Below the pieces are notes generated by a model. The model was not told where the DNA came from and searched no databases. It was given only the letters and a program-made list of their open reading frames with translations. A stretch of 64,000 nucleotides of DNA from Ginglymostoma cirratum (lineage: Eukaryota). The stretch's first letter is position 1. Each line of letters starts with the position of its first letter. Both the position numbers and the translations under genes were made by a program. The DNA lies in contig JAHRHZ010000020.1 of assembly GCA_024137785.1 (NCBI GenBank), forward strand, positions 54,761,049 to 54,825,048. The letters run 5' to 3'. Below, piece by piece: positions 1 to 64,000 of this stretch.

Positions 1-129
1 GACATGGTTCGTTTAGAACTGCAGTCGATGGCACAAACAAAGTAGAGCCATGATACTTACACGTCAGCAGTGGTTGGCCAGAGACAAGATTAATGGCAAA
101 GGCTGAGAACAGAGTGTCTCTTTATTACA

Positions 130-938
130 TAGAGAAGTGTAAGGCTCTGAGTTAGTTATTGAAGCAGGGTCAATATCCTCATATATATCCTCATCCAAGA
201 TTGCTTGGCCATGTTCAGTCAGGGTGAATGCTGCCATAAGAATTAAGAGATTCCTATCAACATCCTGGGACTTGCCATTGACCAGAAACTAATCCAGACT
301 AGTCATATAATTGTTGTGACTACAAGAGCAAGTCAAAGGCCAGGAATCTTGTGGTGAATAACTCACCCCCTGTCTCCCCAAAACTTGCCCTCTATCGACA
401 AGGCTCTAGTCAGGAGTTTGATGGAAAACTCCCCACTCTCCTGGATGGGTGGAGCTCCAACAACACTCAAGAAGCTTGACAGCATCCAGGTCAAAGCAGT
501 GACTGGCATCACGTCTACAAGCATCAATGCCCTCCACCACCTACAGTACAGTCTGTGAAAGGATACAGAGTTGGATCAGGAGCAGCAGCATGGACTATCT
601 TCAAGATGAGAAATTCATCAAAGATTCCTTAGACAGCACCTTCTTAACTCATGACCACTTCCATGAAGGATAAGAGCAGCTGCTAGATGGGAACACCAGC
701 AGCTTTAAGTTCCATTCCCAGTTATTCACCGTCGTGACTTGGAAATATATCACTGTTCCTTCTTTATCATTGGGTTAAATTTCTGAAGCTCCCTCCCTAA
801 CAGCATTGTGGGTGTCTCCACACCAAATGGACTGCAGCAGTTCAAAAAGGCAGCTCCCCAGCATCTTTTCAAGGGTGACTAAGGATTGCCAATTAATGCA
901 GGCCAGCCAGTGATGCCTAGAATCTATAATTGAATAAA
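130..938 (+). mobile_element. 3' fragment of a decayed CR1/L2-clade LINE
   Basis: Degenerate RT C-terminal-like sequence (tctatcgacaaggctctagtcaggagtttgatggaa). The 3' tail (...ggccagccagtgatgcc...gaataaa) is shared with copies at 11357-11670 (-), 42880-44250 (+) and with the SINE at 35768-36122. Confidence 0.7.
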
Positions 939-1949
939 GAAGATAAGATAGCTGAATGGCTACTTCACCAAGCTGGAGCAGCATCACAGTGATGCACATT
1001 GACAGTGTCAGAGAGACAAGTACATCAGTGCTGGGAGACAGGACAAACAGAAGTGCATTAAGAAGGTCAGTGAACAGTAACAGACTAGAGTTGGTGTTGA
1101 TATAATGAGTATTGAATGGGGAAGCTTGCAGGTCAGATGGGGCTTTGCAGAGCTGCCACAACTAGGGGAGGGTGAGGGGCAGAAGGTATAGGAAGTGGGT
1201 GGAGATTTGGTTGCATCCAAAATTCCATGCACCATATTTGGCATGAGGCCATTCTAAGGGCCTTCACCACCTCCACAAACCCCTTACCAAGGGAAGCCAA
1301 GAATCCCTGGTTTCAAGGACTTGGATAGTTTAGCTGCATCAGCTCAGGGAGCAGATAAGTGGCAGACCAGCAATGCTTGAAAGCTCACAGGTTTCAGTAC
1401 CATCCAGAAACACTGCATCATTTGGTTTTTGCACACACCCACCATCAGCACACATCACCAATGGACTGTTGCACATGTAGAATTGGCTATCCACTTAACA
1501 CTTAGACCCACAACAGGGGGTAGCAAAGGCAGTGACCACATGCATAAATATCTGCACTATCCATGCAGATATTGAGCCTTGCAGTCACATGCATGGCAGT
1601 TGTTGCTCCAGCTGAAGTCTCAAACGTGTGAAGATCTGTCAAGTTCCCAGAGGCAGCAAATCCCCATGTGCAAACAATGGAGCACTGCAGCCAGGACTGA
1701 GTGGCTGCCCCTTTCAGACTTGTGAATGAATGGATCCTCCTGTCACCCACATAGGTGAAGGTGGGCCAGAATGAGCCAGGCCACAGCAGGGTTAGTGGAA
1801 TCGGACCAGGGCCAGCTCATCCACCAGAGCAAGAAAAGCTGCTTTCTTTGTCCACATCAGCTTGAGACAGAAGAGGAACTCTTCACAGAGGCTACAGTCA
1901 GAATGTGCCCTGATTCATGGACTAGCACTGGGGAATAGTGCAGGTCACT

Positions 1950-2760
1950 GGGTGATATTAATACCGTGCAATGGTTGATAACAGTCAGTTGTTATATCTG
2001 CTGACTGGAAGGTCAGTAATAGTGAGGGACCCACCAGCAGCTTGTTGGTGAAGGCCTTTGTGCACAGTGGTCATGGGCAGACAGATAGGCTGAAGCTCTC
2101 TGAAGACAGGTCATCCCGTATCGGCTGTTGAAGAAAAAGTCTGATTATTTACCAACAGTGGAGAATTCAAGAGAGTTGGTCACAAAGTAGAGCTGCCTCC
2201 TATCAGTAGATGCAATGGGTCCAACACCATGCTTTTGGACAGTGTCGCTGAGGGCACTAGTATGCAGGCGGGAAATAGAAGGGGGCCAAGGACAAATATT
2301 TGGTGGAACTTCAGGGACTACAGCCCAGGAGGAGGAGGAGAAATCATTGTAAGTGGTATCCTGGCGACAGTTCGATAGGTAAGAACGGAAGCTGGCAAGT
2401 GCAGACCCACGCAGCCCCAGATGACTGGAGATGCTTTACGGGAGGATGTTGTGGTCGACTGTGTCAATTGGAGCAGGCAGGGATAGGGGAAATGAGGAGG
2501 GATTGACTACCTTTGCCATTGTCATGTAGCAGAGTGGTAAGAACTGACTAAGTAATGATGGAAGGGTGGTGGGAAAGATGGTCGTTTATAATGGAGAGGA
2601 GATTAGAACATGTACTCCAGCTCAACGATGCTGAAGTGGTCATACTATTTGACAGCTGAAAGCCTGGTGTGTTCAAAACAGCAAATGTCAGAGTTGAAGA
2701 CATTCAGAGGAGTAAAATATAGTGGTATGGGGATAACCGCAGTGTTAAAAGAAGCTAGAC
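1950..2760 (-). mobile_element. Old L2-like LINE RT fragment
   Basis: The reverse complement near 2280-2310 (gttccaccaaatatttgtccttggcccc) resembles the GVPQGSVLGP motif. The region is heavily decayed. Confidence 0.5.
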
Positions 2761-5700
2761 TCCTGCCCACACAAGTGGAACTGGGTGCATCATAAGGAGA
2801 TGTAGATTATAAGATGTAATGTGTGTGATCAGAAACTTTGAGAGGGATGTTGTGCGAAGGGTTACTGTGAATACGCGAATCAAAGTTTAAATCATGGTGA
2901 AACGATGCAAGATCACATGACTACGAGGAGATCTTTCTCTCTAGCATCTTTGTGGCAGAGGTGAAGATCCGACTTATTTATGATTTAGTGTTTACACCAT
3001 TTGAATAAAAAGATAATATTTGACCCTACGTCAGAAGCAATATGTATCTACCTCTCTCTCCTGGATCCAACCACAATGTGAAGGCGTGAGCGATAAATTT
3101 TGGCTTCGACAGTGATGGCAAGAATGAATACAGAATACTCGAGCAATATTCCTCAGCTCAAACCAATAGCTTTATTGGTCCAGTCTATGCTGTGCTTCAA
3201 ATGACTGCATTGTGACAAACAGCGAGGAGTGGGATTGCAATACAATGGTGAAGTGAATCCTCCATCCTCCTGGCATTGTAGAACCAAATAAACAGGTTTT
3301 AATGAACCTCCAGAAAGAACTCAACTCCAACATGGCAGCAAGTTACAGGAAACTGGCAAGAACAATTATAGAAATATCACCCAGCATTACGTCACCAATG
3401 CTTACTCACCAATGAGACTCAGAAATAGAGACAGTGAATTTAAAACAAAGTAAGTGACGCTGAACTTCTATAAACCGTTAGTTGGGCCTCAGTTGAAGTG
3501 TGGGTGACAATTTCAGGCACCACGCACTTGAAAAGATATAGAGGTCTGGCTAAAGGTATAAAGAAGCGAAGGTAAGAGTGTTTAGGAAACTGCAACGCAT
3601 GGAGGCCGGGGAAGCTGGGGTAGGTCATCTTAGAACAAAGAAGAAGGGAGATTTAATGTGAGGTGTTCAAAATGATGAGTGTAAATAAAGAGAAAATGTC
3701 CACTGAAACCATCCAAAGTTTGCCAATTTCTTCTTATCTGGCTGTCCTTGAAGTGAGGAAGACATCTGCTATGGCGTACAGCCCATGGTGAGGACCAGCT
3801 CATGGAGTTCTTTTAACATGGGGAGGCTGTTATGCTGCAGGGGTTCCAGCTGATTAAGAGAGACTTACAGATGTAAAAGTGGCTGGCAAAAGAAACAAGG
3901 AGAATTCTTCTTGTTTTTACACAGCAGCCCAGAGATTCATGTAGCTGCGATCATCATCGGTTTGCCAATCAATTGAACTTTCTCTGATTCAACACTGTTC
4001 CACATTTCTTAGCAGATCTTCCAAGCCTGGGTTTACCAGAAATGTGGAGCTACCATCCATTGTGACATTTCATCATGAAAGAGTCGAAACAGGGGAAGAA
4101 ACAGGACACATCAACTTTTCATGGCACTAGTCGTCACCTGGCAAGTTTAAATACTCTTATGATCCCAGCTAATGGTAATACTTGACTAGCAGATCCCAGA
4201 GTAAAACCTGGCTTGGTACGCCATTATTTTGCTACGGGAATGATCAAAGTCACAAGAAGCAGCCAACATGCCTTTAAAAATATCAAAGTTCATTACACAC
4301 TGATGGAAAATTCACACACTATTGCACTATATAAACCTTTTGAAGAAGTCTTAGTATAAATAAAGATTCAACACTTTCATCCTCAATAACAATCTTACAG
4401 GCACTCAAACCTTAGTGAAATGTCACCCTGTTTCTACTTTAAAAGTTACTTCTTCAATTGGGACGGCTGTGTTTGTTGCTTTGTGATAAATCTCTGCATT
4501 TACTTGATGTTTGCTTCTTTAATTAAAGTGTTTCCATGAAATCATTCAACTGCTAACAGAGCTCACTTATTTCTTAACATGGTTTCCTTGAACTCCTCTT
4601 TCACAATATTGTCTTTCTGGGCCTCTCTCTTACCTATATTAAACCATTTGGGAATTTTTTTCTCTTGTCCTGACTATTCTGGAGACTTTTAAACTATAAT
4701 GCTACTCTTGAAGCATTTCTTTCCTCTCTTAATGATCTGCTTTTATCTGAAAGAAACGTGTATACTCACTAACCTCTTGGATTGTTCCTTCTTTCTAACA
4801 CGAAGCTGTTTCTGCCTTTGTTTCCTAGAGTCATATGTAAACCTTGTTGCTAAGCTATAGCCCAATTTTTTGTATCCTCTCTTCTACCCTGGTTTTTCTA
4901 AAACACTGAACTATTCACCTCAAGGTTTTCTTTAATAGGCTTCATTGAAATGCATGTAAACAATTACAGACAGACCACCACCACCCACAGAACTCAAAAA
5001 TGAAAGTAAGTATTTTCCTTTTGAATCCACATAATATAGAAATGCAAATTAAAATTCAAGCCACATGTAGTCATTTTCTCATTAGAACTCAAGTTTCCAA
5101 ATAACAATAATAATGTCATGAACCTTCATTACATGTACCTACCGGAAAAAAAATGAAAGAGATAACTGTAAGAGATTCCTTCAATGTTATATTACATTTC
5201 CTCTTATCGCTATGTTCTATTTATAGAGATTTCACCTTGACCAGAAACAATATTCACATTAATTGTACAAGAACTTTCCATAAAGCTATTTTCTACTCAA
5301 GTCTAATTTGATCATAGTATTCATGTTCTTCCATGTTTGGTCTTAATAAAGTATCCACTACAATATTGCCTTTTCACGCAGTATAAATGCTTATCAAATT
5401 GTATGGTTTTAGCACTAAACTCCATTAAACAAATGGACGTTCTCTAATTCTTGCTACGGAATCTTTCTAGAAAAGTGAGAGGATTATGATCTACGTAGAC
5501 AATAGTATTTGTATAGTTGTTAGAAATGTAGATTTTAAAATATTGTAGAGCTAATGTTAAGCTCACAATTTCCATTCCATTAGTGAATCTTGCTGTCAAC
5601 ATAAAACTGGCTTAAAAAAAATTAACCGACTGGCTGTTTGATACACACCTTACCCTTGTGTGATAACATTGCACCTATACCAACTTTGCAAGTATCAATA

Positions 5701-6029
5701 GACAGTTTAAATAGTACAATTTGCTACTGTCAAAATTGGCCTAAGGGGCCACCAAAATGCTGAAATTTATATCACATTTCTGATATAACTGCTCACACCA
5801 ATTTATTGCAAACTTTTGTTCTTCATCTTAAGCATTGGCAAATCCAAGGTAGCCCACAAATTTACTTCCCTAGATCTACTTGGCCTCGTACTACAGTGTG
5901 GCCCAAATAAGCCACCTTCACTCTGACAAATTCACAACTGCATTTGGGACTAAATTGGCTGTTCCGTAATCAAACAATTCCTTAAGGTGTTGTAAATGAT
6001 CCTCCCAGGTTGGGTAACAAGAAAGAAAT

Positions 6030-9000
6030 CATCTTATGTACATAACAAATGGCATAATTTAGAAAGTTTGCAGTAAGTCAGCACCAGTGTGAAAGAGACT
6101 GGGAGAGTGCACCTGCCTGAGAGGGCCAATAGCAACAGTGGGAGGTAAAAATTGGGGTAGAGAGCCATTCAGGAGGCAGTCACATCACTTAGATTAATTA
6201 CGTCAAGTTTGGTCCGTAGTTAGAGACAGGAGGGTGTGATGGCGAGAGAAGCAGGTATTGTGATCCAGAATTTAGCTCCGGCCAAACCCTTTGGCCAATA
6301 GGTATGAGATTTTTGATCCTGATACGGGGCGAAGGCACAGGGAGGATGAGTGAACCAGACATGGCACTGTGGCACAGAGTGCCATTCAAGTGAGGGGACA
6401 AAAGAGAATAGTAGTAATAGGGGGCAGAGCAGTTAGGGGAATATAAACTGTTCTTAGCAGCAAAGATAGAGTTTCAAAGGCTGTATTACATGCTGGTGCC
6501 AAGGTTAAGGACTCTTGGGCTGGAAAGGAACTTGGAGTGGAGGGAGAAGGCTCCACTTGCTGTGGCCCACATAAATACTAATGATTGGTCGGATGGTGAA
6601 AAAGATTCTGCTGGGGGATTACAAGCAACTCAGGGCTAAATTTAAAAACAGAGCCAAAGGCAATAATCTACAGATTACTAACTGAGTCACGTGCAAATTG
6701 GCATACAGTAAATAAAATGAGAGAGACAAACGTGTGACACAAATACTGGCACAGAAGAAAGGGGTTCTAATTCATGGATATCAGTACTGGGGAAGGGACA
6801 ACTCTTCCACTGGTATGGGCTTCATTTGAGCCATGCTGGGATCAGTGTCCCAGTGAATCATAACTAGGGTTGTAGATAGGGCTTCAAATTAATTGATATG
6901 GGAAAAGCTCAATTGAAGAGACATCTACAAGTTCAGGAAGAAATGAGAGAGCAGAGGTGCACACAGCATCAATAGTAAGATAGATGGGTTGACAACACAA
7001 ATAGAAAAAGACAAATATAACTTGATAGCTATTACAGAGTTATGACCAGGAGCAGGAGCAGGAGGTCAATATTCAAAGGTATTCAACATTCTGAACAAAA
7101 GACGAAGGAAAAGGAGACAGGGCAGTGTGGTTAATAAACAAAGGTATCGGCTCAGTGGTGAGTAGTGATATCGATGCAATAGATTCAGACATGACATCAC
7201 TTTGGGTGGAAATAAGAAATGGCAACGGAAAGAAGTCACAGGTAGGAGTCATCCATAGATCCCTGAAGAATTGCCTCACCACAGTCCAAACTCTAAAGCA
7301 GGAAATAATGGAGGTATGTAAAAACGGATTGTCAAGGGTGATTTTACTTTGCATTTGAATGGACACAGCAGATGGACAAGGGTAAAATGGATGATGAATT
7401 TGGAGAATGCTTCAGCAACTGTTTCTTAGGTCAGTTCTTTGCATAATCGACCGGGAATAGGCCACTTCAGATCTATTAATATGTAATAAGGTAGAATTAA
7501 TAATGGATCTCATAGTTAAGGGGGTGAGTATCACAACAGGGCAGAATTTCACAATCAATATGAGGGAGAACACTCTCAAACAATTGCCCTTAACATAATT
7601 AAGGGTAATTGCAGAGGCATTAAGAAAAAGTCATGTAAAACAGGATGAGAAATTCGACTAAAGGGAAGATCAGTGGATGCGCAGTAGCTGATATTTCGAT
7701 GTTCAGTGAAAACGTATTCCCAATAAAAAGGACTCAGTGAGAAAAATGAACCACCCATGGTTAACAAAGGTAGTCAGGGAGAGTATCCACTTAAAACGTA
7801 AAGCATAAATAAGTGGGAGACTATGGGATTAGGAATTATTTTAGGAATCAGCAGTAGATGGCTAAAAAAAACTAATAAAAAGAGAGAAAATTGATTATGA
7901 AGGCAAATTGACAAGAAAAATAGAAACAAACAGCAAGAGCTTCCACAAGTTATATAAAAAGAAAAACAGTAGCTAAAGTGAGTGTAGCACTCTTGAAGGA
8001 TGTGACTGGGGAATTAATAATTGGGAACAGAGAAATGGTAAATTATTTAAACCAATATTTTCCCTATGTCTTCATACTGGACGACATTATATACATCTCA
8101 AAGATAATAGATAGGCAAGATATTAATAATGGGGAATGGCAGGAGAAGCTCTTATATCAATCTCTATCATGAGGCACAAAATATTTGACAAACTAATGGG
8201 AAAAAAGATAAACTTGTCACCAGACTTGATGGTCTACATCCAAGGGTGTTAAAAGAAGTTGCAGCAGAGATAGTGAAAGCATTGGGCAAATATTCCAGAA
8301 CTCACCAGATTTCAAGGGGGCTCCATTAAGTTGGGGAGCTGCTAATGTGACAACCCTATCCAAGAACAGAGAGAGACAGAAAGCAGGAACCTGTACATGT
8401 GTAAGCCTAAAATTTGTCGTTGTGGAAATGCTAGAGTCCATTATTAAGGAAGAAATAGTGGGGCATTTAGAAAAGCTTAATCAAAGAGTCAAATAGTTCT
8501 GACAAAGAAAAATCCTGTTTGACAAATTTGCTGGAGTTCTTTGAGGATATAGCAAGCTGAATTGATAAGAGAGAACCAGCAGATGGAATGTATTTGTATG
8601 TCCAGTAGGTATTAGATAGAGTGCCACATAAAATGTTATTGTACAATAGAAGAGCTCGCAGTATTGGGGGGTAACGTATTTTCATAGATTGAGGATTGGT
8701 TAACACAGAAGACTGTGAGTTGGGATAAATGGATCCTTTTCAGCTAGGAAAAGGAAACTACTGGCGTGCCGCAATCATTTATCATCCTGCATTAATGGCT
8801 TAGAGGGTGGGACTAGTGCAAATTTTCTGATGATATAATATTAGATGGCAGGCCATGTTGTGATGAGGGTATAAGAAGTCTGCAAAGACAAGTTTTCTTA
8901 TAACGCGATAGTTGCATTCTTGTGCGACCCCGCGCTATAGAAAATCGTGCTATAAGGAAGTCGCGTTATAGTGAAATCGCTATAGAAAATCATTATACTA

Positions 9001-10012
9001 CACAGCAGAAAGTTCGCATTATCCAAACAGTGTCCACCATTCATCTGCGATAACAAGGTGTAGAGCTGGATGAACACAATAGGCCAAGCAGCATCAGAGG
9101 AGCAGGAAGGCTGACGTTTCAGGTCTGGACCCTTCATCAATCGCATTACAGCCAATTCGCATTAACGAAACATGCATTACAGCAGAAATGCCTGTAGATA
9201 AGTTGAGTAAGTGGGTAAAAGCATGACAGATGGAGTTTAATGTAGGAAAATTTGAGGTCATGCACTTTGGAAGGAATAATCAAAAGGCAGACCCTTATTT
9301 AAATGGAGAGAAACTCCAAAAAAGTGCAACACAGGGGGATCTCTGTATTCTTGTTCATGAAACAAAAAAATAAGTTGGAGCAAGTAATTAAGGAGGGAAA
9401 ATAAACTTTGTCCTTTGTTACTGGTGGGGTGGAATTTAAAAGTAAGGAAGTCTTTTTATAACTGTACAGGGTTTTAATGAGAACTCACCAAAAGTACTGC
9501 TTACAGTTTGGTCCCCATGTTTAATAAAGGATATACTGGCATTGGAGGTAGTTCAAAATATTCAAAAGATAGGCTGATTCCTGGGATGAAGAGGTTGACT
9601 TATCAAGGATGGTCTGTACTCACTGGAGTTTAAAAGAAAAGGGAACGATCTTCTTGAAATATTCAAGATTCTGAGGTAGCTTAACAGAGCAGATGTTAAA
9701 ACTAATGCGAAACCTTGAAGCAGAGGACATAATTACAGAATAAGGAAACACTCATTTCAAAGTGAGATGCAAAGGAATTTCTTCTCTCAGAGGGTAGTGA
9801 ATGTTTAGAATTCTCTGGCCCAGAGAATTGTAGAACCTGAATCAATGAAAATACTTAAAGAAGATAAACTTTTGAAATATCAAGGAATTGAGTGCCATGA
9901 GGAGCTGGCACAAGGAAAGGTGAAGCCCTAGGCAAATCAACCATGATCATATAGATTCAGAAGCAGCTTGAGGGGCTCAATGGCCTACTCATGTTCCTCT
10001 TTCTTATGTTCT
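6030..10012 (+). mobile_element. Near full-length decayed CR1-type LINE (ORF1 esterase remnant plus ORF2 EN/RT), interrupted by a MITE and a Penelope end
   Basis: EN-like segment (SLWVEIRNGNGKKSQVGVIHRS), RT-like segments (aaatcctgtttgacaaatttgctggagttctttgag, reading KSCLTNLLEFFE), and a CR1 3' tail (ggcctactcatgttcct...tcttatgttctt). Many stops and frameshifts. Confidence 0.85.
8889..9194. mobile_element. Tc1/mariner (Tigger-like) MITE with an internal Penelope-terminus insertion at about 9049-9139
   Basis: Imperfect terminal inverted repeats (caagttttcttataacgcg / catgcattacagcagaaatgcctg followed by TA) and internal cgc(g/a)(t/c)tata repeats. It splits the CR1 LQRD/IDKLSEW region. Confidence 0.6.
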
Positions 10013-10019
10013 TGCCGAG

Positions 10020-11350
10020 ATCCTTTTAACAAGTCAATTTTTGTAACAAACTGCGTTATCCAATCCTCTCAACACAATCCTCGAGCTGTTGAATTGAACA
10101 TGAATCCGCCTTTGTTACTGGGATTACTTTGACAATTTATTTCCAATCATTGTGATCCATTTGGTTTTGGTACCACCACAGCAGATGAACTCCAGCTACT
10201 AACTTTCAATTCAATGACAAAGTTCAATGTCATTAAACATCATGAACTTGATTCCTCTCGTACTCTGAGAAACTTCTCTGGATTTGGTCTGTAAAGATGT
10301 TGTTTTATAGGTAACGCTTTTCCTACATTAACATCATATATAGTGAAAGATATTTTTCCTGGTTTATGTATAATATATAAACAATATATTATGTTTCTCA
10401 GTCTGTAACAGCTTTCAGAAGTCATTTTGAGAGCCAGCACAATATTTCATCCAAGTTTTCAAGAACCTCCACATTATTCAATCAGATTACTGAAGGGTCA
10501 ACATTAGAAATTTTATTTCTAATCATCCTCCAATCTTTCTGATATTTTTATTTCTCTCCCTACTCCTTTCACCGTAATAAATATATTTCTCTCTTGACGA
10601 TCCTTCTCGTTTTATGTATCATAGCATATTAACTTTGCTGAAATTTTCTGCTGTCTGGAGTATACACTGTATAATATACATCATTAATTTTCTTTCTAAT
10701 ATGAAAAAGATCCAGTGAACCTTGAGTTCCCCACATAGAAAGTTCTGAGGTTGGCTTACTCCAATTTTCATTGTTTATTGAGCACTCAAATGCTTTTCAG
10801 CCAACTTGCTTGCTTTGTTTAGTAACAAAGGATTGAAAATGTATTCTCTAGGGTTTAGTTTATCACATTTTCTTCAATTAATTTTGGGAGTCCTCTCACT
10901 TCATGTCCATACATCAGTTCAAATGGACTGAATTCTGATAGTGCTCGCCCAATGAGCCTAACAAGGGGATTCCTTTATCCCAATTGTTAAGACATTCCTG
11001 ACAATAAGCTCCATTCAGGCTCTTTAAAGTTTGATGCCATCTTTCTAAAGACCCTCTTGATTTTGGGTGATAAGCTGAAGATGTAAATTTTTTCATTTTG
11101 AAACTATTCATTGTCTATTTCAACACTGTGACACAAAGTTTGATTCTTGACCCGATTGTATTTTTTTGAGTAATTCAAATCTTACAGAAAATTGAAGCAA
11201 CTCTTCCAATATCATTTCTGTTGCAATTTCCCCAAAAAGTCACTGCCTCCTGAAATCTTGTTAAAATATTCATGACTTGTTAAAAAGCACTGATTCCCAC
11301 TCCTGGCTGTAGGATGGGATCCTATACAACCTATTAACATCTGTTAAATG
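10020..11350 (-). mobile_element. Gypsy LTR-retrotransposon pol relic with Gmr1-like order (integrase upstream of RT)
   Basis: Integrase core SSAYHPKSRGSLERWHQTLK..WDKGIP (10914-11111). Downstream on the same strand are the RT start PIKQHLYRPNP (about 10330-10280), SWSSSAVVVPKPNG and TKIDLLKG (about 10200-10020). Confidence 0.8.
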
Positions 11351-11356
11351 TCATTC

Positions 11357-11670
11357 TTAAAATTCTCTTCTAGGGTATGGACATCGCTGGCTGGCCAGCA
11401 ATGTTTTGCTGTTTGTCCCTAGTTGCCCTTTGAGAAGGTGGTGGTGAGCTGCCTTCTTGAACCACTGCAGTCCACATGATGTCAGTTGACCCACAATGCC
11501 CTTAGGGAGGGAATTCCAGGATTTTGACCCAGCAATAATGAAGGAATGGCAATATATTTCCAAGTCAAAATGGTGAGTGGCTTGGAGGGGAACTTGCAGG
11601 TGGTGGTGTTCCCATATACCTGCCGCACTTGTCCTTCCAGATGGGAGTGGTCATGAGTTTGGAAGGCACT
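11357..11670 (-). mobile_element. 3' end of the CR1/L2-clade LINE, abutting the Gypsy relic
   Basis: AGSKSWNSLP...GLQWFKKAAHHHLLKGQLG C-terminus, with the same tail as 130-938. Confidence 0.75.
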
Positions 11671-12454
11671 GTATAAAGATGGTTCGGAGGCTTTTGGGAT
11701 TGATAGCTGGAATACATGGGTTGTCTTACAAGGTGAGTTTGGACAAGCCTGACCTGTTTCCACTGCAGTGTGGAAGAATGAAGGATGACTTTTAAGATCC
11801 TGAAAGGTTTTGACAAGGTGGACATGCTCAGAAGAGTAACATTATTTGTGAGTCTAGAGCTAAGGCTCACTGGTAGTAGTCATCCACGTAGAACAGTGAT
11901 GAGAAGAAATTCTCTCTGAATGTTGCACAACTTTGGAAGTCCTGCGTCACATGCCACCTTTTTGCGAGGCAACAGTCCAATGTTTTTTCATCTCTTCTAC
12001 CTTTGTTTTTCAAATGCACTGAATTATTCATCTCAAGAGTTTATTTTTATCTTAAGGAAAGCAAACACATTTCCAGAAACCTCAGCATCACTCACAAAAC
12101 TCTAAAATGATACTGAAGCTGTTCTTCACTTAAGGGCCTCAATTGAGAGTGGGGTGGGAAGTCGATTATGGTCCTTTCCTGTGCCCCAATTTGGTTCAGG
12201 TACAGGCAGGGAGATGATACGGCTTGTTTCACACCCAACCCACTTAATGTAGTGCTCTCCCCATCTCTACGTCACCCCCCCAACTGGGAGCTGAAGATTC
12301 TGCCACACACTAAAATAGGCTTTCCAGTTCAACCATATATGTTGATATATAACCCCTCATGATTAGTAGTCATAAAGACATCCTCCCACCCTGTTACCTT
12401 TTCACATTATCACCAATTCTTCTTGCAAATCTTTTCTTTAAAATGTTAAATATC

Positions 12455-12715
12455 AGGATAAGGTGTCGCACATTTAAAACAGCAATGTGGAGGAATATCT
12501 TTTCTCAGAGGGCCATTAATCTGTGGAATTCTTTACCACACAGGGCTGTTGAGGTTGGACCATTAGGTATGTTTAAGGCTGAGATTGAAAATCTGTCCAT
12601 CTGTAAGGGAAGCAAGCGTTATGGGGAAAAGGCAGGAAGGTCGGTTGAGATCTCATTGAATGACCAACAGTTTTGAAGGGCCGAATGGCCTACTTCTCCT
12701 CCTATGTCTTATCGT
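12455..12715 (+). mobile_element. CR1 3' fragment
   Basis: FSQRAINLWNSLP...FKAEI motif and the tail gggccgaatggcctacttctcctcctatgtcttat. Confidence 0.8.
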
Positions 12716-14318
12716 AGAATCCCTGCAGAATAAAAGAAGGCCATTTGGCCCATCGGGTCCACACCCACCCTCTGAAGAGCATGTCAGCGAGCCCACTGGG
12801 TGCCCATAGTCCAACCTCCTCTATTTAATCCTCTATCTGTATGGTGGAGTTCATGTGCAGTGTCGTCACAGGGCAATCATAGGTGAATATATGTCATATT
12901 GGGGTTGTCAGTACATCTGTACACATATAGCAGAATGTGCTGTTGATAAAATTAATCAGCTCAATTGGAAAGAAGCCAGTCTGGAGTCTAGTACCGAGCT
13001 GAGTCAAAGTGTTGGTGGTCCGATGCTGACCTTCCCTTGAAGACATTTCCAATGTGTGTGGGCTGTGTCTGTGTCTGCCAAGAAACAGCAATGAATCATC
13101 TGCTATCCCCACAGTTCCAGGCATTGGTCTCATAATTCACTTGCCTCTGAATCAGATGATCATGGGCTCAAGTCCCGCTCCGGGATGCACCACTACGATG
13201 TATCTAAGGAAGGGGCGCTGTCCTCAAATAAGCAGAAGTTTATTGCGTGCTAGCAATAAATTCTGGAATAGTCACTGGAACCTTAGAGCATTGGCATAGA
13301 CACATCGGCTCCAAATGAAAGCAAAAGTACAACTCCATTTTGCCACCCACAGACTGAGTGTGACATCAGTAGAATGGCCTAGGTCAATGGAGCATGAACA
13401 TTAACCCCTTCAGAACAAGTACTTCATACATTGTTTCATTCAACAAGTTTTCCATCCCCATTCAGTAAGGTAATCCTTCTTTCCTTCTGTCACTTTCCCA
13501 TTTGCCATGTTTGTGTTGAGGTATGGAAGGGACGTTGGCCTGTTGCATAGTTTGAATACACAGGACAAATACCTTTATAACAAATAATCACCTTTCTGTG
13601 TGGAGTAATGATTTTGTTCAAGGAAAAGAAAGGGAATCTCTTGCAAATGTGGCTCACTTGAGTCTACTATCAATGCTAAGACTGAAGGTGCAAACTCTTC
13701 AAAGTTCTGGAGGTGTGTAAAGTTATTGGCATCCTCCTGGTCAAAGTCCAGGCCTAACTGTACTCAGTCCACTCCATACAGTTCAAAACCAGAAGCCAGA
13801 AGATGTAAAAAGGAGAAACAGAGTGGTGTAAAGGAAGAGAGAGAGGCTCTTAGTGCTAGGCAAGGACAGAGTCAAGGAATAAATACCTTGTTACCACTTT
13901 AGAACTGCTCTTCCATTAAAATAAATAGATGTCTGTTCTACCCATACCTTTTCGAAATGAGAGTGTGCAGGATTCATCCAGGTGAATATAATTGATTACT
14001 GCTGATTTCCTGGCTGTCATTTTGCTTTTTAGGAATTGAATCGCAGGCTCGGTTTGAGGAATAAGTGAATGCACGTTCAACACTCCCGACAAGACAGGGA
14101 TCTAAAAGAAAGAGAGGAAGTTGAGATTGGTACACACAACAATTACTATTTCTCACAGTTTTATTTTTGAGCTGAACCCGCAAACACCCATTTTACTAAA
14201 GATACAGTTTTTATCTTTTTCTTGACTGTAGGCACTTTTCTGATTTGTCATTAGTGTCATAGAGATGGACAACAGCCTGGTTATATCTGAAGAAGTCCCT
14301 AACTTCGACTTGGAGTCA

Positions 14319-14675
14319 GTGACCTTCTTCAGAAAGAAGGGTCTAGGCCCGAAACGTCAGCTTTCCTGCTCCTCTGACGCTGCTTGGCCTGAGGTGTTCA
14401 TCCAGCTGTACACCTTGTTATCTTAGATTTAAAAGGGAACTAAGAGGCAACTTTTTCACACAGAGGGTGGTGCGTGTGTATGGAATGAGCTGCCAGAGGA
14501 AGTGGTGGAGGCTGGTACAATTACAACATTTAAAAGGCATCTGACTAAGAAGGGTTTAGAGGGATATGGGCCAAATGCTTGCAGAAGGGACTAGATTAAT
14601 TTAGGATATCTGGTCGGCATGAACGAGTTGGGCTGAAGGGTCTGTTTCAGTGCTGTACATCTCTATGACTCTATG
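14319..14675 (+). mobile_element. Penelope terminus (14319-14425) fused to a CR1 3' fragment (14426-14675)
   Basis: gggtctaggcccgaaacgtcagctttcctgctcctctga...ttgttatct followed by CR1 FTQRVV..WNELP and a ctctatgactctatga tail. Confidence 0.75.
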
Positions 14676-14801
14676 AATCCTTTGCTAAGAAAAGGTGAGG
14701 GGTTAAAATTTGCTCTCACCCAAACTAACTCTAAAATATGACCAAAATGACCACTCCCAATCAATCACACTGACCTCCATCATGTAAACAAGACTTCACT
14801 C

Positions 14802-15304
14802 AAGACTTCATAGTCAAGACCCCTGCTGCTTCACAGCACAAGGTTCAATTCCAGCCTTGTGTGACTATCTATGTGGAGCTTGCACACTCTCCCCCGTGGG
14901 TTTCCCCCCCAGAACTCTGGTTTCCCCCTACCAGAGTCTAAAGACGGGCAGGTTAGGTGGTTTGGCCAGGCTAAATAGCCCAAAGTGTCCAGGCTAGATG
15001 GGTTAGCAATGGGAAATGCATGGTTGTGGGGATAGGGTAGGGTTGTGGGTTTGGGTAAGATGGTCTTCCGAGGGTCAGTGCTGACTCAATGGGTCAAATG
15101 GCCACAACCTGCATTGTAGAGATTCTATGATGCTACATGGCGAGCAGTAATAAATTGCTCTCCTATCATTTTTCTGATGAAGGGTTTAGGCCCGAAACGT
15201 CAAGTTTTCCTGCTCCTATGATGCTGCTTGACCTGCTGTGTTCATCCAGCCCCGTGCTTGTTATCTCGGATTCTCCAGCATCTGCAGTACCTTTTATCTC
15301 TCTC
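14802..15304 (+). mobile_element. Composite insertion: duplicated HE1-SINE-containing segment plus Penelope terminus with hammerhead, bounded by a 13-bp TSD
   Basis: caagacttcactc at 14789-14801 and 15305-15317. 14807-15166 is nearly identical to 16561-16907, and 15167-15302 is the Penelope terminus. Confidence 0.8.
15174..15203 (+). ncRNA. Minimal hammerhead ribozyme motif (Penelope-associated)
   Basis: CTGATGA-A-GGGTTTAGGCCC-GAAA-CGTC: CUGANGA box, GGG/CCC stem II, GAAA box, palindromic ACGT and a GUC cleavage triplet. Confidence 0.6.
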
Positions 15305-16560
15305 CAAGACTTCACTCCCAACCTGCTCAACGAGACTTGACCTAACTTCCTCTACCAATTTGACCAGACATCACATATCCTCTGTGTTAGACCCAACATA
15401 ACTCTCTTGCTTCCACACCCCTTCCAGATCTGATCAGAACCTTAACAGAAATAAAGACAGCAAAACTTCTTTCAAGTGAAATTGTCCTTTTGCTATAAAA
15501 ACTAACCACATGGTGTAAAAAGTATCCGAAACAAACTGCATGGTGAATTCCTCTTTAAGGTTTCTACAACAACAGAACTTTAATAATTACAGCCACCAGT
15601 CAGTAGAAAACTTATCAGATGGGGAAGAGACAGATTAATCTGTTCCTTATGTGCTGCAAATATGTACCCTACGTGTTTTGAATTCCATTCATCAACTTGT
15701 AAACCTGGATTTCTTTAACATTTTTAGATAAATTATTGTAGTGAATAATTGATAAACGTTGCAACATTTGAAAGGAAGCAAAACACTTGATGTTTTAAAA
15801 AGAGAAACCACAGAAGAGGAACTGATGACTCACTCTTGTACACCTTGCAGAGTGGCTGCATTCCTTTCTTTTAACCATGTAGTGACTGTGATGAGCCAAC
15901 TTAAGGTGCGTAGGGACTTGCAATTAATTTGAAAAGCTTTCTATATCAAAGCCAGCTGTTGAATGATTTTGCAATTCTTTTTGGGATGTGGGTTTGATAT
16001 GTATTTATATTGTCATTTCTGGCTATCCTTATAGAATCCTTCTTGATAAAATACTTTCCTTTATATTGCATCTTTCACAAAAAAAATCACAAAGTGACTA
16101 ATCTCGGTTAAGTGGATTGCTTTGTCCTGCGTGGCATTGAACTTTTTGGAAATACTGCACCAGTTAAGTGCAGCAGAAAACTAAACTGATCAGAATCTCC
16201 GGTGTAATTCCAATCTTTGTATCGCAATTCACGTAACAGCTAGTTTTTTAAAGAACTATATTATTTTGGAATGTGTGCATCGCTGCCGAGGCCAATCTTT
16301 ATTATCCATTCCTTTTTGCCTAACTGAGTAACTTGACATGCTATATTTCAGGGCATTTAGGGGTAAATCACATTAGTGTGAGATTAGGGTCATATATATC
16401 CTGAACCAGGGAAGCAGAGAGGATTTTCTTGTGTAGAAGGACTCAGTAAACAAAATTGTATTTTCTTTTCAGATTTTTAAAGACTAAACTCAAGCTGTCA
16501 ATAGGACCCCTCAAAGTGGGATTGAACTCGTGGCTAATAACGTAATCATTAATACGCCTA

Positions 16561-16907
16561 TTCATAGTCAAGACGCCTGCTGCTTCACAGCACAAGGTTC
16601 AATTCCAGCCTTGTGTGACTATCTATGTGGAGCTTGCACACTCTCCCCTGTGGGTTTCCCCCCCAGTGCTACCAGAGTCTAAAGACGGGCAGGTTAGGTG
16701 GCTTGGCCAGGCTAAATAGCCCAAAGTGTCCAGGCTAGATGGGTTAGCAATGGGAAATGCATGGTTGTGGGGATAGGGTAGGGTTGTGGGTTTGGGTAAG
16801 ATGGTCTTCCGAGGGTCAGTGCTGACTCAACGGGTCAAATGGCCACAACCTGCGTTGTAGAGATTCTATGATGCTACATGGCGAGCAGTAATAAATTGCT
16901 CTCCTAT
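16561..16907 (+). mobile_element. 5'-truncated HE1-type SINE with unique flanks (source or partner copy of 14807-15166)
   Basis: B-box ggttcaattcc, body (tgtggagcttgcacactctccc...gcaggttaggtgg), and a CR1-derived tail (gattctatg). Confidence 0.75.
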
Positions 16908-19900
16908 TGTCCACATTATTTGTTCAAATCGCCTTGCAAGGAGAAGGCCACATAGCAGTTTCTCTCACTCCACTCTGGTGCCCAATATTAAAATTCATGG
17001 CCTCAGCTTTGAATGTCAGTGAAACTCCTATTTCAAACTTCTGGAAGCTTCTATCGTGTTAACATCATTGGTTCCTGATATTGCATCAATGTTCTTTTTT
17101 TTCACCAGCTCACTGACAACACTCTGCGCACCCAGAAGAAGCACTGACATGGGGAGGTTTGTTGTGAGCATAGACCAGCAAACTTAATTTTCAAAACACG
17201 CTGAAAAGTACAAAACTTCTGAAGTACTTAACAGGGCCATTAAGCAAGTGGTTACTTTGACCCTTAAAAATAAAATTCCAGGCCCAGTCTTGTTATCCAA
17301 GAGGAGAGCAGAGGCAAACAAACCATAAATAAATCACCTTGGGACACTTTACCACATTGAAAAGAGTTTCAGTTTTATACCATACCTTCATACAATCTTT
17401 GAATAATAAGTTGTTCCCTGACAGTGAATGCATAGCTATTTTGGAAGTCACCAATGAATACAAACAGCTCAGTAAACTTTCAGGGAGTCTATATTTGTTA
17501 CAAATTCGGATTCTTTTGTTCAAAATATTCAACAGTTCTTCAACTGGACACAAACAGGAGAGTGTAAAACATCACATCCAATCCCATTTCCAGCAATCAC
17601 ACTACATCAGCCAAAGCCAGTCAGAACTGGTTTACTCCCATCCTCCCCTTTGACAAAAGTCAATATTCTCTGTGATTGGTTGGTTAGCTAGGCACTCCCT
17701 TGATTGGCTAACATCCAAGCAGCTGCTTGCCCTGGGCATGGCAACACCTATTATCAAATAGTCCACAATGTCCTTAGATTAATAAGTAGGTTGCGATATC
17801 TTCCAGACTACTCATCACAACAATACATCAGTATTTGTTCTTGTCTTCCCCCCGTTTTTGTTTGAAACACACAGCTTTTCAAAGTCCAACTATTCCTAAC
17901 CTTGACTCACGGTTCCACCAAAAATAAAGTGAACAATGAGGGACTCCACATTTATGTAAAATGCATATCATCATTGTTGTCATTGTCAGGTAGACCACAA
18001 AGGTATGTTGCATTCCAAACCTGTGATATGCGTTCAGATAACCAATACCTTTCCCACCTCTTTTTACTTCATTTTTATTATACCATACATAGGTCATTCA
18101 GACCCTTGAGCCTATTCTGCCATTCAATGAGATCATGGCTGATCTATGGCCCAACTCCACAAACCTGCCTTTGGCCAAATCCTTGATACCTGACTTTTGC
18201 TTAAGGTAGTCATGTCATCTTTCCGGATAACCCCAAGGTTTGGTTTGTGTTGCTATGATGTTGTCTCACAATGTGTTGTCCTACACATTGGTGAGAACGT
18301 TCTCCTGGTCTCTGCTGGTAGTTTGCAGCCTGTAATGATTGCCCTTTACCTATGAGGGACTGCAGCCTGACTCTGATCGGTGCTGAAAACTCATTTATCA
18401 ATATCGTTGTTGGTAATACTGTTCTCTGTAAGTACATCTCTCACAAGGACAGACTATTCCATCTTTCTTCACAGTCTCTTGCACACGACTGCTGATGTCA
18501 CTTTACATCGTTGCCATGCATCACCTTCTCTTGAGACGATAAAGCTCCTTGACTGTTTCTGCTTCCTTTTGGTCACCTCTACAAACAGGCTACCACTCCT
18601 CACAATGCTGGACCTAGTGAAACTTTAACCGGCCCTTTCCTCATCCAGGAGCTGCCTGATCTATTGTGGACTTTGTTTCCATTTCTGGTTTCTCGCGCTT
18701 CCACTTTAAGACGTGTTTATGGCTGAGGAGCAGACATCTCCTGCTAATCAGGTCCAGGACAGGACAAAGATTTACGGCAAAACTTGCTCCATTGTGGCAA
18801 CCCCGGCCTAAAAGAGGTTTTCACATTTACTCCACTTTCAAGCTTAGTCTGTGGTCCTGTAGTTTAAGGTATTTGAGTGCATGTTACTTTGTTTTGTTTC
18901 AAGTGCCCAAGGAATTTTCAATTCTCAGGGATTCATGGTTGTGATGGGGTGGATTGGAGAGAAAGTCTCCAGTCATGGTGCTTCTGTCAATAGAGCAAAA
19001 TCAGTAGAGCATCTAATTCTTTGGTGTCCATTAATTTGTCTGTATGAGGCACTGTATAAAAACACCAATAAAGAGACCAACTGTATACAGTTGCAGAGGT
19101 TTGTGGTCATGCTTGCAATTTTGCTCACAACCCACAGTATTGAGTTCATTCAGCTCACTGAATCAAATCCTTTTTTTATCCAATCACAACACTGTTGGCC
19201 ACTTTCCAAATCAGATAAGAAAGAAAGACTCATTTATTAAGATTCTCAAATATTTCAATTGCATTTTGCAAACAACTAATTTTTTAATAAGGACATTAAT
19301 TGCTGTGTGTGGCCTTTTTGGATGATAGTGACAGCAACAATTATTATTTATATAGTGCATTTATCATAATAGAATGTTCCACGTACTATAATCTTGGGTT
19401 CCAAAGCTGCAAAAAAAATTATATTTGGCAAAATCCCCATCACAGTCACTATCTATGAAATGATGTAGCTATAAACAATCTTGAATGCCTTGAGGTGATT
19501 CATTGCCATCAATCCTTCTCATTGTTATGACCAGACCCTGGGGCTAAGTTCCCTAAGTGATTCCAGATGGATACCCCAAATTATCCGGCTTCCAGCTATG
19601 GAGGGATGAACTGTCTCTTCTTCTCTGGTCACCTATTCTCTTGGCTGGTCGTAATTAGGTTCTTTCAAAAACGATATTGGCAGGGGAAGGACCTTTCTCT
19701 TGAACTTGTGTTTTAAGCAGATTTTGAATTAATGAAAGAATGAGTTTATTAATTGATGAATGCGAGAAGGAAAAATAAGACATAACATGCAGATAAGTAA
19801 TAAGAAGTGAGTCCGAAGAAGATAAAAAAAATAAGATGGATCAGTCTCACCAAATTCAAAATGTAGACAGTGGAACATTGAGAGTTGAATAGTTAATTTC

Positions 19901-19944
19901 AGGGTTCTTGGATTTTGCAGGTTAGTTGAAATCCTTTTATCTTG

Positions 19945-20035
19945 GAGATAATAGGTACTGCAGATGCTGGAGAATCCGAGATAACAAGGTGTGGGGCTGG
20001 ATGAACACAGCAGGTCAAGCAGCATCATAGGAGCA
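19945..20035 (-). mobile_element. Penelope terminus running into the assembly gap
   Basis: gagataataggtactgcagatgctggagaatccgagataacaagg...gagca followed directly by Ns. Confidence 0.75.
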
Positions 20036-20435
20036 NNNNNNNNNNNNNNNNNNNNNNNNNNNNNNNNNNNNNNNNNNNNNNNNNNNNNNNNNNNNNNNNN
20101 NNNNNNNNNNNNNNNNNNNNNNNNNNNNNNNNNNNNNNNNNNNNNNNNNNNNNNNNNNNNNNNNNNNNNNNNNNNNNNNNNNNNNNNNNNNNNNNNNNNN
20201 NNNNNNNNNNNNNNNNNNNNNNNNNNNNNNNNNNNNNNNNNNNNNNNNNNNNNNNNNNNNNNNNNNNNNNNNNNNNNNNNNNNNNNNNNNNNNNNNNNNN
20301 NNNNNNNNNNNNNNNNNNNNNNNNNNNNNNNNNNNNNNNNNNNNNNNNNNNNNNNNNNNNNNNNNNNNNNNNNNNNNNNNNNNNNNNNNNNNNNNNNNNN
20401 NNNNNNNNNNNNNNNNNNNNNNNNNNNNNNNNNNN
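20036..20435. other. Assembly gap (400 N)
   Basis: Run of N characters. Confidence 1.
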
Positions 20436-21073
20436 TTTTACCTACAAATGCTAGGGTGATTAGAGGTGGTTCTTCCAGAGTGACCTTCGAAGCTCTCACG
20501 CTGAAAGCCCTGCTAATATACACAAATCAAGCACTTGCTCCAACTGGCACATATGGACCAGCGTTATAGTCAGTTAATGCTCAATTTTTGTACTCTGCCA
20601 GAAGGGCAAAGCACAAAGAAGGTGTGCAAAAGGTGGCTTTCTGCTGAGAGGGGTGATTGGGAAATTCCTAAATTTAAAATCCAGCCAAGAGTGTATCGAA
20701 ATAATCGTGTCCATAGGTAATAAATATTGAAATGGGGTTTCAGCAGCAATTGAACTGAGCCAAGAAAGGAGATATTTTAGAAGTGGGAATAGGCAACCTT
20801 AGCGAAGGGGTGATTGGGTACTTATCTCAGGACCTCAAAGATGATACCGAGGTTCAAACATTTTGACTCAGCATCAGATGGTTGCCACAGGGCAGGTAGG
20901 AATAGGCTAGGCGGTGCAACAAAGTGGACGGCAGGGATCAAAAACCATGGTTTCTGACTGGATAATATTTAGTTGAATGAAATTTCTGCTTACCTACAAT
21001 GGATATCAAGCAAGGAAGAGACAGTGGAGCTGCTAGAGCGGTAGTGGGTACCACGAATGTACACGTACAACCG

Positions 21074-21421
21074 AACATAGAACATAGAACATAGAACAAT
21101 ACAGCGCAGAACAGGCCCTTCGGCCGTCGATGTTGCACTGACCTGTGAGCTAATCTAAGCCCATCCCCCTACACTATCCCATCATCATCCATATGCTTAT
21201 CCAAGGACTGTTTAAATGCCCCTAATGTGGCTGAGTTAACTACATTAGCAGGCAGGGCATTCCACGCCCTTGCCACTCTCTGAGTAAAGAACCTGCCTCG
21301 AGCATCTGTCTTAAATCTATCACCCCTCAATTTGCAGCTATGCCCCCTTGTACAAGCTGACGTCATCATCCTAGGAAAAAGACTCTCACTGTCCACCCTA
21401 TCTAATCCTCTGATCATCTTG
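21074..21421 (-). mobile_element. Young CR1 3' fragment with a tandem (ctatgtt)n tail
   Basis: ORF MIRGLDRVDSESLFP...RFFTQRVARAWNALP and an (aacatag)3 tail. Nearly identical to 60155-60315. Confidence 0.9.
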
Positions 21422-21690
21422 TAGTTCAGTTGTTCAGTTGCTTCAACGATGACCTTGCCTCTGCCAAAAGGTCAGAATTTCTGGTATTTATTGATGATAG
21501 AGCTCCTTTTAGTTTTGTTCACCATTCCTAAGATGATGAAAGAGTCCACATCCACATGCAGTAAGATGTGGACAATAAATGGCAATTAACAAATGGAAAG
21601 TTAATCTCAGGTCTCACAAGTGTCAGGCAGTGATCGTTTTCATTGAGAGAGAGTCTAACCAACATTCCCAATGATCTCCTCTATCCCTAT

Positions 21691-23030
21691 GAGAGGAGGG
21701 TGGGGCTCGAGAAGGTAGGTGGGATGGTGATAGGTGAGTGCAGGTAGAGCGTGGTGGGGATTGGTCAGTGAGGTGGGAGGAGTGGATAGGTGGGAGAGAA
21801 GATGGACAGGTTGTGTCAGGTCAAGGAGCCGGGGATAAGAGGGAGGGTTGGACATGGGATGAGGGTGGGGAGATTTTAAAACTGGTGATTTCCACGTTTA
21901 GGCCATCGGTCTGTAGGCTCCTGAGGCAGAATATGAGCTGTTGCTCCTCCAGTTTGCGAGTGGTGTCATTGCTGGAGGAAGCCCAGGATGGACATGTCGC
22001 CCAGGGAGTGGGAGGGGGATTTGAAATGGTTCGTGACTAGGAGGTGTTGTTGTTAGTCACAACCAGAGTGCAGGTGCTCTACAAACGGTCTCCGAGCCTC
22101 CACTTGGTCTCACCGAAGTGGCCTCCTCTACATTGGAAGTAGTGGATACAATGTACCCCACAACCAAAGATACATTTCCCTCCCCACCCCTATCTGCCTT
22201 TCATAGGGACCACTCTCTCCACAACTCTGTCGTCCGCTCCACACTCCCCACTAGCCCCACCACCCCCGGCACCCACAACCACAGGAAGTGCTACACCTGC
22301 CCCTACACCTCCCCCTTCACCTCCATCCCAGGCACCAAAAAAGCCTTCCACATCAGACAGGAATTCACCTGCATATCCGTCAATGTGGTCTACTGCAACC
22401 GCTGCTCCCGATGTGGCCTCCTCCACATTGGTGAGACCAAGCTCAGGCTCGGAGATCGCTTTGTAAAGCACCTGCGCTCTGTTCGCAACTAACACCACCT
22501 TCCAGTCGCAAACCATTTCAACTCCCCCTCCCACTCTCTGGGTGGCATGTCCATCCTGGGCCTCCTCCAGTGTCACAATGATGCCACCCGCAAACCAGAG
22601 AAGCAACACCTCCTATTCTGCCTCGGATGCCTACAGCCCAATGGCCTAAATGTGGATTTTAACAGTTTCAAAATCTCCCCACCACCAGCCTCGTTCCATG
22701 ACCAACCCTCCCTCTCTTCCTCGTCTCCTTGACATGACACAACTTGTCCATCTTCTCTCCCATCTATCCGCTCCTCCTACCTCACTGACCAATCCCCACC
22801 ATTCCCTATCTTCACTCACCTATCACCATCCCACCTACCTTCCCCAGCCTCATGCCTCCTCTCTCTATTTACTTCTGAGCTCCCTTCCTCCATCACCACC
22901 CCCATTTCTGAAGAAGGGTCCCGACCCGAAACATCAACTTTCCTGTTCCTCTGATGCTGCGTGGCCTGCTGTGTTCCTCCAGCTCAACACTGTGTTATCT
23001 CTGACTCCAGCAGCTGCAGTTTTTACTATC
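21691..23030. mobile_element. Neptune-type Penelope-like element 3' halves in inverted arrangement (21691-22117 minus; 22155-23030 plus)
   Basis: The plus arm has the Cys linker NHRKCYTCP, the GIY-YIG-like NVVYCNRCSRCGLLHIGETKLRLGDRFVKHL, a pyrimidine-rich tract and a terminus with a decayed hammerhead at 22908. The minus arm repeats the GIY-YIG-to-tract portion. Confidence 0.85.
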
Positions 23031-23949
23031 TGAGTCAGTTATATCTACTACATCCTGTATCCTGTATTACTTCCTGTTCATAATGCAAGATTGTCCCTTT
23101 TAAAATACATGCTGACTATTCATGCCTCTTATAATTCTGTGCCCCTCAGTTAGGTCCTTCCCCACTTCTCTGGTGACAGACATTTACTCTCAGTAATCCT
23201 GTAAATCCCATTTACATCGTATTGAATAAAGCTCTGTAGTTAAGAGTCTCCTTACTGCTCCTATTCAAGTCTAGCTCATATGATCTCTCTGTCTTCTCAT
23301 TTCAGAATAGCATCATCTTCATTATGAGTATATTCACTTCCTATTATCTTACAAAGATCAACAGTGTGACTGTAAGAAGGCGTTGAGGATTTTGCATAGA
23401 TGGAGAGATTAGAACAAGTTGAGTGGGAAGTGAGTTTAGACAATGATGAGATGTAGATTCAAATCAGTGGATGGGGATGTCACTCAATGAAGGTAAAGGA
23501 GTGAAACAATGAAAATATCTCAGTGAGAGCTTTTTTTTGGCTTTTGGATGGAGGGCAAGGATTTTAAATTAAAAACGAGAGGAGCAGTTGATGATGAGAT
23601 ACTCAATGGAGGGCAATAGGGAGCAAATCAAAATGCGACTGGGTGATCACAGCCACAAATGGTCAAAGAAAATGGTACAAATGTAGCCAGGAGAGGCTCC
23701 TAATATGCAGCCCTCAGTCAGATCTCTATGGACACCAATACAGCCCTCCACATCTAGAATCATAGGATCCCGAGAATTATAGAATCCCTACAGTGTGGAA
23801 GAAGGCCATTCTGCCCATCAAGTCCACACCAACCCTCCAAAGGGCATCCCACCCACACCCAGCCCCCTACCCTGCATTTCCCATGGCTAATCCACCTGGC
23901 CTGCACATTTCTGGACAATATAGGCAATTTAGCATGGTCAGAGAGTTAG

Positions 23950-24805
23950 TTCACCAGATCCATGGTGATGCCATTACCAAACACAACTCGCGATTCCCTG
24001 TCAGATTCTGAAGGCACCACTTCCTCTGAATCACCAAAATCCCCTCCTCAATCTGTCTGCCCCAACAGATGCAGCACTTGCCCTTTTACCTTCACTTTGC
24101 TCACCGCCCAAGGCCACAAACATTCCCTCCCGATTCAGCAACAGATGAGTTGTACTTCTTTCAACATTGCATACTGTAATTGCTGTTCACAATGCAGCCC
24201 CCTGTGCAGTAGGGAGACCACGTGCAAATGGGGTGACTTCTCTGTGGAATGCCTACACTACAGTCTGCAACCATGACCCCCCAGCTTCTGGGCTATCTAT
24301 TATCTTAATCCATTGCTGTCACATGGACATCTTTGAACTTGACCTGTTGAAGTGTCCCAGTAACAAACAATGCAATCGAGGAGAATCAACTCATCCTTTG
24401 ATTTCACACTCTCCAGCCTTCTGGACTCAACATTGAATTCAGCAGCTTCAGACTGTAAATGCTGTTTCTTCTTCTGTTGTATGTACAACATATTCTTCAC
24501 CTCATTTGCATGCTTGTTACTCTAATTTATACTCACTCTAACCAAATAATTTGATTCTTTATTATAACCATGATCACTCCCTTTCCTTTTGTATTGTAAA
24601 ACCATTTGTAATATCATCTCTCCTGCCATTCACTCTATTATTTACCTCCCCTTTTGGCTTTTTTTCTGCCCTTCCCCGCACCTTCACCCCCGTATACAAA
24701 ACCTATTAGATTTCTACCTTCCATTAATGCTGAAGTAAAGTAAATCATTAACGTGAATGTTACCTTCGTTTCTCATTCCACAGATACTGCCAGACCTGAG
24801 TATTT
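23950..24805 (+). mobile_element. Old decayed Penelope-like 3' fragment
   Basis: CPNRCSTCP linker, the GIY-YIG remnant CTSFNIAYCNCCSQC..ETTCKWGD..ECL, and the terminus ccacagatactgccagacctgagtatt. Confidence 0.6.
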
Positions 24806-24829
24806 TGTGTCTCAGCAGCCCAGGTTAGT

Positions 24830-26215
24830 GAATACCTGTTCAGAGACTACATGCATTTGGAAAGGCAAGTACTGATTGTGGGTAGTCAGGATGGCTTTGT
24901 GCGTGCGAAATTGTGTCTCACAAACTTGATTAAGCTTTTTGCAGAGATGACCAAGATGATATATGAAAGCAGAGCAGTATACGTGGTCTACCTTCGACAA
25001 GGTTCTTCACAGTAGATTGGTTAGTAAGGCTAGATCACACAGGATTCAGGGTGAGCTTACCAATTGGATACAAAATTGGCTTGATGGTAGGAGACAGAGG
25101 ATGGTGGTAGAGGGTTGTCATTGAGACTGGAGGCCTGTGACCAGCAGTGTTCCACAGGGATCAGTGCTGGGTCCACTGTTGTTTGTCATTTATATAAACA
25201 AATTGGATGAGAACATAGGAGGTGTGGTTAGTGAGTTTATGGGTACAACAAAAATGATGGAATAGTGGATAGTGAAGGAGGTTATCTCAGAATACAAGGG
25301 GATCTTGTTCGACTGGGCCAGTGGACCAAGGAATGGCAGATGGAGTTTAATTCAGATAAATGCAACATGTTGCATTTTGGTAAGATAAACCAGGGCAGGA
25401 CTTCCACAGTTAAAGTTAGGGCCCTGGGGAGTGTTGTTGAACAGAGAGGCCTAAGGCTGTGGAAACTTGACGTTTCGGGCCTAGACCCTTCATCAGAAAA
25501 AATGATTTTTTTTTTCTGATGGAGGGTCTAGGCCCGAAACGTCAAGCTTTCCTGCTCCTATGATGCTGCTTTACCTGCTGTGTTCATCCAGCCCTATGCT
25601 TGTTATCTCGGATTCTCCAGCATCTGCAGTACCTTTTATCTCTGATTCCAACTCCTGTACTCACTCAATGTACTGATTTGCAGTACGGTGTACAATTCTG
25701 GACCCCCTGCTAGAGGAAGGATATTCCTGAACTGGAGAGGGTTCAGAAAAGATTTACCTGGATGCTACAGAGCCTGGAGGATTTGAGTTATAAGGAGAGG
25801 CTGGATGGGCTGGAAGTTTTTTCACTGGAGCGTAGGAAGCTGAGGGGTGACTTTATAGAAGTTTATAAAATTGTGAGAGGCACAGGTAAGGTGAATAACT
25901 GAGGTCTTTTCCACAGGATAGGGTAGTCCAAATCTAGAGGGCATTGGTTTAAGATGAGTGGAAAGATTTAAAAGGGACCTGAGGGGCAACTTTTTCACAC
26001 TGATGATGGTACGTACATGGAAAGAACTGCCAGGGGAAGTGGTGGAGGTGGGTACAATTACAACATTTAAAAGGCATCTAGATGAGTAAATGATTAGGAA
26101 AGATTTAAGAGAGATATGGGCCAAGTGCAAGGAAATGGGATTAGTTCAGTTTAGGAAACCTGGTCAGCGTGGACGAGGTGGGCAAAAGGTCTATTTCCAG
26201 CTGTAGGACTCTAAT
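24830..26215 (+). mobile_element. CR1 (HER1-type) ORF2 RT 3' part, interrupted by a Penelope fold-back at 25461-25642
   Basis: gttccacagggatcagtgctgggtcca (VPQGSVLGP), EWQMEFNSDKCNMLHFG, and the 3' tail. Confidence 0.9.
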
Positions 26216-28710
26216 GTTATGATACATCTCTGGAGCAGGTGGAATTTGAATGCTGGCCTCCTGGCCCAGAGGTACGGATGCTGCCACTGCATCAGAAGAA
26301 CCCCTCAACAGCCCAAAGGACGCTGGCGGGTTCTTGTTGGAAAATGTGAATTTCACATTAAGATTCAATTTTTCCTGAAATATGAAGAACTAAAGTGATA
26401 ACAAGGGATGAGGAGGAAGCACAGGACTGAGATTGGCAAAACGTAAATAACAGCAAGACATTCACTCACAAGTCACAACAGGGATTTCACACACCACAGC
26501 AGTTTATCTTGGTCGCTGCTCGCAGTATCGCTCCTGGCGGATGCAATCTTCAATCAGGTTACCACACAGACTGCTACCCTTGACTGTCAAAATATCACTG
26601 CCTGCTTCTTTTCCTGGTCGGCACATTTAAGCTAGTCATGTCTACAGGGTAAGGTTTTGCGTGTAATTTCAGCCAAGCTGCACCTGCATAGCTTTTTATC
26701 GAAGAGGAAGGAACCTAGACATGTTCAACGATAAACAGAGTTCCTCTTTCTCAGGAAAAGAAAAGTTACATGTTGATTATTCATTCCCTCAGCAAAACAC
26801 TGCCTTTATTCATTTCAGCTTTCATTAATAAATGCCTGCCTCAGTCCTCCACCTGATTTATTGTCACATGTACTACCAAAGCAGGCTCAGTCTGTACAGG
26901 TTTTGCTCAAACCTACCTTTCAGTTGTCCCAAGAAAGGGACATCACTGCGGTTGTTCTTTCAAATACAGAGAGTGGAAACTTGCTGTTGCTAAGAGTATA
27001 TGTTCCGGGACTGCATAGGGCTCATGGGCCCTTCTCTCCTCAGGTGTAGAATCGGTAAACAGGTTACACCAGTCAAACAGGTGCTACCTCCACCTCTCGC
27101 TTCTTAAAGAGACCACACAACAAAATAACTCCATTGAAATAATAACTAGCAAAGCAGTGAATGCTGGCACTGATTTAAGCGTAAGTCAGTGCACACCCCT
27201 TTTAAAGGTGGGGAGCGTGAGTGCCAAACAACCTAAATGAGGTCACAGTCCCAACAGGATAAACATGGCTCACAATACTTTTTAAAAAATAATTAACACT
27301 CACTTGTGTTACTAATCCTTTCATGTTTATTTGGTAGCTCAGTTGGTTGGAGGGCTGGTTTGCAATACACAATAACACTGGAAATACAAGTTCTAATTGA
27401 GGTTACTGTGAACCATTTCAATCTTAGTCCTGGCCTGAGACACTGCGACCCTCAGGTTAAATCGCCATCAGTTGCATCTCCCTAATGAATGTGGGACTGT
27501 GCCAGCTTCCACCTCACACTTTCTAAATTCGTGTTTCTTTTTTCAAATTGAATGAAGAAGCATCACTTTGCTGAGGTCAATATCTGATCTGCACCTCAAC
27601 TGAGATGCCCTAATCCACGTGATTTAAATGCCTTGTTAGTTTACTTTTCGATAATCCAACAATAACAATATTTCCTTAATTGCTGCATTTAAACTGTGTA
27701 ATTTAATTCCATCAGATGGAAGCATAGAATCTTAGAGCACACACGTCAGCCCATTCTGCCCATGCCAACTTTTTAAAAGTGCTAGTGGTGCAGTTCTTTA
27801 CAAAGTCCCATCCTATGTTTGACTGTGACAAAGGTAAAATATTCTCTTTACCCTGTCTGCAGAATGATTGGGCACACCTCCCCACTGGTATCCACTACAC
27901 TCCAGAAATGTTCCTAACCAATCTGTTCAGAGATGATATTAAATGCCTCTAGAGCGGGTGGGATGTGAATCCAGGCCCTCCAGCTCAGAGGTGGGGACAC
28001 TATCACTGCATCACAACAGCCCTACTCACCCAGCCCTATTCTTATTTCTCTAATTGGAGCCAGGGTCTCACCAACAATGGCTTCTCTTCCTACCCCGAAC
28101 AATCTTTCTCCTTAGTATCTATCCTTGTCTACTTCTTTCTGTTTTTCATCTACATGCTCTCGCTCAGTGAAAACAAATAGTTTTTATTTGATCACTGATG
28201 GCAGCCAACTTAACTCTCTCTCACCTCAGTCAATTTCATTGCAGGCTCTAAACACTCAAGCTGGTTATCTAACTTCCAATGCTGGACGAGCAGAAATTTC
28301 CTCCAGCTAGATATTTGGGGGATTGGAGCCATTGTCTTCAATGCCAGTCCCCAGTTTCATCCCTTTTCCTTAGTAACTCTCTGAGGCTGAACCAGACTGT
28401 TCACAAACTCAATGCCATATTTGAACCTGAAATGAGCTTTCAATTAGATTTCTGAAGCATCATTAAAAAGGTTGATTCCCACTTCCTCACACCTTTCTGC
28501 CCCGACCCCAGCTAGTTTGCTGCTCAAACCTTCATCCATGCCTTTGTTACCTCCATATCTTCAGTTGCCAAGGGACCTAAACGCAAGATTTCCCTTGCTG
28601 TACAACATTGTTTCTCTACTTAGCTTTCTTCCTTTGAGTTACTCATTAAAATTTCTTGCTTCGATGATGTTTGTGGGTCATAGTATCTTGTCAAGCGGCC
28701 AAAATCAATT

Positions 28711-28993
28711 GAAGAATCCCTTAAGTGTGGAAGCAGGCCCTTCAGCCCAACAAGTCCACACCAACCCACAGAACATCCCCCTATAACCCACCTACTTCAT
28801 ATATCCCTGAACACAACAGGCAATTTAGCATGTCCAATCCACCCAACCTGAACATCTTTGGACTGTGGGAGGAAACCCATGCAGACATGGGGAGAATGTG
28901 CAAACTCCAGAAAGACAGCTGCCCAAGGGTGGAATTGAACCTGCATCCCTGGCACTATGAGGCATCAGTGCTAACCACTGAGCCACCATGCCA
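28711..28993 (-). mobile_element. HE1-type tRNA-derived SINE
   Basis: The reverse complement begins ggcatggtggctcagtggttagcactgatgcctcatagtgccaggg...ggttcaattcc (A and B boxes). Confidence 0.85.
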
Positions 28994-29949
28994 TGGATTA
29001 GTTCTATAATGCTCCTGTGAAGAAACTTGGGCCGTTTTAACTCATTATAGGTGCTATATGAATAGAAATTATTGTTGTTATTATTATTTGTTTAATTCTA
29101 TAACCCTGATCCTTTCCAAAAGTTCTGCAAACTTTATTCCAAATATATGTGCAGTTTTTTGTTGAAAGGTTTTTTGCCACCAAGTTGTGAGTGAGACAAA
29201 ATTGTTCCATCAGCTGAATTCTGTGACTATTACCAGTCAATGACCTTGATTATTAACCTGCATTCCTTTATTCATGAGTTAGATTTTCAGTTGTCACTTT
29301 TCTCTTACAGCCCTGAACAAGTAGGATAATTTGCCCATTGACAGGTATCAGACTACATGGAGGTATATGGGACTGAGAGTCATTGTTTTAAGTATAGTTC
29401 TAAAGTAGCACTTGGGTTATGTAGCCTTGGTGTCAATCTTGTAATCCATTTTCACTTGTCTGTACAATTATTGAATTGACAACACATGCCTATGTACAGC
29501 GATGTATATCTGTTTAGGATTTCATGTCTTCAGAATGAAAGGAGGATGTTGCATTATGTCCTATAACGGATGTGTGATATACCTTGAAGGGACAAGCTTA
29601 TGATGTCATCATCATCATATCATAGCATGCGACCTAATGGTATACAGCTCTCAGTCTCCATCCTACTGAGCTCTGTCCTCCTGCAGTATGACATACTATG
29701 GGGAAGCACACTATAGTATATCCAAATAGCTTGTGCCCAGACATACAAGTCCCTGTCATTGTAATGTGTGTGTATGTATATATAAATAAAATAGTTGGGT
29801 AATAGCTAGATGAACATCAAGATCGGTAATAAAAGCTCATTGAGTTTCTCAGAGCGCCATCGCATTCATATTTATGTTATGGAAGCTAATATAACTATCA
29901 CAGCTTGATATTTCCAGATCATCACTTTATCTCATCATGACAGAGGCTG

Positions 29950-30362
29950 AATAGCATGGGGCTATTTTCCCTGGAACATCGGACACTGAGGAGTGACCTT
30001 ATAGAAGTTTATAAAATCATGAGGGACATGGACAGGGTAAACATTGAAGGCCTTTTCCCCAGATTGGGTGAGTCCAAAAGTAGAGAGCATAGATTTAAGG
30101 CAAGGGGGAAAGATTTGAAAGGGACCTAAGAGGCAATTTTTCACAGACAGTGTGGTGCATTTATGGAATGAGCTGCCAGAGGGAGTGGTGGAGGCTGGTA
30201 CAATTACAACATTTAAAAGGCATCTGGATAGGTACATGAACAAGAAGGGTTTAGAGAAATATGAGTCAAATGCTGGCAAATGGGACTAGATTAATTTAGG
30301 ATATCTGGTCGGCACGTATGAGGTGGAACAAAGGGTCTGTTTCCATGCTGTACAACCCTATA
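29950..30362 (+). mobile_element. CR1 3' fragment
   Basis: gagtgaccttatagaagtttataaaatcatg (DLIEVYKIM), WNELP and the 3' tail. Confidence 0.85.
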
Positions 30363-31979
30363 AATTGACTCATGTCAATTTACACAACCCCATTGCCTTC
30401 AAAAATATAAGCATAACTTTTTTAGGCAAAAAATCTACATTAATTTGATCCATTCTCTGACATCACCCCCCCCCCCCCACCACCCCTTTCACCATTTAAG
30501 GTTGTGGATTGTGTAATTGTTTCGGAGGTACGATTCATGTCAAACTCCAAGTGAAAATTAATCTATCACTCTATCACAATGTTTAGCCACATTGCAGGGT
30601 TAAGTCCATTCTGTTGAGATGACATCTCCCATCATACTGACCATTGTATATTTTTCCTTCTTCACTGTCTCCACCTCCTCCTCTGGTTCATTATGCTGCT
30701 TTCCTCCAACGTCATTTCTCTTTCTATGTTGCCCAATTCTATGAAATTACTTTTGCTTGCTAATTACCTATCAGCATTCCCTTTTATTTGTTCATGGGAT
30801 GCCAACATCGTTGGTCATCATTAATTGCCTATGTTTAAATTGTCCTCAAGCTGGGCGAGTCCCTGCTTGAATTAGGACAGTCCTTGTGATATATGTACAT
30901 CCACAGTGGTGTTGGGGAGAGACTTCCAATATTTTTTGACCCAGAGTTGGCTCCTCAGTGACATCATTCTTAAGCTTCTGTACATATGTTGACGATCCCC
31001 AGCCTGAACTGTGCAGATTCTCTCTCAAACCCTGTATGTCTTTGTGCTGTTGGTCTGTAAGTGTGATACCAAGACTTGGACCAGGGGCAAACCTCTTCAA
31101 TAGAACATTAGGAAAGCTAACGATGCTACCTCAATGTTCGTAATAAGCTCCTCTAACTTAATACTGACTCCACCATACTCTGGCCTATCATAGAACAAGG
31201 ATGTAGACAACCTGCTCACATATGCTCAAATTTGATCAGAATCCACATTTTCTCCATTTATCTTCACCTCCAACCCTAATATTGTCCCCTGTTACTGAAG
31301 CCCTCATTCATTTTCTCCTCAGTACCCAACATATTCAATGCTGTCCTTGCTGATCTCCATAGACTCAAACTTGTCAAAACCACTACTATGAACGTCCTTT
31401 CCCACAGGAAGCCTTGTTCATCCATCACTGAGATAAAATGACTCCCTATTCCCCAGCCCTTCAGATCTAAAATATTTTTCCTTCTCTTTAAAGCCTTTGA
31501 ATAACTAGTCCCTCTGATTTCTGCAAGCCTTCTCCAACTTCTTCTCCCTCACACTTCCTTCAGTCTTTTAATTCTATTTTGTCAGAACTTCAGATCCACA
31601 AAGTAACAGATAGTACTGTTTTCCATTGTCTCAGCGCGCTTCCAACAGTCAGGAAGGAGTGAGCACTTCCAGAGTGAGACACAACCCCAGATGACAAGTC
31701 ATTTGGGGAATTTAGAGGAAGTGTGAGAATTCAGTGCAGAGGGAAAAAGGTGTGTTTCACTTGCTTATTTTTGGTTCATAGTTTTTAAGGTTCGTTCTAA
31801 ATTGGAAAAATTGCAGCCACGAGCAGGGACCTAGTACAAATGAATGACATCCCAGGTAAACCATAAGCTCAGTTGATGATAGCTACTAATTTGACTATCT
31901 ATTATAAGTTATTTTCCATTTGAAGGTAAAAAGGAGGAAGTATTTACAGGCTACAAACTAAAAGTTCAGTACAAAATTT

Positions 31980-33125
31980 TCAAAAATCAAGTTAAGAACT
32001 AAAGGATTAAAATAGAAATGCTTGGCCAGGTGATGTGTTGTTCCTGTATGATGTGAGAACTGAAGGATCCTATTGGGGATCATAGTAACCACATCTGTAG
32101 CAAGCATTGGTTGCCTGAGGAACTCCAACTCAGTTGATGAGCTGGAGTCTGAGCTTCAAACACTGCGACACTTCAGGGAGGGGGAAGAGATACCTCGACA
32201 CTATGTTTCAGGAGGCAGTCGCAGCCCTTAGATTAACTACCTTAAATTCAGTCAGTGGTCAGGGACAGGAGGGTGCGAGTACAAACAAGGCAGGTAGAGG
32301 GATCCAGGAGGTAGTGCTGAAGGAGCATCAGTCCTTGAGCTTGTCAAACAGGTTTGAGGTTCTTTCTCCCTGATTGGGTGAGAGTGGGGGCTGTACAGAG
32401 GATGAGCAAACTGACCTTAGCACCATGGTACAGCGAGCCATTCAAGAGGCAGGGAAACAGAAATGGAGTTGTAATCAGGGATAGTATAGTTAGGGGAATA
32501 GACACTGTTCCCTGCGGCCAGGATCAAGGGTCCCAAAGGCTGTATTGCCTGTCCGGTACCCGAGTTCAGGCTATCTCATCTGGGCTGCAGAGAAACTTGA
32601 ATGGGACATTGGCATCAGTTCTGCAGAAAAAGAGAGTCCAGAGAAAATATATAGGAATGCTCCTGGGAATGAAGAGCTTGTCATATGAGGAGTGATTAAG
32701 GACTCTGGGTCTGTATTCTATGACATTTAGAAGGATGAGGGGGGCTCTGACTGAAACTTTCAGAATACTGAGAAGCCTAGATAGAGCGGATGCAGAGAAG
32801 GTGTTTCCATTAGGAAAGACTGGAACCTGAGGACACAGCCTCAGAGTAAAGGGACGACCCTTTAGAACTGAGATGAAGAGGAATTACTTCAGCCAGAGAG
32901 TTGTGAATCTGCGGAACTCATTGCTGCAAAGGCTGTGGAGGCCAAGCCATTGAGTGTTTTTAAGAGAGGCAGAGAAATAGGATCTTGATAAGTAAGAGGA
33001 TCAAGGGTTATGGGGACAAGGCAGGGGAATGGGGTTGAGAAACTTATCAGCCATGATCAAATGGTGGAGCAGACTTGATGGGCCAAATAATCTAATTCTG
33101 CTCCTATATCGTACGATCTTAGTCC
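31980..33125 (+). mobile_element. Internally deleted CR1: ORF1 (Cys-rich plus esterase remnant) joined to the ORF2 3' end
   Basis: MLGQVMCCSCMM.., LSLSNRFEVL and VVIRDSIVRGID..LYCLSGTRV, followed at about 32610-32630 by an abrupt switch to RVQRKYIGMLLGMKSLSYEE and the CR1 tail. Confidence 0.7.
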
Positions 33126-34277
33126 TGTTATGTAGAATTCTCTCTCCAAACCACACAGCTTCTCTTTCTTCTCTAAAAAAATCTTCACAACACCAACAGT
33201 ATTGTAAGTTACTTGCAGCAAAGCAGAATCAGTTACACCTTGCAACCAATCCAGAATATGCCTTGGAGTGCTAGTTGGTGGGATGGGAGTTTGAACAGAG
33301 ACACCCAGGGATCATTTACACAGATCTTTCAAAACACGATAGCAGAGACATTACTATATTTTATTTCTCCATTACAACAGTAACTGCACATCAAAGTACA
33401 TCACTGCTGCACTCTCTCCAATGAATCCACAGCTTACCTATGATGTGGCACCAACAACTGTACCCAATAGTCCAGCTGAGATCCAAAACATTTTTACAAG
33501 TTTAATGTCACTTCCTTGCTCTTGTACTCTATATTCCTATTAATATAACAGAAGACATTGTATGCTTTATTAACTGCCCTATCCACTTGTCCTGCTCCTT
33601 CCAAGCCTGAAGAGAACACATTCTGAGAAAATAGTCAAACCAAGAAATGGCTGAAGTGGACAACATTTCTGCCAACCGTCTACAATTGGAATCAGTGATT
33701 TGTGCGATAACGAGGTAATGGCATATTTAACTATTATTATACATTTGTATACATAGTGAGAAAACGCTCGGAGAGGAAAGAGGTACCAGAGTGAAACAAT
33801 CTGAAAGGGTTAATACAGAGGACAGGCTTATGCAGAAGGAATTTATGAGATTGACACTCAGGCTGTAGGACTTCGGTTATGCAGCGAGACGAGACACACT
33901 GGGGTCGCTCTCCTTAGAGAGAACGACAAGAAAAGATTTGGTGGAAGCGTTACAACTCATGACCAGCTTTGAGCCCAAATAAAAGGAAACCCTTTCCAGT
34001 GGAGTGAGTTAGGCAATAGGGTAAAAGAGCCAAGGTAATAGAACCATGACCAACGTGAGATTTATAACCAAAGATCTTGAATGCACCACCCAAAAGGGTG
34101 ATTGAAGCAAATTCAACAATACAATTTAAAAGTCAATTGAATAAAGAATTGAGGAGAAAAAACAGAGCGCTTTGGAGCAAAAGCAGGAGAGAGGGATGAA
34201 ATGAACAGATCCAATATAGAGCCAACAAGGTGAAGTTAAATTCTCCTATGCTGTTATGTTGTATGATTCTATAATCA

Positions 34278-35085
34278 TGTGATGGAAAGAATAAGATTTA
34301 TATGCATTTTAATATTACTTATTTTAGGGTGTAAATTAGTGTAATGTGCATTCGATCTGTGTCTATGAAGGGTTTAATGATTAACTTGTAGCCATGGTGG
34401 ATTCTTTTATGAAACAGTATTAGAGAGAGACACTCTGAAGTGCTTTGGTCTTTTGTTTTCCTTGGATGAGTTTTAAGAATGAATAGAGTAAATAATTGTA
34501 CATCAGGTGTGGATATATGTGTCTGGATTTTTTTTTGATTTGGAGAAAACACAGTTTCAGTTTGGCAGTTTTGCAGAAGTGGGACTTGTACACAGTTTCC
34601 CTAAAGAAGGGAAATGGTTTAGAACTATTATGAAAAGGTTACCACGGTGTAAGCACCTTATTTAAAAGCTACAGACATGGAGTACGAGGTGAGAAACCCA
34701 AAGTGGTTATTTGAACTCAAAGTCTGCAATCAGTTGTATGCGGTCTCAAGGAAAAGGTAATCATACTCTCTAAACCAGAAATTTTAAGCCAGAGCTAATT
34801 CAAATCCTCAGTACGGTAAAGAAGAGAATTCTTACCACTGTAAAATAGTGCATTTGGGATTAATGCGATTGTATTTTGCAGTGCATTTGCAAATATTTAA
34901 ACTTGCATTATATGTCAGTAGTTCAGTTTGTTCCATCTTAATTTGTGTGTAATAAACTTATGTTTTATTGTTAAAACCAAACCTGCAAGAATATGCATGT
35001 GTATTTCAGAGTAAAACCATCTTGTTAAATTGAAAAGAAACAAAATACATTCCATCAAGCCAGATTTTAATCTGCAATCATAACA
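34278..35085 (+). mobile_element. Possible solo LTR
   Basis: Begins TGTGAT, ends ATCATAACA, with AATAAA at 34951 about 130 nt before the end. No clear TSD. Confidence 0.4.
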
Positions 35086-35467
35086 CACTACATTGATCGT
35101 TGGTATTTGGGTATGTTATTAATAAGGACAGAATTGAGCTCTGGGCATTTCCCAAAACAAAATGCCATTGTGTCAGATATCAAGTGTGATTTATCAAGTT
35201 AATTTGCATTACTGAATAAATGGATTCTTCAATACGGTTCCTTCCAAGTGTCTGATTCCAGCTGAGACAATAGCTAGAAATGGAGGTGAAATAGAATTTG
35301 TTGGGGAAAGGCTACAGCTGACATGTTTCAAAATTTAAAAATGGCAATGAAAGAGTCACAGGCAAGTAGGTTAGTAACTCAAGGTGATAGTGGTGAAGTA
35401 GAACTGGGTCCCATCTTTATCCATGTGGAAGACAACACCCACTTCCTGGTGAAGGAAGTCAGAATTC

Positions 35468-35560
35468 ACACAACACTAGGTTAGAGTCCAACAGATTTAT
35501 TCAAAAATCACAAACATTTGGCGTACTGCTCCTTCATCAGGTGAAGTGGAAGGAGGCGAA
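35468..35560 (-). mobile_element. Terminus of a second Penelope family with a decayed hammerhead
   Basis: The reverse complement reads cacctgatgaaggagcagtacgccaaatgtttgtga...aataaatctgttggactctaacctagtgttgtg. Confidence 0.55.
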
Positions 35561-35767
35561 CAGGCACAGAATATACAGGCAGAGAGATAAGGGCAAGATA
35601 ATTCTGGTGAAGCAGCATTTCAAATACAGGAATATAAGAGGATTCAAGTGACTCTAGAAAGTCCATGTTGGCAACAAAGTAAATGCTGTTGGGCAATTCC
35701 CTGGCTACTGATTAGGTTAAAACTGAAATTAGGCAAGGTCAGTTCCACATGACTGGATTTTTTTCCC

Positions 35768-36122
35768 CCTTTATTCTTTCACGAGACAAGGCCATCACTG
35801 GCTAGCACCATTTATTACCCATCTCTAACTGCCCAGAGGGCAGTTAAGAGTCACCCACATTGCTATGGGTCTAGAGTCACATGTAAGCCAGAACAGGTAA
35901 GGATGGCAGTTTCCTTCCCTAAAAGGAATTAGTAAACCAGATGGGTTTTTTCCGACAAATCGACAATGGATTCATGGTCATCATTAGATTCTTAATTCCA
36001 GATATTTACTGAATTCAAACTCTACCAGCTGCCATGATGGACTTCGAACCTGGGTCCCCAGAACATTATCTGGGTCTGTGGATTAACAGTCCAGCGATAA
36101 TACCATTAGGCCATCACCTCCC
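35768..36122 (-). mobile_element. tRNA-derived SINE sharing its 3' tail with the CR1/L2-clade LINE
   Basis: Head gggaggtgatggcctaatggtattatcgctggactgttaatcc...ggttcgaagtcc (A and B boxes) and tail gggcagttagagatgggtaataaatggtgctagccagtgatg. A decayed relative lies at about 16270-16555. Confidence 0.75.
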
Positions 36123-36628
36123 TGAGAACAAGTGGAGAACAAGTATCAGTAGGGAATGATTGGGCCAACCACGTGAAGGCAGCAGATATGGTGAAGAACA
36201 ATGAGGAGGAATAGTGCACTGTGGTGAGTGACAGAGGACCTCAGTTCCCTTAAGGTTCTTGCGCTGCTGTTGTAGGGGTGAAAATCTGATGGAAAGTTCA
36301 ACCATTCGTTCGGGGCATTGTTTAATTCCAAGAATCAGAAGGAAAAGTTGATTTAATACAATTAGGCCAAATGGACAAAATTGGAGTATATGTAATGGCA
36401 CATCTTCTGATCAGACCTAGGAGTGGGATTGAAGGTGGAGAGAAATTGTTTCAAACTGGGTTCACTGAATTTCTTTTGACTGCATGTCAGGTTATCTTTA
36501 AAGGTACTTTGATCAATGGATTTTTACCCTATTCCCTCCATGGGAGAGGGCAATCCCAGATAAATATAAACACTTGTTTTTGTTTACAAATATACAGCTC
36601 AGTCAGTATTTGTTGTATTCAAAATTGC

Positions 36629-36780
36629 TTTAATCACAAAAGGTTTTATTCTGGTGATAATTGTTGATTTAAACATGACTGGAATGTACACCAAATCAAT
36701 GACAGACATCTCTGTAACACCTCTTTTCATTGTTCTATTTTGAGGCAATTCCAAACAACTATTCAGAAGAGACTTTTATT
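36629..36780 (-). terminator. Candidate polyadenylation signals of ATP6V0A4 (3'UTR of about 0.8-0.9 kb)
   Basis: Minus-strand AATAAA at 36775-36780 and 36645-36650, plus ATTAAA at 36629-36634, after a repeat-free AT-rich stretch following the stop codon. The site actually used is unknown. Confidence 0.45.
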
Positions 36781-37540
36781 TACATAGGTCTGCAGGCAGT
36801 AAAGGAAAACTTACACATTGAGCCGACATGGTGACTTTGTAACATGAGCCTTGTTTGGGCTAATTTCCTAGGAGGTCTTTACTGTGACCCTAAAATGGGT
36901 TTTTAACGAATCATGTTGACCGTGACTTCGGCTGACATTGACAAGTAAAATTTCTTAACATTACTTAAGATTTCTCATGGCACAGCAATCATATTCACAC
37001 GTGATAGATAAACAATGCATCATCTTATGACATTTTGAAGGCTAAGGTGTAGTAGATTGCCCATTAAATACAGTGGCTCTCACTTCTAGCAGTGCCTTTT
37101 TCTAAGGTGTCAACAATGCTAGAAACTGTCAGTCTTGTAACTCCTAGTCAAAACAGGGCACGTGATTCACCAAATTTCACTACCAGCCTGAAGCAAGTGC
37201 AAAATCATTTAAAGTTAATTTTTATCTTCATTGAAAACCTCATCTCAAATTGTGCGTGTATTAACAGATAAACTTAACATGATAGAACAGTCAGTTCTCG
37301 ATCATAACAGCCATTTCTCCACTGATTTTAATCTTATCAGATTTGCCAGATAGCACTTAGGAGTACTCCAGCTCAATGTTACATACTAAAATTTGCACAG
37401 CTAAAGTTCAAAACCTTAGTTTTAGCTGTAAATCAATCTATTGTATCATTTTAATTGAGATCGTTAATTGTTTTTGAATGTCACTATCTTTCAATCTGTA
37501 GTTGAAACATTCATTGTTGAAAACAATGTTGAAATCAGCT

Positions 37541-37634
37541 TTATTCATCTGGATTTCCATCCAGAATGGATTTGAATGAAAATGGATTAAACTTGTAGCC
37601 AGCTCCACCATAGAACTTGTTCTGGAACTCAACC
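37541..37634 (-). CDS. ATP6V0A4: V-ATPase subunit a4-like, last coding exon (94 nt including TAA)
   Basis: tag|G GTT. Translates [30 protein letters not shown]; this C-terminus resembles a4 (..PFSFKHILDG..). Confidence 0.97.
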
Positions 37635-38469
37635 CTAGGAGGGAAAAAATAAAAGAAATGGGCGCAATGTTAAACACTGCTTAAAATGATACATTTTGAT
37701 AGGAAGATGTCAAGCTCATTTACACTTAACAATTGACAGGTATTCACTAAATTAGATTCCACTACATTTCCCACCTCACTCCAGGTATGGTAAATATGTA
37801 CTTACACAGCCCTAAACTAAAGGTTCCACAGTCATTTCCAAGGAATTCTTTACCTCCGTAATATGAAGTTTCCTTGGATCTCAGTTAACTGAGTATTTCT
37901 TTGTTAGATCAAAATTGTGACCTCTCCTTTGCAGCTCCTTGTACCTGCTTGCAACCTCCTGTTAGCCCCTTCAACCCTTCATCCTTCTTTGCAACGTCAG
38001 CCTTCACCACCCAGGAAACCTATAATTTCCTCCACATTCCCTCCTGCAATTACATCCTCCTCCCTCCCCTGGTTGACACCAATACCCAGCAGTCTTAGAT
38101 TCAGCAAAAACCTACACATCCCAAGCGATGGTGACTTTCAGCACACACCTCCTGCAACTGTAGGCCCTCCTCACACCATTCACCCATCCCTCTTGTTCTG
38201 TATCTTAGGCTACCCTACTACCTCTCAGACCCTGCATCTCAGCTCTCAGAGCAACTCCTTTGTAGCCAGCAGCAACTTTCCCTACTCCTTGCAGCTCTTC
38301 CATAGACTACATCTCTCCAGGGTTTGGATAGGTTACTATCAACCCCCAGTCATAGCCTGATGCTTTTCGGGGATGTACCTTCTTACCATTTCTGTCCATT
38401 CCATTCAAGAGGGTGACATTTCATTGGCCATCTTGTGTGCTTTTCCCTGTATGCTTTTGGGACTTAGGC

Positions 38470-38790
38470 AGAAAGAGGCCATTTGGCCCATCAAGTCTAC
38501 ACTGACCCTCCAAACAGCATCTCACCCAGACCCACCCTATTCCCGTATTTCCCATAGCTTATCCTTCTAGCCTACACATCCCTGAACACTATGGGGCAAT
38601 TTAACATGGCCAATCCACCTAACCTGCACATCTTTTTCCTGTGCAAGGAAACCGGAGCACCTGAATGAAACCCACGCAGACACGTGGAGAATGTGCAAAC
38701 TCCACATAGACAGTCACCCGAGGCTGGAGTTGAACCTGAGTCCCTGGCACTGTGAGGCAGCTGTGGTAACCACTGTGCCACCATGCCACC
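38470..38790 (-). mobile_element. HE1-type SINE in the last ATP6V0A4 intron
   Basis: ggtggcatggtggcacagtggttaccacagctgcctcacagtgccagggactcaggttcaactcc head and an HE1 body. Confidence 0.9.
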
Positions 38791-39300
38791 AACCCCATGG
38801 GTAGTGAACATTGATATGAAGGTGTTGCAGAGGAGGCAGAAAAGATTCATGGGTGTGTTTCCAATGATATGAGTCTGCATGCATATATTGGAGAAACTGT
38901 GAAGAAAAGACCATAAGGAGATTTGATTGAGCTGTTTAATATTATTGACAGTCAACTGGGGCGGGGGAACTGTTCCCATTGGAGAAAGGGCAAGAATCAC
39001 AAGACACTGGCTTGAAGGTCATTAAAAATCTGACACAGACGGAAGGCTTGTTTTAAACACAGTGATTGGGAACTGGAATGTAATGGAGGCAGATTTAATC
39101 ATGGCTTTCAAAAGGGATTTTGATGAGCACCTTCAGAGAGGTAACAAACAGCGGAGCTACAGGGACGGTGGCAGAAGTGTGACTGAAATGTTCTCACAGA
39201 CAGTAAGCATTGGCATGGCAGATAGAATGGCCACAGTGCAAGAGAGGAACTATTCTATGTTTTAGTCCCCAGGCCAGCTAATATACATTGAATGACTTAC

Positions 39301-39472
39301 CAATGAAGACGCAGAGCATGCAGGAAAGCAGATAATCCTTCCATTACCAACAGAATAGCAACTGTTAAGATGGCAAAAATTGCAAATATGATGAAGACAC
39401 CAATCAGGCCAGCCCAAGAAGCACTACTCAAGCCAATGCGCATCACCATGGTCCAGAGGACTTCTGATAACT
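39301..39472 (-). CDS. ATP6V0A4: V-ATPase subunit a4-like, coding exon (172 nt)
   Basis: tag|AG TTA...CAT TG|gtaag. Translates [58 protein letters not shown]. Confidence 0.98.
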
Positions 39473-40054
39473 CTAGAGATAAATGGGACATGCATTGAGA
39501 TTTGTTTTATTAAAATACAGAGATTTGACAATTTCCAAACAGGATTGTAGGATTCTAGGGGTTAACATTTTACTATTTTGCCAAGTCCATGTTTCTAAAT
39601 GCTCAAATACAGATACACAGTTCACCCTTAGTAACCAGTATACCAGTGTTATCCACGTTATAGGAGTCCACAGCCTAATAAAATTGTTAGCTCTGCCTGT
39701 GGGCTAAGGACGTAGTATTGTCAAGGGATCAGCAATCTGTTTTTCAAGCAAGTACTGTTCTCTCTCCTCATTTCCCACTGTTACTACGCAGCTGAAGAAT
39801 TAAATACAGATTGAGCAATTTTTTTTAAAAATGAAGTTGAATTTTGAATTTCTTTGTCACAATATATTTTCCAGATATTATGGAAGTATATTTTCATTAA
39901 ACAGGAAATGTGAATATCTGGAATGATTTATATAAACCATCTGCAATTATTACCATAAAGTTTAAAAAAAATTTCTCCCCCATACTTTATGATTTCATTA
40001 TCTCCAGCCTTCTATCCCACTCCTTACTGGGGAATCACAGTTAAAGTGCAGCTT

Positions 40055-40952
40055 GTAACTGAGTCATATGTGGATCCTAAGTGTGAAAGAAACTCATATT
40101 AGATGGGGAAGGTATCTTCGAGGCAGAGGGGGAGGAATGAAAACCTGGATATTCAAAAGAGATACATCTCTTACCAGGTCCAACAACGAAGTGATCATGG
40201 TTCAAGAGAACACAAGTGGGATAACAATGCAGTTTGGAGAACTTGCTAAAAATTCAATAACTGATGACTCCATAAACTGCAGATGATTTTCACTGGAGAG
40301 TTTATGAAGCACAAAAGCAGGACAGTTTCTGATTTTACAGAATTCTGGGCTGACATCTGAAACAAAGTGAGTTTTGCACACAGGATTCCGTTCCACATCA
40401 GCAGCTCAGGGTTTCATCCATACCCCGCAGTGTCACCACTCTGTCACCTCAGGTGGGGCCAAACCATTTGCTTACCTGCATGAGCCAAGCTTAGAGCCCA
40501 TAGCCGGAGATAGGATGCAGTGTTAGAGATGCAGCCAAGACAGTACTCAATTGTGTGGATGGCTTGGTGCACAAAAACATCACCAAAGTTGAACTGGAAT
40601 AATACAAGAAAAAGAAATACTGCTTGCAGCCATTACAAAAAAAAACTCGGTTTTCCATTTTGCAAAGTTTCAAATTCCAGGACTTCCTTCACACCACAAC
40701 TTGCTACTTCTCAGTTGGTGAAAACAGCTAGTAACTGAGTCACATTTGGATCCTAAGTGTGAAAAGAACTCATGTTAGATGGGGAAGGTATCTTCAGGGC
40801 AGAGGGGGAGGAATGACGACCTGGATATTCAAAAAGAGATACATCTCTTACCAGGTCCAACAAGGAAGTGATCACGGCGCAAGTGAACACAAGTGGGACA
40901 ACAATGCAGTTTGGAGAACTTGCTAAAAATTTAATAATTGATGACTCCACAA
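40055..40952 (+). repeat. Direct repeat pair of about 220 bp (40055-40274 and 40731-40952) bracketing an ATP6V0A4 exon
   Basis: Both copies read gtaactgagtca...ggatcctaagtgtgaaa...gagatacatctcttaccaggtccaacaa...caatgcagtttggagaacttgctaaaaat...tgatgactcca, with scattered substitutions. Confidence 0.9.
40476..40593 (-). CDS. ATP6V0A4: V-ATPase subunit a4-like, coding exon (118 nt) with the essential proton-translocating Arg
   Basis: cag|TTC...GCA G|gtaag. Translates [39 protein letters not shown]; the Arg in [12 protein letters not shown] is equivalent to yeast Vph1 R735. Confidence 0.98.
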
Positions 40953-41418
40953 TCTAAGACTCAAGTCATTTTGTTTTTAATCTTGGTAAGTACCAGATTA
41001 ATATCTGCTTCACATTTGGAGAATTTTCAGACTGCATACTCAACCTTCACTGAGATGAAGACAGACGTAGCCTTGTTCACAGTCACTGGGATAAACTATT
41101 AAAACACTGCAGCATTCACATTTTCATAGATTGTACTAAGACATCCAAACGCTACAGTATCCCCACCTGTTAGTTTAAAAATGATAACCTGTCTGATTTT
41201 TCTTGAACAATTCACAACTGCACAGGCAGACTGCACATGATTGAACAGGAGTGTATTGTATATGGGTCTATATCACTACGGATCATAAACTTACTCTTCT
41301 TTACAGACATTCATCCTTCATTGTACATATATTTAAATGTAAAACTATATCCTGAATAGTTATTATTTTGACATGTCAAGACAGGGCTTTAATCCCGGAG
41401 TTGAATATCTGGACTTGC

Positions 41419-41526
41419 CTCTTCACTGTGGTCATCACCATGGTCACTGGTGCTCCTTTGCTGGGGTTGTAGGATATCTGCCTCAACATCAAGTGAATCA
41501 TAGACATTCTCTGGCACAGACACCGA
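41419..41526 (-). CDS. ATP6V0A4: V-ATPase subunit a4-like, variable cytosolic loop exon (108 nt, ends at a GC donor)
   Basis: Pyrimidine tract ttttgttttgcctcttag|TCG...GAA GAG|gcaagt. Open phase 0/0 frame SVSVPENVYDSLDVEADILQPQQRSTSDHGDDHSEE, ending in the DDH.EE expected just before FNFGD. This loop is poorly conserved, so confidence is lower. Confidence 0.85.
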
Positions 41527-41560
41527 CTAAGAGGCAAAACAAAAAGGACATAAAGTTTAG

Positions 41561-41751
41561 AGATAATAGGTACTGCAGATGCTGGAGAATCTGAGATAAC
41601 AAGGTGTAGAACTGGATGAACACAGCAGGCCAGGCAGCATCAGAGGAGCAGGAAGGCTGACGTTTCGGGCATAGACCCTTCTTCAGAAAGGAGCAGCTCC
41701 TCTGATGCTGCTTGGCCTGCTGTGTTCATCCAGTTCTACATCTTGTTATCT
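41561..41751. mobile_element. Penelope-terminus fold-back mini-element with a 10-bp TSD
   Basis: taaagtttag at 41551-41560 and 41752-41761, inverted arms, and an intact hammerhead motif on the minus strand at 41657-41686. Confidence 0.85.
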
Positions 41752-41815
41752 TAAAGTTTAGTCAACCAAGTTTCACCTGTCAGTCCTAGAGATTTTTGCC
41801 AACTATATGATGGAT

Positions 41816-41906
41816 ACACCCCCGTCCCTCTGTAAGCCCGGGGTACAGTACCGGTGGGGACACCTCCGTCCCTGTGTAAGCCCGGGGTACAGTACCGGTG
41901 GGGACA
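41816..41906 (+). repeat. 44-bp GC-rich tandem duplication (2 units)
   Basis: acacc(c/t)ccgtccct(c/g)tgtaagcccggggtacagtaccggtgggg, twice. Confidence 0.9.
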
Positions 41907-42614
41907 GGCCCAATGCCATACACTTCAATAATATTCTATAATAAACTATGTAAATAGCAAAGATACATCTCTGCATTGATCTATAGTATTAGTTTTAGAT
42001 TATCTTGAACCCAAATTATTCAGGCTAAACTACAGGCTGCCGACGCCATTGTTTTCTGTACATTCACTATCCAGAGCGGCAGTATCCATGCTCTATAAAA
42101 CATGAAATGGTTCAGCAGGAATTGACAGAATTGACCTGGTGCTCTCTGGCAATTTCAAATGGCAAAACACATGTGGAAGCCATTCACACAATCTACAAAA
42201 CCCACTGTTCTAAAGTCACTGGGTTTCCATTCTTTATTCCCCAAAGACAGTGCCACAAGTTGCCAGGGGAAAATAGTCACGGTTCCGTCACTTGAAATCT
42301 GCAAGACTAATCTTTAGATTATTTCTATTCAAAAACTTTATATTTCAGGATGATCATTGCAGCAGATGGTTGAGAGCAGCACCAGTTGGTGGAATACAGA
42401 TGATAGCCTGTGATGTGAATGCATCTAAAGTAAAAGTCAGAATGGTGCGTGGTTTTGAAAGGAATTTACAAGTTGCGATATATCCATTCACCTACAATTC
42501 CATATCTTATAGAAGGTGGTCAGTTTATTCCATTCCTGTTACTATGTCAATATTCTGGAATACCTGTGCTAACAGTATTGTGGGTAAACTATAAACTGGC
42601 TGTTCAAGAAGGTG

Positions 42615-42824
42615 AGACAACAAGCGTAGAGCTGGATGAACACAGCAGGCCAAGCAGCAACAGAGGAGCAGGAAGGCTGACGTTTTGGGCCTAGACCCTT
42701 CTTCAGAAAATTTTCTGAAGAAGGGTCTAGGCCCGAAACGTCAGCCTTCATGCTCGGCCTGTGTTCATCCAGCTCTACACCTTGTTATCTCAGATTCTCC
42801 AGCATCTGCAGTTCCCACTATCTC
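42615..42824. mobile_element. Penelope-terminus fold-back mini-element with a 14-bp TSD
   Basis: tgttcaagaaggtg at 42601-42614 and 42825-42838. The palindrome is centred on cagaaaattttctg, with an intact plus-strand hammerhead motif at 42715-42744. Confidence 0.9.
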
Positions 42825-42879
42825 TGTTCAAGAAGGTGGTCCAGTTTCAGATGACAAATTGATAAAAAGCACTAAGTGC

Positions 42880-44250
42880 TGATCTTGTCTACAACATTCA
42901 CATCCAGTGAACATACTGAAAGAAAACAAGCCCCGAGAGAAGCTGCTCCAGCACAGCTACAATACTGGCACTACCCAACAATTTGGAAAATTGCCCAGGT
43001 ATGTTCTGTTCACAAGAAGCAGGACAATTCCAACTAGGCCAATTACCGCCCCATCTGCCCACTCCCGACCGTCAGTAAAGTGATGAAGGTGTCATCAACA
43101 GTGCTATCAAACAGCACCTTCTCAGCAATAACCTGCTCAGTGACGCCCAGTTTGGGTTCCTGACCTAATTACAGCCTTGGCTCAGTCATGGACAAAAAGA
43201 GCTGAATTCCAGAGGTGAAGTGATAGTGACAGCCCTTGATATCGTTGAAGCAAGTGTGGCATCAAGGAATTAAGCAAAACTGGAATCATTGGGCATTGGC
43301 TGAAGTCACACCTGGCACATAGAAAGATGTTTGTGGTCGTGGAGATCAGTCATTTCAACTCCAGGACATCTCTGCAGGAGTTCCTCAGGGTAGTATCACA
43401 AGTCCAACCACCTATTTCAGTTTTGTTAATGAACATCCCTGCCTCGTAAGCTCAGAAGTGAGGATGTTTACACAATGATTAGCAACATTCCCGACTCCTC
43501 ACCTACTGAAGCAGTCAGAGTATAGGTGCAGCAAGACCTGGACAATGTTCATGCTTGGGCTGAAAAATGACAAGTAACAAGTTCTCTGCAAGTGCCAGGT
43601 AATGATCATCTCCATAAAAAGAGAGATTCTAATCTTCGCCCTTGACATTCATGATATTACCATCACTGAATCCCCTACTATCAACATTTTGGGGATTACT
43701 GCTAACTGGATGAGCAACACAAGCGCTCTGGATACACGAGGGAGTCAGAGCCTCAGGAATTAGCAGTGAGTAACTCACATTATCATTCCCTAAAGCCTGT
43801 TCACCATCTACAAGGCACAAGTCAGGAGAGTGATGGAATGCACCCCAATTGCCTAGATGAGTGCATCTCCATCAACAGTCTGGAAGAGCCTCCATTGATT
43901 GGCACATCCCCAAACATTCATGCCCTCCACCAAAACTCAGCGGTAGAAACGTATACCATCTACAAGGTAATATGGAGATAGACAGAGTATATTTATTGAA
44001 AAGGTAGAATCTATCTTCCTTCTCTCAACTTTACCTGGTTCATCTCTGACTCACTGTCCTGACTTGGGAAAATATCTCCATTCCTTAACTGTTACTGGGT
44101 CAAAACTCAGGAACTCCCTCCCTAATTGCATTGTGGGTCTACCTGCAGCAAACAGACTGCAGCTCACCACCACCCTCTCAAGGGCAACGAGGGATGGGCA
44201 AGAAATGCTGACACAGTAGCGGTGCCTACACCCCACGAATGAAAAGAAAA
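42880..44250 (+). mobile_element. CR1/L2-clade LINE RT fragment with 3' tail
   Basis: WKIAQVCSVHKKQDNSN.ANYRPI-like and ggagttcctcagggtagt (GVPQGS) segments, a QQDLDNV.AWA motif, and the shared tail. Confidence 0.8.
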
Positions 44251-44622
44251 AGGAACAATTACTTAAGGTCTAGACAGACTAGCAAGAGAGACAAATTGTT
44301 CTCATTAGTCAAGAGTGAAAACTAGAGGACACAGGTTTAAGGTAATTGCAAACAAAAACTATTCATGCATCCAAACGTTTGGATCTGAAATGCACTGCCT
44401 GATGGTGATGGAGACAGATAGCATAATGACTTTCAAAAGGGAATTGGATATGTACTTACAGAGGGGCAAAGAAAAGTGATCAGTCACGGGAATAGAACTA
44501 GCCAAGTTGGACAATTTGAGAGATAATCAGGATAGAGAAGGATAGAAATGGTACCTAGAGTTGTCCACCCTATTATAATTCCTGACATACAAACCATCAG
44601 CTTCAATGATCTTTATTCTTAC

Positions 44623-44730
44623 CACGCGTTGAGCTCTTTTATGATTCGACCGCAAAATGAAGGGCTTCAGAAAAAGCATCCAGGGTACAGCAATGATTGC
44701 AATAATCACCAGAAAACTTTGAATCTCTTG
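44623..44730 (-). CDS. ATP6V0A4: V-ATPase subunit a4-like, coding exon (108 nt)
   Basis: cag|CAA...GTG|gtaag. Translates [36 protein letters not shown] (VPWML.KP motif). Confidence 0.95.
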
Positions 44731-45524
44731 CTGTAAAAACAGGAAGTTAATTTAGAGAGAGAGGTATTGAATTTCCACTCAGTGTCTGTTGAGCAGTACT
44801 CCAGCAGACTTGTCAAGCCTGAATTCCCTTTCGTAAATCCATGCTGAATCTGTTTGATGCTGCCACTGTTCTCCAAGCGTTCTACTATTAAACCTTTCAT
44901 AAGAGACTAACGTTTTCTCCACTAGTAATGTCAGGCAGACAAGTCTATATTCTGTTTTCACACCATCTCGTTTTAAATTAGTGAGGTTACATTATCCAAT
45001 CCATAGGAACTGTTACAGAGTCTATAAAATCTTGAGAAATGATCACGATCTACATTTCTAGGACCACTTCCTTAAATACTCTGCTACGTACATTCTTTTT
45101 TTATTGTTTTTATTTGGTCCTCAGGTCAATCTCTAGATGGTTTCTCAATGGATTGGTCCAGAAAACCATCCCGTACACATTCCAACTCTTGCTTACAATA
45201 TCTCAATTACCTTGTCAAGCACCTTTTTACTCTTTGTACACCTCTGCTTCTACTGTCCTTTCAAGTAGTGTATGCACAATCCTTACCACACAGTGAAAGA
45301 TTACCTCCTCAAATCCTCTCAAAAACCTCTGGCTTTTATCCTAAATCTATGTCATCTGGCATGTGATTAGGTCCATTGCCCAGAAATAGCTTGATAACTC
45401 CACTGAAAATGCCAATGCATGTTTGCAGCACACTGTGTGGATATGAATAATAGAGGATTTTTATCTGTCATTCGACCAGCAATTGAATTTTAATCGAAGC
45501 TCAAATAAAATACACAACACTTGC

Positions 45525-45741
45525 CTGATGACTGTATAAGGGCTGGTTAGAAGGATCATTGTAACTAAACAGAAACATATTGATGAAGTGGATTAGAATA
45601 CTGGGAGCAATCTGAGAATTCTTAACGTGGTAAAAACACCACTTAAAAATAACCATGAAGACCAGGTAACCAAATAAACTCAAAATGAAGATCATCTCAG
45701 GAACAAACTGAAGGACGATGTTGACCTTATTTTTAAAGTAT
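45525..45741 (-). CDS. ATP6V0A4: V-ATPase subunit a4-like, coding exon (217 nt, ends at a GC donor)
   Basis: cag|A TAC...CAT CAG|gcaagt. Translates [72 protein letters not shown]. The GC donor gives the phase-0 junction needed by the next exon. Confidence 0.94.
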
Positions 45742-48691
45742 CTGTAAAACAGAAAAAAGGAGGGAACAAGTTATAGTCAGATCAAGGCCTTGTAAAGAAC
45801 ATTTTGTCTCACTAATGAATGTATAAATATTCGCATTTAGAGACCACCACTCAACCCTAAGACATGCAATGCACTTTTCAGCCAATGAGGCACTTTCCAA
45901 ATAAGTAATATCTATAACTTTATACAGTTTTACATTTTTAATGTCAGAAACAGCACCCGATTTGTACATAGCAGGAACTCTCAAACAACAATGCAATAGT
46001 GTCCAGATAATATGCTTTAGAAATATTGGTTGGGCAATAAATATTAGACACTACACCATGGAGAATTCCCCTTTTCTTCCTTAAAATAATGCAATGGGAT
46101 GTTCCGTGTATACCCAACATAGCAGAAGAGCACAAAGGAAATGCTGATGTCTCAGAGGTATGATCTTTCAGATAGGATTTTGAACAGAGATTTCACCTAT
46201 CCTCTTAGGCACTACTTGAAGAGAAGCAAGACTCCTAATTTCAAAGCATTCACCCGAGATGATGTTCACACTTATCATTCTCCAACGAAAAGGGATTGCT
46301 CATTTCTAATCCTGCTCAATGCTGACTCATTTGGACACATTTGAAACATCTTCGGAAGAATAGCCTTTAGCTGTACTGTTTTTCCGGCTCTGGAGTCAAG
46401 TTGGCCAAACAGATGAAGCATCAATAGGGAAAAAAAACTTAGGGAACAGTGATCATATCATCATGAAGTTTAGCTAAGTTATAGAAAAGGGTTATGAGTA
46501 TTCTCGAGCAAGAATACCCTAATTGAAAGGGAACCCACTTTTTGTCTGGAGATTGGAAGCATCATGGGTAAACTGGAATCAGATTGATTGGAGAAGCTTA
46601 AATCAAATAATTAGTTTCCTTCAAATATAATAAGTCCTCTCAAAGTTGCGATTCCTAAAATGTGACTCAGTGAATCACTGATTTCTGAAGTTAGAACTGG
46701 AATTTGGTCCCTTTACACATTTCTTGCATTGGAAAAGTCATGTACAGGTTGAAATACTTTATTTAACATGTACAATACTGCGCTTTCCTGGCAAAAAATA
46801 ACTTAAAATAAGATTAATTGCAAAACAGAAGAGAAATACTGTACAGCTGGTTTCTTCAGGACCTTAGCTAAAAACGTTAACCCACTAAATCGAAATGGTG
46901 TGCATGCCCACATTCATGGATAAAATAATCTGAGAAATGAAATACATTTAAAACAGAAATACAGTATAAAAGTTCTGTAAATTTATGCTAAAATACACAG
47001 CTGATGAATTTAGAATTGATCAAACTCCATCTAGTGGGAAAAGCTGATCAGTGTAACTGAATGATCTACATTAACTAATCTGTCATTAAGCTGACTTCAA
47101 TGCAAGCTCAGAACATGAAGCAGAAACGATGCAGACACTGGAGACTTCAAATGTACTACAGAGGGCAGGAACAGGAGGCCAACAGCAGGATGGTGGGGTT
47201 TGGCAGTAAAGAGGGACTGTAGACAGAGACAGAAATCAGAGGAAGCCTGTAGGACTTCAGGACTGAGGGTGGGAGATCAGGTCTAAAGTGCAGGCAGACC
47301 ACAGAAAAGAAATCTGAAAAAAATTCAAAATGTTGTTTGCCTCAATGCTAAACTAATATACTGTCACTATTTTGTTAAAGACGTTTGACATGAGTATTTG
47401 TCTCTCTCTTTACCAAGGATAACGCTGTCAAAGTCACGAGAAGGCAGTTGCAATACTGGATGGGCTAAAATCAGTTAAAAAGAAGGGATTATGAAAGACA
47501 AGTGTAGGATATCCTTAAATTATCTATAAGTGAGCAAAGGGATGATGATTATGGTACATTGGAGATGATTATATATTCAGAAGTATGCTGGCAGGGCCAG
47601 CATTTATTGATCATTCCTATTCATCCTCAAAAAGTTGGTAATAAGCTGGCTTCTTAAACCATTACTGTCCATCCAGTGCATGTACACTGTGCTGTTGAGG
47701 GAAGGAGTTCTAGGATTTTAACCCAGTGACAGCAAAGGAATAGCAATGTAATTCCAACCAGGACTGTGCGCGGCTTGATGGTGAATGCTCCTGTGTAAAG
47801 CCTGCTCTTTATGTGGTCCAAATCGTGGATTAGGAAGATTTTGAGGGAGAATTGGCCAATGGAAGATGCGTACGTCAAATCAAGTTGCTCTGTCCTGGAT
47901 AGCACCAGTCTTCCCGCACATTGTTGGAGCTGCACTCATCCAAGTCAGAAGATCATGGGATCAATTCCTGTTCCAGAAACCTATTCAAATAGTTCAAGCT
48001 GACACCTCAGTGCAGTGTCTCCTCAGCATTGCTGAATCAAAGAGCCAACTTTCAGACTGCTTTAACCTTTGAACCTACCTGTCTTTCTAATGGGCTAATG
48101 AGACTGCATCAAAACAGGAGAAAGGAAGTCACCCTAATTTCTATGCAAAAATGATTTTTCAACCGGATAACCAGGATAGATGTGGCCTTTACCTCACTGC
48201 TGACTAATCAGAGGACGATGATGTGTGGAAAGTGGCAACTACGTTACAAGTGATTGTTAATATTAGAGGTGCTGTGGATTGAATCTATGTGCAGGCTCTC
48301 ATCAGATTAGGGATAACTGATCCTGTTTGGGGGAAAAAGTTAGGCGCATATACAAAAATCAATTTAGGGGGCTTGCAGCTCAGTGGCTACGTCCGTATCT
48401 CTGAGCGAGAAGTTTGTGCCTGGAAACCCACTTCAACAAAATTGCAACATGACATGTCGATTAAAAATAATTCATAAGGAGTAGTTTCTACTTGAGGAGT
48501 ACTTTAGGCACGTAGAAGGGGAAGTAGTCTTGGATTGAGTATTATGAATAAACCCAATGAAAGATGACCCCTTTCCTGCTTTTACCTTTGTCAGACACAG
48601 AGGTTTATCTGTTTACCAGTGATTATATCTCAAAATATTTCCCTAGTTCTAATGTGTTTGGGGACATGTGGTCACAAAGAACATGATACAT

Positions 48692-48860
48692 AAATGCAGA
48701 AATTGCTGGAAAAGCTCAGCGGGTCTGACAGCACCTATAGACAAAAATCAGAGTCAACGTTTTGGGTTGAGGAAGGGTCACTCGACCTGAAAATTTAACT
48801 CTGATTTCTCTCCACAGATGCTGCCAAACCTGCTGAGCTTTTCCAGCAATTTCTGCTTTT
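48692..48860. mobile_element. Older Penelope-terminus fold-back
   Basis: gcagaaattgctggaaaagctcagc ... gctgagcttttccagcaatttctgc inverted arms around a decayed gaggaagggtcactcgacctgaaa core. A related relic lies at about 51720-51880. Confidence 0.7.
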
Positions 48861-48954
48861 GTTTCATATTTACAAGATGTGCAGTTCTTTCGGTTTTTAT
48901 GATATATAAATATCTCTCGACATAAACAAATCTGGAATAATGTCTTGCACTTAC

Positions 48955-49073
48955 ATGTGATTAAAAATACTGAGGACCACACCGAAGATCATCTGAATGA
49001 TACCGAGAATGACTGACATCTTCATCTTGTAGGAGTTGAGGAAGGTTAGCTTGTTTGAAGCTATATTCCAAAT
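48955..49073 (-). CDS. ATP6V0A4: V-ATPase subunit a4-like, coding exon (119 nt)
   Basis: aag|ATT...CAC AT|gtaag. Translates [39 protein letters not shown]. Confidence 0.97.
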
Positions 49074-49290
49074 CTTTGAAATAATAAAAGAATATTTATT
49101 ACTAGCTGTTGGAGGTGAAGTCAAAAGTAATTTGGAGATTATAATTTGCATTACTGATGTGTGTGTAAACTCAAGCATCCCTGCATTAAATTCCTTTCTC
49201 TATGTCCTCAACCAATGTATCTACTGTGACTACCCACCTTACCCCTTTACCGTTCCTTATCCAGTTATGAACTGGTTATTAAAACGATTT

Positions 49291-49495
49291 TGAGATAACA
49301 AGGTGTAGAGCAGGATGAGCACAGCAGGCCAAGCAGCATCAGAGGAGCAGGAAAGCTGATGTTTAGGGTCCGGACCCTTCTTCAGTCCAGACCCAAAACG
49401 TCAGCCTTCCTGCTCCTCTGATGCTGCTTGGCCTGCTGCGTTCATCCAGCTTGTTATCTCAGATTCTCCAGCATCTGCAGTTCCTACTATCTCTC
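49291..49495. mobile_element. Penelope-terminus fold-back mini-element (decayed hammerheads)
   Basis: gagataacaagg...cagcaggccaagcagcatcagaggagcagga / tcctgctcctctgatgctgcttggcctgctg...ttgttatctc. Confidence 0.85.
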
Positions 49496-49602
49496 ACATT
49501 AAATTGACTTGGTGTTTTGGTTCAAGTAGATTGTCAAATGCATGCCAAATGCCCCAAGCTCATCACTTCATTTAATGATAATGATTTGATCATTTGGTTA
49601 AA

Positions 49603-50445
49603 ACCATAAGACAGAGCAGAAGTAGCCATTCAGCCCATCAGGCCTGCTCTGCTCTGGCTGATATGATAATCCTCAACTCCACTTTCCTGCTTTTCCAACA
49701 TAATGTTCGATTCCCTTCCTGATTAAAATAAAAAACTCTCAGCTTTGAATATATTTAATGACCAAGATTTAACAGCCCTCTGTGGTAAAAGAGTCCACAG
49801 GATCACCACCAAGGGAAGAAATTCCTCCTCATATCTGTGCTAAATGCGCAACCATTGAATCCGAGATTCTGTCCTCTGGTCCTAGGCTCTCCCCCAAGGG
49901 GAAACAACCTCTCCGCATCTACCCTGCCAAGTCCTCTAAGAATCTTCTATGCTTCAATAAGGTCTCATTCTTCTGTATTCCAAGAAGTACAGGCCCACTA
50001 CTCTGCCTCTCTCCATAAGACAGACCCTCCTCCATGACTGGTATCAGCCTAATGAATCCTCTTCAGTCTGCACCCAATGCCAGTACATCTTTTCTTGGAT
50101 AAGGGGCCCAAACCTTTTCGCAGTATCCCAGGTCTGGTTCTACTAATACCTTGCAATAGTTTTAGCAAAACCTCCCTACTTTTATATTGCTCCCTTTTGA
50201 AATCAAGGCCAATCCTCCTTTTGTCTTCCCTATTATCTGCTGAACTTGGATCTTGGCTTTTTGTGATTCACGGATGAGGACTCTCAAATCCCTCTGCTTT
50301 CTGCAGCCCTGCTGCAAATTTAGAAAAAAATTCCACTCCTTTATTCCTCCTGCCAAACCTTTTCTTTTGCCCCATGATGTTCCAGCCACAAAATTTTTGC
50401 CCAGTCATCTAATCTGTCTATATCCCTTTGCAAACTGAGTCATAC
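49603..50445 (-). mobile_element. Decayed CR1 ORF2 3' fragment
   Basis: QRDLRVLIRESQKAKIQVQQII-like segment, with the CR1 tail at the left end. Confidence 0.75.
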
Positions 50446-50569
50446 CAACAACTTACCTTTAAGAGAAACTCAATGAGAAATGGGGATAAAAGAGGAAACT
50501 TGCAGTAATGCAGCAACCATTTCATAATTAACATCAGAAAGAATGGAGTAATTATATATTATTCCTTAC

Positions 50570-50663
50570 CGGGTCAATACCAAATGGGTATGGATTGCCA
50601 GAGAACACTCCAGGTACTGCAGGATCTAACTGGAGCAATAGGTTGTTTTCAACAACATGGTTA
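50570..50663 (-). CDS. ATP6V0A4: V-ATPase subunit a4-like, coding exon (94 nt)
   Basis: cag|T AAC...CCG|gtaag. Translates [31 protein letters not shown]. Confidence 0.96.
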
Positions 50664-52437
50664 CTGCACAAAGAATGAAAAAAAAAAAATAAGGAGTTAT
50701 CACATTTTTGGGTTAAAGGCAGACAAAAAAAAATGTCAAACATAACAGGGGATTTCAAACTCCTGGAACTAGCCCAGAGGAAGACCACCATATTAATACT
50801 TATGGCAAAGATTGCTATTAGCTTGGAACCTTTAATAGAAAATTGCCAAGATGCTGCACATTGGCATAAGCTGAAGGGAGCACAGGGTTGAAAGAGATAG
50901 TGTGAAAGGGGTCAAAGGCTTCGTCAGAGATTTGGGCCTTATGTACGGTCTTAAAGGAGGAGGAGAGAGATGAAGAGACAGAAAGGTTGAAGGTGCAGTC
51001 ATCAAATGTTGGGGCAAAGTGCAGGGGAAAGCGCAAAGGGTAAAAATGCAGGATAATGGATGAAAGGGCAGGAGCAATGAGGTAATAGAGGATAGGAGAA
51101 CATGGACTATTCAAACAGAGACATTAGTGACCCAGGTTTTAAATGTCTGTTATCAGAATTAAAAACTGCTATTATCATGGAAGGACAATTGACAATTGTA
51201 TGGGTGCAGTTCATCCTTCGTAATACCACCTTCTGAATAAAAAGAGCTTGTTTGGGATAGATAGCTCTATGCAGAAGCATAAAGTTACAATGGTCTTTAA
51301 CAACTCGAATGGGGTGGATATAAATGTAGCCCTGGTTTCTACTCTGAATGACTCTCCTTTTCGAAATCGGAGTGTGGGGAGATTAGGCAACATTTCGGGC
51401 ATGGGTTGTAATAGAACCCTGCAGCTAAATAGCCTTCTAGCCTATTCAAGGCCCCAAATATAACTCAGCCCAAACGAACTTGCACAGAGTGAAAATCTCT
51501 TTCATTGTCTGACCTGATACAGAAACATTTGCCCGAGGTATCAGACAGCTCACAGCTGTGGATCATTCTGCACCTTCAAAAGTGAAGGAAGGGGAGAAAA
51601 TATTTATGCCGAGGATGGAACCTCAGTTGTTAAGTTCACAGGGAACATGGCTTCTGGGTCCAAACTCAACCTTAAATACAAAAACAAGCGACCACAATTT
51701 CAATGCAGAGATGGTCAGATGTAACAAATGGAGAGTACTGGAGAAACTCAGCAAGTCTGGGCAGTATCTGTGAACAGAGAAGCAGAATTAACATTTCAAG
51801 TCCATCATGAGTCTTCTTCAGGAGTTCTTCCAACATGGTATGTTTCAGATATCCAGAATCTGCAGTATTTTGCCTTTATTTGAAGGGTCTGATGTGAACA
51901 GGTTATGTAAAAGAGAACGACAACACCAGCAGTCAGACTTACTGAAGATACAGCTGATATCCATTGGGAGATTGCTGGACTGAGTCTCTGTTCTAACTTG
52001 GGGTACAAACGGTGACACGTAAAGGTTCTCGTTGAGAACACTTGGAGTTTGCAGGTGGTGGCTGACCATCAGCTGCTTTTAAGAAAGCTTCAAATCCTAC
52101 AAAACTACTAATCTCTTTAGAAAATCAAGTCAGTATTTGAATATCGTTGAAGAACAGCAAAAGGAGTTGTAATTCTACAGGATTTCACTCATTCATTTCA
52201 GCTGGACATTGACAGGGACTTGGATATAAAATGCCAGGTTCACTAATCTTCCACTCAAATTACTGTGGACCATTGGGAGAGTCGCATCCCAGCGGAAGTA
52301 ACTCAAACATCAAGTGTCACTGTTTTACTGCACTTCACCAAATTTGAACAATTATCACCCGATCTCACATCGCTGAGGTTCCCAGCAATTCGTGACCGAA
52401 TGATGTTTTATCACCTGGCATTGGTTGTGAGACTTAC

Positions 52438-52595
52438 TTCCAACTTCCATTGCGAAACATGGCCCCGACATGCCACGAGGATCCAAATATGTTGAAGGAT
52501 TTCGAAAAGCAATCGTTGTAGATGAATCCCGTGTAAATGGAAAATATACTCATCAACAGAATGAGGTAACGTCCACTGAAGAAGGTGTTCCAGAT
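52438..52595 (-). CDS. ATP6V0A4: V-ATPase subunit a4-like, coding exon (158 nt)
   Basis: cag|ATC...TGG AA|gtaag. Translates [52 protein letters not shown], including a luminal NGS glycosylation sequon. Confidence 0.97.
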
Positions 52596-53142
52596 CTGAA
52601 TTTGGAGCAACAAAAGCAGTTTTAGGCTTCTTTTTTAGTTGTATGTCATGGCTGTAGGGAGGGAATTAACTTTCTACCAATTATACCCTTCTACCTATCT
52701 AAAATTGTTGTGAATGAACAAAATTTAGAAGCTCAAAAGGAATAGAACAGATTACTTGATTATTTGCTGCCCTTGTCCTTCTAGATGGAAATGGTCATGG
52801 CTTTGGAAGGTACCCAGATCAGAGGATCTTGATTGAATTTTTGCAGTGCATCTTGTAGATAGTGGCAGCAGTGTGTACCGAACGTTGACGGCAGAGGGAG
52901 TGAATGTGGTGCCAGTCAAGTGGGCTGCTTTGCCCTAAACGGTGTCACATTTGAGTGTTGTTGGAGCTGCATCCATCCAGGCAAGCAGGGAGTATGCCAT
53001 CACACTCCTGACTTGTCCCGTGTAGATAGTGGTCAGGCTTTCAGGAGGGAGGGAGGAGAGTTACTCACAGCAGTATTCCAAACCTCTGACCTGCTTACAC
53101 AGCCATTGTATTTGTATGGCTAGTGCAATTCATACACAGGAC

Positions 53143-53471
53143 ATAGAATCCCTACAGTGTGGAAACAGGCTATTCGGCCCAACAGGTCCACGCCGGCCCT
53201 CCAAAGAGCATCCCCACCCACACCCATACCTCTAACCTTTCCCTGTAACCCTGCATTTCCCATGTCTAATCCACCTAATCCCTGGACAATACAGGGACAA
53301 TTTAGCATGACCAATCCACCTAAGCCACACATCTTTGGACTGTGGGAGGAAACCCATGCTGACATGGTGAGAATGTCTGCGTACAGTCTGCACAGTCACC
53401 CGAGGTTGGAATCGAGCCCAGTCCCTGGCACTGTGAGGCAGCAGTGCTAACCACTGAGCCACTGTGCCACC
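53143..53471 (-). mobile_element. HE1-type SINE
   Basis: ggtggcacagtggctcagtggttagcactgctgcctcacagtgccagggactgggctcgattcc head and a gggattctatg tail. It ends about 50 nt from an exon donor. Confidence 0.9.
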
Positions 53472-53524
53472 AGTTATGCTGCTCCTAAAAGTGCATGCCA
53501 AACCCGTCAAAAGGTTTCACCCAC

Positions 53525-53664
53525 CTCATTGCCGCCTTTCTGGGCAGCAAATTTTTTCTCATTGATGATCATGATAAGTGCAAAGCCCAGCAGAACTGCT
53601 CCATGTCCACAATCACCAAACATGACAGCAAACAGAAAAGGAAAGGTGATGGTTGTATACGGAG
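53525..53664 (-). CDS. ATP6V0A4: V-ATPase subunit a4-like, coding exon (140 nt, TM1-2)
   Basis: cag|CT CCG...GAG|gtggg. Translates [47 protein letters not shown]; the GDCGHG variant is a4-like. Confidence 0.97.
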
Positions 53665-53985
53665 CTGGAGAAACAAAGCAGGACATCTCTCAAACTATTG
53701 CCCACCATGGGATAGTATTAGGAGAACATTGGCAAATTTAGAATGATACAATATATTTAAAATATTGAAAAAAGCAACAATCAAGTTTATTATTGCTGAA
53801 GGCTTTCAACGTTGAAACGTAAGTGATGAATAGATACAGAATCAAAACCTAAATCTTATCATCATCCACCAGTACGGAAAAAAGAAATAGAAACGAGGAA
53901 AATGAATATTCTGTGGTACAATTGAGCCCTGTCACTCTGTTAGCATCGATACGTAATGACCAAAGACATTTCTGACATGCATCAT

Positions 53986-55474
53986 CTTCCGTACCTACAC
54001 TGGCCCAAAACCCCACCTCTTCCTCCGTTACATTGATGACTGCATCGGCGCCGCCTCGTGCTCCCACGAGGAGCTCGAACAGTTCATCCACTTCACCAAC
54101 ACCTTCCACCCCAACTTTAAGTTCACCTGGACCATCTCTAACACCTCTCTCTCCTTCCTGGACCTCTATTTCTATCTCTGGTAACCACCTGGAAACCGAT
54201 ATCCATTTCAAGCCCACCGACTCCCACAGCTACCTAGATATCACCACCTCCCATCCACCTTCCTGCAAAAATGCCATCCCCTATTCCCAATTCCTTCGCC
54301 TCCACCACATCTGCTCCCAGGATGAGGCATCCTACTCCCGAACATCTCAGATGTCCTCGTTTTTCAAGGACCGCAACTTCCCCCACTCGGTGGTCGAGAA
54401 CGCCCTCAACCGCGTCTCCTGCATTTCCTGCAACTCATCCCTCACACACCCTCCCCGCAATAACAACCAAAATAGAATCCCCCTCGTCCTCATGTACCAT
54501 CCCACCAACCTCCAGATCCAACGCATCATCCTCCGACACTTCCGCCATCTGCAATCCGACCCCACCACCAAAGACATTTTTCCCTCCCCACCCTTATCGG
54601 AGAGAGAGGGACCACTCTCTCCGTGACTCCCTTGTCCGCTCCACACTCCCCTCCAGCCCCACCACACCCGGCACTTTTCCTTGCAACCGCAGGAAGTGCT
54701 ACACCTGCCCTTCACCTCCCCCCTCACCCCCATCCCAGGCCCCAAGAAGACTTTCCACATCGAGCAGATGTTCACCTGCACATCTGCTAATGTGGTATAC
54801 TGCATCCGCTGTACCCGTTGTGGCCTCCTCTAAATTGGGGAAACTGAGCGGAGGCTTGGGGACCACTTTGCGGAACACCTATGCTCGGTTTGCACTAAAC
54901 AATTGCACCTCCCAGTTGCAAACCATTTCAACTCCCCCTCCCATTCCTCAGAATGACATGTCCATCCTAGGCCTCCTGCAGTGCCACCCGAAGGTTGCAG
55001 GAACAGCACCTCATATTCCGCTTGGGAACCCTGCAGCCCAACGGTATCAATGTGGACTTCACAAGCTTCAAAATCTCCTGTCCCCCAACTGCATCCCAAA
55101 ACCAGCCCAGCTTGTCCCCGCCTCCCTAACCTGTCCTTCCTCCCACCTCAAGCCCCACCCCCATCTCCTACCTACTAGCCTCATCCTGCCCCCTTGACCT
55201 GTCCGTCCTCCCTGGACTGACCTATCCCCTCCCTAACTCCCCACCAACACTCACCTTTACTGGCTCCATCCCCACCTCTTCGACCTGTCTGCCTCCTCTC
55301 CACCTATCCTCTCCTCTATCCATCTTCTATCCGCCTCCCCCTCTCTCCCTATTTATTTCAGAACCCGCTTCCCCTCCCCCATTTCTGAAGGGTCTAGGCC
55401 TGAAACATCAGCCTTCCTGCTCCTCTGATGCTGCTTGGCCTGCTGTGTGCATCCAGTTCTACGCCTTGTTATCC
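53986..55474 (+). mobile_element. 5'-truncated Neptune-type Penelope-like retroelement with a 10-bp TSD, antisense within an ATP6V0A4 intron
   Basis: RT motif FLRYIDDC, thumb KPTDSHSYLD..SHP..CKNAIPYSQFLRL, Cys linker PCNRRKCYTCP, and GIY-YIG NVVYCIRCTRCGLL*IGETERRL. TSD catgcatcat at 53976-53985 and 55475-55484. Frameshifted. Confidence 0.92.
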
Positions 55475-55634
55475 CATGCATCATATGTTCGGTTTCAAGG
55501 CATTCAGAATTGGGTCGATATCTGTTATTTAGTACAGGCAGCTCACACTTGCCTAAAAAATAGTAAGCCAATTTTGCTCACGTTACTGCTTACTGTTCAG
55601 GGTACACAAAACAAAAATGTTAAAGTTTAGTTAC

Positions 55635-55785
55635 CAGGGTTCATTTCTCTGTATGTCCCAACCCCATACGCATCCACAATATTCTGAAAGCCAGCTGTGA
55701 ATTTATTGGTCCTATTGAAGGTGGGTGGAGCCATTTGGGTCTGCACTACAGTCATGATGGGGTCAACACTGGAACCACTGCGTTC
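55635..55785 (-). CDS. ATP6V0A4: V-ATPase subunit a4-like, coding exon (151 nt)
   Basis: cag|GAA...CCT G|gtaac. Translates [50 protein letters not shown], containing the hallmark [16 protein letters not shown] motifs. Confidence 0.97.
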
Positions 55786-56239
55786 CTGAAAAATAAGAAA
55801 ACAGTACGTTTCATTCATCAGTCAATAAGAGTAAAGATTTCATTGCCACCAAGCGCAGTGACAGTGTGCTAGCGGGTGCAATGACAGTTTTGAAAATGCA
55901 TAGAAGAATAAGCATTTATATTTCTAATTGACTGACTGTGTATGATAACCAATTATTGCATCTTCATAAGGTTTCCTTCGATAATAAATATATAATTATT
56001 GGTTTATTAAGAAAGTCTGTTGAAAGCTCTTGATGCTTCGAACCTGATAATACGTAAAGGATTTAAATGGTCACGCTGATAGCTGGAAGCAGTATTGTTG
56101 TTTTATGTTGTGACTGGAGGAGTAGTGGGACTAGGGAAACAGTGCATTTCTCCAGACTTTGTCCTAACATTAAGAAATTGTTCACATTTCTCCAAAATTA
56201 AAATTTCAACACCTCACTGCCACTCCACCAGTCTGTCCT

Positions 56240-56555
56240 CTTGAAGGCCTCCCCACCCTGGTTATACTCTCTCTCACTGGGCAGAAGACAGAGAAGATAT
56301 AAAAGTTTGTATACACATACAGAGTCAGGAACAGTTTCTTCCCCACCGTTATTAGACTTCTGAACAGACATCTCATATTTTAAACATCATATTGATCTTG
56401 TTGTCTGTGCACCTTCCTCTGCAACTGTAACATTGAATTCCTCACTCTGTTCGATTACCCTAATGCACTTTGTATGGTATGACCTGCTTGTCCTGCACGC
56501 AAGACAAAACTTTTCATTGTACCTAGGCACATGATAATAATCACATCAAATCAAA
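56240..56555 (+). mobile_element. Rex/Babar-like LINE 3' fragment (older copy)
   Basis: gggcagaaga..., ggaacagtttcttccccaccgttattagacttctgaa and an atcaaatcaa tail. Similar to 58920-59400. Confidence 0.55.
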
Positions 56556-58919
56556 ACCTTTGTTTTTGTGCCATCTGTCAATTTTGGAATTGGCTTGAAT
56601 ATGAAGTACAGAGCACAATCATAATGCAAAGAAAGTGGGGGCCCTTATACCAATGTTTGGGGACTCCCACTACATAACCCCTTTCAGTATGGAAAAACAA
56701 ACATTTATCAATACTCCCTGTTTCACTCAAAATTGTCTCAACATCCTGTTCAGAGATGGTATCACAAATCTCTGGAATAGGTGGGACATGAACTAGAGTC
56801 TCCTGGCACCACAAGACCTCTCTGGAAAAACAAGTTGCCTCCATTGACTCTTTGTCTCCTTGGGTTATAACTTTGCTGGACAGCTTTGTGTTACTCTATC
56901 AAGTGGCTTTTTTTGGAGAGGTTATGGACACCACAACAACTGCATTAATTCACCATCTGTCATGGTTGCCTTTTTAAAAAGCTCAATTAAGTTTTTTCCA
57001 AATACAATTCCAATAACTAATCCAGTTCTGACTTTCTTAATGAAACACCAGTTGTAAAACAATCATCACCTTTAGATTTTCATATCTAAATGCTTTCCCA
57101 GTGGAGAAGCTCAGCTTACAGACCTGCACTTGCCGAATTTGTCTTTACGCACCTTTGAGAAAAAAAAAGTATGAACTTTGGAATTCTGCAATCCTCCGGC
57201 ATTATTTTTGTATTAACAATGTGAGGTGGCAGCATATTTGAGAGTATGACTTCCACAATTTCATCCCTTATTACCCTCACCATCTTCAGGCGGTGACTTT
57301 CCAACTTTAAACTACAGCCAGGTGTTCTGAGACCACTGTCATTTCTGGCTTCCCAATATCTGCCTCCTCATTCAGTATAAATCCAGTAGTACCTTCAATC
57401 TTGGTAAAATCAAATGCATGGTATTCATTTAGTAACCCAACCATGCCTGCTGCCTCAATGCATTCGATCAAGTCTGCATTTGAACCCTAATTGACTTTTT
57501 TTACCACTTCTATGCATCTAGAAGACTTTTGGATTTCCTTTTAGGATGGCTCTTAGTCTATTCTCATACACTTCCTTTGTTTCGTTCATCATTTCACTTT
57601 TTTAAACTGCTCTCAGACTGGTTTTCATATGCACTACCAATCTGACATCTCTCCTTTTTCTACTTCAGCTTGTTTTCTCCCTCTTCCATCATACGGTTAG
57701 TGTTTTCCTTGCAGGTGGGATTTGAAACAGGACCGCCTGGCCAGGATTTGGGAAACGACAAAGTAACCAAAAAAAAATTCCAAAAAATATTGTATTAATC
57801 CTTCCATTGACTCTGTACCTCCATGGGCTTTGGCTTTGCTCTTTATGGAATGTACCTCAACTGCATCCAGATCATCTACTCTTTAAAGGTTAGCCCTTGC
57901 TCTGTTACAGTCTCATTGGATCCTTCATTCTAAATTTACCTTGGACAGGTTCATTCCCGCCTCACTGAAATTTGTTACCCCCAATTCAGTATTTTAAAAA
58001 AAACTGAAATTTGCCCTTGACTTTCTCTGCAGCCAATGCAAACCTTACGACACTAACAGCACTGCTTGCTACATGTTCCCATACTGACACATGAACTAAT
58101 TCATCAGTCTCACTTCCCAGAACCAGACCCTCAGAATCAGAAACATAGTGGCCAAGAAAATTCCACTGAATACTCCTGGAAACGATTTGCTGTCTCTTCC
58201 ATTTTCGCTATCATATTTAAATATATGAAAGTATAAATTTAAATATAATTAAAATATTTCATGCACTTCTCTAACTTCCCTTCAAACTTGCATCGCATAT
58301 CTTTCCTATAGCAGCTGTCAGGTGGAGTGCACTCAGTAGTGCAGTGACACGTAAATTAATAAATACATTCTGTGCTTGGCCCACTTAGTATAATAATCTC
58401 CCAAATTAATACCACCACCCCCTCCCCACTTCTTCCTTTCCTATCTCTACTGAACATGTACCCAGGAATATTTAGTACACCAGGTCCGTTTTTTTTGAGC
58501 CAAGTCTCCACTAACACAACATCGCATTCTTGCGTGCTTAATTACATCTGCAACTCACCAGGTTTATTGACCATGTCTCATACTGCTACAAGCAATGCAA
58601 TGTAAACCTCCCACTGATCGCCTTGAATTGCTGTTGAGTCTGACCTGGTGTAATGTCTTCCTATTTCTCACTTGTCTATGTTTCTATGGTGAATTTCCTC
58701 TGTACAGGATGATCTCAATACAGGAACAAGACTGCGTTTAATTCATTCGAGCAGGAAGCCAGATGGTGAGCTGCTAATTTTGTGCAGCTGACAGAAACGT
58801 AACAACTGGAGTTTCACTTTGAATGCCACGTCTGCTCTCACCTGGAATTACTACCATAAAAGTGGAAAAAAGAAGTAAGCCCTCTTTTACAACAAAATCC
58901 AACCCAACTCTCTTCATTC

Positions 58920-59400
58920 TATCTGGATGCATCACCGCAACTGTTCCATCCAGGAACATAAGAAACTGCAGCAAGTTATAAACATAGTCCAGTCCATCAC
59001 TCAAGCCAACCTTCCATCCATTGACTCCATCTACACTTCTGGATGCCTCAAAAAAACAAAAAAAAGGCAGCCAAAGACCTTTCCCATCCTGGTTATAATT
59101 GTTTCCAACCTCTTCCGTCAGGCAGAAGATACAAAAGCTTAGACACACATTCCAACAGATTTAAGAACAGCTTCTTTCCAATTGTCATTATACATGTGAA
59201 TGCACCTCTCAAATTTCAAACCTAGTGTTGATTTTGCTTTTTGCGCACCTTCTTTACAGCCGTAACTTTTAATCCTCACTCTGTTCAACCACCCTGTGAT
59301 CTTTGTCCGTGACGATCTGCTTGTACTGCATGCAAAATGAGACTTTTCACGAAATCTAGGTACATGTGGCAATAATAAATCAAATCAAAGCAAATCAAAA
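58920..59400 (+). mobile_element. Rex/Babar-like LINE 3' fragment
   Basis: HKKLQQVINIVQSIT..LPSIDSIY and PLPSGRRYKSL...RFKNSFFP, with an (aaatc)n tail. Confidence 0.7.
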
Positions 59401-59691
59401 CCTGCAGCACAATGCTTTTATGACACAACAGCTTTCTTGTTAATTCATGTTCCTCCATCGAATATCCTGCAAGTATATTGTGACCATCAGGATAAAAAAA
59501 AAAAGAGTGAATTTCTGCTAGCTCTAGGGACATTTGAGTGAAGTGAAAACAACTGGCACGTGTAGCTTCCACAAGCAACAGGTTTATTTGACTAGCAACT
59601 GGGTTAATCCTATTTCCAAGGAACTTGCTCTGGAAATCCCTTCCTAACAGCTTCCAGACACTATGAACATTATTCACAGTTCGCTGCTCAC

Positions 59692-59904
59692 CTTGCCTTG
59701 ATTGAGTGCCATCTTGATTCTATCCATATCAGCAACTGGACACCAAGTTTCTGCAATCAGGCATTGTTGGGTCACATCAATGTTGCACAGGTTCAGCGTG
59801 TGATAGATCGCCTTCATTTTCACAACCTTCACTTGCCAGGTTCGTAGGCTTTTCGCTGCTTCTTGTAGTACACGGCGCCGATGGCTTTCAGTCTGGTTAA
59901 GTAC
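59692..59904 (-). CDS. ATP6V0A4: V-ATPase V0 subunit a4-like, coding exon (first visible, 213 nt)
   Basis: tttcag|GTA...AAG|gtgag. Translates [71 protein letters not shown], which matches the a-subunit N-terminal domain ([18 protein letters not shown]) as recalled for vertebrate a4. Confidence 0.95.
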
Positions 59905-60154
59905 CTGAAAAGTTAATGAAGTGAATTCTCAGAAGCGCTCAGAAAATGCAACCAGTTTGTGTTTTAAATGAATAAAACAAGCTCATTTTCAAAAGGAACA
60001 AACAACGATGGATGATCTCATACCTTTTTAATCATCGCATTTTCAGATCTATTTATAAAAGAATATCGTGATGGGGAAAGAATACAACTATTTTAATAAA
60101 CTGACTCTAAAATAACTAATCAATTGAATAGAAACAATTACAGGAGAAGCAGTG

Positions 60155-60315
60155 AACATAGAACATAGAACAATACAGCGCAGAACAGGCCCTTCGGCCC
60201 TCGATGTTGCGCCGCCCTGTGAACTAATCTAAGCCCATCCCCCTACACTATCCCATCATCATCCATATGCTTATCCAAGGACTGTTTAAATGCTGCTAAT
60301 GTGGCTGAGTTAACT
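60155..60315 (-). mobile_element. Short young CR1 3' end
   Basis: Nearly identical to 21080-21240, with an (aacatag)n tail. Confidence 0.85.
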
Positions 60316-60559
60316 GTGTTCAGTGGCCTGAACACAGGCCAACAATATTAAAATGCTATCAATAATCTACAATTAGCATTCTAAAGTTCTAATGCAAAGG
60401 GAAACCAAATAAGCCCTATCAAGATAAGGTCTATATTTGTGGAAAAAAAGCCAATTGAGTCCAACCTGATTTCCACTGAGGCTGGGGTAGCACATACGCT
60501 TAATGCCTCAACTTTTGGCATCAATACTTGTTACAGGTCACCTTTCACAGAGAAAGAGA

Positions 60560-61467
60560 TAGCACAGAAACAGACCCTTCAGTCCAACTCATCCATCCCA
60601 ACTACATACCCCATACAATTCTAGCCAGCATTTGGCTCATATCCCTCTAAACCCTTCCTATTCACATACCCATCCAGGTGCCTTTTAAAATGTTGTAATT
60701 GTACCCACCTCCAACACTCCTCTGCCAGCTCATTCCATACACACACCACCCTCTGCATGACAAAGTTGACCCTCAGGTCCTTTTTTTAAAATCTTTCCCC
60801 TCTTACCTTAAACCTAAGCCCTCTAGCCATTCCCTAGCCTGGGGAAAAGACCTTGCCTATTAACCCTATCCATGCTCCTCATGATTTTCTAAACCTCTAC
60901 AAGGTCACCCCTCAACCTCCGACACTCCAGGGAAAATAGCCCCAGACTATTCAGCCTCTCCCTACAGCTCAAACCGTCCAACCCTGGCCACATCCTCATT
61001 TTTTCTGAACCCTTTTCTAGTTTCACAGCATCCTTACTATAGCAGGGAGACCAGAATTGCACACAATACTTCAGAAGTGCCCTAATCAATGCCCTGTAAA
61101 GCCGCAACATGGTTTCTCAACTCCTATACTCAATGCACTGACCAATAAAAGCAAGCTTACCAAACGCCTTCTTCACTATTGTATCTATCTGTGACTCCAC
61201 TTTCACTGAACTATGAACCCGCACTCCAAGGTCTTTTTGCTCAACAACACTCCCCAGGACCTTGCCATTAAGTGTATAAGTCCTCCCTTGACTTGTCTTT
61301 CCAAAATGCAGCACCTCACATTTAAACTCCATCTGCCCCTCCTCGGTCCATTGACCCATCTGATCAAGATCTTGTTGTACTCGGAGGTAACCTTCTTCAC
61401 TATCCACTACACCTCCAATTTTGGTGTCACCTGCAAACTTACTAATCATACCTCCAATGTCTTTCAA
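60560..61467 (-). mobile_element. CR1 (HER1-type) ORF2 3' fragment
   Basis: SKFAGDTKIGG, LYRALIRALLKYCVQFWSP and LRGDLVEV. Confidence 0.9.
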
Positions 61468-62189
61468 GAGACTAGTTCACTTTTTAAAATAGCTGGATTT
61501 GCAGAGCGTCTAAAGATGTCCTTTGCTCCATTTTAACTATTTGCATAGATTCAGAGGTGTACAAATCACTTCATACTTTACAATCAGCTTTGTTGACTAC
61601 ACTTGGCTGACATTTCACAACTAATGCTCAATGATTTGAGACAGTGTGTCAGTGTTTGCTAATAAAAGCTGGATCGCTCTCTCCAAGAATTTCACAGGCA
61701 ATGCTCCAGAATAAGATTTTGTTTCTGCTATTACAACATGCCCTGACCAGAACTACAGATTCTGCATTGGAGGTCTCCTGCCATCGATCCACAGTTACAT
61801 TAGCCATTGGACAGCGCTGTTACGGAGCAGAAGGGAGTAAGTGTCTGAAATGGATGGAACTGAAAGGAAGGGTAGAATAGTTAGTAATGAATGTATCTGG
61901 TTATAGGAGAGGAAATATGATGCGCAAATAGGGCTGGATAGCGATGAAGGAGAATGGAAAGGCTGGTTGAAGCAAACAGCAATGTTGGCGAAAGGGCAAA
62001 GGCACAATCACTGTTAATTTCCACATTATATGGATCCAGGAATCAAAGTATGGTCCCATTTTGCCAGCATTGCTTCACCAAGCCTGCCTTGGATGCCACT
62101 TTAAGTTTTGCTGTAGCCTCCAGTGACAGTGGTCTTAAAATCAGTTGCAGGTTTCTGTTGAAGTGGGGATACATTTTCCACCAAGGCGC

Positions 62190-62195
62190 AGAGAG

Positions 62196-62265
<70 letters not shown>
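62190..62265 (+). repeat. Compound (GA)n(CA)n microsatellite
   Basis: Directly visible in the sequence. Confidence 0.98.
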
Positions 62266-62268
<3 letters not shown>

Positions 62269-63449
62269 TCGGCAGTACTATTGCTATCTCCAGCACTTGG
62301 GTGTGAGAGTCCATCTACAATGGCCCAAAATCTGTATGAGCACATGCAGGGAACATTAGCAGCTCATATACCTTCTGGTTGTTAATACAGATACATTTGA
62401 AACCTACAAGGTGCACAAAAGGGCCACTAGTAGGGGCACCTTTTACTTTAACATAGTATTCAGATCCAAGTTGCAATGCTGTCATTTCACTTTTGGATGG
62501 ATACTAAACTAGTCATCAGTCACAATGAAACAGGAAGCTATTAGAAAACATGGTCATATTCGGGGTTTACCTTGGAGATATCTGCCAGCTCAAAGATCTG
62601 AGAGGATGGAATCTCCATGAAAATTTCTCTTAGAAACAGAATAGGACCATACGTGAAGTTGGCAAGAATTATACTCAATGTTTTCACCAATGGTATCATT
62701 AAAATAAGCTTCAGCCCATTAGTTTTGCACCTTTCTAAAATGTGTTACATATAGCAGGTGTTATTGTTATATTGAAAGGCATGCATTGGGATCTTGTACA
62801 TTAATGGCTTCAGAAATAGAATTTTCTCAACACTAAAGTGCTGCAAAGTTTTAGTTTGTTACACTTTTGGCTCCATTAAACTTATTTAGGGGTGGGTGGG
62901 GGCTGTGGGCATAAAGGAATGACACAGAAACCTACGAATGAGATTTTCACAAGCGATCTTTTGATAACAAAAATCCGCAAAACACAAAATGCTTTCTTTC
63001 CCCTTGATAATACGATACTGAGCACAGCTGCAGTTCAGCTAAAAGATCCTGTCTAAATGCACTGCCACATTGCTGCTTTTCATAGGCCATAAGTTAGACC
63101 CTTCACAGACAAACCTACAATTACAGAACAGAACTCCCCCAAATACTAAAATTCCTCAAATGTGTTGTAAAAGGTTACTTGGGAACAGCCCCTTGCTTTT
63201 GGTGGCATAGTCTTGCATTTTTTCTGAAACATTCTTTAAGAGGGGTGCATGGTGGTGGGGAGTAGGTTATAAGCTATGCTGAAATTGTTAGTGCTATTTT
63301 CTGGGTTTTGAAGATTATTGTGTCCAAACAGTTAATGTCCTAGATTTGCAAGAACACCAGTCCCCATACTTAAGCAATGAGTTTGACTCATCAGTTTAGG
63401 GTTTGTGGTCTTAAGCAGCACTTCCACATGTAACTTAAATTCAACTCAT

Positions 63450-64000
63450 ATATAGACAGGATGGTTAAAAGGTGTCTAACATTGCTCAGTCCTTCGAACA
63501 TAGGAGTTGAGATGTCCTTTTGCGGTTGTACAGGGCATTGGTGAGGCCTCTTCTGGAGTACCATGTCCAGTTCTGGTCGCCCTGTTATAGGAAGGATATT
63601 ATTAAGCTGGAGAGGGTTCAGAAGAGATTTACCAGGATGTTGCCAGGTCTAGAAGGTTTCAGTTGTAAAGAAAGGCTGGATAGGCTGAGGCTTTTTTCAC
63701 TAGACCATAAGACATTGAGAGGTAACCTTATAGGGATTTATGAAATCATGGGCATAGATAGGGACAATGGTAGATGTCTTTTCTTTAGGATGGGAGATTT
63801 CAAGACTCGGTGCATATTTTTAAGGTCAGTGGAGACGGATTTAAATAAGACATGAGGGGTAATTCCTCACCTCCCTCCACCACAGAGTGCTCATTTGTGG
63901 AATGAACTTCTGGAAGAAGTGGTGGATGTGGGTACAATTACAACACTGAAAAGACATTTGGATAAATACATGAATAAGAAATGTTTGGAGGGATATGGGC
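63450..64000 (+). mobile_element. CR1 ORF2 3' fragment
   Basis: LYRALVRPLLEYHVQFWSPCYRKDIIKLERVQKRFTRMLPGL. Confidence 0.92.

Follow-up and report, generated by a model that had tools for sequence, protein, structure and literature searches.

Templated insertions, in which non-element DNA from near the target site is copied in during integration, have been described for human L1. They were counted as 22 of about 3,600, are typically shorter than 250 bp and have their donor within 15 bp (Zumalave et al., 10.1101/2024.08.27.596794). Three cases are ascribed to the reciprocal end (Mendez-Dorantes et al., PMC11702581), and the explanations given are cDNA strand annealing or reciprocal-end processing. 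Among Penelope-like elements, the EN+ Penelope elements of Adineta vaga are reported to capture host DNA (Arkhipova et al. 2013, PMC3846280), and very short Penelope insertions are described as common in Chlamys (PMC9977147). For Poseidon of Anolis, two internal start sites of reverse transcription 30–40 nt apart and an uncleaved RNA template have been reported (Frangieh et al. 2024, PMC11167929); in its accessible text the 5′ junction is not addressed, and the completion of Penelope-like integration after first-strand synthesis is presented as not yet validated. The R2 element is reported to perform extra DNA-templated synthesis after run-off, on cDNA and less often on nearby target DNA, before joining (PMC11371274), and jump-derived extra bases have been noted for a fish LINE (PMC2666801). 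Templated insertion as such is already known for L1. In the openly accessible literature searched, no locally templated 5′ patch of a Penelope element was found.

Here we describe a 516-bp insertion in shark DNA which consists of a short Penelope end and a 360-bp copy of nearby downstream DNA. It lies in a stretch of 64 kb that was analysed as a whole and is called the window below. The locus resembles the L1 cases in that a non-element segment bounded by a target-site duplication (TSD) matches nearby DNA, the donor stays in place and a relative has the empty site, and in that such events are rare. Unlike L1, the Penelope enzyme is a telomerase-like reverse transcriptase with a GIY-YIG endonuclease, and the insertion is germ-line and old enough to have diverged. 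The copy of 360 bp and the donor distance of 1256 nt also exceed the L1 values cited above, which are typical values and not a strict definition. As in Adineta vaga, host sequence is framed by Penelope repeats and a TSD, and an empty site supplies the proof. In Adineta the captured DNA sits between pLTRs and has its source elsewhere, whereas the present locus has one element end, no inverted arm and an adjacent source. The family shares with Poseidon two clusters of 3′ ends, a 30–40-nt tail and an uncleaved template, but has the CX5CxxC linker of Neptune/Nematis, which Poseidon is without. The R2 system, by contrast, is site-specific and engineered, and the nearby template described for it is rDNA (PMC11371274).

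Structure of the insertion

All features are on the plus strand of the window. The insertion is bracketed by a 13-bp TSD with copies at 14789–14801 (left) and 15305–15317 (right); on both strands of the 64 kb the 13-mer is present at these two places only, and the rough chance expectation of such a repeat at both element ends is 3e-4. The left copy is followed by AAGAC and TTCA, which form a 9-nt re-copied piece of the target (14802–14810, equal to 14790–14798). Its last four letters (TTCA, 14807–14810) are common to target and donor and represent a microhomology with the donor start. The templated 360-bp copy extends over 14807–15166, in the same orientation as its donor, which occupies its ancestral position at 16561–16907, 1256 nt (~1.3 kb) downstream of the target site. 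It comprises a short unique left flank, an old SINE body (~14823–15135), which we take to be HE1 following an earlier designation, and a unique right flank. The pLTR end of the Penelope element, assigned to the Neptune type, covers 135 nt (15167–15301) and begins with a junction of CA plus a T run (15167–15173), at which the element and the continuation of the donor have no letters in common. At the 3′ junction, three extra bases (15302–15304) lengthen the terminal (CT)n of the element. After donor position 16907 no Penelope end was present in the window or in the related organism B.

A first-pass annotation of this DNA had described the 13-bp repeat around ~500 bp in three parts, the re-copied AAGAC and the ttca microhomology at the left junction. 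All of its coordinates hold, the re-copied target being 9 nt long when TTCA is included. The non-SINE flanks that it saw on both sides of the SINE are present as well and can be refined to a short left one (~12–16 nt) and a right one of ~30 nt.

The segment is confined to this locus. A query with 14780–15190 gave 40 scored places, two of them near-identical and 38 being SINE relatives at 72–77%. The right flank of the copy had two matches in the 4.36 Gb genome with one mismatch allowed; on the left, SINE family matches begin at 14819–14823. A dispersed chimeric SINE-Penelope family was rejected, as the joined unit was not found in multiple dispersed copies and the segment occurs at two places only. 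Two independent SINE insertions were rejected likewise, the unique right flank having been duplicated along with the SINE. The local donor proposed in the annotation and its argument against two SINE insertions both stood.

In the alignment of copy and donor, 347 columns contain 5 substitutions and 13 further columns are gaps, a difference of 1.4% and one indel complex, in line with the near-identity noticed at first sight. The donor lacks 13 nt near 16667. Since organisms B and C carry these 13 nt as the copy does, the difference is a loss in the donor and not a gain in the copy. At position 14821 organism B has the letter of the copy, and SINE relatives match the copy at 15090 (8/8) and 15113 (7/7). 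Position 14914 is A in the copy and G in both organisms, and 14895 is split, with organism B reading as the donor and organism C as the copy. Assigned to the donor are the 13-nt loss, 16575 and likely 16831 and 16854; assigned to the copy is 14914. Copy and donor changed independently after the duplication, and the skew of changes toward the donor may be due to chance or to a present donor that is another allele than the template.

Empty site in a related organism

Organism B is a relative at about 5% divergence, represented by four runs from four studies whose contigs were aligned at 88% likeness; its larger runs share 13–17% of the words of the window. The run search found no dataset that matched half of these words, and no RNA dataset was listed. 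In each of the four runs, a single contig passes from 14789 straight to 15306 without a break in its own coordinates and skips exactly 516 nt, which equals the insertion plus one repeat and leaves an empty site with a single copy of the TSD. In two runs (X4 and X7) this contig continues through the donor to 17300; run X4 reads target, then 1254 letters, then a single copy of the segment. The donor is therefore ancestral, copying ran from it into the target site, and the copy together with the Penelope end arrived after the split from organism B. The first-pass annotation had expected precisely this of an empty site, a single repeat with the 16561–16907 segment still present. The evidence for the empty site rests on organism B; organism A yielded only short SINE pieces and organism C only the segment itself, and among the contigs examined no read or contig of the window organism spanned the insertion.

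Over 158 copies and 46 columns, divergence from the majority sequence of the Penelope family is 1.06% per site. Because this value lies close to the 1.4% between copy and donor, the ages are compatible with one event. A mismatch in age between the copy and the element end, which is identical to other copies, had been considered and was dropped after the family divergence was measured.

The Penelope family and its hammerhead

Many copies at other places in the genome match 15170–15301 at 100% identity, and two junction patterns of the family had 1704 and 3500 exact genome matches. Judged by its sequence, the end belongs to a young, putatively Neptune-type family. A longer copy with the same end (L014) encodes a C-terminal GIY-YIG endonuclease domain (PF01541, E = 1.1e-5, above the cut-off), in which the frame reads VVYC..C..C...YIG, with two cysteines between GIY and YIG, and has a CX5CxxC linker motif at residue 128, upstream of the endonuclease. 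A CX2-5CxxC linker combined with internal cysteines is given as the Neptune/Nematis pattern in PMC8557442; the linker does not separate Neptune from Nematis, and the Neptune-type assignment is based on motifs, domain and pLTR features together. The family features present are a pLTR with a minimal hammerhead, an optional tail of 30–40 nt, a frequent inverted 5′ arm and a TSD.

A minimal hammerhead core (CUGAUGA, extra A, helix II, GAAAC-GUC) lies at 15174–15201. The motif as defined in PMC4209133 was used for comparison, the type I minimal hammerhead of metazoan Penelope-like elements comprising the core, an extra base before helix II, a palindromic 15.2-16.2 and a helix I of 4–5 bp. At the locus, helix II has four pairs and helix I three (four in long copies), and the extra A and an ACGU palindrome are present. 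A scan against Rfam gave no match at the gathering score, and the minimum-energy fold of the monomer did not form the full hammerhead. Of the "intact hammerhead" reported earlier, the minimal core could be retained and the full motif could not. The predicted cut after 15201 falls inside the insertion, so the RNA template would have been uncleaved, in agreement with in vitro findings; on this prediction, self-cleavage by the hammerhead did not shape the insertion. Counted from the start of the core, 3′ ends fall at ~90–99 nt in 80 and at 130–139 nt in 91 of 191 copies. By analogy with known systems, the short elements are likely to have arisen by run-off at the front of an autonomous element's RNA.

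Survey of other insertions

The survey covered 199 loci, of which 191 had a readable 3′ end, seven an unreadable one and one no core. The sample was non-random: it was taken from the contigs that head the list, readable 5′ sides were the criterion for 20 of the first 30 loci and identity to the window copy for 29, and at least two pairs of loci are the two arms of one insertion. Flanks of 10 kb were available for 80 loci, ~8 kb for 60 and 3 kb for 59. A TSD, mostly of 12–17 bp, was called in 137 of the 191 readable copies, and the 13 bp found in the window are typical of the family; 54 copies had no called TSD, six had a weak distant one and 26 more had 5′ parts that were only partly readable. 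Base counts at the target sites showed a mild A-rich bias upstream.

A script flagged 21 of the 137 with at least 20 nt of extra non-reference sequence, most of which proved on reading to be element-derived filler. Local same-strand copies remained in 2 of the 137 other insertions with a called TSD (~1.5%, 95% interval 0.2–5.2%). One of them, L088 (G000:C3, ~10690200–10690600), has a 14-bp TSD and a donor that lies 691 nt downstream; the copied stretch of ~210 nt takes in an older Penelope arm and shows a 32-nt skip where it meets a repeat. The other, L193 (G000:C4, ~868800–869000), also has a 14-bp TSD and carries 66 nt from ~220 nt upstream, in the same strand; TCCC (4 nt) is common to the target side and the element side has no shared letters. 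Neither donor has a Penelope end at the junction. The recurrence of nearby matches in TSD-bounded ends, which the annotation had put forward as a genome-wide check, is seen at these two loci. As a separate observation, L088 illustrates that what looks like an element with two arms can owe one of them to the copying of a neighbour.

Two further insertions of the 137 contain flanking DNA from distant Penelope ends. L138 (G000:C12, ~4101700–4103600) has a 16-bp TSD, an inverted arm and 1353 nt of the upstream flank of L181 (G000:C21, ~29599900–29601400), a simple Penelope insertion of 100 nt that lies on a different contig; the two are 99.9% identical over 1452 nt. In L085 (G000:C3, ~4330300–4330600), 60 nt stem from the flank of the insertion L246 (G000:C3, ~4523400–4523600) at a distance of 193 kb, and 13 nt are skipped where a repeat occurs. 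The source ends L181 and L246 are still in place. The element half of L085 is the common variant (132/191) and L246 the rarer one (4/191); because of this difference, a homology-guided switch, suggested to have taken place in the hammerhead region, is the likely origin of L085, in preference to plain read-through. The pair L138/L181 also demonstrates that short Penelope ends can move more than 1 kb of host DNA.

In a TSD-blind control with preset limits (at least 30 nt at no less than 94%), local matches were found for 2 of 108 5′ sides and 4 of 462 control windows, which is not significant (p = 0.32); with a threshold chosen afterwards (60 nt, 98%), the counts were 2/108 and 0/462, a borderline result (p = 0.036). 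The case for recurrence rests on bracketing by TSDs and not on the TSD-blind counts. Several candidates were set aside, L201 for its position inside a tandem repeat, L096, L150 and L164 as false or weak duplication calls, and L155 as carrying extra sequence that is element-derived and common to L022. Long T runs (13 to >30 nt) fill the 5′ junctions of L075, L105, L140 and L147, which suggests untemplated addition of A to run-off cDNA.

Genomic surroundings

A search for host genes near the site, with 250 open frames (150 plus 100 of 199 selected) compared with Pfam, found only exons of a V-ATPase 116-kDa a-subunit gene (PF01496) on the minus strand at 37574–64000 of the window. The genome has four such gene loci. 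The insertion is ~20 kb from the last V-ATPase exon found, and no nearer gene was found in this search. No effect on a gene was seen, the duplicated DNA being mostly old SINE and far from any exon found.

The window contains 14 matches to the Penelope end. An older end (~88% to the young one) is located at 14281–14430, 400 nt upstream of the insertion, and is preceded by a small inverted repeat (14281–14295/14324–14338). Further two-armed ends occupy 25461–25643, 42607–42825 and 49292–49495.

Discussion

We interpret the locus as the product of one insertion event, in which genomic DNA served as the template for the copy during the sealing of the 5′ side, and assign this reading a probability of roughly three in four. 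The order of steps that we infer would begin with the GIY-YIG endonuclease of an autonomous Neptune-type Penelope element, which would cut the two strands 13 nt apart. Its reverse transcriptase would then prime at an internal start site and copy ~135 nt, running off at the front of the uncleaved RNA just upstream of the hammerhead. Next, the other free target end would re-copy 9 nt of the target overhang, anneal via TTCA to the donor and be extended by 360 nt. A homology-free join between the patched strand and the cDNA end would come last, and filling of the gaps would give rise to the TSD.

Whether the target end or the cDNA end did the copying is a close call. Priming from the target end is slightly favoured, because microhomology is found on the target side only, and none on the element side, both in the window and at L193. 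A cDNA end that did the copying first and the annealing last would nevertheless leave the same target-side microhomology. A host repair polymerase and the Penelope enzyme are both candidates for the polymerase. The first-pass annotation had inferred a Penelope insertion with a template switch onto nearby DNA or RNA. Its single Penelope-made insertion and local donor are retained here, but an RNA template found no support, and as for switching by the reverse transcriptase itself, the microhomology pattern at the junctions fits priming from the target end, which is proposed for L1 (PMC11702581), at least equally.

Among the alternatives, the one we rank highest, and still consider improbable, is a carry-over in which the donor allele once had a Penelope end after 16907, whose flank was copied along, by read-through RNA or by a homology-guided switch into a site 1.3 kb away, before the donor allele was replaced. 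Such a route exists in the family (L138 from L181, L085 from L246), and the donor holds more derived changes than the copy. A source element is, however, absent downstream of the donor segment in both the window and organism B, the same loss would have to be assumed at L088 and L193 as well, and in both proven cases the source end remains and is distant. Ranked behind it, and improbable too, is a sequence of two steps, in which an ordinary short Penelope insertion first made the 13-bp TSD and host repair alone later patched a break at the 5′ junction. Templated patches with microhomology are a general signature of DNA repair, but here and at L193 the patch sits exactly between an intact left TSD and an untrimmed element start, and the re-copied 9 nt start at the start of the TSD, as expected with an open overhang. 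The compatible ages of element and copy speak against two steps as well.

Lower again we place a host-RNA template, with the reverse transcriptase jumping from the front of the Penelope RNA onto nascent plus-strand RNA of the donor and then joining the target. All three local copies (window, L088, L193) are in the orientation of the element itself, and the lack of element-side homology recalls the end-to-end jumps reported for non-LTR enzymes in PMC11371274 and PMC2666801. Yet three of three in one orientation corresponds only to p = 0.25, and the 250 open frames scanned give no sign of a gene or plus-strand transcript close to the site. Last comes an assembly artefact that duplicated 16561–16907, which we judge very improbable. 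No read of the species itself was seen across the insertion, but each copy has private differences, the relatives share the 13 nt that the copy keeps and the donor lacks, and the junctions show a perfect TSD and a re-copied piece of target; an assembly duplication was rejected on these grounds.

The view that these mini-elements drive a local duplication mechanism was overstated: at ~1.5% of insertions (2/137), local copying is a by-product and not a dedicated duplication system. A broader and more speculative proposal, doubtful when its parts are taken jointly, is that Penelope insertions in the shark are finished by DNA-templated copying by the telomerase-like Penelope enzyme itself, in two modes. 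The first would be microhomology-primed copying of DNA within ~2 kb (window, L088, L193), and the second a homology-guided switch onto another genomic Penelope end, with its upstream flank carried along (L085). L138, with 1.35 kb, perhaps belongs to the second mode.

The locus offers an unusually clean footprint: the empty site is known, the donor has been kept, the junctions can be read, and no inverted arm obscures the sequence of events. The survey provides a first rough rate (2/137 local and 2/137 distant carry-over) together with testable junction rules. Extrapolation to ~5,200 exact matches (1704 plus 3500, with two entries for each two-armed insertion) would put the size of the local class in the tens (~10–270). 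If the proposal that the Penelope enzyme itself completes the insertions were true, about 3% of the insertions of one young family would duplicate host DNA, the thousands of ends of 100–135 nt would constitute a genome-wide source of duplications, and loci of this kind would allow the second half of Penelope integration to be read from natural insertions.
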